Part shown: piece after piece, positions 1-64,000 of the stretch
Position numbering within the stretch: the first letter of the stretch is position 1
How the letters are laid out: the number at the start of each line of letters is the position of its first letter
From: Octopus vulgaris
Lineage: Eukaryota
Assembly (NCBI GenBank): GCA_951406725.2
Contig: OX597835.1
Coordinates: 20,212,001 to 20,276,000 of the forward strand
Length of the DNA: 64,000 nucleotides
Reading direction: 5' to 3'
Notes under the pieces: model-generated
The model's input: only the letters and a program-made list of their open reading frames with translations
What the model was told of the DNA's origin: nothing
The model's database searches: none
Position numbers and translations under genes: made by a program

Positions 1-74
1 AGGGAGGATATTTATATGCTTACGTGCACAAATATAGACACACACATACACACATATATTCTTTTAAGCTTTAA

Positions 75-254
75 TTCTTTTATTTGGTTCAGTCATTTGA
101 CTGAGGCCATGCTGGAGCACCGCCTTTAGTCGAACAAATCGACCCCAGGACTTATTATTTGTAAGCACAGTACTTTTGTTGAAACGATAAGTTACGGGGG
201 ACTGACACATACCAACATCGGTTGCAAAGCGATGGTGGGAGACAAACGCAGACG

Positions 255-255
<1 letters not shown>
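75..255 (-). mobile_element. SINE family A, 3' fragment
   Basis: Matches the 3' half of the full copy at 15448-15885 (ttcagtcatttgactg..ggccatgctggagcaccgccttta). Confidence 0.8.
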
Positions 256-285
<30 letters not shown>

Positions 286-423
286 ACACACACAGAGGAA
301 CATCTGAATGCTATTGCTAGTTTAACACCAGGCGGGGGCTACCCGACTTACTATTTGCTATACTTTACTTCTCTATATATTTCTTGAAATTTTATAACTA
401 GACATGTTGCTTATGTATATATA

Positions 424-575
424 TTTTTTTACTACCCACAAGGGGCTAAACACAGAGGGGACAAACAAGGACAGACAAAGCGATTAAGTCGATTTCATCG
501 ACCCCATTGCGTAACTGGTACTTAATTTATCGACCCCGAAAGGATGAAAGGCAAAGTTGACCTTGGCGGAATTTG
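424..575 (-). mobile_element. SINE family B, 3' fragment
   Basis: Reverse complement of gcctttcatcctttcggggtcgataaattaagtaccagttacgc..agccccttgtgggtagtaaa; 5' head missing. Confidence 0.8.
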
Positions 576-992
576 CTTATGTATGTGTGTGTGGGGGGGG
601 GGGACCGCAGAAATTCTTCCGACCGTCCGGTACAATATCGTCGGTCAGTCGATTTTCTTGGATGTGTTTTAGTAAAGACTACAGCTTTAATTAAGTATGC
701 ACTGAGTTGCCTCTTTTAGGTATTTCCTCTATATTGCGACCAAAGAGCTACAAATGTGTCGGGGAATCCAACAGGCGGCAGAACTGGACAAATATCATGT
801 TTTTACACCGTTTTTTAAAACCAAAACAGATTCGTTGCAGTTTAATTTGCCTTTGTCACAAACATTTTAACTAACCTAAATTTTGCTTCCACACACACAC
901 GCTTACACGCACGCGCAAACACACATACCCGCAAACACACAAACACACACAAACGCACACACATACCCGCAAACACACAAACACACACAAAC

Positions 993-1050
<58 letters not shown>

Positions 1051-1051
<1 letters not shown>

Positions 1052-1245
1052 CTCTTTTACTCGTTTCAGTCATTTGACTGTGGCCATGCTGGAGCACCGC
1101 CTTTAGTCGAGTAAATCGACCCCAGGACTTATTCTTTATAAGCCTAGTACTTATTCTATCGGTCTCTTTTGCCGAACCGCTAAGTTACGGGACGTAAACA
1201 CATCGGTTGTCAAACGATGTTGGGGAGACAAACATAGACTCACAA

Positions 1246-1298
<53 letters not shown>

Positions 1299-1462
1299 CC
1301 ACATGCTTCTTACAGTTTCCGTCTACCAAATCAACTCACAAAGCTTTGGTCGGCACAAGGTTATAATAGAAGACACTTGCTGAAGGTGCCACGCAGTGGG
1401 ACTGAACCCGGAACCATGTTGTTTGTAAGCAAGCTACTTACCACACAGCTACTCCTAAGCCT
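1051..1462 (-). mobile_element. SINE family A (tRNA head + CORE-like domain + internal microsatellite), near full length
   Basis: Colinear with 15448-15885 in reverse; internal (CA)n(TA)n at ~1245-1298. Confidence 0.85.
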
Positions 1463-1667
1463 ATATATATATACACACAATAACTATGAGTCATCGGTTT
1501 GAGCTCATAGCATGGCATGTTCAGCAATTTTCTTCATAGATTATAAATTGAACTGTAATGGAGAACGCTCTACATAAGCCAATAAGATACACAGCATCTG
1601 TAATTCTAAATCTACAGCCTTTTCAGAAGCAGTGAATTGCAGATTCTTCGTGGTAAGAACTAGTTAT

Positions 1668-1907
1668 ACCTATTTCTTTATTACCCACGAAGGGCTAAAC
1701 ATAGAGGGGACAAGACATAGGGGACAGACATAGGTATTAAGTCGATTACATCGATCCCAGTGCGTAACTGGTACTTAATTTATCGAACCCGAAAGGATGA
1801 AAGGCAAAATCGACCTCGGCGGAATTTGAACTCAGAACGTAACGGTAGACGAAATACGGCTACGCATTTCGCCCGGTGTGCTAACGTTTCTGCCTGCTCG
1901 CCGCCTT
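1668..1907 (-). mobile_element. SINE family B, full length
   Basis: Minus strand reads ggcggcgagcaggcagaaacgttagc..gagttcaaattcc (B-box-like)..gcctttcatcctttcggg..taataaagaaatagg. Confidence 0.85.
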
Positions 1908-2085
1908 CGCCAACTCAAGAACCACTTATACTGCAATTCAGTTGTTCGGACCAGTGTCCACTCTTCGACGAAAGACTGGGATCCACGATGCGTATAAGAG
2001 TACGTATGTATGAGCGTTTTTATGTTTGCGTTCGCCCGAGTGCCTGTACGCCTATGTGTGTTTGGGTTAGTGTAAGAGCATGTGT

Positions 2086-2123
<38 letters not shown>

Positions 2124-3087
2124 GTGTGTGTGTGTCCGTGTTTCTGTGTGTCTGAGTGTTTAAATCGCTGACGTGTCATTGAATATTTAAACGACTGCTT
2201 CGCTTCTCCCAAGAGGGTAGCATTGTGACAAATGTTGTTTATAGTTGGCAATTCAATAAATAACTTTTTTTTTAATGGCCATCACCTCTAGAGGCTAAGA
2301 AATTTCAGACTTGGAGATCCGAAGTTTATTATTGGACGTATACATACATACACTCTTTATGTGTGTGTACGTATGGGAGGGAAGAGGGTGTCCAGAACTA
2401 TTCAGGCAGTGATAACTTCCGTCTGGCTAAATTCAAGAACTTGCAGAATATCGTCGCTCAAATCTCAAAGGGAATGATAAATTAAAACGGTCGAAAATGA
2501 TTTTAATAATGCATGGATATAAAAGTTATTGACGCTATCGACAAGTCATTGTTCGGTTGTTTTAAAGATTCTGAATTCCCTCCACTTGGCTAGCATTCGC
2601 TTTCTCTATTCTCTCTGGTTAGGATTACTATCTCAGAAACCTTTCATGACAAGAATATTTCCATATTTTGTCCATGTACACCTGGAAGCTGCCTGATGGG
2701 AAAGCGCGCCTAACACGCTCTCCGATTGAACGCCCTCCCTACGTGGCACCTTTACCAGCATAGTAAGTGGCACTAAGATTTACTCGATTACTGCGCTGGT
2801 CCCCAGTGGGTAGCATTGAGTGAACTATCGTTTATAGTTGATTCCTTCAATAAAAGTTTTTAGAATGGCCGTCATCTCCAGAGTCTGACAAAATTCAGAC
2901 TTGGAGAATCGAAGAATAATATTGTAACTAAATATCTTTGATTTGGTTCCAGAACTATTCAACCAGGGATATCTTTTACATCTGTCTGAATTCAGGAATT
3001 AGCAGGAAATCCTCACTCAAGTTTCAAAAGCAAACCCAGATTAAAACAATTGAAACTGTAAGAATGTACAGATGTTGTGATTTTGAA

Positions 3088-3161
<74 letters not shown>

Positions 3162-3257
3162 ATATGTATATAGTAGTGTACATTCTTAGCTGCGTTGAGG
3201 GTAAAAAACACTGGCCTGAACGCACACACACACAGATGTATATATGCATATATTTAC

Positions 3258-3416
3258 ATGACGGGCTCCTTCCAGTTTCCGTTTACGATATCCATGCACA
3301 TATCCATGCATGAGGACACAATAGAAAGCATTTGCCCAATTTAGAGCGCAGTGGGACTGAAACCGGAATGATGTTGTTCGTAAGCAATCTGTTTACCACA
3401 CACCCACGCCTGCGTC
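3258..3416 (-). mobile_element. SINE family A, degenerate 5' part
   Basis: gacgggctccttccagtttccgt..gcagtgggactgaaaccggaa..accacacacccacgcctgcgtct aligns to the family A head. Confidence 0.65.
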
Positions 3417-3450
3417 TATAATTTTCGACTCTATCACGGTATATGTTTAT

Positions 3451-3860
3451 AGCTGGCAGAAACGTTAGCACACCGGGCGAAATGCTTAGCGGTATTTCGT
3501 CTGCCGTTACGTTCTGAGTTCAAATTCCGCCGAGGTCGACTTTGCCTTTCATCCTTTCGGGGTCGATTAAATAAGTACCAGTTACGCACTGGGGTAGATA
3601 TAATCGAGTTAATCCGTTTGTCTGTTCTTGTTTGTTCCCTCTGTGTTTAGCCCCTTGTGGGTAGTAAAGAAATAGGTATTTCGTCTGCCGTTACGTTGTG
3701 AGTTCAAATTCCGCCGAGGCCCACTTTGCCTTTCATCATTTCGGGGTCGATAAATTAAGTACCAGTTACGCACTGGGGTCGATATAATCGACTTAATACC
3801 TATGTCTGTCCTTGTTTGTCCCCTCTGTGTTTAGCCCCTTGTGGGTAATAAAGAAATAGG
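3451..3860 (+). mobile_element. SINE family B, two tandem copies (second 5'-truncated)
   Basis: ggtatttcgtctgccgttacg..agccccttgtgggta(g/a)taaagaaatagg occurs twice, at ~3491-3676 and ~3675-3860. Confidence 0.85.
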
Positions 3861-3899
3861 TATATGTTGATAGCATTGGCTATTTAATTTATAATAAAC

Positions 3900-4100
3900 A
3901 GCGTGTCATCTATCAACAGGTAGTGAAAACGCTCAATGATTTCCTCGGCTGTGGTAGCTGCGCAATGTCCTTATCATCTGTGGTCTTAAAGACTCCTCTT
4001 TCCTCTCCTAAATCTAGATGCTCACATTTGCACAGCTGATAAAGCTGGTGCGTCAGCCACAAATGAATTAACGATATCAGCGCAGATGGCCATGGGAGGG
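3900..4100 (-). pseudogene. mariner transposase N-terminal remnant
   Basis: Minus-strand translation with stops and frameshifts, DIVNSFVADAPALSAVQM*ASRFRRGKRSL..AATTAEEIIERFHYLL, resembles the mariner HTH region (DAPALSTVQKWAAEFRRGRESLEDD..GRP.TATTEE). Confidence 0.6.
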
Positions 4101-4344
4101 GGGACCAAACATGAATTCTGCTGCGACCGGACATCAGGATGCTAAATTTTGTCGATTTTCAAGTGATGCCGCTACTAGTTGTATTTTAACACTTCTTTGA
4201 ACGATCAAATCTGAGTTTACTTGATAATACAATACATGTAATATGAGGAGGTGCTGAAGTTAATGAACGTAGAATTTCAATGACATAGCATCACTCCTTC
4301 ATACTGAGCCAATGAAACTATGACGTTTTTATTAGTGGAAATAT

Positions 4345-4925
4345 TACTTGTCTTTCCAAATCCGTGGCCACCTCCCAGTATTCCTTCCATCTTTCGTCTA
4401 TCACGTATACTTTACTTGTAGGCCTGATTTTATATCCTTTTTCTTCCTTCTGGAAGTATACTTTCTTGCGCTTTTCCACTTTTGGGTTCGCTCTCGATCT
4501 TTTCCTTGAGTGCTGCGCTTATGACGCCGAGGACTTGATTATGGTGCCATGTATTCCTTCCTAGTACAAGTCTGCAGTGTGACAGAACACGTCTAACCAT
4601 CGCTTTCTCTCCGCATCTACACTCATCGGTTGATTTTATGGTCCACCGGACTAAGTTCGCCTGTAAGGGTAGAACGTCAAAAGTAGACTTGATCAGGAAG
4701 GATGTTCTTGCTTATTCCCAAGCCCGAATTTCCTTCCATGATATTCTGCGGCTGATCACGTATTTCTCCCATCTCAGGCACTGTCCCTGTTGGCTACATT
4801 GCACCAAATGTACATTTCGCCTTTCTTTTCCCTCCTTTCTCACTTCGTGTACCACTGCCTCTTTCATCTCTTTTATACTGTTCTTGCGAAATGGCCTGAA
4901 ATCGTGCGACCCTAGGCCGGCTCTA
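4345..4925 (-). mobile_element. HERO-like (RLE-type) non-LTR retrotransposon fragment, post-RT / zinc-knuckle region
   Basis: Minus-strand translation VQCSQQGQCLRWEKYVISRRISWKEIRAWE*ARTSFLIKSTFDVLPLQANLVRWTIKSTDECRCGEKAMVRRVLSHCRLVLGRNTWHHNQVL..YWEVATDLERQ matches remembered HERO motifs (QQGxWTRWE, SFLIRSTYDxLPSPxNL, RYTWRHNQVL). Confidence 0.75.
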
Positions 4926-5013
4926 TATATTTCTTTCTATTTTTAAAATGAAACCAATGGTTGCTTTAATTCGCAAATAAAGAAATGAAATGTTGAGCAC
5001 TCATTTACATCGT

Positions 5014-5014
<1 letters not shown>

Positions 5015-5066
<52 letters not shown>

Positions 5067-5615
5067 ATAGATGGTTAGACTGCTACGTAAATACAACATA
5101 AAAGCATGACTACATTCATACATACATGTATGCATACACATATACAAGCACACATACGTCCATCTATATATTCTAACATACACACATACATATATAGATA
5201 CATAGATAGGCACATACATAATTACATACGTGCATCCATATACACGCACATATATAAATACATACATACATACATACGTACATAAAAACATACATACATG
5301 CATACATACATACATACATGCATACATGCATACATAAATACATACATACATATATACATACATACATACATACACGCATACATACATACATACATACATA
5401 GATGCATACATACATACAGACAGACAGACATACATGCATACATACATACATACATACATGCATACATACATACACACATACATACATACATACACACATA
5501 CATTCATACATACATACATACACACATACATACATACATACATACATACATGCATACATACATACATACATACATACGTACATGCATACATACATACATA
5601 CATACATACATACAT
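5015..5615. repeat. (AG)n followed by long imperfect (ACAT)n microsatellite
   Basis: Direct inspection; source of the MYVC/HTYI ORFs. Confidence 0.95.
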
Positions 5616-6107
5616 AGTGACATTATATATTTCTAATGCAGCACATCTTACACTGGAAATTATATTCCAATCACGAAGCAAAATTTCACGAAGAATTGGT
5701 TGCATGCATCATAAAATATTCCATTATAACGCTTCGGCATTGCATCTACTACATCTTTCTTTATTTCTCAAAGAACATTTTCTAACATGAAACCTTGATC
5801 TGAGGATAACAAACATTTCGCAATTTCATGCCTAAAAATAATTCCATCAAACATCGGTGATACACTAATATTTCTAGCCTACACGTAAGTACACATTCAC
5901 ATACCCACACATACACATGCAGAAAAAAAAACTCGCACACGCCCATACATACGCGCACACATACACACAATGCACACGCACACATACGTGCGCGCACCTG
6001 CAGATATGTAACACAACGTCCATTAATTACCAGCCTATAGAAAATAAATTTGCATTTTTCTGCAGATGCACATTTATACACACCCACACGCCTAGAATTG
6101 ATGTGGT

Positions 6108-6141
<34 letters not shown>

Positions 6142-6233
6142 TATATATATATATATACATATATATTATAGATATAGATGCTTTAGTAGATGAATAGCTA
6201 GATACATTGTTACACAAAACCTATATATACATA

Positions 6234-6274
<41 letters not shown>

Positions 6275-6398
6275 CTGTATCTAGCTATCCACCTTCTAAA
6301 GTATCTAACTACATATATTTATGTATACATATACGCATATATACATTTATTTGCATATATATATATATGTGTGTGTGTGTTTGTATGTAGAGAAATAT

Positions 6399-6462
<64 letters not shown>

Positions 6463-7329
6463 GTACATATTTATATCTATATGTATAAATATACATATAT
6501 AAACATATACGTATATGCATACATACTTATACGTGTGTGCGCGTGTATGTCTATGTGTGTATGTGCGCATATGAGTGTGTGTGTCTGCTCAAAAATGTTC
6601 AAAAATGCATACAAACAGTCATATATGCATGGAATGGCGAAATTACATTACAATAATTATAGGAAAATTGAGGTATAACTTTCTCACAATTGTTTGTTTC
6701 ATTTATTTATTGTATGTACAACAATCATTTTCAGCTCTTGTGTGGCAAAATTGCACGTCTCCCTCTGCAAGCTAATTAAAATCATTCAATAACTTTTGCT
6801 ACATCATATTACCACAAACGATACTCAATCATTCCATGAATATTCATTAGAATGCATGGAACAATGGCATCTTAGCATAGAATTCGCACAAAGTTTCCTT
6901 AAAAATTTAACAAGATATTTCATACATTTTAGAAGACTTCCTAGTCGGCCGCTACCATTGTAATTCTCTATTATTGCCGAAATTATAATCATTCGTTCTC
7001 CATCATATGTTTCTGTGCGTAGCAAAATCTGAAACACACTCTTTGTGCAATCAGGTACGTGCGTGCCTAAATGCGTATACGTGTGAGTGTGTGCGTGTGT
7101 GTCTTTGCGGGTGTTTAGGTGTGTGTGTGTAATAGAGAGTGCGTGTGTCTATTTGTATGTGTTTGAGCAAGTGTGTGTGTGTGTTTGTGTGTGTGTTTGC
7201 GTGTGTATTTGTGTGTGTATGCGGGCATCACTATTGATTGGGAAACGATAAAATAGGTGATTTAAACATCCCCTCAAAGTAACATTTATGAGCCTGGAAT
7301 AAATGGAATTCATTTTATATCATGAATAT

Positions 7330-7350
7330 CATACATACATACATATATAC

Positions 7351-7393
<43 letters not shown>

Positions 7394-7604
7394 CATATAT
7401 ATATATATGTATGTATGTATATATGTATGTATGTATGTATATATATATATATGTACATGTATGTATGTATATATATATATATACATATATATATGTATAT
7501 ATATATACATATATATATACATATATATAGATATATATACATATTATATATATAAATGCATACATATTATATATATATATATATACATATACATATTATA
7601 TATA

Positions 7605-7649
<45 letters not shown>

Positions 7650-7685
7650 GTTATATATATATATATATTTATTTATATAATGTAC
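7330..7685. repeat. imperfect (TA)n/(TACA)n tract
   Basis: Direct inspection. Confidence 0.95.
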
Positions 7686-7728
7686 ATTTAAACACAAGAG
7701 AAGCTGCCTTCAACTTCAATTGAATACC

Positions 7729-7867
7729 TCGATCCCAGGACTTATTGTTTGAAAGCCCAGTACTAAATCTATCGGTTGCCTTTGCGGAATCGCTAAGTTA
7801 CGAGGACGTAAACACACCAGCATCGGTTGTCAAGCGATGTTGGGGGGACAAACACAGACACACAAGA

Positions 7868-7913
<46 letters not shown>

Positions 7914-8052
7914 GACGGGCTTCTTTCAGTTTCTGCCTACCAAATCCACTCACAAGGCTTTGGTCGACCCGAGGCTATAGTAGAAGATACTGGCCCAAGG
8001 TGCTACGCAGAGGGACTGAACCCGGAACCATGTGGTTCGTAAGCAAGCTACT
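7729..8052 (-). mobile_element. SINE family A, truncated at both ends
   Basis: Colinear with family A; internal (CA)(TA)n at ~7855-7912. Confidence 0.8.
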
Positions 8053-9604
8053 AATTAGAAAACACCGTAATGAGCAGAATAATAGTGGACGCCCTTAAAT
8101 GTGTCTTTAAACCAAATCAATTTGGTGATATAGAAACGAAACGCAGGATTTTAGAATTTAATAATATTGTATATTTTTCTGTGTTTGGTGGCAAATATAT
8201 CCCACGTAGTCTGTATTGTTGTATTGTCTCACCTGTATCTTATCCGTCATAAGTTAGCTGTCGTAGTTATCCAACAGACGCTTACTATAAAGGTAATTTA
8301 ATAACTGGTCTAAGTTGCTTCTCTTCTTCACCGGTTTTGATAATTTACTCTGTAAATGATTACGGCATTGATATATCACTATTGTGCTTAAAATCTAAAT
8401 ATCCAATAAGAACCGGAAGCTTCGGTATGATTTATATTTTAGAGGTATTGTCCTCCAACTTGGTACGTCATTAAGATTAGAGGTTAGACATAGTTCGTAG
8501 ACGAAATCAATATATTTAATGCTAAAAACGAATATTTTTCAGACAATCTGTTATGGAAACAGTTTTCATTATTCCATCCATTAGCAACCACAATGTGACT
8601 GGTCACAATTACACAAGGAACTGCCTACGGCTTTAGTGAAGCAAACTTATGAAAAAAAAAACAATATAAACTATATATAAATTGGCGTCTCCATATAATC
8701 TATTTTCATAATGAGTAATTACTCTACGGAAAAGCTTTGCAAATGCCATTAAGGAGAAAATTCTCGCCATGATAATTCCAATCATATATTTAAGTTAATA
8801 AAAGAGAAAATTATCGACATAAATTTGCTGATGAGGAATGAGTGATAGGAAAGCAATTATCAAAAGTACCAAAGTTCCATAACATCAATTTTATCAAACC
8901 TTCTGAAAGTGAATATGAAGCGTTTACACGGTAGCACTGTCAGCTATGTCTAGAAGCTAAATCACCACGAATCCATAACGTCGCAGTCTTTACAATGAAG
9001 ACTTATTTGAGAATGTACTAAAGGGTGAAAAACGCTTCTATAAATAATGGTATAGTGAAGACTGAACTGCTTCCCATCACAGATTTTCCAAATGACCATG
9101 GGCTAAACGCTATACTCATGAACAAAACAAATTCAGCAACATCAACATCAATGATAACCGTATCATAGAAGATTCAATATTGAAATTAATTACTAAAGCA
9201 GCAATCAATGTGATGTCAAATAAATCCAGTGAGACGTTTAGAAAATACTGCTAATGACCAGTGCTTAACTAGCGATGACCGTATTCAGAGTAATTATTAT
9301 TTATTGCCTGCAGGTACATGAAGCGAATAAACACGTTGGACATCATTGTCATACGCAATGGTAGGATTGTCTTCTACGCAGCTAAATCTCCTCCATATTT
9401 TACGCTGTTGTCCTAAAAATTAACCAGATTTACCCATCTGCAGCTACATCGCGACAAGCAGTAGCAACAAAATCACATGCATGTTATATAGATATTCGTT
9501 TTCTCGAGGTTACGTGTATGTTTTTTTTTGCCTGTTTGAATCACGCCAATGAACTGGTCACGGTTGGTACGATTGTTTTCCACCAGTCGTACCAACGTCG
9601 TACC

Positions 9605-9745
9605 ACACGTCAAACTGCTACATGCATATTGTTAAACATATCTCATCATTCATTTTTGTAGCTAGATTATACTCAGAAAACGGTGTCATTTTTCGGATTG
9701 CATGAAACACGCTGAAATATTCGGTATATCTGACATAACCTGGTG
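9605..9745 (+). repeat. left arm of a ~140-bp inverted repeat (partner 13394-13534)
   Basis: acacgtcaaactgctacatgcatattg..ctgacataacctggt is the reverse complement of 13394-13534 with scattered mismatches. Confidence 0.85.
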
Positions 9746-11530
9746 CATAACCAGTGCTTTTCAATGTCCCAATAAATGTCCCAGTGCTTTTCAATGGCTA
9801 ATGTGTGACTTTCATTCTATGACTTCAACAGTCTGAAAATATATGCCAGCAAATTCTGAGTGAGATTTGAATGTGATCAAGTGTTAAAGACGTCTACTGG
9901 AAAACCCAAGAAATAAAAAATTGTGTGGCTGTGTTCTCGAGAGAGCCTCGTTCATGTAAACGTTGTGTTGGTGTTTTGAGATTCATTATGATGCACGTTG
10001 CAAGTATGATGATGACATCATACATGTCTTCTTTTAATCTCTGGTTAAATATCATTATCTTGGATTTAAAATATCGACACAAATCTGATGAAAGAGACAA
10101 ACGAACACATGTAACCTGAATAAATATCTCTAATTTTTCAGACAATATATTCATTACTAAATTCTTTATCAAATTTCATACGAAATGTTAACGCTAGGAA
10201 TAAGGGTGTGCATGCTATTGTGTATGTATGTGTGCATGTTTAGTATATGTATGTGTATATGAATGTGTGTTATTTAACAAGGTCTCAAAAGAACGACAGA
10301 GTATATGTCAGTATGCATTTGAGGATGAAATTGTGTGTGTGTGTGTCTTGTTAAGTTTGCGTTTGTGTGTACTGTGAGCAAGTATCTATGAAATTCTGTT
10401 TATTCTAAAAAGACACATTTATAATTTTTATAACGTTTTATTGCATACATTACTGTTATGAGATATAAAACATATTTTTTTCAAACATCATTAAACAATA
10501 AAATAAACACGTAATATACACTCACAACTTTAATATACAAACTGCAAGAATATTTCAGCTCCCTAATATCCATGCTGGTAAATGGAAAAAAGTTTCATAT
10601 TCCTGCTGGCAATTTTCACTTAGCATTCCTCTAATTTTCAGAATTCCATTGTTTCGAAGGCAGCAAAATATCAAACAATTAAATCATTTAGAATAGGGAA
10701 TTACTTTGAGCTGTTTTTCTAACCGAGTTTTCTGGTTTTGTTTTTGATTCACAAAACTTTCTCGAGTTCTTGAAATAGTGCATATGAACTATAAGAAATG
10801 TTCTTTATATGGACAAAATAATACAAATTATAAATTTGTAACAATAAAAATAGTATAATGATCTAAATATACAATATAAAAATATTTCTCCTAGCTTTTG
10901 GTATTCCAACCGAGACGTATTTATACATATATAAACGTGCACTCACATACATAGAATCCTTTATAAACATATCTGTCGAATTTTATTCCACAGAGCACGT
11001 TCAATGAATATAAAAATCTGCTTATCAAATAATTTTATTAGATTTTTAGTCCATATATTTCTATCACAAATTTTTACAACCACCTTTATTCCATATATTA
11101 TATTCTTTTCATCAGAAAAATAAAAGAACTTTTTAACACACATATGCACTTTAATAATCATTTTAAAGATAAACTATTTAGAATATGAATGTTATATCAC
11201 AGAAACTAATAGAGACACCGACACACGAAGACACACACACAGACACACAAACAGAGAAGCATGCGCGCGCGCACACACACATATATGAATATTATAGTCG
11301 TCAGGTAAACGTGACTAAGGGTGTCAAGAGACCTACATTGCTAAGAATAAGAGCTAAAATGCGTTTAGTGCACAACTATAATTCCCCTTTACAGTTTAAC
11401 ATCCCAACTAGCTGTTTAAATATATACTCAGATATGACAGAAGTAAATAGACACCCTTATAATCATTAAAATTTATTTAAATCTGAAATTATAGATTCAA
11501 ATTATTTATCAATTCTTATAAAGTGAATAT

Positions 11531-12400
11531 TTAATATTTAGTAGACAAGCCCTTCGCATTTTTCAATGCAAGTATGTTATTGATCAGATGACAAATATTC
11601 TCTTGCGAATATCTTGCCACGTTTCGTGCAGTCATCTCAAAAAATATGACTTGAGGATGCTTTCTTAATCTTTTTATCAAGTGTCCTGTCCATTATGTCC
11701 CACAGGTGTTCAATAGAGTTCATATGTCGTGACTGGCTCGGCCAAGAAGCTTTTTTGGGTCATTTTAACCATGTGACAAATAGCTCCATCTTCCATAAAT
11801 AAAACGTCTCCTTTAATCTTTTCATCACTGGAGAAGATTGGAAGGACCTCTTTCTGCAATATGGATATATATTTATCTTCTGCAATATGGACACATGCTT
11901 ATATTTTCCCTCGCAAACCAATGTTCATCCAATGCTCACAAATTGCTCCCCGGACAATCACAGAACAGCTGCTGTGTTTTATAGATGGCTGCAATCTTTT
12001 CACATCAAATTCTTGATGACAGATTATCCGCTCCAATCCCACACTCGACCACTGTCGGAAAATACAGCAAATCGAGGCTCGTCAGAGAATATGATAGTCT
12101 CCGAAAATGCTAGTGACCATCTCTCTGACCCAATCTTTTCTCCGCTTGATTTTGGCTGCTCAAAGAAGTGACATTCTTCTTGCTGCTCAGCGATAGTGAC
12201 CAAGTTTGTGTAGATACCTGATAGCTGTTCTGGGACTGACATCGACTACGTCTGCTATGTCAGAGGCCTGGCAACAAGGAATTGCACAATCATTCTCTTA
12301 ACTGTAATAAGCCGGTTCCCAAAGGTTTTCTGAGATTTTACGCTATGTCCCCATTCAGAATGACCCACAATACGGTCTCTTTGAAATTCAGATCCAAGGC
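11531..12400 (-). pseudogene. Tc1-family (DD34E) transposase remnant
   Basis: Minus-strand motifs in the expected order: IIFSDEPRF (D1), LFMEDGAICH (D2, cf. FQQDNAPCH), WPSQSRHMNSIEHLW (E, cf. WPSQSPDLNPIEHLW), C-terminal NAKGLSTKY*. Frameshifted. Confidence 0.85.
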
Positions 12401-12757
12401 TTCTTTTGTACATGACATTATTAACAGTCACATATCGAACCTGTTACGTAAAGATGTCCATTAATAAAAAAAGATATAAAACTTTACAAGTTAGAATAAA
12501 CATAAAACGGAGTGTGTATGTGTGTGTCTGTATTATATATATATATATATATATGGGATACGGCGCTTTGGTCAAAGTATATATATATATATACGCTTAT
12601 GAATTTGTTTTGCAAGATTCCTCACGTGAAATACTGTGTTGAAACAGATATTGTTATATTTGTAGTAGTAGTAGTAGTAGTATTTTATTAGTTATTTCTA
12701 AGGATGATAGTAATAAAAAGGTAAACATTAGTACCGGTAACAACAGTAATAATAATC

Positions 12758-12930
12758 CTCTTTACTATAGACACAAGGCCTGGATATTGAGTGGAAGATT
12801 TATCGATCCCGAAAGGATGCAAAGAAACGTCGACATCGGCGGAGTTTGAACTCTTAACGTAAAGACGGAGGCGAAAACCCGCTAAGCATTTTCTCCAGTC
12901 TGCTAACGATTCTGCTAGATTACTGCCTTC
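12758..12930 (-). mobile_element. SINE family B, degenerate
   Basis: tttatcgatcccgaaaggatg..gtttgaactcttaacgtaaagacg..gctaacgattctgc. Confidence 0.7.
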
Positions 12931-12937
12931 ACAATGA

Positions 12938-13083
<146 letters not shown>

Positions 13084-13393
13084 TGATAACAATAACAATA
13101 CAAGCGACAGTCACAAAATAGACGGATTACTTGCCAAATTAAACTCTAATACTTCAGCAGATCATTTATTTACAACATAAATGAATTTGTAATTTTGATT
13201 TACACAAATCAACCGCACAAAACGGAATGGAAACTATTGATGATTTTTTTTTCTGTCATTTAGCGCAAAAACTATATAGCTTTGTGAAGGAAATCTGCAT
13301 TTTCTTCAAATTAAAAATTGAATTGGAATGAAGGAATCGAACGCATATATAATTTCCTTTGCGAAATTATAAGCATAGTCATCAATCTGATGA

Positions 13394-13534
13394 AACCAGG
13401 TTATGTCAGATATACCGGATATTTCAGCGTGCTTCATGCAATCCGAAAAATGACACCGTTTTCTGAGTATAATCTAGCTCCAAAAATGAATGATGAGATA
13501 TGTTTTACAATATGCATGTGGCTGTTTGACGTGT
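13394..13534 (-). repeat. right arm of the inverted repeat (partner 9605-9745)
   Basis: See 9605-9745. Confidence 0.85.
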
Positions 13535-13821
13535 AAAGAAATTATTCATATTCAGAATAGAAATTTAATTACAAATGAACCAAACTAATAATAATCAAAC
13601 AGATTTCATATATAAATTTTCGGAACTAAATCCTTTTATTTAAAACAGATTGATTTTCTGAGAATTCCTGTGCACGTTGTTTCTAATTATATACCGCAGC
13701 AGAAACGAAACACAGTTACATTTCCCTATAAGAGCATGGTTCAAGCCTACACAAAATAAAAGAGGTTAAATAATCAATATAGGCAATTAAAAAATATAAC
13801 AGTTAAATTTGGTTATACGTA

Positions 13822-14054
13822 CCTATTTTTTTATTACCCACAAGGAGCTAAACACAGAGGGGACAAAGAAGGACAGACATAGATATTAAGTCGATTACAT
13901 CGACCCCAGTGCGTAACTGGTACTTATTTAATCGACCTCGAAAGGAGGAAAGGCAAAGTCGACCTCGGCGGAATTTGAACTGAGAACATAACGGCAGACG
14001 AAATACCGCTAAGCATTTCGCCCGGCGCGCTAACGTTTCTGCCAGCTCGCCGCC
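13822..14054 (-). mobile_element. SINE family B, full length
   Basis: Colinear with 1668-1907; tttggttatacgtacc occurs on both flanks (13808-13823 and 14064-14078), a probable TSD. Confidence 0.85.
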
Positions 14055-14129
14055 TTTTTTTATTTGGTTATACGTACCAACAACAATGTATATACAAATG
14101 TAGAAATGCGTTAAGTTCCTCAGATCGAA

Positions 14130-14510
14130 GAGTGGCTGTGCGGTAAGATCTGTGCTTCCCAACCACATGGTTCCAGATTCAGTCCCACCGCGTGGAACTT
14201 TGAACAAATGTCTTCTAGTATAGCCGCAGGCCGACCACAGCCTTGTGAGTTGATTTGGTAGATGGAAACTGAAAGAAGCCTTCCGTATATATATATATGT
14301 GTGAGTGTGTGTGTGTGTGCTTGTGATTGTTCCCCAACATCGTTTGACAACCAATGTTGGTGTGTTTAGTTCCCGTAACTTAGCGATTCGGCAAAATAAA
14401 ACGATAGAAAAATACTAGGCTCAAAAAGAATAAGTTGTGGGGGTCTATATGTTCGACTAAACGCGGTGCTCCAGCCCGGCCGAAGTCAAAATGACTGAAA
14501 TAAGAAAAAT
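14130..14510 (+). mobile_element. SINE family A, diverged near-full copy
   Basis: gagtggctgtgcggtaag..gattcagtcccac..aaaatgactgaaataag. Confidence 0.8.
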
Positions 14511-14624
14511 AATATATATACATTCCACTCACACACACATACACACAGACACGCAAATATATATATATATATATGTATATATCTATGTCTATATATGTGT
14601 GAGAGTCTTTGTAGCCCATTACGG

Positions 14625-14809
14625 ATTGAAAACCGGCGTTGATGTGCTTACATCCATATGAATTAACAGTTCGGTTAAAGAGACCGATAAAATAAGTAAT
14701 ACGCTAACAAGGAATAAGTTCTGAGATCGAGTTGTTCTGCTAAAAACGGTTGAAAGTTGTGCTCTAGCTTGTCCGTAGTCAAATGACTGAAAGAAGTAAA
14801 ACAATAAAA

Positions 14810-14810
<1 letters not shown>
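14625..14810 (+). mobile_element. SINE family A, degenerate 3' part
   Basis: agagaccgataaaataagta..gtcaaatgactgaaagaagtaaaa. Confidence 0.65.
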
Positions 14811-14868
<58 letters not shown>

Positions 14869-14964
14869 GATATGTATATACATGCATTTGTGTGTTTATC
14901 TATGTGTGAGTTTGTGTGTGTGTGTGTGTGTGTGTCTGTGTCTGTGTGTTTATGTATATATGTA

Positions 14965-15197
14965 TATTTCTTTACTACCCACAAGGGGCTAAACATAGAG
15001 AGGACGAACAAGGACAAACAAACGGATTAAGTCGATTACATCGACCCCAGTGCGAAACTGGTACTTTTTTTTATCGACCCCGAAAGGATGAAAGGCAAAG
15101 TCGACCTCGGCGGAATTTGAACTCAGAACATAACGACAGACGAAATACCGCTAATTATTCCGCCCGGTGCGCTAACGTGTATGCCAGCTCGCCGCCT
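14965..15197 (-). mobile_element. SINE family B, full length
   Basis: Colinear with other family B copies. Confidence 0.85.
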
Positions 15198-15447
15198 TAT
15201 GTATATATGTATAGTCTACATGCGTGACCAGAGATTCTCTCTATAGAAGACAATTAGTAGCACTCAAATGGTTCAAACTTAGACTCCAGTATCTTCACTT
15301 GGGATTAATTCCGTGGGGGGGGGGGTGTAAAGAATGTTGAAAAGAGGGATGAAATTGAGGACATATGGAGGCAATTATGAGAATAAATAAATCATATATA
15401 GTAAATATATCAGCTTGGGTAGGAAACAAAAAGAAAATGAATATATA

Positions 15448-15612
15448 GGCGCAGGAGTGGCTGTGTGGTAAGTAGGTTGCTAACCAACCACATGGTTCCG
15501 GGTTCAGTCCCACTGCGTGGCACCTTAGGCAAGTGTCTTCTACTATAGCCTCGGGTCGACCAAAGTCTTGTGAGTGGATTTGGAAGACGGAAACTAAAAG
15601 AAGCCCGTCGTA

Positions 15613-15662
<50 letters not shown>

Positions 15663-15885
15663 TGTGTGTGTGTTTGTGTGTCTGTGTTTGTCCCGCTAGC
15701 ATTGCTTGATAACCGATGCTGGTGTGTTTACGTCCCCGTCACTTAGCGGTTCGGCAAAAGAGACCGATATAATAAGTACTGGGCTTACAAAAAGAATAAG
15801 TCCCGGGGTCGAGTTGCTCGATTAAAGGCGGTGCTCCAGCATGGCCACAGTCAGATGACTGAAACAAGTAAAAGAGTAAAAGAGT
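15448..15885 (+). mobile_element. SINE family A, full-length reference copy (tRNA-derived, CORE-like)
   Basis: A-box-like TGGCTGTGTGG, B-box-like GGTTCAGTCCC, CORE-like ggcaccttaggcaagtgtcttctactatagcctc, internal (TA)n(TG)n, tail (GTAAAAGA)n. The CORE assignment is from memory of MIR/CORE consensus. Confidence 0.85.
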
Positions 15886-16122
15886 GTGTACACATGCAAA
15901 ACGAGAGAAAGCACTGAGTAGAGACTTTCTGACGATGAATACTTAAAGTATGAATATAAATATATTTATGTTAAGAGATGCAACTTACACAGAGCACAAG
16001 CGTTTTTCTTCTTTCTCTCTAATCTTCTCTGTTGAGTTATTTACTAATCTAATATTGTCTGTTTGTGTGCCAATAGATAGATTAGTAAGTATTTTGCCCG
16101 GATTGAGTATCCTCTTAATGTT

Positions 16123-16149
<27 letters not shown>

Positions 16150-16174
<25 letters not shown>

Positions 16175-16284
16175 CAACAATTGAGGGTAAAATTAATTAA
16201 TTATTAATTAATTTCACCAAGTGTTCAGTATGCAAAGGGACCATTAGTAAGTATTTTGCCCGGATTGAGTATCCTCTTAATGTT

Positions 16285-16332
<48 letters not shown>

Positions 16333-16769
16333 CAACAATTGAGGGTAAAATTAATTAATTATTAATTAATTTCACCAAGTGTTCAGTATGCAAAGGGACC
16401 ATTTAAGGCGAATTCAAATTATTACAATATATAAAAGGGCTTAGTAAAATAAATTACTTTGCCGCATACTGAACTCATTAGAAATAGCAGCTAAAAAACT
16501 TTTTTAAAAACCATTTCTAATACTTAAAGAAAATCTCTCTCGTATAGTGTTTGGTCAACTCAACTCACGAAAGTTTGGGGGTAAAGACATAAAAAAATCA
16601 AATGCAAAGGTTATTTGAGAACGTACGTTTCAAGATTAGTCATCAAGACACTTCTATCATCAGCTCAGAAACTCTTTAAGTATTAGAAATGGTTTTTAAA
16701 AAAGTTTTTTAGCTGCTATTTCTAATGAGTTCAGTATGCGGCAAAGTAATTTATTTTACTAAGCCCTTT

Positions 16770-16790
<21 letters not shown>
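16150..16790 (-). mobile_element. Penelope-like pLTR / retrozyme-type element with partial inverted duplication; diverged relative of the 24.4-26.4 kb unit
   Basis: Homologous to the array unit (caacaattgagggtaaaattaatt..); ~16430-16530 is inverted at ~16673-16774; flanked by (TA)n; 16081-16242 is duplicated at 16243-16400. Confidence 0.7.
16614..16669 (-). ncRNA. type-I hammerhead ribozyme
   Basis: tgag-CTGATGA-taga..tctt-GAAA-cgtacg-TT-ctca; palindromic stem III ACGTACGT; first stem II pair mismatched. Confidence 0.7.
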
Positions 16791-16807
<17 letters not shown>

Positions 16808-17118
16808 CAAAACTTACTTACAAGAGATGAAACGAAACGAAAACGAATCGAATCGACGCGAGGGCGCTCAGTCGAACTAGGGACAGCTGATGAAGAGGAT
16901 TTTTCCTTGTGTAGTTTGTATTGTACTCTGTTTTTTTCGTTTAGGTCCGTTTCCACGTTTGTTTCTACGTTTTCGTTTCTCGTTGAGTTCTACGTCTATT
17001 TGTGGTGTCCTGTACTCACGTATATATATTTATATATGCATGTATATATACATGTAGATGTAGGTACGTACATTATTTATGTATGTATGCATATATTATA
17101 TTTATTACACTATTATAT

Positions 17119-17191
<73 letters not shown>

Positions 17192-17340
17192 TAAGAGAGA
17201 GTCCACTAAACTGGACGCCCTTACGCTAAAGAGAGATCCACATGAGTCTCAACCACTAAAAATTGTTCTCAAGAAAAACCCTAGCACACTATGAACGTAA
17301 GCGAGCAGGACAAATGAAAAATAACAAAAATATAGATTAA

Positions 17341-17415
17341 CCCCATACAATTGTTTCACTGTTAATAAATTATGCAATTTTAGTTACACAATTAATTTGC
17401 AGATCATCAGTGGAG
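17341..17415 (-). ncRNA. type-I hammerhead ribozyme
   Basis: ctcca-CTGATGA-tctg..cagt-GAAA-caattg-TA-tgggg; palindromic stem III ACAATTGT; lies in element ~17193-17480 with fold-back 17375-17422/17429-17478. Confidence 0.7.
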
Positions 17416-17714
17416 TCTGTCAAAAATATGACGGACTCCACTGATGATCACCAAATTAATTGTGTAAGTAAAATTGCCTTGGTGTGTCTTGCAATCACTC
17501 ACTGTCGTTCCGTGTGATCTTTTACTCTTCTGTTCGGCAAAGCTGACCGGCATAACGATGTTGCTGCTCATGCGGATGATGATGTTGAATGAAGAATAAC
17601 AGAAGCCGAAGAATAAAATAAAAAAATATTTATTCTTCTTTTGGTATTAATACCATTGCTTCTTTTTTCATTTTCTTCCTTTTATTACTGTTATTATTGT
17701 TAGTATGATTTTAC

Positions 17715-17734
17715 GATTATTATTATTGTTGTTG

Positions 17735-17808
<74 letters not shown>

Positions 17809-17997
17809 GTTGTTTATGATGTAGAATAAATGAAATATATTGACAAAACAGTAATAATGCGTTACATAAAAAAAACAAATCTTCACTAATAGCAACTAAA
17901 TTATTAATAGCGATAGCAATGTTATTAATAAATTAATAAATAATCCTAATAATAACTGCATCTTCTTCGACAACATCAACTTCCCTATCACTGTTAT

Positions 17998-18071
<74 letters not shown>

Positions 18072-18132
18072 ATTTTTATTTTTATAATTATTATTATTAC
18101 TATTATTATTACTATTATTATTATTATTATTA

Positions 18133-18199
<67 letters not shown>

Positions 18200-18227
18200 T
18201 ATTATTTTTATTATTATTATTATTTCA

Positions 18228-18284
<57 letters not shown>

Positions 18285-18307
18285 TTCATCATCATCAATA
18301 ATAGTAA

Positions 18308-18355
<48 letters not shown>
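17715..18355. repeat. (ATT)n / (TAG)n trinucleotide tracts
   Basis: Direct inspection. Confidence 0.9.
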
Positions 18356-19399
18356 CAGAAGCCGTAACAATTTACCCCCTCCACCCACCCACGCGAGAAG
18401 ATAAATGAATGCGAAATTGCATCTAAACTAAACAACAATATTTTTCCATCTGTAGCATTAATTACAGTAAGAAATTATACAGCTTAGCTGTAATTAGTGA
18501 GAATTTAATTAAAACTAGCGAGATTGTATGATACAACTGATATAACTGTTAATTTTTGCTTAAATTATATTTTAAATATAGCTATTTGTTGGGTTTTTTT
18601 TAAACTGTTGTGTGTTTTCTGTTACTGATGCTAGTACATATAGTGCTAATGGAGGTGCTGGTATGTTTGTGATGCTACTGGTTGTTTGTGTCTGTGATGG
18701 CCGTAGCGATGAAGATGATGGCGGACAGAATGCGTATGTGTTCGGCGAGGAAGGGGTTTGCTTTCCGTGGCTTATAATTAGACGAATCATAACGTAGAAT
18801 GATGCTTAATCTATCAATTAGTTTATATTTTCGTAAGCTATTTCTGCTGATTTGTTTGTGTTACTTTTAAATTACTGTTTTCTTGTTTTACTCATTGTTT
18901 TTTTTTTTCTTAATTTTTCCGTTGTTTTCTTTCGATGTACATTATTTCGATTTGTTTTATTTTATGTGGAAATGAGATCGAAGTAGAAGGAAAGAATTGT
19001 GTTATTAAACATTCAAAGAAACTGCATATATCGATTTATTTTCCATTGAAATCGTTATCGATTTTCATCCATTTCAAATCTTAACGGTTCAACATTTCCG
19101 CTTTATATGTTACGACATTTTCTTGTTGTTGACATTGCTTTTGCTACTGCGACTGCTGCTACCATTGGTGATACTGATGAAGACGATTTTGATATTACTG
19201 ATGTTAGATCTTCAGATGAATCCAGAACAAGGATATCTATACTGAAGAATTTTTTTCAGCTTTTCTCGTCAAAGTTTCTTCTGAGGAAATTCATCTGAAG
19301 GCATATTTCTATATGGTGTTCAATTTTTGTTTTAATTTAAGACATAAACTTTCAACATGGATGTCAGGAAATGTGAAAAAAATATGCAGTGATAACCTT

Positions 19400-20250
19400 C
19401 ACGGGATGCTAAAACTGGAAGGGGAACGGATGGAAACGAAGGGAAGAGTAATGAAGCCTTGTAAAATAATACACATCGCAGACACGAACACATTTGAAGA
19501 GAACATCATGAACACGTTTAAATTTGCGTGTATACGAGAATGTTATGAGTTCATTACAGCGACTGTCGGACAAATGACTAGGTGCTTCAACAGCTATGTG
19601 AACGCCGACAATTTTTGAACAATGCAAAAAAAATAATAAAAACTCGGGATCTTTTCGGTTTGAACGGCAGTTTTTTAAATAATTTCTAGGTAACTAAAAA
19701 AATTTTAAACTTCGTATACAGGTAGAATGTGTTTATAAAACATATTTTTCTCTTGGCTTTATTGAGAAAATTCTATAGTTTGTAAGATATTTGTTGTTTT
19801 TCTTCTTCAATTTCTGCAACTTCAACCAATCAATGACGTCCATTGAGGTAAAAAAAACAACATTCTATGCCATATGAATATGTCCCTCGTTTAAGAAGCA
19901 AATTGGGTTTATTTACATTTGTGAAGAAAAAAGATACCCTTCCCCCAACCCTAACTATCCCTAACCCTAAAAGAGATTGAAATGCAATAGATCGATACTA
20001 GGGTCATAATTATGGGTGATAATTTCATGACCCCGCTAGAAAAAGCTGCCGTTTAAACCGAAAAGGTCCAAAGCTCGTCTATTATGACCGTTATAGATGA
20101 GATTTTTCCTTATCAGCGGAGGTCTAAAAAATACCGTGAAAGGAAATATAGATGGCAATAGATCAAGTCACAAGTGATGGATAAATAATGTCACTCGCTG
20201 GCTGGACAACAGAGCTGGAAATCGCATTTATCGTAAATACTTTCGTTGTA
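19400..20250 (+). mobile_element. highly decayed RTE-type LINE 3' region, interrupted by a MITE
   Basis: Patchy translation EENIMNTFKFACIR..KLVYY..LKNTVKGNIDGNRS..WINNVTRWL resembles the RTE C-terminus (AFEMWCYRR..KLRYFGH..LQGKVEGKRGRGRP..WIDNI). Confidence 0.45.
19647..20069. mobile_element. MITE with ~29-bp TIRs and 8-bp TSD (Merlin-like)
   Basis: TIR ggatcttttcggtttgaacggcagttttt / aaaaagctgccgtttaaaccgaaaaggtcc; TSD aaaactcg (19639-19646) / aaagctcg (20070-20077). Superfamily inferred from GG termini plus 8-bp TSD. Confidence 0.8.
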
Positions 20251-22113
20251 GTGTCATCGATGTGATTCAAGCGTAGGATACACGACAACGGCGATGACGT
20301 CGACATCGAAGATGACCCACGAATGACCAAGATCAACTGAAAATGTTAGTGATATGTTTCCTACAAAAGCAATAGCAGTAGCAAATTCTGTCACAAAACG
20401 GCATTTACGACAACAGGTGCTTCTCCGTCAAGAATGCCACTTAAGCTTTACCTAGTGGAAAGCTACGATTACAACTGTAGTGGGATGCTTAATATTTTAA
20501 TTTGTTGCTATCTAAACATGACTTAAGTGTTCTTGAAAAGCTTGTCATAAAACATATTGCATATGTTTATTATATATTTACTATATAATATATGTTTATT
20601 ATATGTTTTTTATAATATATAATAATATTATATTATGTTTATTATAATATATAATATGTTTATTATACATTTATTATATACCCTATTATTCAATCATACT
20701 CCTAATCGAGCAGAGCTAACACGAAGAGTGATATCAGTAAAAGCCTCAATATGTTTCTAATATCTGCAATTATATATACGACAATTCCTTCGTTAATTTT
20801 GATGATGGATGTTGGGTTTCTTTAACTCAATGAATCTTACAACTTGGATGGTTTCTTTGTCGATATCGGCAGGATGAAACATAAACTGACGATATTAATA
20901 TTTGAAAGTTTTATTGAAAAGGATGATAAAAGCATAGGTATTTATGAAATTGCTAAGAAATAGAAAAGGGCTTTCAAAGTTACGAGTGATAATAAATCCA
21001 CATTATTGTTGCATACGTAGTTGTCAGTAAGATCGATTATCTCTAATAGAGAATCATTCTGAATTTTTCAGAAAGAGATCATAAGATAGTGTAGACCGCA
21101 TACATCTCACGCCTCGTTTCTTTACTTTCAACAACAGTTCAACGAATAACTTCTTGGTGATATCTTTGTAACGCCTTAGGCGTTTGTCAAGAATATTTCT
21201 TGGCATATTGCAAAAGATAGTTTTGTGTTTTACCCTGAGGAAATTTTTAGTTTACAAGATATCATGTTGCCAACTCGATAGAGAGAAACTCGCTTCGTTT
21301 TCTTAGAAATATAAAATGCAGAAACTGTAGCTCAAAACAAGTTCTACCCCAGCCCTCTGACTATTCAAACGAACTACTCACATCCTTGCTACTTTCATTT
21401 TATGGATATCATACAGATAACGGCAGGGAAGACACTAACGATATAAGAATTAAGAACACAGACGGATGAAACAAAACCTACATAATTTTATGTCCTGTTT
21501 TGTCGATTCTGCCGATTTACCGCCTTATTTCACTGATCAGAAGTTGACTTGATATGTAGCGACCTCATACCATATATATTTCCTTTACCAGTACCGAAAA
21601 CATAAAACGTATTAATTTGAGACAGCAAGTATGTATTAATTATTTACATGGGGGGTTCGCTTCGACATGAAACTGATTTTGCATTACCTTTTACCGACAG
21701 ACAAAATATTGCAATGAATTAACAAAAGATTTGGAGCGTCAGAAAATCATTTTGTACGAATTTCTTCAGATAAACTACAACCACTGCCTTCATATTTTGG
21801 AGATCGATGAAGTGAAAATGTCAGCTGAAGTGGATGGATAACTTAGCACTTGAGATCTGAGGCAATCGTCACAACGGACTCCAGGCTTTTTCACTCAATG
21901 GATTATGGCTGGAATGCTCGATGGAATCTTCTCGGTATTATTATGCTCGAATTAAAAACCCAAACGTCTTTGGCATTATTTTGAAGAGCGGTGAGCCTAG
22001 ATTTCATTATTATTTTAAAATAAAATATATTGCTTGGAGAATTACACTTGAATATTCCAGTTAATGGAAGAGAAGCTATCTTTCTTTCATACTGTCAGAA
22101 GAATAAAACAAAT

Positions 22114-22161
<48 letters not shown>

Positions 22162-22248
22162 ATTGGAGTAGTAGTAGTAGTAGTAGTAGCTTTTGAAGAA
22201 GAACAATTAGCAATAATAGCTGCATTGTTATTATTATTATTATTATTA

Positions 22249-22282
<34 letters not shown>

Positions 22283-22419
22283 TTTTGATATACGTATTTG
22301 TTACAGTCACTTGCCGAGAGACACCCAGGATGCTGGGGTCAGGGAAAGATAAGAGATGTTAACGTGTGACAGAAAAGGTTAAAGAGGGGAAATAGCGAAA
22401 TATATTCATGCAATGAAAC

Positions 22420-23125
22420 ACAACACATTTAAATTGATAGGGTTTTTTCATAGGATGTGCATAGTGCTTGTCGGCACGGTCTTTTGGATTTTTCTGAGAC
22501 GTTGTTTTCCTAGGATCTTATCTAAATGTTTTTGACATCCCTTTTCTATCATACCTAAGGCACCTATATTAACAGGAACAGTTCTCTCTTTCAGATGCCA
22601 CATTCTTTTGTATTTCAATTTCCAGGTCCTTATATTTACTTAGTTTGTCAAATTCCTTTACAGATATATTTTTACCAGTGGGGACACTTACATCTATGAG
22701 TCTGCAAGTATTTTCTTCCCGATCTTTAATAATTATGTCTGATCGACTAGCCTGGATCGTTCTGTCGGTGTTGACTAGAAAACTACATTTACAGGATAGT
22801 GACATTTTTACCTTCAACGACAGACTAAGGATGATGTTCATAAGTAGGAGTGCTATTTTGGTACTGCTTACATATTTTCCAATGATGTACTACTCTATCG
22901 TGGCGTTTTTGTATTCGTTTGGTGTCAGCACAGGATATCCCGAGTCGAGATGGTCTATTCTTTCGTCGAATGTCTTGTAGAAACTACATTTAGGGTCACA
23001 GGCATTTTGAAGAATGTTCACCTGGTAGTTTTTGTGAGCAGGCTTTGATCCATGGTACTTATGAGAATTTTTGCTACCCTGGTAACGATTTTTTTCCGTG
23101 TTCTTTGCACACATTGAAAAAATAC
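22420..23125 (-). mobile_element. R4/Dong-like non-LTR retrotransposon 3' fragment (zinc knuckle + restriction-like endonuclease)
   Basis: DPKCSFYKTFDERIDHLDSGYPVLTPNEYKN (degenerate CCHC) and TDRTIQASRSDIIIKDREENTCRLIDVSVPTGKNISVKEFDKLSKYKDLEIEIQK (RLE PD..D..K.KY motif). Confidence 0.85.
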
Positions 23126-23131
23126 TTATAC

Positions 23132-23640
<509 letters not shown>

Positions 23641-23744
23641 CATAAATATATATATATACATACATAAATGTATATTTATATACCTACGTATGTATATATG
23701 TGTATGTGTGTATACCTGTGTGCGTGCCTGCATGTGTTTGTGTA

Positions 23745-23922
23745 TGTGTGTGTGTCCAACCACCACATGAAAACTACTGCTGGTGTGTTTACGTTCTTGT
23801 TACTTAGCGGTTTCGCAAAAGAGGCCGATAATATAATAAACCAGACTTTAAAATATAATAAACCAAAGTGCTTCAAGCGGTGCTCCAGCATCGCCACAGT
23901 CACACGACTGAAACAAGTAAGA
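23745..23922 (+). mobile_element. SINE family A, 3' fragment
   Basis: gctggtgtgtttacg..ggtgctccagcatcgccacagtcacacgactgaaacaagtaa. Confidence 0.7.
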
Positions 23923-24385
23923 AATAACAAATAGTACATTAAAGGTATCATTTCCACCTAGCTAAGCGTCTCTACTAAGCCCGTCCACAGTGTTCCTTCT
24001 TAATTTCTCAAGCAATTGTAAAAAAAAAAATATGTGAAACACGGAAAGCCTCTTATGTGCGTTCTTATAAAGAAGGTTGGTTCTTTGCAGCTGTTTAAAT
24101 TGCTTTATATAGGAGGAATATATACTTGGAATCCAAACCTAATGATTCCGTACCTTAAACGATGATTAATACTAACGCTTCATTAAGTAACATCGCCCTC
24201 TATTTGAGGGTATTCATCTATAGGAGTGATTTATGCCAGATTTATGGGCGTTGCTGTTTCTTCTTTGATTAAACAGTAGAAATGTTACGCCTGAAAACAT
24301 GCGTGAACTTCGTTCATGGAATCTGTGTGTAAGTATCTATGAATACTTATGTGTATGCATGCATTTATGTATGTACATTTGTATG

Positions 24386-24420
<35 letters not shown>

Positions 24421-24696
24421 ACAATTGAGGGTAAAATTAATTAAATAATCAATTTCACCAAGTGTTCAGTATGTAAAAGGACCATTTAAGGCGAATTCAA
24501 AATATTACATTATATAATTAGGGCTTAGTAAAATAAATTACTTTGCCACATACTGAACTTAGTAGAAATAGCAGCCAAAAAAATTTTCTTAGCATTTCTA
24601 CTACTTAAAGAAAATTTCTCTCAGATAATGTTTACTCTAGACAGCTCACGAAGGTTTGGGGGTAAATACAGAAAAATATCACAAGTACATAGATCG

Positions 24697-24758
24697 TTTG
24701 AGTACGTCAACGTTTCAAGATTAGCCAAATAAATCAGCATTTCTTTCGTCAGCTCAAA
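24697..24758 (-). ncRNA. type-I hammerhead ribozyme (array unit 1)
   Basis: tttgag-CTGACGA-aaga..tctt-GAAA-cgttgacg-TA-ctcaaa: intact core, 6-bp stem I, 4-bp stem II, stem III ACGT-tg-ACGT, GUA cleavage triplet. Confidence 0.85.
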
Positions 24759-25263
24759 ATTTCTTAATTTGGATTTGGAAACACTAAAAAGAAGGAACTT
24801 TACCTATCAGCGAACTTGTCGCTTCAGATGAACCACTCCAACTAAACAGTGTCAACAAATTCAAAATGCGCAGGCGTAAAAATTCTGCACTCCCCATTCC
24901 ACCCACGTGGTCTATCTAGCAAACATTATATTTTAACCGCGAGAACCGAGGCAGTATGACCGAGAGTAATGAATTATAATATCAACAATTGAGGGTAAAA
25001 TTAATTAAATAATCAATTTCACCAAGTGTTCAGTATGTAAAAGGACCATTTAAGGCGAATTCAAAATATTACATTATATAATTAGGGCTTAGTAAAATAA
25101 ATTACTTTGCCACATACTGAACTTAGTAGAAATAGCAGCCAAAAAAAAAATTTTCTTAGCATTTCTACTACTTAAAGAAAATTTCTCTCAGATAATGTTT
25201 ACTCCAGACAGCTCACGAAGGTTTGGGGGTAAATACAGAAAAATATCACAAGTACATAGATCG

Positions 25264-25325
25264 TTTGAGTACGTCAACGTTTCAAGATTAGCCAAATAAA
25301 TCAGCATTTCTTTCGTCAGCTCAAA
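25264..25325 (-). ncRNA. type-I hammerhead ribozyme (array unit 2)
   Basis: Identical to 24697-24758. Confidence 0.85.
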
Positions 25326-25831
25326 ATTTCTTAATTTGGATTTGGAAACACTAAAAAGAAGGAACTTTACCTATCAGCGAACTTGTCGCTTCAGATGAAC
25401 CACTCCAACTAAACAGTGTCAACAAATTCAAAATGCGCAGGCGTAAAAATTCTGCACTCCCCATTCCACCCACGTGGTCTATCTAGCAAACATTATATTT
25501 TAACCGCGAGAACCGAGGCAGTATGACCGAGAGAAATGAATTATAATATCAACAATTGAGGGTAAAATTAATTAAATAATCAATTTCACCAAGTGTTCAG
25601 TATGTAAAAGGACCATTTAAGGCGAATTCAAAATATTACATTATATAATTAGGGCTTAGTAAAATAAATTACTTTGCCACATACTGAACTTAGTAGAAAT
25701 AGCAGCCAAAAAAAAAAATTTTCTTAGCATTTCTACTACTTAAAGAAAATTTCTCTCAGATAATGTTTACTCTAGACAGCTCACGAAGGTTTGGGGGTAA
25801 ATACAGAAAAATATCACAAGTACATAGATCG

Positions 25832-25893
25832 TTTGAGTACGTCAACGTTTCAAGATTAGCCAAATAAATCAGCATTTCTTTCGTCAGCTCAAA
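25832..25893 (-). ncRNA. type-I hammerhead ribozyme (array unit 3)
   Basis: Identical to 24697-24758; the unit 4 copy (26399-26437) lacks the CTGACGA half. Confidence 0.85.
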
Positions 25894-26434
25894 ATTTCTT
25901 AATTTGGATTTGGAAACACTAAAAGAAGGAACTTTACCTATCAGCGAACTTGTCGCTTCAGATGAACCACTCCAACTAAACAGTGTCAACAAATTCAAAA
26001 TGCGCAGGCGTAAAATTCTGCACTCCCCATTCCACCCACGTGGTCTATCTAGCGAACATTATATTTTAACTGCGAGAACCGAGGCAGTATGACCGAGAGA
26101 AATGAATTATAATATCAACAATTGAGGGTAAAATTAATTAAATAATCAATTTCACCAAGTGTTCAGTATGTAAAAGGACCATTTAAGGCGAATTCAAAAT
26201 ATTACATTATATAATTAGGGCTTAGTAAAATAAATTACTTTGCCACATACTGAACTTAGTAGAAATAGCAGCCAAAGAAAAAAAATTTTGTTAGCATTTC
26301 TACTACTTAAAGAAAATTTCTCTCAGATAATGTTTACTCTAGACGGCTCACGAAGGTTTGGGGGTAAATACAGAAAAATATCACAAGTACATAGATCGTT
26401 TGAGTACGTCAACGTTTCAAGATTAGCCAAATAA

Positions 26435-26482
<48 letters not shown>

Positions 26483-26673
26483 GGCTTTCCTCCAAGGAAT
26501 CTAATGCGCTTGGCTTAGATTTTTCCTTTGGGGCTGGCCAGATCGGAGCAATCTCAAGATTAATCAGCCGAAATTGCAAGGATGATCCGGTTCTTGACTG
26601 AAGATTGAAGGGTTCCGTGGTTTTTGCATCGTCTTCTAAATGTTTTGCGTTCTTGTCCCAGTTTGTATTTTTT

Positions 26674-26730
<57 letters not shown>

Positions 26731-26822
26731 GTGTGTGTATGTGTATATATATATATATAGATAGATATATAGATATATATAAATATATATAAATATATAT
26801 ATATGTATATATATATATGTAC

Positions 26823-26866
<44 letters not shown>

Positions 26867-26952
26867 TTATATATACGTCTGTAAGCATAGATATATATAT
26901 GAATGTGTATGTATGAATGAAAACAGTTTGAATGAAATTGTGTTCAAGCGTT

Positions 26953-27009
<57 letters not shown>

Positions 27010-28742
27010 ATGTACGCATGTGTGAATATGGGTATATGTAAGTATGTGTGTTCCTGTATGTGTTTTAGTTTGTCTCTCACTGTTTTACACACAGTGTTTG
27101 TTTGTTTACGTTTCCTCATTTTTGCTTCTGCTGGGCCGTTCTTGATAAGAGACACCGATATTTGACCGACCAAATGTTCAGTATCGCGTAAATAAATAGC
27201 TAGAAATATTCAGAATATAAATTCAGAAAAGCACAAATACAACAGATTATATCCTCCATTCTCCATGACTTGCTTCTTAAATAATTGAACCTCAGAAGGA
27301 TGAAAAATTCAAACCGGATACATTTTTTAACACATTTTTTTAAATGTAAATGACAGTAACTAAATGCCGCCAAACGTCGGCATTTTATGCAATGTTTTAC
27401 TGCCTAATCTTAGGCGTGACGCTGGAATCATGAATGACAAAACGTCTTCGGTTTTCAGGTGATATTTTGAGTCGATACATTCGGTTAACGACCTGTATTT
27501 TATGACGTTTATTAGATGAAAGGTCAACCTCCGTTTGTGAGATTTGAACATTGGCATACATGGAAACAAATCAATAGTGCACTTAAACTGCTTTTTTTTA
27601 TCGATTTCAACATACACATATTCTTTTAAAGAGAAATAAAATTTAACACTATTTCAAAAGGTTAAAGAAGAAACATAAAAAAAAAATCGTAATAAATGAA
27701 ATTTCCTAATCAATTAGAACAGAACAATTTTTAAAATATGGCTCTTATTGTCTAACGATTCTGTACATAATTCAATGGTGTTGAAACATAGTTTGTAGCC
27801 AGTTTTCGATGATTGATTAAGTTATCACGAATCGAAGCTTAAGCACGCGTCTAGCAGCTGATTTTCCAAGGAAATTAGTATTCTAATGTGGCGTTAATAT
27901 TACGAAGCATATGTGCTAACGCAACACAAATATGTTAATTGTCCAGCTGATCAAGCACCGGAGACCTTTCCGTTTACAATTAGCAGAGTCTGACTTGGCG
28001 CTAAAGCCAACAACTGGGGAATATTCGATCGCAAAATTTATTTAAATTCACGAATAATTCGTATTGCTAGACAACGAAAACCTTTCGCTTAGAAGACAGC
28101 TGAAAAGTTTTGCTGTCGAGGGAACATTTAGAAGCATACCACATTACTCTCGTAAGCAGCATTATTTGCTTAGGGCTCCCTGTAATATTAAGTAGATTAA
28201 ATTAGTGCTATTTTGAGAATAGTGTTTGATGTTCAATCTTTTAACACGATTGGCAATATACCAAGATTTTCATTTTGGATATTACTAGAGAAATTGGAGG
28301 TGTATAAACTGCAATAAATTTTACATGTGAAAGCTACCTATCCATATAAAACATTATAAATCGCAAGTGGGGAATTTGTTTTCGTGTGTTGGTATTTTTT
28401 TAATCTTTTGCTACTTATTATTTATATTTTCAAACAAAAAAAATACGAAAAAAGAAACTAAAAAAAAAGCAAGGTAAAAGTAAATAAATTTTATGATAGA
28501 TGTCTGTATTCTTACATTATAATATTTTATAGATCTGGAGAACTGCCACGCCGTGTTGGCATTGAAGGATACACTGTAGCTGTAAATATGGTGCTGATTA
28601 TGTTATTGACAAAAGTGTGCAACTGAGAGATAGTGGTTACGAAGTACTAAATATATGAAGTGATAGTCCCTCCTAAGACAAATGGCACTCTGCGAGAAAT
28701 ACTAATTACAATTTACGCAGCATTACATATATATATATATGT

Positions 28743-28790
<48 letters not shown>

Positions 28791-29229
28791 ATATATATAA
28801 ATACATATATACAAAGTAATATTTTGTAAACGGCGTATGTGTTAAATAAATTCACCCACACATATACTCACATCATAAATATGAATTCATGTATCCACTA
28901 ATGCAAACACGCACGCACAGACACACACACACACAAGTACATACACATAATTATATATATATATGTAAGGCGTTTATATATGTGTGAGAGAGAGAGAGAG
29001 AGAGATAGAGAGAGAGGACAAAGAGAGTACTTTTATATTGAATACGGTTATTTTGTTCATATCATAACAGCACTAGCACAACCCAGATATACGCAAACAT
29101 ACAACTGAACATATAGAAACACAAATATATGCATATGGTATGCTTGTGTGGTGTGGCTATGTTTGTAAGTTTGTGCGTGTTTGTGTGGTTTTTCATGTGC
29201 AAATGGGAAGGGCTCTCAACTATATACAT

Positions 29230-29456
29230 ACTCTTTTACTCTTTTACTCTTTTACTTGTTTCAGTCATTTGACTGCGGCCATGCTGGAGCACCGCCTTTA
29301 ATCGAGCAACTCGACCCCGGGACTTATTCTTTTGTAAGCCCAGTACTTATTCTATCGGTCTCTTTTGCCGAACCGCTAAGTGACGGGGACATAAACACAC
29401 CAGCATCGGTTGTCAAGCAATGCTAGGGGACAAACACAGACACACAAACACACACA

Positions 29457-29503
<47 letters not shown>

Positions 29504-29655
29504 GACGGGCTTCTTTCAGTTTCCGTCTACCAAATCCACTCACAAGGCTTTGGTCGGCCCGAGGCTATAGTAGAAGACATTTACCCAAGGTGCCACGCAG
29601 TGGGACTGAACCCGGAACCATGCGGTTGGTAGACAAGCTACTTACCACACAGCCA

Positions 29656-29657
<2 letters not shown>
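29230..29657 (-). mobile_element. SINE family A, near full length
   Basis: Very similar to 15448-15885 in reverse; (TACTCTTT)n tail, internal (CA)(TA)n. Confidence 0.85.
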
Positions 29658-29712
<55 letters not shown>

Positions 29713-29729
29713 TGTGTATGTATGTATGT

Positions 29730-29990
29730 CTGGCCACTGGTGGTGGTGTAACACACCATACTAATCATATCTGTCAGGCATGTGGAAAAGAGTGTAATTC
29801 GGCAGGAGGACTTAAACGACATGCAAAGGTACATGAAGCCCAGTTACAACTACAGCCGGCTATTACCGGTAAAGGTATTTGTTGCCAATTCTGTACAAGA
29901 CATTGTAGATCTTTAGCTGGGCTAAAAATTCACATTCGATCACAGCACCAGTAACAGTTAAGCTTCGTGCAATGGCCATACTCGATATAT
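29730..29990 (+). mobile_element. two C2H2 zinc fingers ending in a stop; probable 3' end of an RTE-type LINE ORF
   Basis: HICQACGKECNSAGGLKRHAKVH..CCQFCTRHCRSLAGLKIHIRSQHQ*; no TGEKP linker; short tail atggccatactcgat then (TA)n. Confidence 0.6.
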
Positions 29991-30195
29991 ATATATGTAT
30001 AATTGATAAGAAATGAAAGAACATGAATTCTTTATCTAGATATGATGGTTTATTGCCGTCAGAGATATATATATTTTTTTTTTGATATTCCATTCTTTCT
30101 CCCTGCCAAATAACTGTTTGCAAATGAACGCGCGGATGAATTATTCGTTCGGTGTATTTTTGTTTTCACGCCTCGTTTTATCCATTTTTATTCAT

Positions 30196-30491
30196 CTGGA
30201 AGCACTCCGTCGGTTACGACGATAAGGGTTCCGGTTGATCCGAATCAGCGTGACACAGAGAGTGACAAGGCCGGCCCTTTGAAATACAGGTACAACAGAA
30301 ACAGGAAGTAAGAGTGAGAGAAAGTTGTGGTGAAATAGTACAGCAGGGATCACCACCACCCCCTGCCGGAGCCTCGTGGAGCTTTAGGTGTTTTCGCTCA
30401 ATAAACACTCACAACGCCCGGTCTGGGAATCGAAACCGCGATCCTATGACCGCGAGTCCGCTGCCCTTACCACTGGGCAATTGCGCCTCCA
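30196..30491 (-). mobile_element. SINE family C, tail type 1, internally deleted
   Basis: 13-bp TSD catttttattcat (30183-30195 / 30492-30504); colinear with 41349-41734. Confidence 0.9.
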
Positions 30492-30800
30492 CATTTTTAT
30501 TCATACATGAGTTTCGAGCATTTATTTTTCCTCTTTTTGGATTAGTAAGAAAGAATCTTCTCATACTTTTACCGATCTGTGACAGAAACAATGGAACTAA
30601 CCTGTATCATGTCCAGTAATATTAAACACTGTATTATTATCGAAGCATTTACACAATCAGTCATCAAAACAAAGACACGGACACACAGACACACGTACAC
30701 GCACAAACAACAGTCACACATATGCAATTGCGTTGGCACATACGAGTGCACTCATAAACAACACATGCGCACGGGCGCTCACTTGTATTCATGTATATAC

Positions 30801-30849
<49 letters not shown>

Positions 30850-30890
30850 CACCTGCCTTCGTCTTTTGTCTTTTTTCATAAAGCTTCCCG

Positions 30891-30928
<38 letters not shown>

Positions 30929-30935
30929 CATGTAT

Positions 30936-30989
<54 letters not shown>

Positions 30990-30990
30990 G

Positions 30991-31024
<34 letters not shown>

Positions 31025-31032
<8 letters not shown>

Positions 31033-31161
31033 GTTGTATACTGCCAATCTAACGAGAACGTGACAGTAGGGGGTACACCACCGCTGTATAACCCTAGGAC
31101 AGCGGTGGTGTACCCCCTACTGTCACGTTCTTGTTAGATTGACAGTATACAACCATTCTAT
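31025..31161. repeat. 63-bp-arm fold-back hairpin inside (TA)n
   Basis: 31025-31087 pairs with 31099-31161 with 2 mismatches; 11-nt loop. Confidence 0.9.
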
Positions 31162-31210
31162 CGCCCCACTACCGTACATGTCTCTACGAGATATTTAGAA
31201 ATTCAATATT

Positions 31211-31250
<40 letters not shown>

Positions 31251-31342
31251 AATGTAGAAGGACAGTGTAAGCAGGAAGCTCTCCACGCATATTTGTTTCA
31301 ATTTACACCTATCATACATATATACAAATAGCTACACACACA

Positions 31343-31396
<54 letters not shown>

Positions 31397-31726
31397 TAGA
31401 TAAGTGTGTAATTCCTGTATAAAAAAATGTGAAAATGTCAATGTTTTGTGCGGGGGTGGAGTAATAATCTACAGAGCAAAGATGATGGAGAATAAATTTG
31501 AAAACATAAATACGTAAATCAAAAGCGACCCATCCAGGAAAACAAACACAAGCTATAAAAGAAACACAACGAGGGTAATGCCGCCGACAATTATATATCA
31601 GACACGGCCGATAGAACAACAAAAAGAAAAAGCATATATAAATATATATATCTACGACTATGTGTGTGTGTGAGAGAGAGAGAGAGAGAATAAATGTGTG
31701 CCTGTGTATGTATATTATATTATATT

Positions 31727-31783
<57 letters not shown>

Positions 31784-32537
31784 TATATATATGTATGCGT
31801 TTATGTATGTACATATGTATGTAAAAGCAACAATGCCAATATCCCCGTTTATATATTATACTTTCATTATTTCCTTCGTTTGCCTTTTTCATTGTGATTT
31901 ATTGTTCAATAATAGTGAACGTTTTTCACACATAAACTCTCTACCCCTCGCTTTTACTGTGATTTCTTTTCTTTTTTCTATTTTTTTCTCTTTTTTTTGG
32001 TATTTCACCCTCACACACATCTCTCGTGTATGACTCAACGCAAACCCGAAATTGCGAAACCTATTGACCTAACATCTCCCACGACAACCCCAATTTCATT
32101 GATTCTAAACGTTTAGTTCAGCAGTTCTTTTATCATTTAGTTAGAATAAGTTCTCTTTGATCACCGTGCCTCCTATCAATATAGATGAAATAGCAAAAAC
32201 GGTTTCTCAATGCTGCACTCCAACGATCATTTGTTTTATCCATAATATGTTCTCATTATCTCCCCAATACATTCCTACACACATACATGCTCGTAAATAT
32301 ACTTACCTAAGTGAAGATATATATATATATATATATGCATATGTATATGTATGTATATGTATGTGTATATATATATAGATGTATATATATATATATACTC
32401 ATATATATATATGCGTATGTTTATGTATGCATGTATATATATATATACATATATATGTATATGTATGTATATATCTGTATATATATATATATATATACAT
32501 ATATATGTATATGTATGTATATATCTGTATATATATA

Positions 32538-32573
<36 letters not shown>

Positions 32574-33072
32574 CATACATACATCAAAAAATTCATACAT
32601 GCATATATACATAAATACATAATTATATAGGTACATACATACGTACATACACTCATACATAACATATATATATATATATATATACACACATACATACGTA
32701 CGTACATACATACGTTTGCACATACGTATATATATATAAATACATGAATACACATGCATATATGATTGCATGCATACATATAATCATACATGCACATACA
32801 TGTGCACATATTTGAAAAGTCAGAATTACAAAAATGGCAGAGGAACTGGATGAAAATATTAAAAATCAAATTCTTTTTCATTGGTTACCACGCCACTGGA
32901 TAATCTTTCTACGTTTTCCTTTCTCTCATATATCCCATAAGCTCACACGCTCACAAAGCTCAACTTAACCGCTTATACACACATCCATATGTACCTCAGC
33001 ATAGATGTACACATACATAATTACATATATACTTATATTTGTGTATACCCGTATGAATTAATATATATCTAC

Positions 33073-33170
<98 letters not shown>

Positions 33171-33171
33171 G

Positions 33172-33244
<73 letters not shown>

Positions 33245-33550
33245 TATACTTAGACACGAACACATACACCCACACACATAAACACACTTATATACAGAAC
33301 CAGAGAGAAGAAGAGAGTAAACGGAAAAAGCAAGAGGAAGATAAAGAAGGAGAGACGATTAGATTGACATATCGACAGACAAATCTAATGAGAAACACTT
33401 CAGTTTTATTGATTCTAATGAACAGAAGGCTTGATTTCACTTATCAATCGGCGAATGTGTTTCGAATTGCAAAATAGTAGTAACATTGTTCCAGTTAACA
33501 TACTTAGCATTGAACCGATGCAATACCGTCAATCTGGAATCAAATTCTTA

Positions 33551-33718
33551 GGTCGATTATATCGACCCCAGTGCTTAACTGGTACTTAATTTATCGACCC
33601 CGAAAGGATGAAAGGTAAAGTCGACCTCGGCGGAATTTGAACTCACAACGTAACGGCAGACGAAATACCGCTAAGCATTTCGCCCGACGTGCTAACGATT
33701 CTGCTAGCTCGCCGCCTT
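33551..33718 (-). mobile_element. SINE family B, 3'-truncated
   Basis: Colinear with family B; tctggaatcaaattcttag on both flanks (33534-33551 and 33718-33736), a probable TSD. Confidence 0.85.
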
Positions 33719-34299
33719 CTGGAATCAAATTCTTAGATCTTTTACGAAGAAATGTAGGGGGTCCATTTTTGGACCCAATTCTCCATAGCTACTTTCACCC
33801 TCCGAACTGCCCTTCATTGGACAATGAATCCCATTGAACAATAGGAAATCGGACCGTGTCAAATCCAAAATGTAAGACGCATTTCCATGCTCTGACCAAG
33901 TATATTGTCAGGTACCCAAGTTTTATCAAATACAGCGGTGCATTGCAGAGTTTTTGAAACTTTTTCAGGAAAGATAGTTTTTCACTGTCTTATATCATTT
34001 TAACTTTCGTGTGTCATTTCTATATATCCGATAATTTAACCTGCTGAATGTTGTTATTCCGGATCGTGGGAGACGGCTGGAACAGCACTTTCATCACACT
34101 GTTTAATCACTGTTTCTCTCAGCTAACTAGTTTACAGAAAGCAGTCGGGTCGTGAGGACTTTTTGGAAGCTGGCTATGCAATAAGCATTTGTGGTTAAAT
34201 AGGCAAAACGGCTACAGAAACTTGTGACATACCCAACTCCTTGACCGATTATGTATTAACTAGTATGGGCCGAAGATCTGTTTTTCGCTGGAAGCCACA

Positions 34300-34640
34300 T
34301 AGGAAAGACCCACTGACAAGCTTACGATGACCCCCTCCCTTCCGACAACAAGGGAATCAGCTACATCTACTGGTTCACCTGTGGTCACACGGTAAAAATG
34401 AGTATTTAGTGGAAGTTTTCAGAGAGTTCACGAAAGACTTTCGTTGCAAAAGTCCATAACTCTACTACACGGGTCGGTGACATTTGCAAATGGGCGTCAG
34501 AACTGCCCCTTATACTCTCTACAGCCTAGATCTTACTCCCTGTGACTTTTGCGTGTTCCCTAATCTCAGCGAGAAGTTGTAGGAGATTGTAAGAACATCT
34601 TAAATTTGGAGACCTTAAACAGGCTTTTGCGGATTGGTTA
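34300..34640 (+). pseudogene. mariner transposase C-terminal remnant
   Basis: EYLVEVFREFTKDFRCKSP and YSLDLTPCDFCVFPNLSEKL (cf. YSPDLAPCDFxLFPKLKEKL). Confidence 0.75.
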
Positions 34641-35072
34641 TAGAGCAACAGCGGAAAGAATTGAATCTGAGTTTCTTACATTCAGGATATATATATATAT
34701 AAAGAGAGAGAGAGGAGACAGGGAGAATTTTATATATTACATGGTATGAAAGTCACGGACTCACAGAGATAGATATATAGACATATGATTATAAACATAA
34801 TTATGAGACGAATCACTGTTTATAAATAACATTGTGAAAGATTAATGATATTGTATATGAGGTTAATGGTATACTTTAATGATATATATGATTAATGATA
34901 TTCAGTATTCTTACTCCGTATTGTAAGTATTGTATCGAAAAAAAGCATATGTATTTTTTAAAGGCCATAGCAAGGTTATGCGGTTAATTTTTATGCGCTG
35001 CTTCTCATACGTGGTCGTGCGTATATGCTGCTGTTTGCATTCATACACGCACATACACACATACAGGCAGAA

Positions 35073-35147
<75 letters not shown>

Positions 35148-36884
35148 GAAAGAGCTATATTGGTACTTAGATTTATTGATGTATGTATATATTGTATCTA
35201 TATATACATATATTTATTTATGTATGTATACAGAACGACTTGTGCATGCAGATATAAATGTGTGTATGCGTATGTGTGCTTTCACAGCATCTAAATATTT
35301 CCGGCTATTTAAAACAAATTGAACGATATTCAGTTACTATGATCCGGAGAGCCAAAGCATACACAGATTTAAAGAAAAATACCTTTTTAATTAATAGTAT
35401 ATTATTATTTTATAATGTATGTTGACCTAAATGCAAAGACACCCAAATGAAATATATATATATACATACCTCGTTCAGAGATTTATTACATATATGTATA
35501 TATATATATATATATATAAAATGAGGGAGATAAATTGAGTATTAATTTAATTAATATCAATGTAAAACCAGTAGCCTAGCATACAAAAATCTTTAAAATC
35601 AGAGACAATTCTAATACATGTGTGTATTTAAAGGGCTAAAAACCACTCAAACTGTAGTTTGATCGTAGGTGATCTACTTCTAGCATATGGCTGTCCACAT
35701 ATTGGTTTTTAGCTCTTTAAATATACACACATATATATTCATATATATGTGTGTGTGTGTGTGTATGTGTGTGTGTGTGTGAGTGTGTGTGTGAGTATAT
35801 ATGTGTGCGTGTGTGTGTGTGTACGTGTGTGTGTAGAGTCTATTGGTTTTGTTTGAAAAATCAGTGAAAAGCTATATATTAACAAGACATTTTTGCTATT
35901 GTCATAAGGCCTGAAATTTGGCAGGAGTGGGCTATTCGATTTCATTGGCGTATTTAATCGAAACCGAAAGGATAAAATGCAATGTCAATCGCGAAAGAAT
36001 GAAAGGCAATGTCGACCCCGGCAGAATTTGAGCTCAGAACGTAGCGGCAGTCGAAATACCTATTTCTTTACTACCCACAAAGGGCTAAACACAGGGAGGA
36101 CAAACAAGTTCTTATTTCTTGCAGGTGGATGCTTGTTAAGCATCCTTACGTTTCATACGAATTTATAATTCATAGCTATTTAATGCTATATATCCTGTCT
36201 GTTTTCCTGGCATACTGTTTTTCTTTGTTACCTCGGTGTGGTACGGTGGATAAATTTAAGACTTTAGCTCTTATTTCTAGCAGGTGGATGCTTGTTAAGC
36301 ATCCTTACGCTTCGTACAATTTTATAATTCATAGCTATTTAATGCTATTGCGCCTGCGATCCACCTATGTCGCTGCTGGTGATATCATTAATTTTAAAAT
36401 TTATACACAGGTGATATGAACAGTAGTGACATCTGATTTCAAATCTTAGAGTTTGAATGTTTTGTATATATATATATATATACAAACGCACATACCCCCC
36501 CCCACACATATATATATATATGCATAAAAAATAGACAGAGTGATAGATAGATAGATAGATAGATAAACACCGACAGAAAGCTACATAGACGGACATATAT
36601 CAAAATATATATATATATATATACAGACAGAGAGAAGGATGGAAAGACATTTCAGAGTTTGAACTTGGTTTTGCCAAAAGTATAACATTTCATAAAAAGC
36701 AGGCTCATTTTTATTTATTGTGACATATTTCTTCACAGTATTTTTCAGAGTTAAGTAGACTGGACATAAGCAAAGACTAAAAACGAACTCAGTAATTCAC
36801 TGTCCTATAACGTGAGTAAACGTACTTCGATAATGGTCTACGTATTTACTTACGCGCAAACAGGCAGTGACATATATGTATATA

Positions 36885-36995
<111 letters not shown>

Positions 36996-37233
36996 GAACA
37001 ATTGTGCGTGGGATAGTAAGATGTCTGATCTGAGTAAATAAATCCCACATGATACACGGTATTGGCTTTTCTCTTTTATCTAGACATTTTAGAATATATA
37101 CATATAGCTATAAACTTATTGCTTGTGTGTGTGACTGTGGGAAAGTTCGTCTGTGTGCGTATGTGTGTATGCGAGTGTATATGTGTGTAAAAGTGAATAT
37201 AAGTAACTATCTATTTATCTATTTATATATATG

Positions 37234-37270
<37 letters not shown>

Positions 37271-37646
37271 TTATCTATGTATTTATAAATCTACTTATCT
37301 ATATCTCTATTTATGTATCTATCTATTTATCTACTACGTATCTATATATTAGTCCCTCTATCCATCATTTTATCACCCTACCTATCTATTACATATAAAT
37401 ATATATATAACAAATGGCGAAGATATTGCGTGTGAAGACGGGGCTATTACCAGAGAAGCACTCAATACTGTCGAAATCCAAGCCAAAGCCGGAATACATC
37501 AGGTGTAGAAGAAGAACAACAGCAAGAACAATGAGAGCAACAATGAAACAAAATATATACATATATAAATATATATATATATATAATGGCGGTGCCCCAG
37601 CATGGCCACAGCTCGTGAGCTGAAACTAGATAAAATAAAAAAATAA

Positions 37647-37701
<55 letters not shown>

Positions 37702-37734
37702 AACACACACATACGTTCATATATACACACACGT

Positions 37735-37847
<113 letters not shown>

Positions 37848-38229
37848 CTGTTTCTCTCTCCTTTTTTCGGTGCCTCATACTTCGACTTTTCCCCTCCTGG
37901 CCTCTTCACGCATCCACGAAGCAAACTTTTGATAAACGACCATTTATGTTACATTATTGTAAATTCGTTCGTAAAATCGGTTACTATATTTCCTTCTCAT
38001 TTCAATAAATCCATCGAACAGGAACTTCCTACTGTGTAACCCCTCAACCAGATGAAGGTCATCGAGGTTTTGCTTAATAGCGTCTAACTTTCACGGAAAA
38101 TAATAAAACGATATCACATGACCAATATTCAACATTATGCCTGAAAAAGCCTAGTTTGTGTTTTCATTAATTATTGCGTTTCACTTTGCAACTACTATCC
38201 TTTGTTATCCTTTTCGCATGGGAAATTGC

Positions 38230-38349
38230 ACCATCGTTAATCATTATCGTTATTATTAATGTTTTTTTTTGGTTTTTTTTGCTCTCGTTGTTGTTGCTGT
38301 TTTTGTTGTTGTTGTTGTTCTTGTCTTCTTCTTCTTCTTCTTCTTCTTC

Positions 38350-38402
<53 letters not shown>

Positions 38403-38584
38403 GTTATTATTATTATCGTTATTATCATTATCATTATTATCGTTATCATTATTATCATTATTATTATTATTATTATTATTATCATCATTATTATCATTAT
38501 CATTATTATCATTATCATTATTATCGTTATCATTATTATCATTATTATTATTATTATTATTATTATTAGTAATAGTAGTAGTAA

Positions 38585-38623
<39 letters not shown>

Positions 38624-38757
38624 TAGTAGTAGTAGTAGTATTCATAATCATCGTCGTCGTCGTCATCATTAACATAGTCGTCAGCATTATTATTGCTTTC
38701 AACACCGCTATAGCAGTAGTGGTAGTAGTAGTAGCATTAGTAGTAGTGGTAGTAGTG

Positions 38758-38812
<55 letters not shown>

Positions 38813-38864
38813 CAGCAGCAGCTGCAGTAGTAGCAGTAGTAGTAGTAGTAGTAGAAGCAGCAGC

Positions 38865-38905
<41 letters not shown>

Positions 38906-38960
38906 CAGATGATGTTACAGTAGCAGTAGCTGCAGCAGTAGTAGAGTTTGTGGTGGTTGT
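38230..38960. repeat. compound trinucleotide tract (GTT/CTT/ATT/ATC/TAG/GCA)
   Basis: Direct inspection; source of poly-L/V/Y ORFs. Confidence 0.9.
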
Positions 38961-39324
38961 GACGTGGTTCTGGAAGTAGTGGCTGTTTTGTTGGTGCTGT
39001 TGTCTTCTTCTTCCAATCAGGACTCACGCCATTAGCCGCAAAGAATAATGTCTAATTCGAGCCTACTCTAAGCTACTAAGAATGCGTGTGGCAACTTGAA
39101 GATCCACCACCACCCCACACACACACACGCGGTAGACTAGCGGTTGCACGGACACGAAAGCTACGTTGTTATCCTCCCTTGTTCAAAAAGCTCCCAACGT
39201 CTTGTGTGTTGGAAATGTGACTCTCTTCTCTATTACTGAACGGGGACCTCAGTATAGATAAACGTATGCTGGATGATACTATCAGGGTGTAAAATTTGTT
39301 TGAAGAAGAAAAACCGGTAAAATA

Positions 39325-39550
39325 TACACGGGAGGATGCTGAAAAGTTCCAGATTTTAAGGGTGTCACGAAAGCCTGAGTGGAGGCCTAAACTCCACCCA
39401 GGACTTTCTGAGTTTCTGACAGGACCTTGATAAAGTGCAGGCCCTCAACAATGAGAGTGGGAATCTGAGAGGGCAATATGTTCAATAAACAACATAAATA
39501 ACTGATCCTCCTGTATTTTCTTTTACCCAAATCGAGGAACTTTTCAGCAG
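39325..39550. mobile_element. mariner-derived MITE, degenerate
   Basis: Ends gatgctgaaaagttcc / ggaactttttcagcag are inverted; related copy at 50230-50452. Confidence 0.55.
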
Positions 39551-39601
39551 AGTAATTTTAAATCTCCGCAGATGGGTGTGGCAGTACCGTTTCTCCATTT
39601 A

Positions 39602-39816
39602 AGGAGGCGAGTTGTCAGAAACGTTAGCACACCGGGCGAAATGCTTAGCGTTATTTCGTCTGTCTTTACGTTCTGAGTTAAAATTCCGCCGAGGTCGACT
39701 TTGCCATTCATCCTTTCGGGGTCGATAAATTAAGAACCAGTTGCGTACTGAGGTCGATCTAATCGACTGGCCCCCTGCCCAAATATTTCTGGCTTTGTGC
39801 CTAGAGTAGAAAAGAA
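39602..39816 (+). mobile_element. SINE family B, alternative 3' tail
   Basis: Family B head and core followed by ggccccctgcccaaatatttctggctttgtgcctagagtagaaaagaat; flanking repeat accgtttctccattt / accgcttctccattt (probable TSD). Confidence 0.85.
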
Positions 39817-40220
39817 TACCGCTTCTCCATTTTTTTTTAGTTTCAGCACCCCATTTTTCTTGTATTACATATAACAATTTGAATATGAAGCTTTGATAAA
39901 CTCTAGTTTAAACACATATGAATCTTTCATAAATTCTAGTTATGTTGGAAATTATTGATCCTTATATATGCGTCCTTCTATAAGCATATTTCAAAGCGTA
40001 AACACATATAGTTATATATCTTATAAAACCTCAACAAAATACCAATAAAATTGTTGTCTATCGATGAAACTTTGATGTGGTGAACTTTGAAAAAAGTTAC
40101 ATTTTCTCCAGTTGTATGATGCGGAATTATATATTAGAGAATCCACGATATAGATCTATATGAAAGGATATGTAAATGTTACAGAGGCACGAATTGTATT
40201 GAGAAAATGGTTAAAGTAGT

Positions 40221-40607
40221 GGAATGGAAGCACTCCGTCGGTTACGACGATGAGGGTTGCGGTTGATCCGATCAACGGAACAGCCTGCTCAGGAAATTAA
40301 CGTGTAAGTGGCTGAGTACTCCACAGACACGTGTACCCTTAACGTAGTTCTCGGGGATATTCAGCATGACACAGAGAGTGCAAAGGCCGGCCCTTTGAAA
40401 TACAGGTACAACAGAAACAGGAAGTAAGAGTGAGAGAAAGTTGTGGTGAAAGAGTACAGCAGGGATCACCACCATCCCTGCCGGAGCCTCGTGGAGCTTT
40501 AGGTGTTTTCGCTCAATAAACACTCACAACGCCCGGTCTGGGAATCGAAACCGCGATCCTAAGACCGCGAGTCCGCTGCCCTGACCACTAGGCTATTGCG
40601 CCTCCAC
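40221..40607 (-). mobile_element. SINE family C, tail type 1, full length
   Basis: TSD ggttaa(a/g)gtagt at 40209-40220 / 40608-40619. Confidence 0.9.
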
Positions 40608-40783
40608 GGTTAAGGTAGTAGTAATATCTTAGCTTGAATTTAAGCTCGTCATATATATATTTAAAAATTTACATGCAAAGCCGATATTATTTCTGCAGTA
40701 TGTGGAAGACAGGGTTGAGTTCATTGAGATACGATTTTGAAATGTTCAAAATTTTCTATATATGATTATATATGTATATGCAT

Positions 40784-40824
<41 letters not shown>

Positions 40825-40900
40825 TTGAACTTGCACCGAGAGTTCAGGACGCTGGCTGTGGTTACTACAAATAGTTGTACCGATTGCAGAATGTGATTTA

Positions 40901-41199
40901 TCTTTATATATAAAAGAGAGGTTGTGTGCTGTCTGTCTCCTACAATTTAGATTCCTAACTACTCCCACATTTTGCGGTGCAGTTTAACCAAAACCGGGTA
41001 TCTTATAGTCGTGATTCATATCGAGCCCTTCTGGGTATTAGCGCGCGTCTACGATGAGTCAACGATTTAAAAAAAAATTACCATAATTTTTTTTCCATTT
41101 TTAATGCATTTTTTTGCTATTATTTGGCTATAACTCTCTAAAAATGCTTATATAGTTATTTCCCTTACATGCCCGAGCAACGCCGGGCGATACTGCTAG
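40901..41199 (+). mobile_element. non-autonomous Helitron
   Basis: Inserted between A and T; 5' TC(tttatatataaaag); subterminal GC hairpin gcccg-agcaacgc-cgggc (41171-41188); 3' CTAG. Confidence 0.8.
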
Positions 41200-41348
41200 T
41201 TGGTTATAAAATTCGAAAACTTTAGTCGTATTTGTACGCTGGACACCAGAGCAGGAGAAGTTACCATGGAAGAAGTTATGAATCAGAATTAGAGTACGTG
41301 AGTACACAGATGCTATAGCTAGTTATGAAATATCTAATAAGGTATTTG

Positions 41349-41734
41349 TGGAGGCGCAATGGCCCAGTGGTTAGGGCAGCGGACTCGCGGTCGTAGGATC
41401 GCGGTTTTGATTCCCAGACCGGGCGTTGTGAATGTTTATTGAGCGAAAACACCTAAAGCTCCATGAGGCTCCGGCAGGGATGGTGGTGATCCCTGCCGTA
41501 CTCTTTCACCACAACTTTCTCTCACTCTTACTTCCTGTTTCTGTTGTACCTGTGTTTCAAAGGGCCGGCCTTGTCACTCTCTGTGTCACGCTGAATCTTC
41601 CTGAGAACTACGTTAAGTGTGCACGTGTTTGTGGAGGGCTCAGCCACTTACACGTTAATTTCACGAGCAGGCTGTTCCGTTGATTCGGATCAACCGGAAC
41701 CCTCGTCGTCGTAACCGACGGTGTGCTTCCATCC
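41349..41734 (+). mobile_element. SINE family C, tail type 1, full length
   Basis: tRNA-like head; 13-bp TSD aataaggtatttg (41336-41348 / 41735-41747). Confidence 0.9.
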
Positions 41735-42182
41735 AATAAGGTATTTGACCCTATGTATGCAAGGATGGTTTTCAAGAATGATTTGAAATAAAAGAATATT
41801 GCTAATGTCACAGTGTGTGTTATTAGTTTCTATTCTGCGCGGAGTTTCTACTCTGTTCGTACGATTATGTGTGCTGTATGATGCTCCAGTTAACGCTAGT
41901 GAACTTTGCTAGCCTTTCAACAACTATATGTACTTTTAAGTCTGACTTCTACTGCTATGTTGATGTCTAATTTTATCAGGGGAGTGCTGATGTTTAGAAT
42001 GAAGATTTACAAAATTTTTTCTCGTCAAAATAATTTAGTAATTGGTTGTGTCTGTGTTGATAATGCAGGCAATTGTACGTTACACTATTGATTTGTTGAA
42101 AGGCTGACAGTCGAGCTGATTGCCGAATTTCTTCATTTGTATCTTCTGAGTGTTTCCTCTGACGTTGTGTCACATATTACTG

Positions 42183-42219
<37 letters not shown>

Positions 42220-42293
42220 CGCCATGTTGATTCGTTAGCTACTGCACGCATTTTTTTTCTCTCCTTCTTTCTGTGTTTTTCTCTCTCTGTGTA

Positions 42294-42331
42294 TCTTTCT
42301 GTTGAAGAGCGTAGGCTCGAAACGTTAAAGA
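42294..42331 (+). ncRNA. minimal Penelope-type hammerhead, one core substitution
   Basis: tcttt-CTGTTGA-a-gagc-gtag-gctc-GAAA-cg-TT-aaaga (CUGA to CUGU). Element ~42218-42430 in (TA)n; its 3' end recurs at ~30846-30893. Confidence 0.6.
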
Positions 42332-42428
42332 CTTGTTTTATTTATATTTCCTGAGCGCCATACTAATACAATTGTTCGTTTGTTTTCCACCTGCCTTCGT
42401 CTTTTGTTTATTTTCATAAACCTTCCCG

Positions 42429-42479
<51 letters not shown>

Positions 42480-42580
42480 TACATTAAAAGGCTTCTAAAA
42501 GAAGAAGTGAGTACTAGATACACAAAAATTGGATAAATTCAGTGAAATGAAAATTAAAAACGTTTACAAACTCGGTTCAT

Positions 42581-42657
42581 CTTATACTGCAGTTTCGTCT
42601 TTTTCAGCATTAAATATAATTTATCTGCTCAGGTTAGACTCATCAGTAAGCAACCTG
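42581..42657 (-). ncRNA. type-I hammerhead ribozyme with potential pseudoknot
   Basis: caggttg-ctta-CTGATGA-gtct-aacctg..agac-GAAA-ctgcag-TA-taag; intact core; palindromic stem III ACTGCAGT. Confidence 0.85.
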
Positions 42658-42686
42658 TTATCCTAGAAGTACATATCAATAGACGC

Positions 42687-42743
<57 letters not shown>

Positions 42744-42744
42744 C

Positions 42745-42776
<32 letters not shown>

Positions 42777-42915
42777 TTACCGGAGTAAACACATAAATGT
42801 GAAACAAGGTGGAAAAAAGAGTACTCACATACCAGTGGTAGAGTAATATGCTTTATTTAAAGCAGCAGAAAATTCAACAAAACATGTTACTCTAGGTTTC
42901 CCGTTGCTAGCAAAA

Positions 42916-42953
42916 CTGTCCTATGAACGGCAACGGGAAACTCAGAGTAACAG
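42916..42953 (+). ncRNA. degenerate hammerhead in a fold-back element (same family as 62468-62680)
   Basis: ctgt-CCTATGA-acg-gcaa-cgg-GAAA-ctcagag-TA-acag; core mutated; inverted arms ~42852-42907 / 42929-42986. Confidence 0.55.
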
Positions 42954-42985
42954 GTTTTGTTGAATTTTCTGCTGCTTTAAATAAA

Positions 42986-43043
<58 letters not shown>

Positions 43044-43197
43044 TAGAAACAAACACATTTTATCAACTCAAAAGGAAAAATTAAATAACCCTATCTAGAA
43101 AATTACATATAATAGAAATATTAAATATAAGATAAAAAATATACCGATTATTAATTAATGTGCAAAATAATAACTAAAACACATATATTTAGTAGAA

Positions 43198-43298
43198 TAA
43201 CGACACGTGTTTCGTGGCTATATTTAAGAAATGATTATAGTAAAAATAGTAGTAGTAGTAAAATCACTACAATATAAATATAGCCACTCATCAGGTTA
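43198..43298 (-). ncRNA. type-I hammerhead ribozyme with long stem II
   Basis: taac-CTGATGA-gtggctatattta..taaatatagccac-GAAA-cacgtg-TC-gtta; 13-bp stem II, palindromic stem III ACACGTGT, GUC triplet. Confidence 0.85.
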
Positions 43299-43658
43299 AA
43301 AATAACTACAATAATAAAATAATTAATTAATAACTATACGTAAATAATTCTTTATGAACAATCTACCATGAAGGCATCCAACTACAACTAACAGCCCATT
43401 ATTAATAAATCAACAACAGTTGTTATTGAATATAATAAAAATAACATGGTAAAAGTTTTTATTTTTCCTTTACTTCGAAAATTGCTATTAAATCGTGGTT
43501 TTGGCCGTGTTGGCTGCTATTTCTAGCATGTAAAAATTACCTCTTACAAGGTAGTTTTCTTTTGTGTTTGAGTACACTATTTTATAATATGGATATGTTG
43601 TCTATTGACTATTTAAACATGCTAGGCCACTGGTGGTGATATTTATAACGAATATTCG

Positions 43659-43714
<56 letters not shown>

Positions 43715-44253
43715 TTTATATATGTATACTTATGTATGTATGAATCCGTGCGTGTACATGGGGAAAGAGCTGGAGAAACGTGCATTAGTTAATAACATCA
43801 ACTGGCCTTAATTGACCTCATTTGTTAGGCAACGTTTCATTAACGCTAAAAGGATATTTAATCATTCTCTGTGTAAGTACGTATGTAAATATGTATGTAT
43901 TTCGTATATCTATTTACAACTCTCTCTCTCCGTCACTCTATCTTCTATCTCTCCTTGTTTCTACATGTATATATATATATCAATTTATACATATATGTAT
44001 GTATATATGTATATGTCTATGCATATATGTATATATATATATATGTGTGTGTGTATGTATGTATATTCTAAAGAAAATTATAAGATTCAACCTTACTCTG
44101 ACCATAAATGTCAGTCTAATATCAGGACACTGAAATCTGCAACAGAAAATAGTTTGGCTCTACCACGTGTTAAGGGGTTTAAACGATTTAATACTAGACT
44201 ATTCTCCATAGCAAATTTACAATAAAAGCACATGACTCTATTTAAATTATTTC

Positions 44254-44535
44254 AATCGCCACGGTTTCCTAATTCATATAGATTTATCACATCATTATAC
44301 ATACACATTCATATATAAAAGTATATATGTACACGCATGAATGCACACTATACATGTGTATGTGTGTTTGCCGTAGACAGCCGGACAGGCAGGCAAATAT
44401 AACGTACTCCATGCAATACCAGTATTGCTCAAGGTACCTCCTAAATAAATAAATCTAAGTCAGTCTCCGATCTTTGATCATTCACAGTTATGAACGGTTC
44501 CACATCTTGGAAGGAGCGGGCTGGTACATTATAAC
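44254..44535 (+). repeat. inverted duplication arm (partner 46060-46464)
   Basis: Reverse complement of 46060-46464 minus an internal ~125 bp. Confidence 0.85.
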
Positions 44536-44785
44536 ATTTTTGTTTAGATTGATTGTTAACCCAAAGCTGCACATTCCCCTTGTGTTGCATATCTTTCCGA
44601 GAATGTGTCAACAGGTGACAATCAACTGTATACAGAAACTAAACAAGGTGAGAATGCAGTACTTACTTTCGTTTTAGCACAGAGTCTTTTGATTGAACAG
44701 TTTTCCTGTTGTCCTATATACATACAAACAAACATACATACAAGCATATATATGTATATTCACATATATACATATATATTTACGT

Positions 44786-44837
<52 letters not shown>

Positions 44838-44880
44838 GAATAATTGAAAGAATGGAGTTGAACGACAAATTAACAAATTT

Positions 44881-44975
44881 CCTTTATTTTCGACCTATGT
44901 TTCGAAGGCTGCATATTCCTAATTGTGAAGGAACAAGGAGTACATTATGCCGCTTTCTCATCAGGAAAAACAAGG
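44881..44975 (-). ncRNA. type-I hammerhead ribozyme with extended stems I and II
   Basis: ccttgt-ttttc-CTGATGA-gaaagcggcata..tatgcagccttc-GAAA-catagg-TC-gaaaa-taaagg; intact core, GUC triplet; element ~44834-45080 in (TA)n. Confidence 0.8.
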
Positions 44976-45077
44976 TATTTATGTCAACATCAACCGTGTT
45001 ATTTCTGAGGTGAATTTGCTACCCAGGTATCGGTTAAACGAATTATCCATAAAAAGGTATTTCATTTTTCTACTCAA

Positions 45078-45110
<33 letters not shown>

Positions 45111-46074
45111 GATATAAAAATAATCATATACATATACATGCATACATGTGTGTGTGTGTGTGTGTGTGTGTGCACATAAATACGATATATAGCATGAGGT
45201 TAAGAAGTAATTATTTATCACGATTGCTACATATTGTATTATCCTTCAACATATCATCGCCGCCTCTTCTGTCTTTCACATAAAACGACAAATTCATAAC
45301 ATACATCTGCAATATGTTTAGTTTGTGAGGGAGACATCTGTATGATAGCATAAATTGATCGAAGAACTTTGAAACTACGTAGTAGCAGCGGTGGTGGTGG
45401 TGGTGGTGGTGATCTTCGTCGTCGCTGTCATCATTCTCTTCTTCATCATCATCATCATCGTTACCTTCATCATCATTCTTATTATTGAATTGAAGTTCAT
45501 TTATTGAATAAGCACTATAATTGATATAATTATTGTGATGTAACTTATATCACTTGGTTATTTCGCTACTTTACAATATGAGTCCATTTTGCGTATTCTC
45601 GTCTATAATTACTACATCCCTGCACCTGCTTTTCCATGTAATTATATCAAATTAACGCTGCGTAAAGACTTCCGTACAACGTTACTTCACACTCAACTAT
45701 TCCCACATGTAATTTATAGAAGCAAATCTATGTTGTCTATGAAATATATTATAATTTATATCATTAATTTGTCATTTGTGATGTTGACAACAGTCTCCAG
45801 ATATGAGCAAACGAATAGATAACTACAATGCTTGTTATCTTATTATTTTATTATATTACTGGTTTAAATATTTCAGAGTTGTTGAGATGCAGAGTTGTTA
45901 TTAAATAGAACAAAACAACGTGCAGTGTATTTTCGCCTCTAGCCATTAAGAATGGACATCTCGCCGGAGGTAATTTTGCTTCCCATCGGTTAAATAATGT
46001 GTCAGACAAGTACTTGAACAAACGTAAACAGTTCTCTTTACTATAGACACAAAACACGAAATTTATAATGTCCC

Positions 46075-46300
46075 AGCCCGTCCCTTCCAAGATGTGGAAC
46101 CGTTTATAACTGTGAATGGTCAAAGATCGGAAACTGACCTAGATTTATTTATTTAGGATGTACCTTGAACGCTACTGGTCATGATGATGAAATTTCATAC
46201 AGAATCAGCAGGGCTAATAGAACTTTTAGTAGGCTTGATAGGCGTCTGTGGAAATAACATATCTTCATAAATTAAAGTTAATGTATATAACACATGCGTC
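46075..46300 (+). mobile_element. RTE-type LINE reverse transcriptase C-terminal fragment
   Basis: EPFITVNGQRSETDL..FIYLGCTLNAT..DDEISYRISRANRTFSRLDRRLWK (cf. FxYLGS..DDEIxxRIxKAxxAFGRLxxRVW). Confidence 0.8.
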
Positions 46301-46494
46301 CGCAATGGAATGCATTATTTTTGCCTGCCTGTCCGGCTGTCTACGACAAACACACACACACATGTATAGTGTGCATTCATGCGTGTACATATATACTTTT
46401 ATATATGAATGTGTATGTGTAATGATGTGATAAATCTATATGAATTAGGAAACCGTGGCGATTGTATGCAACCCGCTGCTCAACTGTTACTTAT

Positions 46495-46612
46495 TATAAC
46501 AACACCGAAAGAATGAAGTGAAAGGCAATATCGACCTCGGTGGAATTTGAAATCAGAACATGAAGATGGTCGAAATGCCTGGTGTGATAACCATTCTGCC
46601 AACTCGCCGTCT
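46495..46612 (-). mobile_element. SINE family B, degenerate
   Basis: aaggcaatatcgacctcggtggaatttgaaatcagaac..ttctgccaactcgccgtc. Confidence 0.65.
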
Positions 46613-47045
46613 TTACTTTAGCCGATTCGGAAATATATAACTGGTTTGCATGTGTTTCGTGAAGCTGAGATATGCCCCATGCTTTGAATGTGAAAGTTCA
46701 CAATGGCTGTTACACAGTTGCTGTTTAAATAGTATCTTTAAAATATAATACCGCACACGATTACGTCCAGCCATACACAGTTTCACTCGAGAAACGAAGC
46801 CAGACCAAAAATTGATTATAGGAAGAAGTGTTTCTAAATTTAGTATGAAACACTGATTATTTTCTTAATGTTGTTCTCTAAAACAGGAAATTCGAGACAA
46901 AAGTAGTGAAGTTCTTTCTTTATGTTTTTGTGATTGTGTGGTCGTTCCGATTGTGAGGTCCTTTAAAGCATTAATTGTTTACGAGTGGTCCTCTCGCACG
47001 CCCAGAGGCATACACAAGCGCGCACAGACAAATGCACATATACAT

Positions 47046-47478
47046 ACTCTTTTACTCTTTTACTTGTTTCAGTCATTTGAGTGCAGCCATGCTGGAGCAC
47101 CGCCTTTAGTCGAGCAAATCGATCCCAGGACTTATTCTTTGTAAGCCTATACTTATTCTATCGGTCTCTTTTTGCCGAATCGCTAATTTATGGGGACGTG
47201 AACACACCGGAATCGGTTGTCAAGCGATGTTGGGGGCGGGGCAAACACAGATTGGAGTCTGCAATTTTAGAGAATGTTTTACCACAAATATTACAGTGAT
47301 ATATATATATATATATTTACATATATACGACGGGCTTCTTTCCGTTTCAGTCTACCAAATCCACTCACAATGTTTTGGTCGGCCCGAGACACATGCCCGA
47401 GTTTTCACGCAGTGGGACTGAACGCGGAACGATGTGGCTGGTAAGCAAGCTACTTACTACTGAGCCACTCCTGCGCTT
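47046..47478 (-). mobile_element. SINE family A, near full length
   Basis: Colinear with family A; internal microsatellite partly replaced by a short unique insert. Confidence 0.85.
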
Positions 47479-48648
47479 ATAAGATTAAGATTCCAATAAT
47501 ATTATTACTTTTCTCATTAACTTTTCCTCTTCTTCGACCCATCCCATCATAGTACATGAAATAAAATTGACAGAAAAGATTCAGCGGGTAATTTTATATA
47601 TAATTCCTCAAATAGTTAGATCAATTAATAGAAGCTTTGATAATAGCTAAACAAAAACGAAATATCAATAGCGGCTGATTATATATTAGATAAAATATTA
47701 AATCAAATTCGGTCTAAAAACTACATGATTTTGTTTTTAAATTTGCGCTTCACAACCCACTGGAAAATCGATAGCAACAATTCATACTGTCTCTTTATTT
47801 TGACGATGATGATCCAGGCGAGAAGGTCTAGTAACTTTTAAGGATTAATGGATTTAGGACCGCTCATGTTCTGAATGAAACATAGGGGATTAATATGGAC
47901 ATGTAAAATATATTTCTAAAAGAACTCGAAATCAAACTTATGGGTCGACAATAAGATTAAGGATTGCATTTTTGGTGAAGAAGCGCTGGTATATCCGCAT
48001 CCATGACAATGTCAAATACTCTGCCCCCAGGCATTATTCTTTCCCCCATCTTCACCAATAAATATCATGTGGTTCTGATATGTAATTAAGATGAGGTATT
48101 ATGATGTGATATATTCAATGTATTTTTTTAAATAGTCCTACTGTTTATCTTCATTCAATTAATCAACAATAATATTAAATGATGTAATCTTCCTTGAAAA
48201 AAAATGGTAAACGAAATGACAGCGACTGGCCGATCGTTTTAAATGTGCAGAATGCATGTGCCCACTTTTCCATTATTTAGTTTACGTATATATTTCAAGC
48301 TCTTGTAATGCCCGTGCCTTAACAAGCGGAAGTACAATATTCGTCATAAATGTTTTGAATAAATAGTTTGCAACTTGAATTTCACGCCGACATTGGATAA
48401 CAGCTGAGATCTGTGTGGAAAATAGCTTCTAGACAGAAATTAATAACTGATTTTAAGTAGTAGTACCAATAATGGATGATGCTTAAAATGCAGAAATGTT
48501 AAACTTCTTCCTATTCACGTTGCAGGAAAGAGCATAGGTTTATGTCCCCAAAATTAAATTAGAATGGTCTTATCTGGAATGCTTTCTTCTAATGTGTTTC
48601 TACAATAAGCGTTGACTCATTTCTCATTTTAAGACGTACATATGATAT

Positions 48649-48935
48649 GTGGAGGCGCAATGGCCCAGTGGTTAGGGCAGCAGACTCGCGGTCGTAGGAT
48701 CGCGGTTTCGATTCCCAGACCGAGCGTTGTGAGTGTTTATTGAGCGAAAACACTTAAAAGGTCCACGAGGCTCCAGCAGGGGTGGTGATCCCTGCTGTAC
48801 TCTTTCACCACTCTTTCTTCTGTTGGCCTGCTCGCTTAGCCAGCGGGGTGGCGCCATTCGAAGGCTAAAACAACGCGAATGCATTGTGACCAGCGATGTG
48901 TAACTACATCTGATGGACTGGTCGGTCACGTGATC
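48649..48935 (+). mobile_element. SINE family C, tail type 2
   Basis: 11-bp TSD acatatgatat (48638-48648 / 48936-48946). Confidence 0.9.
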
Positions 48936-50229
48936 ACATATGATATACCAAGATCTATGTTTACTAAAATCATTGGCGAAAATGGAATCTACATAGAGAA
49001 ATGAATAGAATACTATCAACCTTTTCATAAGGATTAGCCCGAAGGAATTCCATTGTGAACAAGGTACATGTATAAGATTTTGTGAATGCATTAATTCATT
49101 GCTTCTGTTGTTGCTGCTGTTTAGCCCCCAGATACACATTCATCGACACAATTGTTATGTTAAAATTTTCCACAGGACACCGTCCGAGAGACGCTAGCTT
49201 CACTATGACTCAAAGAAAATAGAAATATCACAATACCAAATACTGATTTTTGATAATACATCCATAAGAACAACATTGAGTTGGCAATAAAACCTCGGGT
49301 TATATATCAGCAACAACAACGACTGTGTTGGGTTAAACGCAAAGACAATTATAAAAAGAAGGCGTCCATTTTGTTGCCGTTGTTATTGTCGTTATTATTT
49401 AGAAACACGTGCTCCTTCGTCGAGACAAAACTATGAAAGGAAATGATCTACAGGACACCTTCCAAAATATACAGCCCAGTAGATGTTATAGTCCTTGCAA
49501 CACTTTGATTTAAAGAAAACAAAATGATAAGAATAATAAATGAAGTACTGTAATAACAGATCTCAGTGACCAACAACACCGGAGCCTATATAGCAATTAA
49601 AAACACGGGTTAAACATCGACAGCCGCATTGAACAAGATTTATAAGCAGCAGGCAGCTTTCATTCAACATAACGTATTGTAAAAAAAATGGATGTACTCT
49701 TAGAAAATAATCTTCACTTTCAGCTCGAGACAGACAGTAAAAGAAATATTATAGAACAAAAATATATAATTAAAAAAGACATTTATAAAGATTCATTAAA
49801 TGAAGATGAGAAACGAATACATGAACAAAAAAATAACACATTCCTTAATATAAAAAAAACAACTTTGATTGATTATTGGTGGAATATAAAGAAGTTTGCA
49901 CTTTGACACTTTATATACAGTAAACAACCATTCAGCGTACAGCTCTCTAGGTGTCAAAATTGTTTCAAATTCGTTACGTTTTCCCTTTCAGTATAGATTC
50001 ACTGCTACTGCTGGGAGGACTTTTTTTTTTACTTTTATTCTAATAGGTTCTTTATTTATAATCTTTATTTGTTTTGTTATATTTCAATTGGAATTTAATT
50101 ATTAGTTGCCTGGTTATCTTGCGTAATGTTATTAGAGATTTGAACTCGAGCTAAACTAAAAGCAACAAGAAATTAATTATCCAGACGTACCATCCTCACC
50201 TACAGCCATACAGACGTGTATACATACAT

Positions 50230-50452
50230 ACGCGGGGTGGGTACTGAAATGTTCCTGGTCTTAAGGACATTAGGTAAAATCTGGTTATAGCCCCAAACTT
50301 CCGGGTTGTTTTATGGGGCTTAGAGAAACTGAAGGGCCTCTGCGATAAGTGTGTGAATCTGAGACTGGAATATGCTGAACAAAATCATAATTTACTGATC
50401 CTTCTGTATTTTCTTTTACCCAAAGTGACGAATATTTCAGCACGCCTTCGTG
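50230..50452. mobile_element. mariner-derived MITE, degenerate
   Basis: tacgcgggg..gtactgaaatgttcc / gaatatttcagcacgccttcgtg; homologous to 39325-39550. Confidence 0.55.
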
Positions 50453-50595
50453 TCGTACATCCATGTGAATGTATACATACATACAAACATATATATATAT
50501 ATATATACATATATACATATATATAAGTCTGCTCAGGACTTGGTGTTTGCTTTTTCCATGGGTATGAGTAAGTATTTCACTTATATCTTGCATAT

Positions 50596-50657
50596 TTGCC
50601 GCTGAAGAGGGGAAAATTTTCTTATGAATTAACCCCGAAATTGGACCAATACGGTAA
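50596..50657 (+). ncRNA. type-I hammerhead ribozyme
   Basis: ttgccg-CTGAAGA-gggg..cccc-GAAA-ttggaccaa-TA-cggtaa; intact core, near-palindromic stem III, AUA triplet; element ~50525-50780 between (TA)n tracts. Confidence 0.85.
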
Positions 50658-50781
50658 TAACGAATTTTTTAGAGATTTCTATCGGTTTGTTTCGAGACGC
50701 ATAAATTATAATGGTTATCGACAATTTATTGTTTCGGCATATTTGCCATTATAATTTTTCTTCTGCCCTTATCTTCTAAAT

Positions 50782-50833
<52 letters not shown>

Positions 50834-51017
50834 CATACATATATTCGTAAGCGGTATGTACATACACACATACGTAAATGCGTACATAAATATATAAATA
50901 TATAGATATAAATACATATATATATGTACATATATACACACACATATATATATATATTATATATATATATATATATATAAAAGGAGTTCATATATATTAT
51001 ATTTCTTGAATAAACAG

Positions 51018-51114
<97 letters not shown>

Positions 51115-52280
51115 CTCCCTTAACCTACTTTGTGTCAACTGAAAATAAGAACCCCTTTCCTCAATAAATACAATCCATTTGACGCGCCAGCAGTTGTGTG
51201 TCAAATATTTCATCAACTTTATTAACGGCACGGGAAAACCAAACACCGCAAACGCAATCAACATTGATATAACTGAAATTAGAAATCAAATCGTTATATC
51301 GTGTATCACGAAACATTAACCTCTGTTACATCCCACAGACCTTAAGGAACCTAGTGACTACTGACGTTCGCACACGGGCAAAATTTTAAGTTTAGGATAT
51401 AAGAAATTTTATCAAAAGGCACTATTTAATTTGAAACATAGAGTGGAGAATTTGACACTTGCGACATTTAATAAATCAATTAAATACAAGAAGTTACTTT
51501 GACGCACAGAATTCCATCCTCTCAACTGTTTAAATATCTGTTGGGTAGGAGAGTGTTTTGCTGCACTTATCATTCCATACTCGAAACCTTACCATATTCA
51601 ATAACCTACGTACACTCTTTGTCCTTTCGGAACTCCAATTATAGCGGATCCTAGGCGATGGCTTAGTTTGCTTTCATATCCGAATATTTTAGAAGCTGTA
51701 CTGAATTTCTCTTCCAACTACTACATGTTAATATTATATTGACCAGATGTTGGGGTAGGAAATAGATTTTCACTATAGTAACATTTTGTGTCTAACATCA
51801 ACTGAAGATTATGCAGTTCATCTGAATAATTCTTATATCCTTGCCTTTGGATATAGAATATACTGTAACATTGTTACATCAAACACATAACAAATTTGTT
51901 CCTTCTCAACGACTTCTACGACTGCTTCTCAAATGCGACTGCACACTCCACAGTGTACCTAGCACTGTCAGTACGCATGCGCTTTTGTAAGGTTTAGGAC
52001 AGTTCACTTTCTATCCAACAGGGGCGTCAGGATTTCATCACAATAATAATAAACATCAATTATTTTCTATAAACATTTTCGGTAAATCTTTGTATTTATT
52101 AACTTCCAGAATAAGATTAAATTGATGGTAGTTTGCATAAGTCTGACAAGCCAGATGGACATGCATGTAGGCTGTCTTGAACACACAAGGAATGATCTGG
52201 GAGTTGTTTCGATTTGTTAAAATTAGCCTCCAATTTTTGGTTTGGGTTGATAGCTTCAAATGTCGTAAGCAATAAGAAAG

Positions 52281-52495
52281 TCGGCGAACTTGGCAGAACC
52301 ATTAGCACCCCAGGCAAAACGCTTAACGGATTTTCGGCTGTCTTTACGTTCTGAGCTCAAATTCCATCGACATCGACCTTGCCTTTCATCATTTCGCAAT
52401 CGATAAAATATATACCCATTGAGCATTCAGGTTGAGGAACATGTAATCGACTTACCGCATTCCTCGAAAATGCTAACCTTGAGCCAAAATTTGAA
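52281..52495 (+). mobile_element. SINE family B, degenerate
   Basis: ggcgaacttggcagaaccattagcac..gcctttcatcatttcgcaatcgataaa. Confidence 0.65.
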
Positions 52496-53802
52496 ATCGA
52501 TATCTTAAAACAAGCAAAGAGCACGATGTTCTTGAACACGAATTGATTGTGAATAAAAGACGAGATGTTCAAGAATGGAATGCTATTGATCATAATAATG
52601 TCTGCTGGATCATAATCGACCTGGTGTTAAATATGAAGAATGATTACAAAAAAGCAAAACACACATCAATAACTGCAAAGAAAAGCGCTTGAGGAAGGTA
52701 TATTTTTAACTCCAAGGTGTTTACCATGAAGAGAATGTATGGACGGCCTAATTTGTTTGTTCACGATAATATTTTATTGCTATTCATTTCTTCCATAGTT
52801 TAAGGGAAAGGAAAATATTCCAAGTTGTGCTGTAAACAATTTTTTTTTTCCTTTTATCTTTTCTTTTATAGAATTTCTTACTGGAACTATCTGAGGTTTT
52901 CTTCATTTTCAGTTCGTGATATTTTTTTCTCTCTCTTTCCTTTTGCGAAGAATATATATTCATTTATATATTTCTTGCTTTTTTTTTTTTCACTTAATTA
53001 ATCTTTAAATCTTGCGCTATATTCTTCTTATAGACGATGCTGATGATGATGACTTTGACGATGATGATGATGATGATATCAACGACGTCGACGACGACCG
53101 CGATGGTGATGTGTCGTTTTTATTGTATTTCATTTATTTTCGTTGTTTGGCGGTGGTCGTGTGGATTCTGGTGATGGTGGCAGTGTAGGCTTGAAAGCAT
53201 TGTTGCTATTGTTGTTGTTGTTGTTGTTATAGCTCTTGGTGATAGTGTTGTGTGACAGGCTGTTTTCTTGTTTGGTTTATTTGGTAAGTTCATGATATTC
53301 CAATGACAAGCTAGCCATTGATGTTCTAAAGGAATGAAATTTATTTATTTTTTGTATTTCCATTTATTTTCTCAGAATGAAACATTTTAGTAGACAACAT
53401 GGTGACTGAGCGATCATTAGCTGTGAGTAGGTGGCTGGTATTTAATGGAAGAATAACACGATTTTTAGTTAGTTTACTGCGATGGTGACGGCATTGATGT
53501 TAGTGATATGTAGGGTGGTGTGTTGGTGACGTTGGTCACGTGCTGTTCGTGCTGGTGTGGATGGTGGGGACCATGTGTTGATGTCGATGATAGTAGAGTT
53601 AGTGTATATAGTGTTGCTGCTGGTAGACTTCGTGATATTCTAGTTGGTATTGATGTGGAGGATGCTTGCTTTTGTTGTTGTTGTTGGAAGTGATGCTCTT
53701 AAGGTTTTTGTTTTGATGCTGCTATTGCTGTCGTTTGCGGTGTTAATGTTCGTAACAAGTCAGTTCGTGTGCCTGGTGTCAATGTTCGAGGATTTAATAT
53801 AT

Positions 53803-54042
53803 GGTGGCGAGCCGGCGGAAGCGTTAGAACGCCGGGCAAAATGCTTAGAAGTATTTCGTCAGCCGTTACGTTCTGAGTTCAAAATCCACCGCGATCGACT
53901 TTGCTTTTCATCTCTTCGGGGTCGATTATTTAAATACGTACCAGTTACACACTGAAGCCGATCTAATCGACTTAATCTTTTTGTCTCTCCTTGATTATCT
54001 CCTCTATGTTTATCCCCCCACCCTGTGGACAATAAAGAAATA
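53803..54042 (+). mobile_element. SINE family B, diverged full copy
   Basis: ggtggcgagccggcggaagcgttag..gagttcaaaatcc..aataaagaaata. Confidence 0.8.
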
Positions 54043-54423
54043 AATATAGGAGTTGGACTCAGAGCCTGTGTGTTAATGCCGTTTTGATGGTGCAGGCGTT
54101 GTTGGTATTGCCGGTTTCCATGGTGATTGGTACTCGTGCGGGAGTTCCTCTAGCTGGAGCTATTCCTCTTGATGGTTTTTACAATGTTGTTCTTGGTAAT
54201 TCTGTCCCTGGTTTTGGCGGTATGGATCGTGTGCTGATGGTGAGCCTTGTGGTGATGCAGAAGGTGAGCCTTGTGGTGATGCAGAAGGTGCTGATAAAGA
54301 TGGTGTTGGTCATGATGCTGTTGGTATTGTTGTTATTTTAAGTGGTGATGGTGGTGCTCTTGTTGGCGGTGTAATTCTTGTTATTGGCGGTATCGTCGTT
54401 GTTGGTAGTGGTGATATTGGTGG

Positions 54424-54642
54424 TGGCAGAAACGTTAGCACGCCGGGCGAAATGCGTAGCCGCATTTCGTCTGCCATTACGTTCTGAGTTCAAATTCCGC
54501 CGAGGTCGACTTTGCCTTTTATCCATCCGGGGTCGATAAATTAAGTACCAGTTACGCACTGGGTCGATGTAATCGACTTAATCCGTTTGTCTGTCCTTGT
54601 TTGTCCCCTCTGTGTTTAGCCCCTTGTGGGTAATAAAGAAAC
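54424..54642 (+). mobile_element. SINE family B, near full length
   Basis: Colinear with 3451-3676; gatattggtggt on both flanks (probable TSD). Confidence 0.85.
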
Positions 54643-54734
54643 AGATATTGGTGGTAATGGTGGAGATTCATGTTTTGAAGCTGGTGGTGCTGTTGACGCT
54701 AGGGATGGTATTGGTGCTGTGTTGCAACGGGCTT

Positions 54735-54774
<40 letters not shown>

Positions 54775-55084
54775 AGTGCTGGTGCTGGTGTCGGGTTTGA
54801 TTGTGTTTGTGACCGTGCTGGGGTTGATGTTGGTGATGTTGGTGTCCGTGATGGTGGTTCTTTGATGGTATTGCTGATACAAGAGGTTTTGGTCCCACTT
54901 TTTTCTTCTGTTGTTGTCGCTGAGATTCATGTTGATATTGTTGTTGCTGGTGTTAATGTTGGTTTCAATACCAATGTTTCTGACAGCAGAGGACTTTGTG
55001 GTGCTAATTGTGTTACCGTTAGTGGTTGTCGGTGTCGTGGTTAATAATGACGCTGTCGCTGTCACCGTTAATTAAGTGTTTCAA

Positions 55085-55271
55085 ATTTTGGCTCACGGTC
55101 AGCAACATCAGGGATCGGGGGTAAATGGATTACATCGACGTCAGTGCTCAACTGCTGCTAATTTATCAACTCTGGAATGATGAATGACAAAGTTGACCCC
55201 GGCGGATTTGAACTGAGAGAATAAAGAGCGGTTTGCTCGGCGTACCAACGATTTTACCCAGCTCGTTGCCT
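55085..55271 (-). mobile_element. SINE family B, degenerate
   Basis: gattacatcgac..aaagttgaccccggcggatttgaactgagag..cagctcgttgcc. Confidence 0.6.
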
Positions 55272-56268
55272 TCTGTCTGTGTTAATATTATTAGTGATAT
55301 TGTGCTGGTGTCACTACTAGATTTAGAGTTTTTTTTCATGTGATGACATTCCTTGCGACTTTTATACGATTCCGATATTTCATTTCCTGTAGATGTTGTT
55401 ATTATCGTCTGCAGTAGTGTTTCCTGTGTTGCAGATGTCCGTATCGATTTTGATTCTGTCACTGGTATTCGTATTACTGTCGCTGGTCTACGCGTTGGTG
55501 TTGGCACTGATATCTTAAGTCATTCGCACACTGGGCATTTGCGCATGTGCCGCACGGTTCCAAGGGCCAAATTGTGGTCTATATATGATTTACCTTGCTG
55601 TCTATAAGACGATAGCATGGAGCTAAATACATTGATATGCGCGCAGACCTACAATATCCCTAAGACGACCTTTGGTGTGGATGTTCCCTTTAGTATTGGC
55701 ATTGGTATTCCTTCTGGTGGTGGGCTTTAGGGGTAGCTTGGAGGTATAAAATGTGCTAAAAGTGAATGGTGGATGTTGGCATTAGTGTTAGCAGCCTTGA
55801 TAGTTAGTAGTAATTATTTTAAAGTCTAGCACAAGCAAGCAAGCTTAAGGGGCGGGGTGAGTCGATCGCATAGACACCAGTAGAGAGTTGTTACTTATCA
55901 ACCCGAAAGGATTAAAGGCAAAAATCAACCCCAGTAAAGTTTGAACACAACGTAAGGACGATGAAATGCAGCCAAGTAATTTATTCAACTTACTCGCGAC
56001 TCTGCCAGGACGCCAACTTGTTGATATTAAGGGATAATTGTTTCAAAATGTGGCACAGGACCAGCAGCTTTTTAGGTGATACGGAAGTTGCTCATGTAGA
56101 TCCAAGTACTCAGTTGCTACTTATCTACCCCGAAAGGATGAATGGCAAATGTTGGTGGAATTTAAACACAATGTCTACTGACAAAATATGCTAGATACAT
56201 AGATAGTTAGATAGACATACAGACACACAGACAGAAACACAGACACACAGACAGGCAGACAGACAGAT

Positions 56269-56345
<77 letters not shown>

Positions 56346-56372
56346 TATACAGACACACAGACAGACAGACAT

Positions 56373-56443
<71 letters not shown>

Positions 56444-56945
56444 TAAACAGAGACAAACACTTGTTGATTTTTTATAATAATGCTTTAAAATTTTGATATT
56501 TAGGTTTGCCATGAGTATGTGATGGGTTTAAGGTGAATTTGCTGGAGACACTCCTGTTTCATATTCGAGGTGGAGGTCCCATTAGCGGCCTTGATGTTTA
56601 TGTATGAGTTAATCTTCGTATTGTTGTTAGTGATATAAGTGATAAAGTAGTGTGAATTGTGTAGAGGTGTAGGTGTTAGTTTTCGTGACAGTTGCACCTG
56701 TGGTAGGGTTATTGCAAGATTTCTTGCATGTATAGGTCTTCATGCCGTTGATTTTGGTATTGGTACAACAGTACTGAAGCTTTGGTGTCAAAGGTGGTCT
56801 TCTTCTGTTGGAAAGTTCAGTTGATATTGTACTTTTGATGCTGATGTTGCTAGCGCTGGTTGTTGTTATTGGAGGTATTTGTGGTATTCTATGGTGTATA
56901 TGTGCCTACAAAAGTGTTTTACGTTTATTACTAGTGTTGATATTG

Positions 56946-57103
56946 CATCGACCCCAGTGCGTAACTGGTACCTATTTAATCGACCCCGAAAGGATGAAAG
57001 GCAAAGTCGACCTCCGCGGAATTTGAACTCAGAACGTAGCGGCAGACGAAATACCGCTAAGCATTTCGCCCGAGGTGCTAACGTTTCTGCCAGCTCGCAG
57101 CCT
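56946..57103 (-). mobile_element. SINE family B, 3'-truncated
   Basis: Colinear with family B head and core. Confidence 0.85.
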
Positions 57104-57203
57104 TAAGGAAGATATATTCTGTCTGTGTTTGCTTTTGAGTGGTAACGTTGGTAAACTGTAAATAATTTTCTGTTGTTTTTATTCATTTATTTATTTATTT
57201 ACT

Positions 57204-58600
57204 TTAACTATCTATGTTTCTCAATTCACTAACCTTCCAGTTTATCATCTTGAAGATGTAATTTATAACGAGTATGACTGACGTATTTACTACTGTCGCC
57301 TTATGTTTAGTATTGATTTCAGTGTTTAATATTATTCTAACATTTCTGTAATATGCTAACCTAATTTCTCCTTTCATTGCTGTATCCTGAATTTTAGCTT
57401 CTTCCTCTATCCCTAGAAATTTGTATGGGGGTTTGCGGTCAAATTTCCTTATTTCCTTGTCCCTTACGCACATTTTCTCAATCCCATACATATTCTGTTG
57501 TCCCTGCTGAAAATATGGGCAGCTTTCACAAAGATTTTGTCTTCCTTGGTAATTTCAGTGACAAATTTTAAGTCATTCCTATATAAGAGATGGTTTAGAG
57601 TTCGTCCAAAATATCGGTAACCCATAGCGGTTTCATATAAAAAGTTTATTTGTAGATTCAGCGCTAGACATCAAGGCAGCAGGAACAATGTGACTTATTG
57701 GAAAGTTCTTCTTCTAATAGGTATACGGTAGGTCTTAATGACTTATTCCTCATTTTCAGCGTTATACTGTTTTTTTTCAGTTTGTCATTGCATGGTTCAC
57801 ATACTTGAATAGCTTTGAAGCTACTGTATGTTATATTAGGATATATTGTAGCACAGACACAATATAGTGTCATTCATTTCAATATTTTTCACTTCTCACT
57901 ATCGCCCAGTTTATATTTATTCATTTGTTGCCCAAAGTGCTATTTGTGTTAAGATAGAGACCTTTTTATTCTCCACAAATAACGTGATGCTAATGCAAGT
58001 GTAATGTATACCGGGCTTCAAAAATTGTGCAGTTAATTCTAGGTACTTGATAGGTGTGTCGCCCTTAAAAAACAATCTAGCTTCCTTATTCCTGTGATTT
58101 AGTAGGCGTTGTTTTAAACTATTGCATTTACATTTGTTTCGACTTTAAGACGTGAATTTTTAGATATATGCTGTATTTTCCATAGCGGTTCGTTCATGCC
58201 ATTGCATTTCTGTGATTTTATTACTAACTTATCCATTGTTCCCACTCAATATCTTGTGCATTTACTGTTATAAAGTGTTTTATATTAGTATGTCTTTGCT
58301 ACACTTAACCCGATGCGGAGAACGAACGACCTTTCAAGTAAACGGTCGACATCTATGGCCTCTGCTATAATAATTGTTAAAGATATGTTTTATGGTCGAA
58401 TGAATGTTCTTCGTATTTCGTTTGTGGTTTATGTAGTCTCGCTTTTCTTTGCGATCACTTGTTTCCACCAATACATTGTAGAAATCTAATCTTGCCTTGA
58501 ATATTGTCATGTTGGCGGATATTTTGGATTGTCAATGATTTAGGTTCCAGACAGCATTTTTTATTATTGTACATGGCTGGATATAATTATTCTTTCTTTC
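57204..58600 (-). mobile_element. R4/Dong-like non-LTR reverse transcriptase remnant
   Basis: GYRYFGRTLNHLLYRNDLK (cf. INHLLYMDDLK) and YKFLGIEEEAKIQDTAMKGEIRLAYYRNVRIILNTEINTKHKATVVNT..INWKVSELRNID (cf. YKYLG..KEYYRRVRxILKTELNxKNKIxAIN). The upstream boundary is uncertain. Confidence 0.75.
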
Positions 58601-59156
58601 AATATGAATAGCATACTTACCTTATGTGTATCTGACCAGAAATAACACATGAAGCTCTAGAATAACAATGGAACAATACAACGAAATAAACCACCGAAGA
58701 GAATAGCAATTTAGAGATATTGGTCATAAACTGAACATCTCGCGCCTACAAACAAAATATATAAAATCGTCTTTAGCAACTGCAGATACAAAATAACATT
58801 TTATAAAGACGAGTTATTGGAAACATTACAAAATGGGATAGGAATAATATAATCAAAAGCCAGACAGGCGACAAACCAGCTGGTATATTGCGGCAATGCA
58901 ACATGCGATAATGTAATTGAGAAGGAACGACGATTTTATTTGCCAATGAGAAGTCATATATTAATAAAAGAATTCTGTAAAACTGATTTATGAAGGGTGG
59001 ATTTGAAAATGGTATAAAGATATAAAAAAAAGAGAAAGGGAGAAAAGCTGCAGCGCTTACAAATCGACCTAAAAATATAAAACAACATTAGGGACCAACA
59101 AGCGAGAATGTTAACGAACAAATGAATGTGATACGTAAATAACTAAGACTTATATA

Positions 59157-59516
59157 CTTTTTACTCTTTACTCTTTTACTTGCTTCAGTCAGTTGACTGC
59201 GGCCATGCTGGAGCACCACCTTTAGTCGAGCAAATCGACCCCGGGACTTATTCTTTTGTAAGCCCAGTACTTATTCTATCGGTCTCTTTTTCCGAACCGC
59301 TAAGTGACGGGGACGTAAACACACCAGCATCGGTTGTCAAGCAATACTAGGGGGACAAACACAGACACACACACATATACACACACATATATATATAAAC
59401 ATATATACGAAAGGCATTGGTCGGCCCGGGGCTATAGCAGAAGACACTTGCGCAAGATGCCACGCAGTGGGACTGAACCCGGAACCATGTGGTTGGTTAG
59501 CAAGCTACTTACCACA
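59157..59516 (-). mobile_element. SINE family A, internally deleted
   Basis: Colinear with family A. Confidence 0.85.
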
Positions 59517-59517
59517 G

Positions 59518-59552
<35 letters not shown>

Positions 59553-59750
59553 CAAGATAGAAAGATAGAATAGAGAAATTAAATATTACTCTTCATAACA
59601 TGCTGTGAGAAAAAATACTCTTCTTGGAATACACACGCGACACACACACACGCACATATACACAACACACACACACTTACATCTATCAATCTGCTTGCAT
59701 CTTTCTGTCTTTCCCTCTCTTTCTGTTTCTCTTTTTCTCTTTCTGTGAAC

Positions 59751-59801
<51 letters not shown>

Positions 59802-59941
59802 TATAATTTAGGGTATCTACGAGATGCCGCCATGCTGCAATTAGCAGCCAGGATCTGACTCTAAAACCACATTAAATGTTCATATAGCACAAGGAGAGAA
59901 GACGAAAAGACAAAATAGAACTAGTAAAAAATGACTGGATA

Positions 59942-60000
59942 ATTCCAGATCCCGGAATTCTGGCTTTGCATTTAGAAATGCTTTGCCTCATCAGTGGAAT
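59942..60000 (-). ncRNA. degenerate type-I hammerhead
   Basis: attcca-CTGATGA-ggc-aaa-gcattt-ct-aaatgc-aaa-gcc-AGAA-ttccggga-TC-tggaat; all three stems present but GAAA reads AGAA. Confidence 0.65.
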
Positions 60001-60018
60001 ATACGCAGAGAGAAACAT

Positions 60019-60124
<106 letters not shown>

Positions 60125-60239
60125 CATGTAACATACGAATACTTACGTATACGAACGTATACATAAATATATTTAAAAAGGGTTAGGACTACTGTTAGAT
60201 CCGGAGTTGGCAAATTATGTCATTGGCTGCTGGACAGTA

Positions 60240-60700
60240 AGTAAAAGAATCCTGCTAGTTAACTTTCACGGTCATCCATTTCGTATCTGCATCATAGTTA
60301 CTTTTGCACCCACAGTTTAAAGAAAAGATGGACGTCTTGTATGTGATCATTAATGAAACCAAATCTCTTCAAATGAAATTGGTATTGCCATGAGTGATCT
60401 GACAGCAAAGGTGAGTCATGGACAGGACAGAAAAATAGTTGATCAGTATGGTTGTGGCGAGAAAAATGTGCAACGAGGGTGATGGATACGTTGATGTGAA
60501 ACAAAGAATATGTTTCTTAGAAAAGCATAGTTTGCGGAGCACTCTAAAAGAATTTACACATCGAAGGGCCCTGCAGACAGATCGAGAAACCAGATTTATT
60601 ATAACTCCATGAACAACGAATTAAAAAGATCAGTGGAACATGCTCAATAGTAGACTGTAGGAGCGAGCATGTTCCAGTGATATGCGTACTCCAGTGTAAA
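60240..60700 (+). mobile_element. APE endonuclease remnant of an RTE-type LINE
   Basis: MSDLTAKVSHGQDRKIVDQYGCGEKN (cf. MGDLNAKVG..G.YGLGERN), PADRSRNQI (cf. SPGDRTRNQIDY), DCRSEHVPV (cf. DCGSDH). Confidence 0.75.
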
Positions 60701-60771
60701 GTAAAGAAATGCAAGAGCTAGTACTTCTATTATTTCGTGTAATTTTCATTAATAACTCGTCTTTTTTTTTC

Positions 60772-60968
60772 TTTTCTACTCCAAGCACAAGGCCCGAAAT
60801 TTTGAGGGAGGGGGCTAATCGATTAGATCGACCTTTTAATTTATAAACCCCGAAAGGATGAAAGGCAAAGTCTGCCTCGGCGGAATTTGAACTCAGAACG
60901 TAACGGCAGACGAAATACGGCTAAGCATTTCGCCCGGCGTGCTGACGTTTCTGATAGCTCACCACCTT
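60772..60968 (-). mobile_element. SINE family B, alternative 3' tail
   Basis: Tail matches that of 39602-39816; ttcattaataact on both flanks (probable TSD). Confidence 0.85.
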
Positions 60969-61384
60969 CATTAATAACTAGTCTGTCATGTGTTATATTT
61001 TATTGTTTTCTTCATTGAGCCTAGAATATACAAGTAAAACGATATTCCCAAACAATTCTCGAGAAATATTTCCAAAGAATACTGCGTAGTTGTTTCATCT
61101 GGAGAATTATTGCTTCATGTGCAAATGTTTAAAATATTCTGTACTGAGTTTAGCAAATCAGTTGGAATAATAAGGATATTTAAGATAAGATTTTTACGCC
61201 AGAATCAACAAATATATTGGTGTGTTGCGCTTGAACATAATACCAAACGGAAAGTTATACACATACTGACGAAAGAAATTATTAGTCTTTCCCACACGAC
61301 TTCTCCTCACCTCTCTTTCACTCTCCCTCTCTGTTTCCTTTGTGCAGACATGTGATATTCTATCACATAAACATACATCTTTCC

Positions 61385-61415
<31 letters not shown>

Positions 61416-61474
61416 TTTCTGTCTCTCTTTCCATCTATCTATCTATGTATCTATTTTCTATCTATCTATCTATA

Positions 61475-61531
<57 letters not shown>

Positions 61532-61673
61532 GTTTGTCTGTCTAACTATCTTTTTAACTATCCATCCATCTATCTGTCCGCCAGTCTATCTATCTACCTA
61601 TTTATCTGTCTGTATATCTATCTAACAATACAACTATTTCTCTCCATCTCTCTTTCTCTCTCTCGCTCTCTCA

Positions 61674-61725
<52 letters not shown>

Positions 61726-62010
61726 CCGTCTCGAGCTCCTCTAAAGACTTTTCTTATAGAGACAAATATTCTCTTGAAATCATACGTACATTTTCTGATA
61801 CACAGATCCAGTGTGTTTGTGTGTGTGTGTGTGTGGTGTGTGTGTGCGCGCATGTGCGTGTTTATGTGTTCCTGTATATGTGTGTGTACATACATGTGTT
61901 GATAAAAGGGATCTCCTTTTACCAAGTTCAATTTTTCGCAATAAGACTAATTGTGTGTCATTTTCTCTCTAACATCGTCCTTGCACATTTACGACAACAC
62001 ACACACAAAT

Positions 62011-62051
<41 letters not shown>

Positions 62052-62153
62052 ATAGATATGGTAAGACAATAAAAGAATGAAAGAGACCTCGATATTATGT
62101 AAATAGAGAAATTTATCTGTAAATATCATATTTGACAATTATTGAGTACCCAT

Positions 62154-62216
62154 GATAAAACTCCAAGTTTCGGATGTCGGAGGCAGAAACCCACGCCGCC
62201 ATTTCATCAGGTCATC
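62154..62216 (-). ncRNA. degenerate hammerhead in an inverted-repeat element
   Basis: gatgac-CTGATGA-aatggcgg..ccgacatcc-GAAA-cttggag-TT-ttatc; imperfect stems; 62131-62180 is inverted at ~62324-62374. Confidence 0.5.
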
Positions 62217-62408
62217 GAAATAGTGCTATGAAAATGATCGTTAAACAAAAGGAAATTACTGTGTGATTGACGGATATTAAGACAAAAGAGCTATTGGAAT
62301 GACAGCTAATTGAGGGCTTGCGGCCCAACATCGGAAACTCTGAGTTTTATCATGGCTACCGAATAATTGTCAGACACACACACAGGCACGCATACACACA
62401 CACACACA

Positions 62409-62469
<61 letters not shown>

Positions 62470-62495
62470 TTAAAGCAGCAGAAAATTCAACAAAT

Positions 62496-62574
62496 CTGTT
62501 ACTCTGAGTTTCTCGTTGCCGTTCATCAGACAGTTTTTGTCTGATGAACGGCAACTAGAAACTCAGAGTAACAG
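62496..62574. ncRNA. back-to-back pair of hammerheads (minus 62496-62533, plus 62538-62574)
   Basis: Both read (c)tgt-CTGATGA-acg-GCAA-c(g/t)a-GAAA-ctcagag-TA-acag; cores intact, stem II weakened; element 62468-62680 in (TA)n. Confidence 0.7.
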
Positions 62575-62675
62575 ATTTTGTTGAATTTTCTGCTGCTTTA
62601 AATAAAGCATATTACTCTACACTGGTATTTGAGTACTCTTTTTTCCACCTTGTTTCACATTTATGTGTTTACTCC

Positions 62676-62728
<53 letters not shown>

Positions 62729-62958
62729 ACATATGTAGCTCAGATTTTAACTGCTCCATTCCTTAACTCTTGGCAATCCTGGTTGCCAACAATGAAATAT
62801 AAAAATAATTTTTTTCAGGTTATCGTAGTTGGATACAAAAGAAAATCAATAACTTTCTGGCTCAATAAACAAATATTGCTCCTGAAATGTATTCTATATT
62901 TACTACGGATTTCTTGGAGCTAACTTTTTCCCTACGCCTCGATCTGATATACATACAT

Positions 62959-63032
<74 letters not shown>

Positions 63033-63287
63033 ATTGCTCCAATCTGGCTTATACTAAAGGCAAAACACAACAACGCGAAGATGTGGAACAAGTATAGTAT
63101 TATTGGACGCTCAGGAAAGAAGGAAAGGAGGAGGGAGCCCTCGTAAACAAAGGAGAAGGAAAGATCCAGAAGGAGACAGAGGAAAAATATTTTTGATGGT
63201 GGTGCTCAAGAGATCACTAGCTATATAAAGAGAAACACAACAACGCGAGGATCTATTATTGGACGCTCGGAAAAGGAAAGAAGGAGG

Positions 63288-63322
63288 GTCTAACGTTTCA
63301 AGCGGAGCACTTCGTCAGAAAC
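63288..63322 (-). ncRNA. minimal Penelope-type hammerhead
   Basis: gttt-CTGACGA-a-gtgc-tcc-gctt-GAAA-cg-TT-agac; downstream ttcc(t)gagcgtccaataata resembles ttcctgagcgccatactaata downstream of the 42294 motif. Confidence 0.6.
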
Positions 63323-63384
63323 ATAGGAAAAGGAAAGATCCAAAGAAGGGAAGACGGAGGAAAAAAATCGTCAACGGTACACAA

Positions 63385-63625
63385 TTCGCCCTTTTAAAGA
63401 CTAACCAGCCTCATGGGCCCAGTTTCACGTTTAAAATGGCGTATGTGTTCCCCAGATGGACGGGATGCCAGTCCGTCGCAGCGTTACTCCTTTTTGACAG
63501 CTGAGAGAACAGGAGCAACGTGAAATGAGGTGTTTTGCTCAAGAAGACAACGCATCGCCCGGTCCAGGAATCGAAACCACAATCTTACAGTCCTGACACA
63601 CTAACCACTAAGCCACGCGCCTCCA
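63385..63625 (-). mobile_element. SINE family D (tRNA head, CORE-like segment, V-domain-like segment)
   Basis: tggaggcgcgtggcttagtggttag..ggtttcgattcc..cttgagcaaaacacctcatttcac..ctgcgacggactggcatcccgtcca. Confidence 0.7.
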
Positions 63626-63689
63626 TGTATATATATGTACGTATGTATGTATGTATGTATGTATGTATGTATGTGTGCATGTGTGTATA

Positions 63690-63850
63690 TGTTTGTGTGT
63701 CTGTGTTTATTCCACACCAACTTCGCTGTATTTACTTAAGCGGTTCGGAAAAAGAGACCGATAGAATAAGTCCTGGGGACGATTTGCTCGATTAAAGGCG
63801 GTGCTCCAGCATGGCCGCAGTCAAATGACTGAAACAAGTAAAAGATTAAA
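63690..63850 (+). mobile_element. SINE family A, 3' fragment
   Basis: aagagaccgatagaataagt..ggcggtgctccagcatggccgcagtcaaatgactgaaacaagtaaaag. Confidence 0.8.
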
Positions 63851-63853
63851 ATA

Positions 63854-63912
<59 letters not shown>

Positions 63913-63923
63913 TATATGTGCGC

Positions 63924-63976
<53 letters not shown>

Positions 63977-64000
63977 TGTATACATATATTTATTATTGTA

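Follow-up and report, generated by a model that had tools for sequence, protein, structure and literature searches.

A covarying 3'-terminal RNA domain of Penelope-type retrozymes in Octopus vulgaris, with insertion 3' ends at two sites tied to its fold

The 64,000-nucleotide stretch of octopus DNA analysed here (the window) holds retrozymes of the Penelope-like element (PLE) type that carry a real, covarying 3'-terminal RNA domain, apparently undescribed so far. Its fold is shared by about 15 non-coding families of the genome, and the 3' ends of insertions map to two sites tied to it: site 1, just after the terminal hairpin P5, and site 2, between the hairpins P3 and P4. Because of these two sites, recognition by a reverse transcriptase (RT) is now the leading explanation of the domain. 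An RT-binding or template-positioning element had been among the suggestions of an earlier, sequence-only reading of this DNA, and what we infer is close to it: the fold probably serves as a recognition and dual-priming scaffold for a Penelope-type reverse transcriptase acting in trans, offering one A/U-rich site to each nicked (TA)n strand.

Two families, A and B, have the following parts in the window:

24419-26437, minus strand: family A retrozyme insertion, non-coding, about 3.6 units of 564-566 bp in tandem
24697-24758, minus strand: type I hammerhead of array unit 1, read from the sequence, with a predicted cut after GUA at 24703
24983-25176, 25550-25744 and 26116-26311, minus strand: three further domain copies in the family A array, found with the covariance model
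16330-16676, minus strand: main arm of a family B insertion, with hammerhead and domain (16333-16528), ending at site 1
16673-16780, plus strand: inverted arm of the same two-armed family B insertion, ending at site 2 beside (TA)n

BLAST within the window and a tandem-repeat scan showed the family A array to be bounded on both sides by (TA)n, and no relevant open reading frame was found in family A across 30 family loci. In unit 1, the predicted hammerhead cut lies ~154 nt upstream of the inner P2 pair. The copy at 16.3-16.8 kb, previously taken for a diverged relative of the array, does carry the domain; it belongs to a separate high-copy family, B, with a unit of 561 bp. Both families are dispersed and young, the best 40 places for each being 98-100% identical to the query, and a single pattern that mainly finds families A and B gave 4,165 matches in the genome, against none in a reversed control. 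Between the two families, conservation is highest over the 3' 160 nt (88-93%, compared with 38-83% over the rest of the unit). Family A sequence is present in public sequencing runs of four organisms, and contigs from presumed RNA runs (the run type was guessed) cover the family A unit, with strand, ends and editing not readable from them. Around the family B copy, a 158-bp direct duplication (window 16081-16403) encompasses the 3' end of family B along with the TA tract and adjacent DNA; the genome as a whole (2.8 Gb) is rich in microsatellites. By eye, a motif resembling a 5' splice site can be seen just upstream of the hammerhead (24790-24800, minus strand), with equivalents in families B, C, D and I, and D-type copies have a TATA-like box before it, as in the introns of Penelope pLTRs.

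The RNA-sense strand is the minus strand, which bears the type I hammerhead and folds better: over 24425-24610 it reaches -52.4 kcal/mol (z -6.9; none of 200 shuffles as good), compared with -39.3 (z -4.4) for the plus strand. The domain lies ~95-155 nt downstream of the hammerhead. P0 closes a three-way junction of P0, P1 and P2, P2 closes a multiloop containing P3, an A/U-rich linker and P4, and P5 follows P0. In array unit 1 the parts are:

24603-24606, minus strand: 5' strand of P0, partner at 24460-24463, closing the three-way junction
24561-24602, minus strand: P1 (helix 1 of the sequence-only reading), with a 3-nt bulge; its 3' strand bears the core GGCUGCUAUUU (24566-24576)
24464-24558, minus strand: P2 (helix 2 of that reading), 24548-24558 pairing with 24464-24474 and closing the multiloop
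24522-24547, minus strand: P3 hairpin, which folds, followed by CU and the A/U-rich linker; P3.3 covaries
24502-24507, minus strand: site 2, the internal insertion 3' end in the A/U linker between P3 and P4, a putative start of reverse transcription
24481-24492, minus strand: P4, a short hairpin; pair 1 is G-U, A-U, U-G, G-C or C-G, pair 2 is C-G or U-A
24430-24459, minus strand: P5, the terminal hairpin, which folds, begins with GG and is followed by CU and an A/U-rich run; included in the 18-row table
24415-24419, minus strand: site 1, the outer insertion 3' end, joined to (TA)n at 24382-24418

The two helices proposed earlier, each with a double change in the family B copy, held up: all eight strand segments were found in place and are exact reverse complements in pairs. 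The extent proposed with them, 24440-24605, falls short of the domain, the full structure taking in 24430-24606 with the long-range P0 and with P3, P4 and P5. Single-sequence folds give most of the topology in most families, though not in D3 or P2, and RNAalifold on a 12-sequence MAFFT alignment found P1, P2, P3, P4 and P5 but not P0. P0 measures 3-4 bp in A and B and mostly 4-8 bp in the other families; its double changes in I, J, K, N, O and Q fall at positions that the search patterns had left free. The lower part of P1 shows one-sided variation only and is lost in J and K, though the core GGCUGCUAUUU stays, whereas the upper part covaries. The core is conserved as sequence in 14 of 18 representatives, being absent from O, P and P2 and degenerate in the single N copy; it was fixed in several of the search patterns, so that its invariance is partly a matter of ascertainment.

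The compensatory substitutions that had first suggested a structured RNA are both real and, as evidence, thin, both lying at helix ends that the wider family does not conserve: families C, D, E, J, P and Q have a mismatch at the inner end of P2, and only A and B possess the outer extension of P1. Comparison of A with B alone gave covariation in none of the 25 core pairs. Because two families are insufficient to establish covariation, remoter ones were collected. GIY-YIG loci happened to contain families C and D; a pattern search (1,979 matches) yielded D1-D3, E and F, profile searches of flanking sequence yielded H, I and J, the core motif K and M, the covariance model N, O and P, and BLAST with those P2 and Q. 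N, Q and P2 are each represented by a decayed copy or two. When the genome was searched with C, H, I, J, K and P, each query returned 1,597-2,103 first-look candidates, which are not copy numbers. Wherever units could be recovered they are non-coding tandem repeats of ~450-600 bp (A 564-566, B 561, I 562, H ~600 and P 462 bp; K and J are tandem too). Wherever the upstream part survives, a type I hammerhead lies 5' of the domain: a descriptor matches it in A, C, D3, E/F, H, I, K, O and P, with one match in 1,500 shuffles, and inspection by eye shows it in B, D1, J and M; in the representatives of N, P2, Q and D2, which are truncated or single copies, it was not seen. The spacing from the hammerhead cut amounts to 142-155 nt in families A-I, compared with 93-109 nt in K, O and P. 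Judged by its tandem non-coding units and type I hammerhead, the host element can be assigned to the animal non-LTR retrozymes as a putative new member.

Two of the remoter families have copies in the window:

43491-43674, plus strand: remote family K copy with the complete fold and a site 1 end (covariance model, E 0.0025)
50684-50797, plus strand: remote family O arm without the core sequence, ending after P3 beside (TA)n (BLAST)

The TA-flanked site of the family K copy also contains, in head-to-head orientation to that copy, a different type I hammerhead element (43204-43300, minus strand) whose 3' end is of another kind, and a fragment resembling the family N domain (35542-35591, minus strand; E 0.022) comprises the 3' strands of P2 and P0 and the start of P5. 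A 16-nt form of the core motif has 7,347 matches in the genome and none in the control; about 22 of 30 sampled loci with this motif are an old, degenerate dispersed repeat that has the core and lacks P2-P5. In five D- and E-type loci, the hammerhead core has U3 with A8 or G8 in place of C3-G8, a type of variant that PMC4209133 describes from Schistosoma.

Covariation was scored over 18 representatives and 25 pairs, with anchors chosen partly by pairing score (those of D3, J, N, O and P2 were set by hand or by family-specific rules) and against a null that keeps the change pattern of each column and reassigns partners. Watson-Crick double changes occur in 17 of the 25 pairs (null mean 6.5, maximum 12; 0 of 5,000), and 95% of all cells are canonical. 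P0 and P2 together show double changes in 11 of 12 pairs, compared with 4.6 under the null, and the 11 closest rows alone still give 5 against 1.1 expected (7 of 5,000). Pairing is strictest in P2.2-P2.8, where all 126 cells are canonical, eight being G-U and none A-C, and six of the seven pairs have double changes. On the hammerhead-sense strand the table holds 27 G-U and 9 A-C cells, a count that is not independent, as the rows are related. Positions invariant over all rows are mostly paired G-C. A structure-blind MAFFT alignment of 12 sequences gave 8 of 42 pairs against 3.7 (0 of 500 shuffles, a control that relatedness alone can pass), while slid partners gave 1-5; P3.3 covaries in both this alignment and the 18-row table. 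The proposal of a conserved cis-acting RNA domain is thus borne out by covariation in a larger set of families and in two alignments. The domain also matches no known Rfam family, as had been suspected: Rfam covariance models (ribozymes, IRES, telomerase RNA and SECIS among them) gave no match in the window at the gathering threshold, and only weak sub-threshold matches at relaxed E-values. Viral contigs held no match to a 22-nt motif, and all 34 pattern matches in metagenome contigs lacked the fold on inspection.

Several other identities were considered for the domain and dropped. A coding reading of the A sequence gives a short hydrophobic peptide, in a part where families differ by 1- and 2-nt indels and by stops. 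The P1 bulge has what we take to be a likeness to a loop of dicistrovirus intergenic IRESs, but the element has no open reading frame, no pseudoknot and no Rfam match. Supposed likenesses to the twister, pistol, HDV and hairpin ribozymes found no support in the strand order.

The 3' ends of insertions were mapped at 240 loci of eight families, with DNA queries that selected for complete site-1 arms and left the second arm unselected, and with overlapping loci by which some insertions may be counted twice. On this basis, 198 terminal 3' ends lie at site 1 and 132 at site 2, in each case beside TA repeats; a further 12 ends at site 2 and 18 past P5 have no adjoining TA, and a single one of the 361 terminal ends falls between the two sites. 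Another 69 copies run on into the next unit. Among 102 insertions with multiple ends, 100 consist of exactly two opposite arms, and these opposite-strand pairs combine site 1 with site 2 in 97 cases, site 2 with itself in two and site 1 with itself in one; the family B copy in the window has the one-of-each pattern. A tail is present on one arm only in 97 of the 100 two-arm insertions, its length between the sites being 83-120 nt. Both sites have the same make-up, namely a hairpin that is usually closed by G-C, then mostly CU, then an A/U run that merges into the target. Arms of the site 2 type end at or near unit position 481, the exact base being blurred by TA microhomology.

Other traits of PLE insertions are present as well: 5' truncation, partial tandems and an inverted 5' arm. 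The 5' ends are scattered in the four families counted (53 ends in A, 63 in B, 41 in P and 39 in K, with the K unit taken as 492 bp; H and I were left out), with at most four at any base and no cluster in the domain. Nor do they gather at the hammerhead, the ends within 3 nt of its cut numbering 1 of 53 in A, 1 of 63 in B, 2 of 41 in P and 0 of 39 in K. This scatter suggests that copying runs through the hammerhead cut site, as expected for a circular template or an uncut multimer.

How far these data could be explained without an RT-recognition function depends on what the fold is taken to be kept for. It might serve the handling of the RNA (circle stability, ligation, hammerhead folding or localisation), with the mapped ends being simply the only accessible TA-like spots for a primer. 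Extensive self-pairing is indeed predicted for retrozyme circles (PMC7229834), the A/U-rich sequence of both sites merges into the TA target, and within groups A-I and K, O and P the distance from the hammerhead cut varies little. However, passive priming leaves the 97 of 100 one-of-each arm pairs unexplained, and the A/U-rich loop of P5 would have been expected to collect more than the one end in 361 seen between the sites; we therefore regard this account as unlikely. A signal at the level of DNA, in which the tail region would be recognised by an endonuclease or host factor, either as DNA or in the form of a cDNA hairpin, has a precedent in PMC11167929, which cites a requirement of the Penelope endonuclease for tail sequence in recognising and cutting plasmid DNA, and lower P1 is conserved as sequence with one-sided changes only. 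Against it, G-U outnumbers A-C on the RNA-sense strand by 27 to 9 and by 8 to 0 in the P2 core, P0 spans ~140 nt, and the plus strand folds worse, which makes such a signal very unlikely.

The sequence-only reading had also offered a second catalytic RNA, and a cleaving or ligating activity would suit a multi-junction fold whose bulged core is kept by 14 of 18 representatives, in a class of elements known for ribozymes. That proposal fares badly, and we give it hardly any weight: the 5' ends do not cluster in the domain (the same proxy is negative for the hammerhead itself), the unpaired core is missing from O, P and P2 and degenerate in N, the invariant positions are mostly paired G-C, and no Rfam ribozyme matches a domain that already has a hammerhead upstream. 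Most improbable, in our judgement, is that the covariation arose as a by-product of template switching between inverted repeats, with no selection on an RNA fold. Inverted junctions are frequent, and A and B alone gave two changes at helix ends; yet correction against a template would produce perfect complements and not persistent G-U pairs, and the topology is kept across families too remote for one DNA search or sequence pattern. Both covariation tests largely refute this origin.

Under the leading explanation, recognition of the fold by an RT, the helices P0-P5 with their covariation, the two fixed ends and the pairing of arms would be linked as follows. A hammerhead-released circle or an uncut multimer would take up the fold in cells, and an autonomous Penelope-like protein, possibly as a dimer, would bind the folded retrozyme RNA. 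Its endonuclease would nick both strands of a (TA)n target, each 3'-OH would anneal to one of the two sites by TA microhomology and be extended towards the RNA 5' end, and the two cDNAs would finally be joined head to head. On this view, the retrozyme group would have a long version of the Penelope 'tail', formed by the 83-120 nt that separate the sites. More specifically, the domain might be a two-half-site scaffold for a dimeric Penelope RT-endonuclease, with each half-site (hairpin, CU and A/U run) loading one protomer, a refinement that we put forward only tentatively. If that refinement is true, a single RNA would allow simultaneous priming of the two target strands, each at its own fixed point, and the PLE enzymes, which are related to telomerase, would have in the domain their first defined RNA for RT binding and template boundary. 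The domain bears on how the RT of a PLE chooses its RNA and why one arm has a tail; the one in vitro study found mapped two starts and, in the text consulted, names an AC-rich stem-loop as the only RNA determinant. Natural variation in about 15 parasite families supplies a covariation-backed fold bearing both putative starts, from which precise tests with compensatory mutants can be designed. It would also tie retrozymes to PLE enzymes by mechanism, beyond phylogeny, and give a structural point of comparison for telomerase RNA.

PLE searches of the genome found no protein-coding element that bears the fold. With PLE protein fragments as queries, tblastn gave no match adjoining the domain as part of one element; at two loci (L040 and L185) domain copies are inserted into the TA tract that ends other PLEs, and the 3' ends of the GIY-YIG families inspected are without the domain. 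Homology of the pLTR to an autonomous PLE was likewise not found in one Pfam GIY-YIG search, which covered 55 stretches around 150 matches and GIY-YIG only. GIY-YIG families are abundant in the genome, with many open frames of 781 aa. One very young PLE family (C16:20835500-20841000) has many such frames, with RT, a CxxxxC motif and GIY-YIG, and a long open region upstream; its pLTR contains CCAAT/CRE-like repeats together with a TATA box and a 5' splice site, and the 3' end of this family is without the domain. A 3.2-kb gap between two J copies, considered as an autonomous partner, proved to consist of nested other elements. More generally, copies of different families often sit in the TA tracts that end each other and autonomous PLEs, forming nested clusters at seven loci.

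Structured 3' RNAs proposed to recruit an RT for target-primed reverse transcription are known from the R2 3' UTR and from the 3' stem-loops of LINEs and SINEs; non-autonomous parasites keep such LINE-type recognition structures, which have one start at the RNA 3' end. The domain resembles them in being a structured 3' RNA with a proposed role in RT recruitment and differs in bracketing two internal starts, and it has no sequence or Rfam match to them. Telomerase RNA has RT-binding junctions (CR4/5) and a template boundary (TBE), with a three-way junction near a short internal template. Here the likeness is one of analogy only, as there is no Rfam telomerase match, no repeat template and no sequence likeness to be seen; the PLE RT itself is related to TERT (PMC8557442).

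Closer relatives are the metazoan non-LTR retrozymes (Cervera and de la Pena 2020; Li, Clavereau and Pollet 2026), with which the elements share non-coding tandem units and a type I hammerhead, and for which low GC and a proposed mobilisation by PLEs have been described (PMC7229834; bioRxiv 10.64898/2026.07.22.740005); the class comparison also drew on PMC4209133. These two retrozyme papers present minimum-energy folds of single circles and pLTR similarity, and the text consulted reports no conserved non-catalytic domain, covariation or mapped starts.

The two-end signature is already known from Penelope elements, whose tail of 30-40 bp (PMC8557442, Craig et al. 2021) is optional on one of the inverted pLTRs (PMC3846280, Arkhipova et al. 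2013). An already described PLE terminal structure was the match that could have undone the novelty of the domain; the pattern of ends does correspond to this tail, while the consulted text of PMC3846280 and PMC11167929 describes no such fold. The same is true of the PLE and retrozyme literature seen, of which the supplements and figures (e.g. Fig. S2C of PMC11167929) may hold related structures. [quoted passage not shown] 2024). Like PLEs, the octopus elements insert into AT-rich or microsatellite DNA and show 5' truncation as well as inverted junctions, together with two 3' ends, here downstream of a hammerhead, and a tail on one of two inverted arms. Unlike the PLE tail, theirs is ~83-120 nt long. 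In contrast to Poseidon, moreover, the two sites lie not in an ORF stem-loop but in non-coding A/U linkers of a covarying five-helix fold, and, whereas the Poseidon start site did not appear to differ between strands in vitro (PMC11167929), the octopus insertions follow a strict one-of-each pattern of arms.
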